28,945 bases of DNA. Source: Vermamoeba vermiformis (lineage: Eukaryota). The number at the start of each line of letters is the position of its first letter. The stretch's first letter is position 1. The notes beneath the pieces are model-generated. The model saw nothing but the letters and a program-made list of their open reading frames with translations, ran no database searches and had not been told where the DNA came from. Positions 1 to 28,945 of the stretch are shown here, one piece after another. The DNA lies in contig JBEWZL010000064.1 in assembly GCA_045837725.1 (NCBI GenBank), positions 434,001 through 462,945 on the forward strand. The letters run 5' to 3'. A program made the position numbers and the translations under genes.

Positions 1-370
1 AGATCGCGGAACAGCGCATCTTAGAGTACGTCAGACACGCACTTGCCTAATTAGGAAAAAGTACTAACGTTATCTTTATAGCAATATGAAGTTATTGGCT
101 GATGGATACGTCGACGCTGTTAAACAAAAGCGAGAAGCTGGATCTAAAATCAGCGCTAAGCAGCTGAAAGTTATTGGCGGCGAGATTCCTATTATCACAC
201 AAGTATTGAAGGGACTGTTGACTATGACAGACGATCAGTTCGAAAAGTATATTCCTGTCTTATACCCAGTTTTGACCGAGCTGATCGGATCTGATAACGA
301 AGATATCCGAGATAATTTGAAGACGCTGTTCACTCGTGTCGGAAAAATCAAGATTTATGGACAAAAATAG
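1..370 (+). CDS. 3' end of a large Sec7-family ARF guanine-nucleotide exchange factor (BIG1/BIG2/Sec7-like C-terminal helical region), partial
   Basis: Intron 26-81 (GTACGT...TACTAAC...TAG). The last exon encodes IITQVLKGLLTMTDDQFEKYIPVLYPVLTELIGSDNEDIRDNLKTLFTRVG, which resembles the terminal motif of BIG/Sec7 proteins. Stop TAG at 368-370. Confidence 0.7.
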
Positions 371-743
371 AAAGATAATATCGAAACAAGAAGTTCGATA
401 AGATCAACCGCGTAATATTTATTTTTGTTTTTTGTACAAAGAACCAATTCATCAATAATAAAATTTGCTTTAAGAATCTTTGCATTGCTTGAAGTGTCAT
501 ACTTGTTCATACTTTATAACACTTCGTACCGCACAAGGGATGTCACCTTGTATTGAACATTCGTAAATTGACAGGTGGTTTTGTGTGTAGAGAAAATATT
601 ATTATTATTTTTAAAAATTTTTTTTTTTTTTTTTGGCAATTTCAGTTTAACCCATATTGTACCTTAGATTACTTCACTGAATAATTGTTTCGAGGCATGT
701 ACAAACAAATACATTTATTTATTTAGTACGTAAACAATCGGAT

Positions 744-2179
744 TTAGTCGTCTGGATTATCGGCGAAGTCAAACTCGTAATTTTCGTCGTCACTGCTATT
801 TGAAGGGTCCTCTCTCTCATTCGGATTGAAGACTCGAAGAGTACTTGCCAACTCTATATTGACCGTTAGTATTGTGTTAAGTTGCTCTCTTCGTTACAAT
901 CTTATCGTACCGTCGGTAGGAGCTCCGTACACGATGAACGAAGCAATGTCGATGTTCACTTTATCACCGCCAGAGTTCAGCATCTCTATATTCAAGCGTA
1001 TATTAATCGAAGTTTCTTGGTAGTTAAGGGGTATGCGTACTTAATACAAAGTATCTGGCCACTGGAAATGGGAACTCAAAGTTAATGTAGGTGGTGCGAT
1101 TACGACTATCAGAAAGACCACCAAAGTACGCGACAGGACACTTTGCCTTCTTCAAAGCTCTATTATACTGGTTAGAATACCAATACCTTTACTATTAATC
1201 GCACTTACTCTACGTCGTTGTTGAACACCTCGCTTAATTTGGTCCATTGGTCTTGTGTGTACGAGTCAAACTCGACCAACTCTTTGAGATCCGGCTTTTC
1301 GTCAAACAGGAAAATTAAGCCTGATTCAATAGGAGCTGTGTATCTGATATAAATATGTTAATATGAGTTGAATGGGGTGCTATGTATTGATGGGCACTTA
1401 CCCCCAACTGGGTCCCTCAATTTTGATCGAGCGAATGAAGCTGAGTTTGTCCTCTTGCACGCCCATTACAACGTTAATATTCTCAGTTCTAGGGCTTGTA
1501 GTGCAATATACTCGGTATCTATCGTCGATAATCAAGTTATTTGCCGAATAATTATGATCATATTCGCCTAAAAAATAAGAGCAAAAGTGAGATCTAGGCA
1601 GAATGGAAAATAATAACAAACTGGTATCGTACCTCCATCAGTGCTAATAACAGTCAATGGGACATATTTGGATTTAAATGGCCCAGGCTTTCCGGCTTCA
1701 AATTCTAGTAAAAGCAATGTTAGATCAGGCCAGATCTAACCAGCTGTATGAAGTACTTACTAAGCCGGTTTAAGTAGAGTTTTTGAAATATTTCTTGGCA
1801 GTTTTGGTTGGTAGCGTACGATGAAGTCTTGAAGCAAGTCATAATCTGATCCCGCCATAGTTCTAAAGAATAAATTATTTTAATGCTCGATCTGAATTAA
1901 TTGAACTTATAATAGGAAATTTTGACGTGTAGATTAATGAATAATCTATTTTACCAGCAGAAAATATCGGCTGATAATTGAGTGAAAAGCATTAAGACTA
2001 CTCTGCTAAGATGAGTTGTTGCCCGCAATTTTCTGCTTACCATTGCGTGCCAATAATTTTCTTAAGCGAGTATTTGTGCTGAGCAGCGAATTAAAGTCTT
2101 TGAACTTGAGATTAGTTGAGATCAAGCCAATAATTTCAGACGGCACGTCCTCAAAAAGGTCTTTAGTGTTTTTCTCCAT
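744..2179 (-). CDS. F-box protein with a C-terminal galactose-binding/discoidin-like beta-sandwich (8 exons)
   Basis: Exon 1 (ATG 2179) MEKNTKDLFEDVPSEIIGLISTNLKFKDFNSLLSTNTRLRKLLARN|ELWR is F-box-like. Later exons splice in frame through GT-AG introns and give STDGGEYDHNYSANNLIIDDRYRVYCT...YTAPIESGLIF...ARYFVLKML...NIDIASFIVYG plus an acidic tail. TAA at 746-744. Confidence 0.7.
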
Positions 2180-2341
2180 TGTGCTTATGCTTCTTAAGTT
2201 AATAACAAAACAAAATAACGTGGCAAGCCTTCTTGTGTCAATTTAAAAAATCTCTGACGGAGGATCAAAAGAAATTTAGGTTTTTGCCTGTTTTTAGCAA
2301 ATTTAGTTCGAACTACTGACCTCATTAGATAGATATTATTA

Positions 2342-5300
2342 ATGAGTCAAGTAGAAACTCAGAAGCCTATTGGCAAACCGCCTTTGGCAAAGAAGGCTTC
2401 GTAAGTCCGAATCGCAGATCGTTAACAAACTAAAAATCCTTCTAATACCAAAACAATTATATAATACGAATAATAATAAGAGATAGCTTATGCACTCACG
2501 AACTGATTTATGTCAGACTTGGCAAATATTTGATTTTCTGAATATCCTCTTTCAAGACTTTTCTCTATTATTTACCCTGCTTCTCAGGCCCTATTATTTT
2601 AATATTAATCCATATATTTTTAAAGGCCCAAAAATCAAAAGCAAGAGGCTTCAAGAGAACCACTAGCACGATCCAGCTCGAAAAAGAACGTACCTACGCC
2701 TCAATCTCAATATCTTCGTAGAAACTCGTCTTTAGCGAATGTTGTAAGTGTGAATAATCAATATTTCCATTTTTTACGAATATTAAATCAAAATTGATGG
2801 ATTTGGATCACACGCGGCTCAACCTTTGCTAAAATTTATTTTATGGCAGAAATCTGTTGACCCAAAGGCAAAACAAGCTGCTGCGAGTGCGAGATTAGAA
2901 GGATTTGCAACTCAAACAAGTCAAAGGGATAGCAGAAATTGGAAACAGCTGATCTCGCATTTGAATCGGTAAGCCTCATAAATTTCTACTCTTAGCATTG
3001 CTAAGAAAAATCATGCAATCTGAATCTTTAATTTCCCGCCTAATTTCATATCGAAGATTTCAATTTTGAATTTTCTGAACTAATTCTCAACCTTTCAGCA
3101 ACGTGAGTGACATCTACTACGAGTGCGAGCGATTCAATAGCTTGGACCGTTGCAATGAAGCTATTAAAGTCTTTGATGAGGCCCTGACGGACTTGACTAA
3201 GGTAAGATCTTGGCAACTAAACATAGCTTCGAACACCTCTAATTCATGCTTTAGCTGAAAGATGTCATAGTGTCCCTTGACCTCGAAGCTTCTTCGAGCA
3301 GTGTGGCAAAGGACGACTCAATGGACGACCTTAAAGAGAACATTGAAGAGAATAAGGAAGCAGCCGGTAAGCGCATCAAAGAGGACCATTTGACACGTGT
3401 CATTACTGACGAATTCTTGAAGCTCCATTGACTTCTTGGGCCGACATTGTTCTCGCGCAAGAAAGATCGTCATCTGCTGGTCTTAAAGAGCGGCCTCCAA
3501 GATTGTCTTGGGACCGCAAACGAAAAACTCCTGAGGAGATTTTGCGTGAGCAAGAAGAAAAGCTTGCTAAGGCCCAAAAGATCCGCGAGACCAATCAAAG
3601 CAATATTGTTGCCAAGGCTAAGAATAGCACCGCTAAAGTCATCGAGAAGGTATGAAAATTTTTCTTTCGAAACCGCAACCTTGTGTCTAACAATCTGTTC
3701 AGATCAAAGAAGTGAGTGCTCGTGAGACGAAGAAACGCTTGAAGACTCAGCAAGAGATTGCTGAAAAGCACGAACGAGCTGACTTGCGCCATGAAGCCCA
3801 CGTGAAGGAGAAGAAGACGAAAGCCGAATTCGAGAGCACCAAAGTGAAAGAAGTCGCTTGGATCAATGTCATGAAGTACGTATGACTCCATTTACTCCGA
3901 AACACTTACTAACGAGTCCTTACAGCGTTGAGAACAAAAAGCTCGAAATTCAACAAAAGCTCGACGATGCTGAGGCTCGTCGATTAGAGCTCTTGGAAGA
4001 AGAAAAGAAATGGCGCCAAGACAAGCGCCGTTTGAAGCGAGTGTGCAAGTACTGCGAGTGCGAGATTCGTTCAAAGGACTATTTGATTAGTCACTTGACG
4101 AGCAAGCAACACAAAGCTGCACTGAAGAAGCTTAATTTGGACGAAGCTGCAGCCAATCAGGACTGTATTATAACCATTCCGTTGTACCCCGGTAAGTCCA
4201 ACCGACTCGTGCTCGAAGTTATTGTGCTGATTTTTTTTGTGGTGTAGTTGGCAAGGCAATTGAACCGTTGAGTGATGAGGAGCGTCATAAAATCAAAAAA
4301 AGAGAACAAAATATGAAAAAACGCGCTAAAAAGCTCAAGGCCAAAATGTCCGCTCAAGCCGAGTCATTCGTGAAGCCTTTAACCGAAGCCCCTTCGACTA
4401 CAGCCAAGTCTCAAAGTGTCAAGTTGGTCGAAGACATTGACGCGGCTATTAAGCAAAAGAACTACGGTGTGCTTGATTCTTTGTTGACCAAACTATGGCG
4501 CACGTTCCACAACAATAACGAGGTGCAGTTAACAAACTCTTTTGATTAGCGCAATTAACTCATTTTTTTACCTCAGAGAGTTGATGAGCCGTTCAAAAAC
4601 ATCAAAAACATTACCATTTTAGTATCCATATTAGATCTGCCCCTGAACTCTCAAGGATCCGTCAAGTAAGTTTCCTTTTTTTCAGATCCACGTGCGCCGA
4701 ACTAACTTTTTGCTCAGAGTATTGAAATCAGTATTCGATATCATCAAACTTGGTATTAAAGATGATGAATTCAAACGCCTCTTCTTTTTATCGAACCAAC
4801 TTGAAGCCATCATTGAGTTCATACTTGAAGCACTTTAGCGTCAAGAACTACGAGACATTGCTCGGTGACGCGTTCAAGATCGTCTCGTCTTTATTGGTTC
4901 ACTTTACACCCGACGAAGAAGCTAAACTTACTATGATCAACACTATAAGGTAAAGATCACCTCCGCAACAGCAATATATAATCTATATTAACGTTCGTTT
5001 TAGCTTTTTATTGGCGACACCGCTCCTCGAGCTAATCAAGCAGCGCTGGGGCGAGCTTCGCGTTATTTTCCCTATGCCTGCGAACCAACTAGACTTCAAC
5101 ATGGCCCTCGAGATTATGTCAACTTTATGGGCCATCACCAACTTTGTGTTGACGCTCCAAAATGACAAATCAAGTGACGCTAAACAAATGACCTTGGACC
5201 TAACCACCGCATTTACTGAGACCTCTGGCGTCGGTAAGTACATTTAGAATGGGCTAATGAATGAGTACTAACTAATGCTTTAGGTATTATTCTGCTCATG

Positions 5301-6174
5301 GCATCGATCCTATTGCAAGACGGACCTCCACACAAGAACAAAACTGTCAAACGAAAGATCCCAGACATTGTATATAAGATCACGTTCACGTGCATCAAAG
5401 TTCTCATTCTCGTTGGTGAACTCAACTTGACCTACATTCAGGTACGTTACATGCTTTACCACATCTTTGACACGTGTCAAATAGTGTCTCTAACTGTCTG
5501 TGTCTCAGAGCTTGTTGGGTTCAGACGACAATCAAGTCGAGTTCTATCACATCGTCAATTACTTGTTGCACTACTGCACAGCAGATGACGACACTAACGA
5601 CTCTAACCACGCGCACCACGCCGTTGATAAGACGGAGTTGCTGCAGTACTTGATTGTGCTCGTTGGTCAGTACGTGCACAATTGCAGCCGTAACCAAGAG
5701 ACCATGCAGTGGGGACACGCGCCAACTCTTTTGCACCGCCTCTGTTGCTTGCCGTTCCAGTTCTTTACCAAGCCCAAGTAAGTCCACTCCTATAAAACGG
5801 TCTGAAACTGCGCGCTAACAATTGAGTCTAGGCTCAAGGATCTGTTGTTCCCGACACTCCTTGCTGCTTGCCACGAGAACAAGTTCAACTTGAACATCTT
5901 GAAGCAAGAAATGAGCCCTGATATCTTGATCGAGTACACGCGTCAGATATTGGATAAACCCGATCCAGGTGCACCGCCCACATCCGGTAAGTTCTGCGTG
6001 TCTTTATACGAACAGGCGCCATTCTTACATATTTCTCTGATTGTATACTGACCACGCCGTGGCCTTACAGATACTCGTACCATTGCCAGTAAGTTCTCTA
6101 AGGCACAATGGACCGATTTTCTTGCGTTCTTAAGCGAGAACAACGGCACGAGCAATGGATCCAAAGCGCAGTGA
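2342..6174 (+). CDS. SCAPER: S-phase cyclin A-associated protein in the ER (SCAPER) homolog, multi-exon, one apparent frame break at ~4836
   Basis: N-domain RNWKQLISHLNRNVSDIYYECE...CNEAIKVF, a coiled coil, a C2H2 finger CKYC...YLISHLTSKQH, and C-terminal LIVLVGQYVHNCSRNQETMQWGHAPTLLHRLCCLPFQFFTKPKLKDLLFPTLLAAC..N..N..IL.QEMS, which is characteristic of SCAPER. TGA at 6172-6174. Confidence 0.9.
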
Positions 6175-6717
6175 GACCATAAAGAACACGAGTGTTTATT
6201 GGATAATGACCATTGTAGTGTACTTCCCCTACGATGCGATATTTCAGAAATGAAATAAAACCAGTAAAGAACTCTCGCAGAGATCGGTCAGATCCACAAA
6301 ACTACAGCCGACATTTCTTTTGACCCAAATCTAATTGACCAAATGTGGATCATTGGCCTAAAGTGCGTATTTCATTAGTTTGCGCAAATCGCTAATAATA
6401 AAAATGATCACGTGTCCGCTCGAAATCTCCTTATCCACAAAAAATGACAGAAAGTGTGGAACAAAACGCCTCCTCGTGCTATTCTGTTCTTCTTTTTATT
6501 GTTGCTGTTTATACACAGCACACATCACATCGCAAGAGTTTGAAGTACTATTTGTTTTGTTATTTTGTAAGCTCATCCTTGGAAGTGGAATTCGACTTTG
6601 ACCTTATTTCAGCCCACTGATACCTCACATTAAGAGCAAAACCAAATAATACATTCGACTCTTGTCTATATACTATTATTTATTTATTTGTAATTCTTGA
6701 ACGCTTTCGCTAGTCCG

Positions 6718-8936
6718 ATGAGCGTTCAAACTTGGCAGCGCGACTCTATGCGCTCGCAAAATTACAGCGCACGAAGCAGTGCATACAGCGCACCCTATTA
6801 TGCGCGTAGTCAACCTTCGGTCGGCCTCAATGCCAAGCAAGCCAACAATCCAAATCCGAGAGTAATTCCAGCTCCTATTCCTTCCAACTTGGTGCCTTAT
6901 CGCAAGGAAGAGAGTTTGAAGAAGCTTATAGAGGATAACGATCCTGTCGATATTAATAACCCACAATACAAAGAGTTCCTGGCTAAACGAGGTAAATCCA
7001 ATACCACTAAGCGCCCTTCTGTTTCTGTACAGGGGCTTATATTGATTTGTAATTTTTTTTTCCGTACTCGAAACGTCAAATAATTTGTTGGAAAGTCCCT
7101 TATGATTATTGTTTTTTATTCTGTCAATTACCCGTTAGCCGTTTTTTGTTCAGTTCTGATCTGACACCCGTTTGCCTTACAGACAAACAAGCTCATGTTC
7201 CGTCTTCTTTGCCTTCCTATGACTACAGTGGCAGCAGCTCTACTTCCGAGCCTTGGTACCTGAAGAAGCCAACGGTTCGCGTTGGAGATCCTGTTGCAAT
7301 CCGCACAAGCAACGGCACTTGGAGAAAAGCAAAGGTTGCTGCAATTAAGAACGGTCGCATTGGCATTGCGTAAGTATATTATAATCGTTTGCGTCGTTAT
7401 AAACACGAAGTCTAACAGTGTCTTCGACATCCAGCGAAACTTTGAATGGTGGTGGATGGCGCTACTATCGTCGCTCCGGTCCCACAGCTATTCTTTACTA
7501 CGATTTCGAATCTCCTTTTTGGAAGTATGACGGAAAGAGGTAAGCCCTAGCTTCAGAGATTCTCCTAAGCTCAACGAAAGGAAGATCTGACCGGATTCTG
7601 ATTCAGATTGGTGAACGACCCCAAGGACGTTGCTCGTAGAGAGAGTGAGAAGAGGCGTCGTGAAGAAGAGCGAAACAGATATTCGTATTCTTATTATAAC
7701 TATACACCTCCTGCTGACCCTCCTGCGTAAGTTCACTCGTCAACAGATTCGGATTTGACCTTCATGCTTACCAAGGTTATTTTTAGTCCCGAAGAACAAC
7801 CCGTTAAATTTAAGGTTAGACGCACGGATCCTGTCTACTATCAAAACCCTGAGACGGGCCGTTACATCTACAACCTCCCTGGTCCTGCCTTCTTCCCCAC
7901 TCCTTCCGACAGAGTACACCACAAGGAAAAGATCGTTTTGCCTCCCGAAAAGCACGAGTCTCATAAGCGCCACAGCTTCTTTAAAGACCGCAACAAGCAA
8001 GCCGAGAGCGAGGACGACACATCCACTGACGGCGTTGAAAAGAGCGTTGCTGAATCCAAGTTGGAGCGCGACAGAAAACGTGGCGAAATGATTGAGCAAC
8101 GTATCTTCTGTCACCTCGACAAGAAGCAACTCGCGGAGTATAAGCAAGGCAAATTGAAGTTGAACGATTTGCCCGCCCTTCGACCCTTGTTGTTCGACAT
8201 CGAAGTGGATTTGGATAAACAAAATATTTTCTATCCTGATGAAGGCTCTGAAGAAGAATATGAAGCCAATGAAATTCTTGTAGATGGTCCCGTCGACGAG
8301 CAACACTTGGCTGAGCTTAACAAGGCTTTCTTCGAGCAATTCGGATCTGAATCTCAAGATTCGGACAACGGAATTGTTTATGCTGACGACGGACACTCCA
8401 ACGAGTACGACGACGAGCTTAGCCGATTTGACATTCGTGGCTCTCAATGCAGCTATGAAATGAACATGCCTAGCTTGTCTTCGTCCAGCAGCACTGAACT
8501 CGATCCAGATGCGCTTCACATCCGACCTGTGAACGATGACTTTGCATTGGACTCTTACCGCATTCGATCCAATTACTACGACGATTACAGCGCCTTCCAC
8601 GTTCAGAAGTACAACGAGGAATTGACCCTCGAGGCCTTCAACATTGTGTTGGGCGAGCCTGAAAAGGACACGCGTCACAAGTTGGATCAAGTCCAGACCA
8701 TCAAGCCTGAGACCCACAGCTACGACTTGGAGACCTCTAAGAAGTACGTTGAGGAAGAGGAGTTCAAACCTATTGTTGAGACCCATAAGATCGTTAAGAG
8801 TTTGGATCTGAAGCTCGATTATTTTATCGATGTTTTGGATACTCGTACCGGTCAGATCCGTTGTGAGATGGGTCCTAAATTGGTTGAAATTTGCGATTAT
8901 GAAGACGTTGTTAAGGGACCTGAGCGTCTTTATTAA
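6718..8936 (+). CDS. Uncharacterised protein with a Tudor/SH3-like barrel motif and a long acidic C-terminal region (5 exons)
   Basis: Exons ~6718-6991, 7182-7369, 7434-7539, 7607-7726 and 7787-8936 splice in frame at GT-AG sites. Contains VRVGDPVAIRTSNGTWRKAKVAAIKNGRIGI. Strong codon bias in the last exon. Confidence 0.7.
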
Positions 8937-9177
8937 TTGTCAAGATCTAGGACAATAAATTGTACATAGGTTTCTCAGATCCATTTTTGTAGGTATGTGT
9001 GGTTTGTTCATTATTCGGCAATAACTTAGCTAAGCCTTGAATTATTGATAACAATTATATTGCGAACACCTGTTTTCCCTGAGATCCAAAAAATAAATTA
9101 TTTCAGGTAAAGCAATTTGAAATAAAACTACAACAATTTTTAACGCAAAACAATGAGATATAGTACAAGTAATGTGA

Positions 9178-12100
9178 TTATGAGATGATGCAATTACGAC
9201 CCTTCTTTTTGCCTTTCGCTTGCGGGTCATGCGAATGATCGTTCGGATCCAGCTTGCTCTTGTCTTCCAAGTCTTGGTACATCTCTACTTTTTCAAGGAT
9301 AGCATCGGTAATGTTCTGGTCAAGACATAGTTGCTTGGCTTGATTGGCTACGAACATTTGGATTGATGGCACAGGCAATTTACCCCAGCCCCACATGCGG
9401 TCAATCACTGCAGAACATTAGTTCAATATTTCAATGAAAAAACATTTGGGACACGTGTCATAGTTGAATTAAAACTTACTTTGTTGCAAGTGGAACACCA
9501 CGAAGATTTGTTGCTTAGGACTCATGTTCTTCGAGAAATCAATTTCAACGGATCTGAACACACGTTTAGCGTCCTTGGCCATAGTATCTAAAGCATTGAT
9601 ATAGGTTAATATAAGTACTTAGTATAGTGCTAGGCGCCTACGTACCCCAGAAATATTCTTCCCAGAAATTGAGATTTGACCAAATGTGGTGTTCTTTGAT
9701 AAAGTCTTGGAGATAGTCGGGATGACCGCCTTTAATTTCACGTGTGATGAACGATGTTTTTTCCAAAAGAAGCTTTGCACTAATGTAGTCGGCACTGCAA
9801 TGATATTAGTAAAGATATAACTCATATTAAAAGCATTGTAAAGCGTACCCGTTGTTCAAGTTCATCTCATTGAGACAGACGTTGATCAAATACAACAAAA
9901 ACTCAAAACACGTGTCATTGAGTGTCAATTGCTTGGTCTAAATAAATCATCGTTAGTTAACATAGTTACTGAGCGCTAGCACGTTCATTTATGACACGTG
10001 AAAAAAAAAGTTTGACACGTGTCATAGTTGACATGTCATTGGTACTTACGGTCTTCAAAGCTTGTTTCAAGAAATAAGAAAACAAACGTCGACCAGAGTC
10101 CATCTGGAACAGTGGCTTGACCTTGTCAATGTCTCTAAAATCAACTTTTGTGGCGTTGCCCAAGATGTTGAACACGACCTCGCGGAAAAATGACACTTGA
10201 TCGCTGTCCACATCTCCACGCTCGATATAAAACTCCGATTTGCGTTTCGGCTCCGGAGCGGCGAATGTGGTTTCAGGGATGGGCTCTAGCGTCTATTTTT
10301 GGAACCGGGTCAGTAAATAAACGCAAAGACTAAGCGTGCTCGTGACAGCAAAACGTACTTTTGATTTTCTGTAAGATCCGCTGCGACGTTTAGTTTCAAC
10401 TTCTTTAATTTGTTCATAAGCTGAATCGAGGTTCATTTTAACGCTGATTTGCTTTAACTCATCTTTAAGCTTAGCAATTTCGCTCTGAGCTTTGACCAAT
10501 TCCCTAAAAAGGAAAGTCAGATCCCGATTTAGATCCGAAAGAATGGCTTCTAATACGTACAAGTCTTTCTCTTCAGATACTTTAGTACTGTTACGCAATG
10601 TTTCTAATTGTTCCAGCAAGAGCTCAGTTTGTTGTTTGTCTTGCTGTTCTTTAATCGATTGTTCTCGTAATTGGCGCTTGAGCTCAAGAATTTCATCCAT
10701 TTGTTGCATAAGACTTCGGTTAAACTCACTGTAATATTATTTAAGCGATTAATAAGTGTTTCTAATGTTTTGTACCGAGTAATTTTTTCTGAGAAATTCC
10801 TTCGGGAAATAAAACTGGATCCTGCTCTTTCAGACTTACGCTTCCTGTTGAGCAAGGTACTCTTCTTCTTGTTGAAGCTTCTTAATACGTTCTCGCTCCA
10901 TCTCTTCCATCTTACGCTCAAGTTGTTTGATCTTGCCTTGCATCTCATCCGCTTGATCTTCCATTTCTTTTTCCAGTCGCTCTCGTTTCGCTAATTCTCG
11001 TTCTAATTGATTTTGAATATCTTCCTTTTCTCGTTCTAATTTTTCAACGGCGGCTGTATCGACAGTAACGACAGTTTGAATCGAAACATTTTCATTTTGA
11101 TTTTGTTTCTCTCGTTGAAACTGTTCGTATTGCTCGCGCAATTGTTTTTCTTTCGCGGAAATTTCCTTTTCGTATTTTTCTTGTTGCTCTTTGAGTTGTT
11201 TCTTGATCTTTTCAAGTTGTTGTTCTTTCTCGTCGATCTGTTGTTGCAGATCTTCTTGTTTGCTCTTCATAACAGAAATTTGTTGCGAATAGCCCGAGTC
11301 TTGTTCGTTCATTTGTTTTTGCAATTGAGAAGTTTGCAGCGCTAATTGATTCTTCAAAGTCAAAATTTCTTTTTCGAGCTTCATCTCACGCGCCTAAAAA
11401 TATTCTCGTTATTCCTCGATTTCCTAATTTGGCAATTACAGTATAATACGTACGACAGATTCATTGACGACGGTATCCAATGAAGATTTTTGTTTCTCGA
11501 GCTCCTTAATGAACATTTCTTTGTCTTTCAATTCCTTGCTAAATCCAAGCTTATTCTCATCAATAGCAATTTGCAGTTCAATTTTCTCGTTATTTTCTTT
11601 TTGCAATTGTTTTCTGATGTCATTATATTCAGCACGCAATTTGTCCAGCCTGTCGCGATCCGGTTACTTCCACATATGGTAAAACAGAGTCAAATTTACG
11701 TACTCAGCTTTCAATGCCTTCATTTGCTCGTCACTGACAGCTCGGGACATTCAGAGTGTTGCTCGAGACTGAAGGTGAGCCAGGAGCACTGTGGGCCTGG
11801 TGTGAAGTATCATCAACCAGATCTGTCACGCGCACAACACCGCTCGTGACAACAGGCGCCCATTTCTTTGCAGGTCTGCTTTCAACTTTGCGGAGATTGT
11901 CGCTGAGATTGTTAGATGATTCGCTGGTCGGGATCGTGATCTGAGGTGGCGCTGATTGACTTCCACCAACCGAGGGATATTTTGTCGTAATTCTGCTCAA
12001 CGCTGAAATATTTTGAATGACCTAATAATGTATTATAAATCGTTAATATCGAAGCTAAATAAAGAATTATTTTCCTTTTATATTTTTTGATGAATTTACA

Positions 12101-12812
12101 GTGTGATGTTTGTGAACTTACAGCTTGCATGCCACGCTTTTGATGAAGGTCTGAAGGCACGAACATATCTGAGGACGGCACTCCCAATGCCCAGCATGCC
12201 TTTAAATAGTAGTTGATATTTTCCTATGACGGAAAAATATTAGTAAAAGTGCTCGGGCAACTCAGATCTCACTTCGTCATGTGAAGTCGCAAAGTCTTAT
12301 TTTTTGGTAATATTACGTACAATTTCTTGTAAAGCGTGCAATGTAGCGCTGTTGTTAAATCTCCTGATGAGATTAGGTCGGATCTTGTTGATCATCCTTT
12401 TAGAACGCAAGTAGAAATCAGTGACTATTCTTTAGCGTGGATTTTGATGAAATAATATTAGTACGTACTTGCACAATATAATTCCATTCTTTAAGGACTC
12501 ATGAAGGTCTTCTGACGGAAGTTTCTCCTCGATCACCGTTTCGACCCACTCAACAACTTGCTTACGAAAATTCGGGTCCTCTTTTTGTTTCATCTATAAT
12601 TATAGTAATTTAATAAAATAGTGATGGCGAATGAAATAAGTATTGAAGCGAGTTTTCGGTTTGGATTTGGATTTAAACAACGGTTACAATTTTGGTTTAA
12701 TTTTAGTTACCTTTAAATAAGTCTCTGCATCGAGACCATATAATGTTCGTCCATCTTCCGTAGTGACACCTCCGGTCAAATTAACTACGTTGCTTTTATA
12801 AATGACCGCCAT
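9178..12812 (-). CDS. Calponin-homology + coiled-coil + SBF1/SBF2-like helical domain protein ending in CaaX (CIIS); one apparent frame break at ~11745
   Basis: YGLDAETYLKMKQKEDP...VVEWVETVIEEKLPSEDLHESLKNGIILCKMINKIRP...ENINYYLKACWALGVPSSDMFVPSDL is a calponin-type CH domain. A long E/K/Q coiled coil follows. GRRLFSYFLKQ...L.D.CFEFL..L...CL...DY.SAKLL...YLQDFIKEHHIWSNLNFWEEYF is SBF2-domain-like. C-terminus KGKKKGRNCIIS*. Confidence 0.8.
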
Positions 12813-13194
12813 CGTCGGGAAATTATTTCTGATCTGTGGGTGACAAACAATTAAATAATGATAATAGTATTTTATTATAAAGCAATAAATTAAATAATAA
12901 TTAAATCCTTTCGCTGATCTGCCAGAGCACGAAAATTTTTGAGGGATCCTCGTTTTGCGCACATTTAGAGACAATAATAATAATATTAATAACTTACATA
13001 TTATTGGTGCTAATATAATCGAGAGTAGTTTCCTTCAGTTGTGCGATCTAATTTCAAATAAACTTTTCCTAACCGCAAAAACTGTCTTCTTCTCCGAGAT
13101 ACACGAGGAGATTTCTAAGAGACAAGCCGCTGTCAATAGTAATGACGGAACAATACATTATAGCGCTTGGCTTTAATGAACGCAGAATTTATTA

Positions 13195-15866
13195 TTAATT
13201 TGTTTTCTCTTCGTCCATTTTTTGTTCTGCGGGCGGATCTGCTTTTCTTTCTTCTTGGTTGTTGTTGCTAGTATTTTCTTGTTCAGTTGGATTATCCTCT
13301 GTTTTAATCTTAAAGAAGAACAGACCTCTCCTACATGCGTCAATTTCTTGTTGCAAAACTTCGTCTGATCCGTCTTTCCAGCTCTCGTGCGAGTTTTGTT
13401 TTTGCCACATCATCCTAGAAAAAAATAATCAGTATATTATTATAATAACTTTTGGCATATTTAGCAATTGAACAACGGAAAATAAATTTTTGATCTAAGA
13501 CGGGATGAGGCTTCGTTGCTTTGTTATAGTACTTACTTCTTGATCTTTGGCAAATTTCCATGTCCGGTAACAACGACTAACATTCCATTGCTCGGCATGT
13601 GCTCGTAGATGTTTTGAACGTACTCGTCAAACGATCTCAAAATACCAACGCACTTCTCATCGCTCAACATCTCCTTAATATCTTCATCAACTGGAATTAT
13701 TTTCATTTGTCCCGAGTGCGTGGCAATTTCACCTTCTTCGATTCCTTCAGCCACAGGAGGTTCGTCACCAGCCGCGGATGGCGCATCCTTCGACGTCCGA
13801 ACGCGATCTGAACTCATTTGTTAATAATGCTATTAACATAGTGGGCATATAAGATATTTTTACCTTGATAAAAGTTTTCAAGGCCGTGGAATTGTGCCCA
13901 AACTAATTTTGAAGCGTGATTAGGTTTGACTTGCGCAAGCACTTTCTTCATTGTCTATATAAGGAAATTAATATCAATGGCATTATAACATATTAGCCGA
14001 CTTCTACTTACTTCATCATCGCCTGCTGTAGGAATACAATCGACGGTAGAGTACGTGTGTTGTTTGCAAACCCACGAGTTATCAACAATACAACTGCGTG
14101 TGTTCGAGCTCACAGAAACAGATCTGAAAATACTTTCTGAATCAGGCTCTGTGATACCAAAACCAGGTCCGTTCTCAACTTTCAATTTGGCGAGTCTCAT
14201 CGCTGTGACTGCATCTTGAACAGAGTCGTGGCCTTGTCCTTGAATATCCGCGTGTAAGAATCGTTGTGACAAGAACCGCAATGAATTCTTGTAATTTTCT
14301 CCGCGCGAATGTGGGTACAGCAATGCAGTGTCAATAACTTTGTTGTAAATGACCTGGAAGGTAGCAAAAGTTAGCGGCGTGTCAAAGTGTCAAAGTGTCA
14401 TTTCGGATGTCACGTACATTTAACGCTTGCAGATCATTTTCTAACGAGTGACCGACGAGTACAGTATTGCTGTCAATAAATTTCAGCAAATCTTGTTGCA
14501 CGTCTTTCACTCTTCGTGTAATTCCTTGTAGCGACTCAGCTGTTATTCCGCTGTATCTGGAATGGAGATTAACACGTGATCGGTACAAGAATATTATAAT
14601 GTTGCATACCTAGTATTATAGTCCATAATAGGGTTCTCGGGCATAACGTATTCATCGTATAAAGTATTCAATTCTTCATCAACGACCGAGACTCTCGTCA
14701 ACTCAAATCCAACTTTGGTAATACACTAAGATACAGATATGTTAGTTCAAGATATTGCCTTATTATGGTAATCCTCACCATTTCGCAATCAATGGCAATG
14801 GCTTTTAATTTTGCGTCGGGATTGGGCGAAGGATTTTTCTTGAAGTGTTCTGTCAGGTTGAAAAATTCGCGACAAGCCATGGCGTTCGGCATTGGATAAT
14901 TATTTTCGTTCAATTGCGCTGGACTCAATAAATACTGACTCAAATCACTGCTTGGCTTTTCAGGCTCTTTTTGTTCCTTGCCGTTCGATTCTTTTGCTTT
15001 TACAGATTTGAACATAAACACTGAAATTGCATCGTAAACTCGATTATTACTACCTGCAAATATCATTTTGTCAGATTTAATCTCGCGTACGAGCTGCAAA
15101 TATTAATATTTTTACCAGGTGCTTTGCATTCATAGGGCTGCGTAAACAAAGCTCTCAATCCCTTATCTTGCGATAAAATATTATTTTCGGAGGCCTATAT
15201 AATAATTTTTTGTTATTAGTACGACTATGATTATTTATGGTACGAAGATCGAACCTTTTCGAACATAGCTTGCGAAAGTCCGGGAAGAGCCACGACGACA
15301 ACTTTTGAGATCAAAGCCTTATTTTTAACAAAAGCCCAACTGGGGCTCGTGCCATCGCCAAGTACCCATAATATGAGTGATTGAATGTCCTAAAAGGAAT
15401 GGGTGAGATCTAAATCCACGATCGAGCAATAATTCGAAAGTATTTTAGCTCACAAATGTCATAGAAATAGTGCATTAATACATACTCTAATTTTGATGTC
15501 ATTTTTCTTCACAGCTTCTAATTTAAGGGTAAGATCCGGTTTAGCGTTTGGTCCAAAAACGTCCAAATAACTTTTGTTGACATCAGACTTAGTATTTTGT
15601 TTCTTTTTGGGCTGTTCATCAGCAGGGTCTATTTCTGAGATTTTTCTCTTTTTGTTTTTATTTCTTTTTTTTCTTTTTCTTGCCTTCTAAATTGCATCTT
15701 GCCGTTAGTTGCCAATAAAATTAACGATCATTACGCGCCAAAATATGGCAATAATTTTGTACGCAATGTATTATTATTAATTCGCAGTTCGGATCTCAGT
15801 ACCTTGAGTCGGCGAATCCTTGATCGGGATCTGCTTTACTTCTTGGTCTTCCTCCTTTTTCTCCAT
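13195..15866 (-). CDS. DEDDh 3'-5' RNA exonuclease, REXO1/REXO5/SDN5 (Rex1-like) family
   Basis: ExoI AIDCEMC..K.GFELTRVSVVD, DYNTRYSGIT, ExoII LVGHSLENDL, VIDTALLY, ExoIII GHDSVQDA. N-terminal DIQSLILWVLGDGTSPSWAFVKNKALISKVVVV and a basic NLS-like tract. The junction of the first exon is uncertain. Confidence 0.9.
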
Positions 15867-15978
15867 CCGATTGAACAGTCTTAATAGCTTATTTAATGGA
15901 TGAGCAGCGGTGAATAGGAGGACAAATCGAACAAAAAGAAAAAATTGATTTTGTTGACTTTTGGCCGTTGCGCTGACC

Positions 15979-17448
15979 ATGAAACAGGCAGCAAAGAATA
16001 ATTTACATGGAATTACAGTAGACAAGGACCATTTAGTAATAAGATTTGATGCTGAAAAGAGTGGAATTAAAGCCGTTTGCCAAAGATCTTGGCAAGCAAG
16101 CATGCAAGATAAAAAGATTTAGTTTAATGAAACTATGGACAACTGTTGGGGAAGAAATACCGGATATTACGAGGAAAAAATACATCGTCAAAGCTTTATG
16201 TAAAAATACGTCAATAACAGCGCTAGATATTGATTCATCCGGAAGTAACGAGAAGATGCAGAATATTTGAAAGCGATTACGACCAATCCAAAATCATCTA
16301 TAAAGGTTCTATGCATCAAAATACCGACTAATTTGATGACGACTAATTTTGAAGAGGCTTTTGTTGGACTAAAACTCACCGATCTCCGAGCAGTTATTAG
16401 CAACACGCTAGATATCACAAGGTTATTAAATATATGGGCTGATATGGGCACATTACAAACATTTTCTTGTCAAGGCCAAATTCCGACCAACGCACTCATG
16501 CACTTATTGAAGGAAAATCAAGATCTAGAGAACGTTACTATCGCGTGCTACAGGCTGTCATATTTTGACCTTGGAAAGACCGTTGGCACAACACTTCAAA
16601 TAGCTCAAACATTAGCAGCGTTGCCTAAAATCAAAACACTAAACCTGCAATTCGATCTGTCTCCCGAAGAAACTGAAGCATTAATTGTTGGACTGAAGGA
16701 TAATAAGACTATTACAGAGCTCGGAATAGATCAATATTGGCTCGTTCACGACTTTAGAAGTTCCGTTTCAAATAAGATTGCAGCGCTGTTGTCCCTGAAG
16801 TACGCGTTACTAAACTTCAAGCATAATAAACTAACTCATTATTGTAGGTCATTGCACACTCTTCGTATGACCAACTTCAAAGGATTGACTTACTTCACTG
16901 GCACTAAGATAGAGCTCCTGGACTTCTCTCCGCTGTTCAAGATGACAGGCACCATCAAAACACTCGACTGTTACTTCGCACCTTTTGACACTAGCAAGTT
17001 GTTCCAAGTGATTGAGCAAGGCACGTGCTTAGAGCAAATCATTTTGCAGCACGACGAAAATATCAGCTTTGCACGAGATTTATTTGAAGTTTGTCGACGA
17101 AGAAATCCATTCATAATGATCGTGACAAAAGGACTGAGATTGACTCCAGAGAGATCTGCCTTAAAAAAAGCACGAGTGAATTTATTCAGCCGCTTATTGA
17201 CATTTAGAGTGCTCCTGCTAGCTGGAACAAAGGAGCCCGTTTTGCTAACTCAACTACCTCCCGAGATCTTGCTCATGGTCTTGGCGCACATTGTAAGCCC
17301 TGTGGAGATTTCGCACGCTCACAGTGTGCGGGATTACTTGGCTCTCTTGCAAACAAGAATTTCTCTATCCGGGAGTGCTGGAGTCGGAGCTTTTTTTTTG
17401 CGGCGTCGGTCAACTGCGGCCCGCTTAGCTCAGTCGGTAGAGCGCTAG
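15979..17448 (+). pseudogene. Apparently intronless RNI-like LRR protein with a C-terminal F-box-like motif; two frameshifts (pseudogene or assembly error)
   Basis: Three overlapping frames (15979-16122, 16046-16270, 16267-17448). LRR-like units ALCKNTSITALDI, LAALPKIKTLNL and GLKDNKTITELGI. F-box-like LTQLPPEILLMVLAHI near the end. The unspliced frame only stops inside the tRNA. Confidence 0.55.
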
Positions 17449-17491
17449 GCTTTTAACCTAGTGGTCGGGGGTTCGAGCCCCCCAGCGGGCG
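17419..17491 (+). tRNA. tRNA-Lys(UUU)
   Basis: Full cloverleaf: GCCCGCT/AGCGGGC acceptor, GCTC/GAGC D arm, CTAGG-CTTTTAA-CCTAG anticodon arm (TTT 17452-17454), GGGGG-TTCGAGC-CCCCC T arm. No intron and no encoded CCA. Confidence 0.97.
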
Positions 17492-17496
17492 TATTC

Positions 17497-17509
17497 TTTT
17501 TTCCTTTTT
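17497..17509 (+). terminator. RNA polymerase III terminator of tRNA-Lys
   Basis: TTTTTTCCTTTTT a few bases after the discriminator base. Confidence 0.8.
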
Positions 17510-17849
17510 GCCCTGGTGGACCACCTTCGCCTGAAAGACTAGCGCTCATTAGCGCAAGCGGTACAGCAGTTCAACGACCTCCAAACTTGATCACTTTTGC
17601 AACAGATCTCGGGTTGTTGGATCTTGTCTTATCGACCAGGTTCGACCACTTGGAGAGCTTCAAGGCCAGTTTCGGTATGTCGAGTTGCACTTTACTGTGC
17701 TTTCATCAAGTAATGAAAGGACGCATTTCTTTTCGTTAAAGCTTACTTCAGTATCTACGAGTAACCCCCAAATCACTTTTGACACTTCTTTCAGTTTGAT
17801 TCAGTTTCTCTGACTAGAACACAGTTCAACAAGTGAAGTCTCGATAACA

Positions 17850-19616
17850 ATGTTAGTTAAACTGCTTTGTTTCGTTACCTTCCTGGCGTTCGTTTTCAGA
17901 GCGGATGCTGCTTGTGGAAGTACTCTGTCCACTTCCATTACTAGAAGTGATGTTAATAGTACTCTAGAGTACTTATACGTATTATCTCAATATGGTGTCA
18001 CAGTAGCTAGTGTAAGTTAAAGCAATGGCGATAAAATCCTTTTTACTTAATCCGCAACTGTCACAAAAATCTTTAAATCTTTAAACCGCTGATCATCTTA
18101 TAAATACGTATTTAATTACTATAATAATAATACTTTTATAGGGCAATGAATTAACTGTCGTGTGGAACGGAACGGATGCAGGAGAAGTTGAGAGCCTCGT
18201 AATAGCTGGCCAAAGCGCTAATATAACCCTTGTTGATGGTACAATATCCACTCCTACGCGTCAAAGAGTTCTTTCGGCAGCAGATCGCTCGACCGTTGGA
18301 CAAACAATCAACATCTTAGCTCTGATTCTTAGTAAGTCTTAATAAGTGCTAATAATACACCCAAAACGGAGGCTAAATCGGTTTTATTAATAGGTTTAGG
18401 TGCGATGCAGTATTTTCGCAAAGGTAATGTATTGCCTTAATCATTAAAAAGCAAAAAGTATAATATTAATTTAAAATTTACTAGGCTTCGGTTTGCTCGT
18501 TATTATCATTGCACTTTCGATGGCCAATTTGATCAGCTCCACCGCGTTTTCGTCCGCACCTTGCCCAGATGCGACCGTCACTCTTCAAATCCCTGAAGCC
18601 ACCATTCGATTCATCTGTATCAACGATGAGCCATGCATATGTGGTCCAGGATACTCAGGAAATAACTGCGATGGCCCTTCAGTTCCGATCTCGGCTCCGA
18701 CGAATCCGCCAGTCAGTCCTACTTGCAGCGACAATACTAAGAACGGCAATGAAACCGACGTCGATTGTGGTGGCTCCAAGTGTCCCAAATGTACCCCTGG
18801 CAAAACTTGCCTGATCAACATGGATTGCGACAGCGGGGTATGCACTGATCATGTGTGCCAACGTAAGTATATATATATTCATAAAGTGCTAATCACTAAT
18901 AATAGCACTTAATTTGACGAGCTCAAACGTACTCGTACACAGCTCGAATCTGATCCGGATCGCTAAGTTTATTTTTTTAGAACCTACTTGCTTCGATACA
19001 GTGCTGAACGGAAATGAAACCGACGTCGATTGTGGCGGTACAAATACCAATCAATGTCCCCTTTGCATTCCAGGACAAAAATGTTTGAATGGAACTTACG
19101 ACTGCGATAGCTTTGTTTGCCAAGCTGGCATTTGTCAACGTAAGTACTACTACTACTGCTTGAATTTTTATAATTATTATTTCGATGAATTAATAGTAAT
19201 GTATGAATTTAGAGCCGACGTGTACTGATAATGTTCGCAACGGCAACGAAACGGATCTTGATTGTGGCGGCAAATGTCCCAAATGTGGCCTTAACCAAGG
19301 CTGCAATAGCAATTCTGATTGCGGTACTAACTTGGTGTGCGGTTCAGATTTCCATTGTATTAGTAAGAAGAATTATTTTTTTTGAAATTTCAAAACTAAA
19401 AGGTTTTTTAGGTGTGTGCAACGATGGCGTACAAAATAACTCAGAAACCGATATTGATTGTGGTGGCTCTTTTTGCGCCGCCAGGTGCATTAAGGGCCAG
19501 AAATGCTGGACAGGATCTGACTGCCAAAGCGGCCAATGTCTCAACCTTAAATGCGGTAAGTACCACATCCGTTCTTTTTTAACTTTTATGTAAATATTTT
19601 CATCGAACTAGCTTGA
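17850..19616 (+). CDS. Secreted/membrane protein with an EGF-like motif and four Cys-rich (C.D...N..ETD.DCGG) repeats (8 exons)
   Basis: Signal peptide MLVKLLCFVTFLAFVFRADA. Internal hydrophobic hairpin. CICGPGYSGNNC. Four repeats such as PTCSDNTKNGNETDVDCGGSKCPKCTPGKTCLINMDCDSGVCTDHVC. All junctions are in frame. TGA at 19614-19616. Confidence 0.85.
18718..19554 (+). repeat. Four tandem Cys-rich protein repeats separated by phase-1 introns
   Basis: Repeat cores (GAAACCGACGTCGATTGTGG and variants) at ~18751, ~19016, ~19248 and ~19444. Confidence 0.85.
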
Positions 19617-19877
19617 CACATCCCATTCCCTAAGAGCAAAAAGATGGATCTTGTTGAAACATAGCTCTTACAAAATAAAATCGCATCCATCAATATTTCA
19701 GAAAACTACCAAGATTAAGGATTGTCGATGCGCAGTCAGATAACTCGCCTGGCACTGGTTTCGTATTTTAAGTTTTGGCGGTAACAACCAAATTTGGGCC
19801 TGAAAGTGCATTTGTTAAATCTTCTACACTCTGCCGTTCAACTCTTATGTTTTAACGCAATATTAACTACACTAATA

Positions 19878-19960
19878 ATGCTATTCGAACTGCTTTGTCT
19901 CGTTACCTTTAGCGGATTTTGTACTGGAAACATTTGTCGTAGGATCTGATTGCCAAAGCA
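19878..19960 (+). pseudogene. Decayed, internally deleted remnant of a paralog of the Cys-repeat gene
   Basis: 19878-19909 matches 17850-17881 at 27/32 nt. 19941-19959 matches 19512-19530 at 18/19 nt. No continuous frame. Confidence 0.65.
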
Positions 19961-20281
19961 ACTTCGAGTCTAGTTGTAACCGTGCTATCCATAACACTGG
20001 TACTAATGGATATGCGTCGAAACATGCTTGCAATGAACAACGTCAGTCTCGGCACCATTTTCCGTGTTCGGAGTTCAGGCCCGATAAACAAAAATCTCCC
20101 ATGTGATTCACCCTATATGGGTTATCACCTGTCAAACGTTGTTTTCCAAATCTGGAATGTGTCATACCCCGAACAAAATCTGCGTTTCTCGTTTTGACAA
20201 TATAAACGACGTATCATCAACAAGACCACTAAAGTCGCTTTTGTGGGTCTTTCCAAGGTTAATTTCGTAGTGGATCCAGAA

Positions 20282-22237
20282 ATGCAAAGTTTCAACACTC
20301 CACTGTCTCGACTTGGTCTTATAAATATTCTAATAGTGCTAGTAACACTAATATCTATATCGCACGGCCAGTCTTTGGCGACGGCTGTTTTTCAGCTGGG
20401 AAATGGATCAAGCGTACTCATGGATTGTGTCCAGATTCTCTACCAAGGTAACGTTCAACCCGGACTAAAGATATGACGCTCTTTAATATATATTATCATA
20501 TTATTTATTTTTAGTAATTTGGGTCATTTTAATGACCTTGCTATCTTCGGCGATTGGATCCGACGGCGTATTGGCATTGCAAATGGGAACTAATGATTTT
20601 TTAATTTATAGGTGGCATCCAAGAACCTCTTGTTATGAATATTACTGGAGATGTTACTAAAGAACTAACGCAAGCAAATGGTCGTATTTTTATGACCCGA
20701 CATCCACTAGCTACCGATGATATGTATTTAGAAGCTCAAAATCGGGGTGCGATAGCCGTACTACGATTAGACCCGACTTATTGTAAGTGAAAATTCGTAT
20801 ATTAAGTAATTGTTTATCATTATGACTCACATCCGATGCACAATTTTGAGATCAACAAATCCAGTAAACTAACTCCTTGGATTTCAGATATTGGAGGCTA
20901 TCTAAAGTATAGATTCGATAATAAGGATATTATAAAACAAATATCGGTTATATTATACGAGTTTGGCTTGCCAGAAACATTCGCTTTAACGGATTTGTAC
21001 GAAGATCCCGGAATTGTAAATGTTACGATAATTCCCGTGGACAGTAAGTAATACTTATATTACATATCTTATATATTTACGCATTTCTATAGGTGGATAT
21101 AATCCTTGGGACGTTTCTTTCACTAGTCCTGGATATTACTTTTGGACAGGTTTGAACCCTTAAGAAATTTCATGCAGAATCGAATAATTTATATTAATAT
21201 CTTTTGATTTAGCCTTACTTGGAGTATATTGTCTCGTAAATATGAGTCTTTGTATTTGGAAGATGAAACTGTTCATTCGGTTCTACGGCGGATTCAAAAT
21301 TTCGATTTCGCTCTTCATTTTGATGATGGAATTGCTTGCAAATACGAGTAAGTGCCCATATATATATAATTTCATATGATTAACTATTGTAGTTCGTTTG
21401 ATTGCTATGGTGGATCTTGTAAATGGAAATTGGATCTATTCTGAAAAAGTTGCTGTCGCATTGAGCGAACTATCGTTACCTTTCGCTATATCATCATTTA
21501 TGCTGTTATCGCTCTATTGGCACGAGATGATGACTTCATCAGCAGTAGTGGTGCATCCGTTCGTTACAAAAATGCGAATTCCGTTCTTTGCTATGGCTGA
21601 CTTCCTATTGGCTATTCAACTGCTAAGAATATTGCTACGAAGTTGGACTGATATAGAAAGCTTACCTTTTCTTACTGGTACGTTTTCCTTCGTCAGATCT
21701 GGATTCGCTTAATTTTCATTCGCAGCCGTGGTCTATGCTGTTGTCGTATTAGCATTGGTTATATTCTATACTATAACCGGCATCAAGTTGTTGATGAGAT
21801 TGAAGCAAAGTAAGAGCTTAGGAAGACACGTCAAGCTGCGCAAGGTCGAAGTTTCCTTTTATGGAAAGATTTGGATTTCCTAACTTTCTCTTCCTTAGAC
21901 TACTATTAAAATCATGGTTAGTGCTCTATTTTTGCTACTTTTCTTAATCATCGCTGCTCTATTCGCAACTGGTTTCGCGTACTATCCCGTTAGTAAGTAC
22001 TTCAAAATTTTCTCCGAAATAAGTTTGTATTAAAAATCACTTACCAATCGAATAGAATATATGATCGTATGGTACGCCAACTTCACTTTCCTGAGCTCGA
22101 CATCGATGATGAATATTTTGGCGTTCGAACTACCCCAAGGCACTGCATCCACACCAAAGACTTCTTCGGCTTCTGGAACCACTTTAACGAGCCCTAGAAA
22201 TGGTCCAACTACTGAAAGTAGTAACCATGTACTGTAA
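20282..22237 (+). CDS. Seven-transmembrane receptor-like protein with signal peptide and PA-domain-like ectodomain (9 exons)
   Basis: Signal peptide ending SHG. YLEAQNRGAIAVL is PA-like. NVTI...NPW precedes seven hydrophobic segments (including FMLLSLYWHEMM) and a Ser/Thr-rich tail. All exons are in frame. TAA at 22235-22237. Confidence 0.8.
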
Positions 22238-22386
22238 CATAATATAACTTACAATTATAATAAAAAGGAATTAATCAACCACGGGATCGCGGTCGATTGG
22301 CAAAGAAATAGAATGGCGCCTTAATAATTGACTGTATGAATGTTCATAATTTGAATTTAATATACTTACAGCTTCGATAGATAACA

Positions 22387-25300
22387 TTAGTTCTTTTCTC
22401 GTACAAAGTACGTTGGTTCTAATGTATCAAAAGAATCATCTAGTAATGAATGCGCAACATATGTAACCGGATGAAATAGCCATGAATAAGGATTGCCGGC
22501 ACATGGCCTATATAATCATTAGTTTACGAGCTCAGAAATTTAAATTTGAAAATATTTCCATATTTGGAAATCGGATCCCGCGCTTTGAACTTACTCTGAC
22601 AAATAGGGCTGAGCGGCAATAAGCTCTTCTAAACTCGAATATACATTCATATCGCCTCTGCCTTCTAATATCAACTCTTCAACGACTTTTTCATCATTTT
22701 CAACGTGCGCTCGTTTCTCGATCGAGTGACAATGTATGATCCTTTCTTGATCCACGTAACACAACGTAAAACATCCCACAGTGTGGCCTAATCGCACTAA
22801 ATATGTTCCCGGTGCCTTATCCATCAACCGCGTCAAACTTTCATGCGCAGTTAGATCTCCATGGAACCACTTTTGTCGTACTAAGAGTTTCATCTGCAAA
22901 TATAAATTTCATTAGTATTATAAAAAAAACTTAAATTACACCCAAATTTTAAAAACGAATAAACGATTTGTTCGAAATAAATTGAAATTGTTTACTCACC
23001 CGACCAATGATATCGTTCGATGAGTGCAACGGACCAAACCACTCCAATAGCTTTCCAAATCGTTCAATAAGGACGTACTCGTCGTTCTTAGAATGTGCTT
23101 CATTATTGTACTTCCTTACTAAAATGCAGTACGTTAATTTTTCACTGAAAAGTTGGTCGGTGACACGTACCCAAAAATAACTTGAAAACTGTTAACGTTC
23201 TGTCATCCATTGAGGATAATAATGGTTTTATAGCTTGATAGAACGCCTTCCATTGCACGCGGTCTTTATCGGTGAAATTTTCTTCCCAGAATTTTCGACC
23301 GTTAACATCGCTAATAGCCTGATTCGTAACATTAAAACTCCGTTACAATAAAGAGTATGATAGTATACTTACTTGTTCTATAATTAGCTGGTTGATCATA
23401 CGCACTATTTCTTCGAATCCAGGTCGCTGATCTGCGTCATGCGCCCAACAGGCTTGCAAAAGTTGCACGTATGACTTGGGACAATCAGCGGGGATTGGAG
23501 GACGAAATCCTTCAAATGAAATCTACGACATATTGTGAGCTAATATACCATATAATAAGACCGAGACTTACCATTTTGATGAACTTTCTGATGTCAGATC
23601 CGACGAGATCCAAGTAAACTCGTTGGCGACAGTAGATCTCCCATAAAACAATTGCAAAGCTATATACATCGCTCTTCTCGTTAAATTGCGAGCCCTATTA
23701 TTATAGATTAGCAAGCTGTAGCTTCATAAATGCAACTATACGTACAGTGAGGACTTCAGGCGCCATGAAAAATGATGTTCCTTTCCACGTGCCTCGATCA
23801 TCATACGTCGAGTGCCCTTGACGCAGTTTTTCCGCGAACCCGAAGTCTATTGATTTTAGTACATTAGAATCTCACTGGAGATTGAAGGACAGTACGGCAA
23901 AGGATAATAACTTGCCTGAAACGACCACACGAAGATTTTCATCCACGAGGAAATTACGAGTTTTCTAGTTAAAAAAGTCGTTAGTATAGTTAATATGGAA
24001 GCTATAGTATGGCTATATGAACTTACGACATCGCGGTGAATAATCATTGGATCAGCACCGTGTAACCAAGCCATGCCTAACGCAGCGTCTTTTGCTAGTC
24101 TCAGCTTGGTCAATAGGCTCAATTTTCTTTCTTTGTTGAGCAGCAGTGCCTCGAGGTCACACTTCATTAATTCAAAAATTATCATCAGTGCGCCTGGTTG
24201 CGTGGATGCACCCAAAAATAGCATGACTTGCGGGTGATGCATTTTGCTTTAAAATAAATAATAATTGATGAGTATTACAAGTAAGAAAAATAAATAATTA
24301 CCTAATAATTTCAACTTCGTTGCAAAAGTCATCGATCGCGTCCTCATCCAGATCTCGGTTATGTAAAATTTTAATAGCAACTTCTTTCGATCTAAAATAC
24401 GCAATTAATTATTGCAAATATAAATTGGCTCATATTGGCCATTTTAGAAAATTAAATATTTTTGGATCGCGATCTGTCTTGATCAGATCACGCCAAACGT
24501 TAAAAAAAAACGTATATGGAATAAAATAGCATTCACATTAAAAAAAAAGAAAGGATTTGAGTAGACTCATAGCCCCCGCATTCATCCAATGAAGGAAGTG
24601 TTCACCCCACGGGTCGGTGGAGCGAATCGAGGAGGCTGAGTATTTTCCTCGTCCACTAATTCCATCAAACAAATTGCAAAACAACGAGTTTTGTTCAGAA
24701 CTAATGTTCTCGCTTAATTTTGTTGTGGGAGCAAAAGCGATGATTCACAATGATGGCGCAGCAAAATTTTTCCGTTGGGTACGTACCTGACTATGCCTTG
24801 ATAGACAGTACCAAATGAACCATGGCCTAATACTCGTACGAGCTTAATCTCTTGTGGCGCAACGAAATGCGTTTGTTGTGTGACAGATCTGAACCGGTCC
24901 TCGAGCTCTTGTTTGATCCGCTTTTCCTCTTCTTCCCAATATTTTCTACGCTCTTCTTCCAATATTTCATATTGTGCCCTAGACCCACTATTAATAAAAG
25001 TATATATTAAATTATTGCAATGTCTTGCCTCCGTTGTTCAGCTTCGGACTTCTTGCTGACCGCAGCAAACTTGATCTGTTCGTTGACATAGTAAAGCCAA
25101 TCTTGCATCGTCTCCTTAGTTTCTGACAACAAATATATACTCTCTTTCTTCTATACGAAGCGTTAGAACTGTCTTTGTTATACTACAGTTGGCAACACGT
25201 GTCATGACGTACCTCGTGTTTCAGCTGAAATGCAAAGAGAGGCTTGTCGGATTTGATCATATCAGTGCCCTCAACGGTAATAACTTTGTAGCCTTCAAGA

Positions 25301-26400
25301 CCTATAACGCGCTCGGGCATTGATGACTAAAGTACAAACATGTCATGAAAAGATCACCTAGGTGTCAAAACATCCATCAACTACGTACTTCTTTCGACCT
25401 ATAGTGCAACAACATACAATCTGTATTGAGAAGTTATATTAAGATGTGGCGATTAGACTAGGGTTGTTGTACGTACCTCCAAGCACGCACCACGAAGGTT
25501 TCCACCGAACATTTTCAGTGGTCGTAGAAACAGTCAAATAACCTTCTTTAGTCTTCACAAAACTCATCACTTCTTTCTATTATAATTTAAATAATATTAT
25601 TTAAATTTTAATTCAATGGGTGTAAGTCTATGTTGTTACCCTTAACGGTGAAGTCGTTAAATGATTCTCAAATGTAGGTACTATGCTCGTGTCTGCTGAG
25701 CTTCGATCTTGGTCTGTGACGTTGTGCGCGTCAAGTACTTCCAATTTAGGAAATACTGATACTACAAATCGCCTAATAATAGCGAGGTAAGTCGACGAAA
25801 TTGAATTTGAACGGATGTACGCCTACGTACCTGTATTGTTGATACGCTTCTTTTTGATCTTCAATGAAATTATTCGGGCAACAAGGATTACGTAATAAAC
25901 TCAAGTAAGCCAAATTAGGAAATGCTCGCGAAAGGGCACGTAACGCTTCGTCGAGATCCGTAATCTTTCATGAAATTAGTGGATCAATTGTTAATCTTCG
26001 ACTAATTAATTCCTTACATTATTATTATTGAGCCATAATGTTGTTACGGTTTCCAAGGGTTGTAATACTTTAAAGTCTCCGTTTGATAAATAATTGTGAT
26101 CCAAAATGACGCTTTGTAGTTTCTTAAAGTGGATTATATTCGATATATCACTAGTAATATATTAAAATTAATTTGCAAGCGATAAATTATTTTAAAATAA
26201 TTTTAATGAACGGATTTCACTTACGAAAGGTAATTCAATGACACGTCTAATGTCTCTACTATATCTACGAGTAATGCATTTTGTGGAGATTTTTTGTCGC
26301 TAAGTTTTGGAATTGAAACTAATTTCTGGCCAGCTAACGATAAATAAGTCCCATCTAATGTTAATAGGACACTATCGGCCTCTTCTGAACGTAAGTTCAT
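22387..26400 (-). CDS. LRR(LRMDA-like)+LRRcap - PH - tyrosine-kinase-like kinase - SH2 protein (Shk-like)
   Basis: LRR: LQSVILDHNYL, TLWLNNNNI, FPNLAYLSLLRNPCCP...YQQYRRFVVSVFPKLEVLD. PH: KEGYL...WKPSWCVL...FAFQL...YLLSETKETMQDW. Kinase: LGHGSFGTVY, VAIK, HRDVKTRN, DFG, GTSFFMAPE, KSDVYSFAIVLWEI, CW....RP.F. Shk-type linker GRKFW...FGKLLEWFGP. SH2: WFHGDL...GTYLVRL. All junctions are in frame. Confidence 0.9.
23847..23915 (-). other. GC-AG intron splitting the DFG aspartate codon
   Basis: TCA G|GCAAGT...AATAG|AC TTC GGG. Splicing here restores VVVS-DFG. Confidence 0.85.
24540..24663 (-). ncRNA. Candidate structured small RNA of unknown class inside the 395-nt kinase intron
   Basis: GC-rich island. 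The 5' and 3' ends pair (GGAAUU-AGUGGAC / GUCUACU-C-AAAUCC), there is an internal 10-bp hairpin and a second long-range stem, G-U pairs work only on the minus strand, and it ends in UUUCUUUUUUUUU. Confidence 0.6.
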
Positions 26401-26745
26401 AGCTAGTGTACTGGTATTATGTATAACTTCAATATTTCAAGTTCAAAAATGAGCAGAGCTATCTTTTTGCACGTGGTCAGGTAACGAATCTCAGCTCAAA
26501 AGCAGAGTGAGCACTCCATTACTGGGCATTACTTACGTACTTTTATCTCCACAATTTCTCGATCTGAGATATTATTTCGTTCATCAGCTATCTATCAGCA
26601 CGTGATTTTCAGATTCGGACATTTTTCGCACGAATTGTTGGCTTAAAACCGCAATTTCCGACATCCCCATTTTTCAATCAAGTTGATACCTTAAGCACCA
26701 CGTAAGGCTATCTAACACCCTTGCAGCCCTTAGATCACCGTGCAA

Positions 26746-27930
26746 ATGGTTGACGTTCAAATCCGCTTCTCAGCCGAAATTCTCCCTTTCAGCTTCGAGC
26801 CTGAGCTTAAGGAACGACTCATTTTGGACGTCCTCCCATCTCAATATTATCCTGCCGTTGAATTTTGGGAGGAAGAGAGTTATCCTGAGCCACAAATCCG
26901 CGAAGAAAAACGCGAGAATGATGAAGACTCGAATAAGGAGAAGCCTCAACCAGTAGAAATCGAAGTTAAAGAACCTATTATTAATACCGAAAATAACAAT
27001 AATCAAATTAAAAATGAAGTGGAAGAAGTCGATGAAGAATTTGAAATTTACTTGAGCCAGATTCAAGAGGAGATTGCTCGTGACCAAGAAATTGAATACT
27101 CCTACGATTGCGACGAATATGATGAATATGCCGAATACGAAGACGCTTACGAATTGAAATTCTTCCACAAGAAATCAAATCCAAAACGCCTTCGAAACAC
27201 ATCTCACTACAAACAAGAGAAAATCAATCCTGACCGATACATTAACGCTTACACGTAAGTATAATTTCCATATTTACCAATTACTCCCTTTACCACGATA
27301 TGTTTCTAATCTTTGAATCCAGTCAAAAACGCGAAGAACAACGAATCGAGCTCATCGCTCAAAACAACTCTTTTGCGAAGAGCAACGCATATGCTAAGTA
27401 CGGACGTCTCATTCCTCCTCCTCGCATTTACTCTGGAGAACCCACATCCACCTACGTTCCTCCCAGCCAACAACACCTACAATCAGTACAACCGCACTAA
27501 TAACCCCAACATCCCTCAAAGCGAATTGGACTTGATCAACCAAGCTATCCAAGCCTCTCTTCGCACCGCCCAACCCGTTCCTACTGCCGCTGGTTTGACC
27601 GCCAATCAACTTCTCGAGCTCCAAACCCGAGATTTGACCCCCGAAGATTACGAACTCTTGTTGCGATTGGACGAGAGTGTTAAGAAGAAGACCTTGACTA
27701 AGACTCAATGCGCTTCGTTTCCTTCACGTACTTTGGACGAAGAAGGCGCTAAGTGCTTCACTGGCAATCCTTGCTCGATCTGCTTCGGTGATTACGAGTG
27801 CGGAGAAAAAGTCCGAACCTTGCCTTGCGATCATACCTTCCACAACGAGTGCATTGACCAATGGCTCACGAGCTCATCCATTTCATGCCCCATGTGCAAG
27901 ACCTCTTTGGAAGTATTTTTCGAAGAGTAA
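26746..27930 (+). CDS. RING-H2 E3 ubiquitin ligase with a UIM-like motif; apparent +1 frame break at ~27463
   Basis: Acidic exon 1, intron 27255-27322. SELDLINQAIQASL is UIM-like. RDLTPEDYELLLRLDE precedes CSICFGDYECGEKVRTLPCDHTFHNECIDQWLTSSSISCPMCK (C3H2C3). TAA at 27928-27930. Confidence 0.88.
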
Positions 27931-28148
27931 ATTCTTGTGCCAGATCGAACCAACTTTTGTACAATAGCGCGGACTGTAATTTTGTTAAAGTGTAAAATAA
28001 CCCTGTAAATAAAATCGAAATCAAATCAGAATCTTGCGTCAAAAAAACTTGAGAAAAATATCTGTAAGGACAGTCGCGGATTGAACTGAACAAACTGACT
28101 CTTACTTTATTAAAAGTACATACATACATTGCAGTACGTAGTGTTTAT

Positions 28149-28945
28149 TTACTGGTCCTTGTGGTGCCAGTAGTGCAGCTTGTTGTCAGAGTATAAGCCG
28201 AATAACTTTAAACCGTCAGCTGAGTACCAGAGACTCTTGCAAACTAATTTCTTCTGCGCCATAATCTCCTTCTTAGACAGTCTAGGCGTGTACATGCCAA
28301 CAATCACTTTGCTCTCCAAATTCTAACAGATCCAAAATTAGTATGTATTTGTATGATACAACGCCGGTATTCGGGCCACTACGTACCATTAAGCATATGG
28401 TTCCCTTATTCGTGTATGCAATAATGTATTTTGTCGGATCATATTTGACCAGATCTGGTTGACAATCGCAGAAACCTTCCACTGTCATCAAGAATTCGAG
28501 AGTACCGGCATCATATAAGTTGATTTGATTAGTATTGCTCGCAATGGCGGCCAAACTGAAGTAAAGTAATAAATTGAGTACTTAGTGACAACCGATCCGT
28601 TTCATCTATTAATAGCATCTTATTTGTAACGACTATTATTACCTTTCGTCGGGACTGAAACTCACGGTCGAAGCAGGAATAGCATATTCCTTAGGATTAG
28701 GATAATTCGGTAAATCAGGTCCATCCAGCACGTACAGATTGTACTCCGTTGATATGAAATACCTTGCTGAATTCGTCGTCGTCAAATAAACACCTGAATT
28801 AATACGTAAGTGTAATTAGTTTCGATTCAAAATAGTGTTTGTTATTAATAATCGTCTTTGGAGTTTTTTTTTTCTGCGGATCAGATCTTACCTGTAATAT
28901 CACTTAACATCTGGATCGAATTAATAATGCTGCCGTGATGAATAA
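28149..28945 (-). CDS. 3' part of a WD40/beta-propeller-like protein (extends beyond the window)
   Basis: In-frame exons encode TVSFSPDER, NQINLYDAGT, VKYDPTKYIIAYTNKGTICLMNLES and SLWYSADGLKLFGLYSDNKLHYWHH. TAA at 28151-28149. Confidence 0.7.

Follow-up and report, generated by a model that had tools for sequence, protein, structure and literature searches.

A kinase gene of an amoeba-like eukaryote probably harbors, nested in one of its introns in the sense orientation, an independent gene encoding a small structured non-coding RNA, whose transcript would be started by an upstream element, stopped in a T-run, trimmed, folded and at least partly joined end to end. This small RNA gene resembles no known RNA family and would represent a new one. 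It lies in a 28,945-nt stretch of DNA (hereafter the window), where an earlier note had described a structured RNA in what it took to be the kinase gene's sole long intron. That note missed the upstream promoter element, the removal of a 3′ trailer and the head-to-tail form of the RNA. The gene and all its features described below are on the minus strand.

Spliced RNA contigs from a near-identical organism (run X6, which holds spliced exons only) connect the exon that ends at 24787 with the one that begins at 24391. The 395-nt intron claimed at 24392–24786 is thus real, and the neighboring intron (24247–24301, same contigs) measures 55 nt. The flanking exons match the Pfam domains PK_Tyr_Ser-Thr (8.2e-11) and then SH2 (1.6e-08), an order which we take to resemble that of the Dictyostelium Shk kinases. 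Because of this kinase-then-SH2 order and of the DUSE-like block described below, we tentatively place the host among the Amoebozoa; protein searches returned no close relative bearing a name. The small RNA element has the same (sense) orientation as the host kinase gene, and the GC-rich island previously noticed in the intron is apparent, with a GC content of 0.51 at 24550–24649 versus 0.27–0.33 on either side. The window as a whole has a GC content of 39.7%, which is high compared with many dictyostelids.

Four distinct variants of the element are known, two of them partial. In a close orthologue (X4 record 4), the 124-nt element carries no change versus 12 changes in 123 nt of other intron sequence (Fisher P = 1.8e-4); identity extends down to 24540, and the sequences are unalignable beyond this position. 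In a distant orthologue, represented by the metagenome contigs L003 and L004, 102 of 113 element positions are identical (90%), compared to 95/113 and 78/89 in the exons (84–88%) and to 27/54, 33/56 and 87/154 in the intron flanks (50–59%). The core of L004 is also 105 nt long, with 96 of 107 columns identical to the window, and the intronic position of the element is common to three related genomes. Sequence comparison thus indicates that the element is under purifying selection, and since it is far more conserved than the intron around it, it represents a gene rather than a chance structure. A paralogue (X4 record 5) is a second copy that has 9 differences and 2 gaps and stands in unrelated flanking sequence, so that the gene, judged from these sequences, belongs to a small family, of which a relative has at least two loci.

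Further copies were searched for in several ways. A covariance model (R1) detected no second copy in 39,578 bases (window, L003 and L004), the best other match reaching 11.1 bits (E = 0.87), and blastn within the window did not reveal a second copy of the element either. In the metagenome search, a pattern built on the 5′ block gave 0 matches, the only relative present there having one change in this block, while a hairpin pattern with four free positions gave 4 loci (L001–L004). Two of these, L001 and L002, are GC-rich, coding-like DNA alike over only 27–37 nt and were discarded as chance matches. Viral and genome contig collections gave 0 pattern matches each.

Run X16, a random-primed environmental root RNA library, covers the element at a depth of 5.7–16.5 over the bins spanning 24552–24656 and of 1.2 in bin 24657–24677; depth is 0 in all other bins, host exons included. 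The small RNA is thus present as a discrete piece in an RNA library. Two variant X16 contigs (129 and 128 nt) cross a joint between 24558 and 24662 and continue 36 and 30 nt past it. This joint marks the ends of the mature RNA, which is 105 nt long and runs from a 5′ G24662 to a 3′ A24558 (24558–24662). As 24558 is joined to 24662, it also suggests a 105-nt circle, the head-to-tail form being seen in one run (X16) at a word depth of about 4, in contigs that fit a circle and a tandem array alike and in a library that could contain some DNA. The mature RNA begins with GAAUU and its 3′ end is CUACUCA, with a GC content of 0.53 over 24558–24663. A 3′ trailer, AAUCC (24553–24557), separates the joint at 24558 from the T-run; it is absent from the mature RNA, and its five letters are identical in L004. 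The earlier description of a terminal stem followed directly by oligo(U) is therefore right as to the T-run and wrong as to the end of the mature RNA, which is 24558 and not the U-run. Raw RNA reads from run X21, of the labelled species, contained only 8 matching reads, from a diverged strain, and are uninformative on the RNA.

According to our in silico analysis, the minus-strand RNA is more stable than expected. The 124-nt fold has an energy of −40.5 kcal/mol versus −30.6 ± 3.2 for shuffled sequences (z = −3.09; 1 of 200 shuffles as good), while the plus-strand fold of the same segment reaches only z = −1.03 and is matched by 31 of 200 shuffles. The folding comparison on both strands suggested at the outset is thus significant on the minus strand. 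The 105-nt unit, folded as a linear RNA, gives z = −2.69 (about 0 on the plus strand), and the core of L004 gives z = −2.29. In a consensus fold of the window and L004 sequences by RNAalifold, 27 of the 30 pairs are unchanged, 2 have a change on one side and 1 on both, and none is broken. The 105-nt RNA is predicted to fold into a terminal stem, an asymmetric loop and a bulged helix, with two hairpins branching off a three-way junction.

The 7-bp terminal stem, H1, pairs 24651–24657 with 24560–24566. It is present in every fold and, being invariant in the window and L004, receives from their comparison neither support nor counter-evidence. Of the terminal stem first drawn, this inner part (24657–24651 with 24566–24560) is retained in all folds, while the outer GGAAUU/AAAUCC pairing proposed there lies partly outside the mature RNA. 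H1 is followed by an asymmetric internal loop whose long strand, GAGGAAAAUACUC (13 nt, 24638–24650), stands opposite AUGA (24570–24567). This strand is nearly invariant, the single change among the variants seen being 24650 G>A in L004, and it may be a binding site, possibly within a kink-turn-like junction. An alternative hairpin, CGAGGA/UCCUCG (24650–24645 with 24633–24628), was rejected as 2 of its 6 pairs are mismatched in L004.

The second helix, H2, pairs 24628–24637 with 24571–24580 and has two bulges in the RNAalifold structure. It corresponds to the GCCUCC/GGGGGC stem of the earlier note in a slightly shifted register; the CUCA/UGAG extension of that stem fails, as it reuses 24566, which is already engaged in the terminal stem. 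H3 is a hairpin of 9–10 bp with a 6-nt loop (24601–24626), and the 10-bp hairpin originally seen at 24626–24601 is recovered in the folds and covaries. H4 is a small UCC/GGA hairpin with a 6-nt loop (24585–24596), found in the folds and without covariation. The folds favor it over the UUCAU-UGG-AUGAA hairpin drawn before, which suffers 2 deletions and 1 change in the paralogue, and the changes of the paralogue at 24593, 24591 and 24589 are all within the H4 loop.

The search for relatives and for covariation advised earlier was fruitful, as the element is conserved and covarying among the X4, X16 and L004 variants. Three compensatory double changes were found in two helices, at 24632/24575, 24618/24609 and 24626/24601. 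In H2, 24632/24575 changes from C-G to U-A on both sides; 24630/24577 and 24628/24580 have one-sided changes that keep the pair, and 24637 A>G in the paralogue keeps a G-U pair. In H3, 24618/24609 changes from A-U to G-C (X16 record 2) and 24626/24601 from U-A to A-U (X4 record 5), while 24620 C>U leaves a U-G pair; the tenth pair is lost in L004 through 24626 U>A. On the single-sequence fold, the 19 listed substitutions break 3 pairs versus 8.9 ± 2.1 expected (P = 0.004), a value that becomes only P = 0.05 under a null model preserving transitions and transversions.

Upstream of the RNA, a conserved 22-nt block (24713–24734) contains the DUSE-like sequence TCCCACAA (24730–24723) and is proposed as a promoter element. 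The block is identical in L003, where the surrounding intron is 50–59% alike, and the close orthologue has 0 changes in 24703–24751. From TCCCACAA to the RNA start, the distance is 60 nt in the window and 61 nt in L003. The spacer between block and RNA start (24664–24712) evolves fast, with 9 changes in 24664–24702 in the close orthologue and, in the alignment with L003, identity at 33 of 56 columns (59%), and its length is kept (60 vs 61 nt). In two studies (PMC7919456, PMC3188802), the DUSE is given as [AT]CCCA[AT]AA, about 60–63 nt upstream, and it is described some 60 nt before many Dictyostelium ncRNA genes transcribed by Pol II or Pol III. TCCCACAA matches 7 of the 8 positions of this consensus, which is dictyostelid. 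A loosened motif, WCCCAHAA, occurs 10 times in the 57,890 strand positions of the window, which puts the odds of a chance match falling at the right distance, give or take a few nt, at about 1 in 1000.

Downstream, the oligo(T) tract TTTCTTTTTTTTT (24540–24552) is proposed as a Pol III terminator. Such a tract stands 5–7 nt behind the mature end at 3/3 loci, as 15 T in L004 and as TTTTATTTTTTT behind the paralogue, and the oligo(U) end read at 24552–24540 in the original description is therefore a recurrent feature. A T-run of this kind is taken as a sign of Pol III for the Class I RNAs of Dictyostelium in PMC7919456 and PMC3188802. Neither internal A and B boxes nor a TATA box could be found convincingly. 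Transcription is probably carried out by Pol III, as suggested by the T-run and by the analogy with DUSE genes.

The claim that this structured RNA is unlike known families is upheld by Rfam, which gave no match to it at the gathering threshold; over the whole window, the only match at this threshold was a tRNA at 17419–17491. At E ≤ 10, two scans gave 2 and 4 weak matches, with at most 14.8 bits versus gathering scores of 35–55. The vault RNA model (RF00006) was absent among these matches, and no Y RNA (RF00019) or RNase P/MRP model matched at E ≤ 10, which leaves the vault/Y-like and RNase P/MRP-like readings put forward before unsupported. The 105-nt sequence contains neither a RUGAUGA C box nor a CUGA D box; the C/D matches in Rfam reached 13.4 and 12.3 bits versus gathering scores of 39 and 49, one lying outside the element and one on the plus strand. 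No ACA is found three nt from the 3′ end, and the snoR143 match is on the plus strand with 14.8 bits versus a gathering score of 50. No snRNA family matched at E ≤ 10, and neither an Sm site nor a U6-type box was seen by eye. Among self-cleaving ribozymes, scanned in genomic order and without the head-to-tail joint, only CPEB3 appeared (9.3 bits, plus strand). No tRNA match falls in the element with ARAGORN or Rfam, and its A/B-box likeness, judged by eye, is weak. The tRNA-Lys at 17419–17491 is the only tRNA found by both programs in the window.

Several candidates were set aside by eye. Sequences of U12, U1, HDV-like ribozyme and vault RNA share only short, chance-type words with the element, and their Rfam models did not score. 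A role as rRNA guide, considered with a conserved 18S segment, rested on short shared words, and the compensatory change in H3 argues against it. As for a telomerase template, the sole repeat-like stretch is base-paired and variable.

The RNA could alternatively be cut from the spliced kinase intron without a promoter of its own, in the manner of intronic snoRNAs or stable intronic RNAs. Its sense orientation within the intron fits this origin, and its internal loop can be drawn as a kink-turn-like, snoRNP-type feature. We consider such processing unlikely: the RNA has no C/D boxes at its ends and no ACA, and snoRNA families score far below their gathering scores; moreover, the upstream block keeps a fixed distance of 60/61 nt, the T-run is kept at 3/3 loci, the second copy has other flanks, and X16 contains the element without the host exons. 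Head-to-tail contigs would also be expected from mobile or repeated DNA, either a SINE-like retroposon or a 105-bp satellite monomer, the joint then reflecting tandem DNA or its transcripts. The presence of at least two loci in a relative and the fact that L003 and L004 both stop inside the element, as assemblies do at repeats, agree with this explanation. It is nevertheless quite improbable, because three related genomes have the element at one and the same place in the intron and it has changed far less than the intron around it, compensatory changes preserve the helices, and the repeated unit does not include the conserved promoter-like block. In addition, no further copy was found by the covariance model in 39,578 bases or by blastn in the window, and the sense strand is followed by a T-run, not by an A-tail.

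The conserved structure in the sole long intron named by the earlier note could also act in cis on the kinase pre-mRNA, as a switch for splicing or expression. The copy between unrelated flanks, the promoter-like block with its T-run, the X16 coverage devoid of host exons and the defined 105-nt unit with joined ends make this splicing-switch reading very unlikely. We give as little credence to a viroid-like or retrozyme-like origin, in which the element would be the genomic copy of a small circular RNA that replicates itself or is processed by a ribozyme; such an origin would account for a head-to-tail form with two sequence variants in an RNA library. No self-cleaving ribozyme family scores on the genomic order (scan without the joint), the plus strand has no excess of structure (z about 0), and the conserved single-copy orthologues bear promoter and terminator. 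To our knowledge, 105 nt is also far below the size of any known replicating RNA.

For the independent RNA gene, which we favor, the following steps are proposed. The DUSE-type TCCCACAA would set the start 60 nt downstream, at G24662, and the polymerase, presumably Pol III, would stop within the T-run at 24552–24540. The AAUCC trailer and the U-tail would then be trimmed to A24558. The 105-nt product would fold into the 7-bp stem, the asymmetric loop with its near-invariant 13-nt strand, the bulged helix and the two hairpins at the three-way junction. The RNA ends would thus be adjacent at the terminal stem, and part of the RNA at least would be in head-to-tail form, for which a covalent circle is the simplest explanation. 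A more specific version, an amoeba RNA family transcribed by Pol III from an upstream DUSE-type promoter and then closed into 105-nt circles, is possible and is offered tentatively. As to function, our guess from the sequence is a stable protein-binding scaffold, with the invariant loop, possibly kink-turn-like, as recognition site.

Among known systems, the Class I RNAs resemble this RNA in being encoded by small ncRNA genes in several copies, with a DUSE-type element about 60 nt upstream and a T-run behind. In PMC7919456 and PMC3188802, Class I RNAs are 42–65 nt long with a GC content of 32–41%, start with AAG and end with CUGU, have a conserved 11-nt motif adjoining the 5′ stem, and lie in intergenic DNA without exception; the T-run behind many of their genes is taken as a Pol III stop. 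The present RNA differs by its 105 nt, its 53% GC, its GAAUU start and CUCA end, its intronic location and its lack of the 11-nt motif: CCTTACAGC, with at most one mismatch, has 9 matches in the window and 0 in 24540–24663. It therefore shares with Class I the DUSE at about 60 nt, one letter off [AT]CCCA[AT]AA, and departs from it in length, GC content, motif and ends. The spliceosomal snRNAs of Dictyostelium have an external promoter element at an equal distance, and U6, the Pol III-transcribed member of these DUSE-driven snRNAs, is near this RNA in size. Vault and Y RNAs, whose defining protein partners are the vault particle and Ro60, are also made by Pol III, measure about 100 nt and have paired ends that form a terminal stem with oligo(U) behind it; the present RNA differs in matching neither of their Rfam models and in having no clear internal A and B boxes. 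The literature examined describes no Dictyostelium vault RNA.

Small circular structured ncRNAs are known from the archaeal circular C/D RNAs. Other reports describe tRNA-intron circles (PMC6614914) and circular RNase P RNA isoforms (bioRxiv 10.1101/2025.06.30.662392). As in these circles, the ends of the present RNA are held by a helix and joined head to tail, here probably after Pol III transcription. The two ends of the 105-nt RNA are staggered, the 5′ end overhanging by 5 nt and the 3′ end by 2 nt. A bulge-helix-bulge cut by tRNA endonuclease was tentatively discarded, as this stagger would be opposite to the geometry of such a cut.

Kink-turns are characterized by a three-nt bulge, tandem sheared G-A pairs and binding of L7Ae-type proteins. 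As in the U4 5′ stem-loop and the C/D boxes, GGGGGC-UAU-GA-GUC faces GAC-GA here, which could form a three-nt bulge and then tandem G-A pairs between two helices. The present loop differs by a 12-nt insertion on the non-bulged strand, and 24650 G>A in L004 hits one of the proposed G-A pairs.

Small dictyostelid RNAs of Pol III type with an upstream DUSE are known chiefly as snRNAs and the 42–65-nt Class I RNAs. The new gene would add a longer, strongly conserved and highly structured family missed by database models, nested in an intron of a protein gene, unlike the Class I genes reported as intergenic. The dictyostelid literature examined, including PMC7919456, PMC3188802, 10.64898/2026.03.01.708701 and PMC13100048, mentions neither a DUSE-promoter RNA with a length of about 105 nt nor any small circular RNA, and its supplementary tables may list more DUSE-linked candidates. 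In PMC7919456, the Class I study, the DUSE motif and its distance are not expected to be conserved outside Dictyostelia; should the host fall outside this group, its conserved TCCCACAA block at 60 nt would widen the range of this promoter type. The RNA is also a candidate for a naturally circular small ncRNA other than a tRNA intron, with exact ends, a junction and a proposed promoter. If G24662 is the true start, the RNA would presumably bear a 5′ triphosphate, which, as we understand it, known ligation routes do not accept, and closure of the circle would require an unknown 5′-end processing or an unusual ligation chemistry. A DUSE-driven Pol III circle, if true, would correspond in nature to the engineered Pol III circular RNAs and, tRNA introns aside, would constitute a new class of stable circular ncRNA.

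The window is eukaryotic (GC 39.7%), and its kinase gene, on the minus strand, has short GT-AG introns and encodes a PK_Tyr_Ser-Thr domain followed by SH2 (Pfam 8.2e-11 and 1.6e-08). Spliced RNA contigs from X6, a public sequencing run of a near-identical organism, connect 24787 with 24391 and 24302 with 24246, which confirms both the long 395-nt intron (24392–24786) and the 55-nt intron next to it. GC inside the long intron reaches 0.51 over 24550–24649 versus 0.27–0.33 around it. Together with the splice joints, this bears out the GC-rich island that an earlier note had described in a 395-nt intron, here termed the element (24540–24663, minus strand).

Relatives of the element were drawn from public runs and metagenome contigs. 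A close orthologue of the same locus, a 552-nt DNA contig from a water metagenome (X4 record 4), has all of its 15 differences within 24664–24900 and none in 24540–24663; the element carries 0 changes in 124 positions versus 12 in 123 for the remaining intron (Fisher P = 1.8e-4). Past the T-run, the two introns are unalignable. Scanning metagenomes with a hairpin pattern returned four loci, two of which were GC-rich, coding-like DNA and were discarded as chance. The other two, contigs L003 and L004, come from a more distant relative; they are halves of one locus, and their overlap falls in the element. Compared with the window, 102/113 columns are identical in the element, 95/113 in the upstream exon, 78/89 in the downstream exon, 27/54 in the intron from the 5′ splice site to the promoter block, 33/56 in the spacer and 87/154 in the 3′ part of the intron. 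The element is thus conserved no less than coding sequence, and the relatives show it to behave as a gene under selection. Both contigs stop inside the element (L003 7659–7762 and L004 2764–2871, overlapping by ~106 nt); such breaks, typical of assemblies at repeats, hint at more identical copies in that genome. A 196-nt contig (X4 record 5) holds a paralogue with nine differences and two gaps in unrelated flanks, and therefore at least two loci exist.

[quoted passage not shown] According to three sources, DUSE sits ~60–63 nt before many Dictyostelium ncRNA genes and is common to Pol II and Pol III genes, and a T-run downstream of Class I RNAs, small dictyostelid ncRNAs, is taken as a Pol III stop (PMC3188802, PMC7919456, 10.64898/2026.03.01.708701). 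The 22-nt block around TCCCACAA is identical in L003, where the spacer is 61 nt, yet only 59% alike in sequence. The close orthologue has 0 changes in 24703–24751 and nine in 24664–24702. With the motif loosened, the window has 10 matches versus 5.2 ± 2.3 expected, which puts a chance match at the right distance at ~1 in 1000. Each of the three loci seen has a T-run behind the RNA (TTTCTTTTTTTTT in the window, 15 T in L004 and TTTTATTTTTTT after the paralogue).

In X16, a random-primed RNA library from a root metagenome, coverage is limited to 24558–24662, with depth 0 over the remaining intron and both exons. Its two contigs are two sequence variants (129 nt with one difference, 128 nt with eight). 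They pass from mid-RNA to 24558 (or 24560) and directly to 24662 (or 24656, seven homologous letters lying between), and extend 36 and 30 nt past this joint. Given a word depth of ~4, joint-spanning reads must be roughly as frequent as internal ones. The joint places the mature ends at 5′ G24662, the start also predicted by promoter spacing, and 3′ A24558, so that the RNA must lose both its AAUCC trailer and its U-tail. For these contigs of a single run, the most straightforward interpretation is a 105-nt circle around which reverse transcriptase ran repeatedly; this would also account for so short an RNA entering a standard library. Head-to-tail contigs could also come from tandem DNA or multimeric RNA. 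In the circular form, the modelled joint would fall in a 7-nt loop closing the terminal stem (H1). Folded as a circle, the 105-nt sequence gives z = −2.14 against shuffles (18 of 500 as good), and the plus strand shows no excess structure (z about 0).

Scored against shuffles on both strands, as the earlier note had proposed, the 124-nt element has a minus-strand folding energy of −40.5 kcal/mol versus −30.6 ± 3.2 (z = −3.09; 1/200 shuffles as good), and on the plus strand z is −1.03. RNAalifold on two sequences, the window and L004, gives a minus-strand consensus with an invariant 7-bp H1 (24657–24651 with 24566–24560), an asymmetric 13 x 4 nt internal loop, a bulged helix H2 (24637–24628 with 24580–24571), and a three-way junction bearing H3 (24626–24601, 9–10 bp) and a small hairpin, H4. 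The 10-bp hairpin and inner terminal stem folded by eye in the earlier note were recovered; its UUCAU/AUGAA hairpin and outer GGAAUU/AAAUCC stem were not. Between window and L004, 27 of the 30 consensus pairs are unchanged, one differs on both sides, two differ on a single side and no pair is lost; a tenth H3 pair is broken by one change in L004. Compensatory double changes occur in H2 at 24632/24575 (C-G to U-A, L004) and in H3 at 24618/24609 (A-U to G-C, X16 record 2) and 24626/24601 (U-A to A-U, X4 record 5). Changes at 24620 and 24637 preserve G-U pairs, on the minus strand alone, and the other listed variant substitutions are at loop positions. On the single-sequence fold, the 19 listed substitutions break three pairs versus 8.9 ± 2.1 under random placement (P = 0.004; P = 0.05 when the randomisation keeps transitions and transversions as they are). 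Across all variants, the loop strand of 13 nt, GAGGAAAAUACUC (24650–24638), changes only once. Together with UAUGA on the facing strand, it could form a putative kink-turn-like junction, a reading weakened by 24650 G>A in L004.

At gathering thresholds, Rfam matched nothing in the whole window but an intact tRNA-Lys (UUU) at 17419–17491 (+; 74.7 bits), also the sole Rfam or ARAGORN match there. At E up to 10 there were two weak matches in the region and four for the element alone, mostly on the plus strand, with 9–15 bits versus gathering scores of 35–55; no family was recognised. The suggested vault/Y-like and RNase P/MRP-like identities found no match, no Rfam model of vault, Y, snRNA, RNase P/MRP or ribozyme being hit at E up to 10, and the idea of a splicing switch was not supported. 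The RNA has neither C/D nor H/ACA boxes, and a tRNA was ruled out. No second copy was found in the window, a covariance model built for this RNA found no further copy in the 39,578 bases of the window, L003 and L004, and scans of viral and prokaryotic collections gave 0 matches. The literature searched, which did not include the founding two Dictyostelium ncRNA papers or any supplements, described no such RNA. The initial observation is confirmed. Its interpretation, a small RNA of no recognised family whose end is of Pol III type, is supported and refined: the evidence favours a conserved gene of its own, with a promoter resembling DUSE and a stop at the T-run, whose 105-nt product is probably circular. 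The kinase–SH2 order and the promoter block suggest an amoebozoan, dictyostelid-like source. Very tentatively, this RNA could act as a stable protein-binding scaffold, with the invariant loop as candidate recognition site.

The Class I RNA motif CCTTACAGC has one exact copy, at 3918–3926 (+) within a long open frame, which is probably chance; with at most one mismatch it occurs nine times in the window versus 4.3 expected. A second DUSE-like motif, ACCCACAA, lies at 20248–20241 (minus), with a G (20180) exactly 60 nt later. In this stretch (20040–20248, minus) an 8-bp terminal pairing, GUUCGGGG / CUCCGAAC, surrounds the Sm-site-like GAUUUUUG; the folding z-score, −1.29, falls short of significance, and Rfam gives nothing at E ≤ 10. 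Several exons within 18475–19593 (+) encode repeated cysteine-rich modules with the common motif ETD(V/I)DCGG...C..C; a Pfam search of the one scanned, 18475–18912, gave no hit at E ≤ 0.01. Over 24804–24885, raw RNA reads of run X21, which carries the species label also given to the DNA run that best covers the window, show numerous exon differences from the window. Seven of the eight placed reads are <95% alike to it, so this label spans diverged strains or species.
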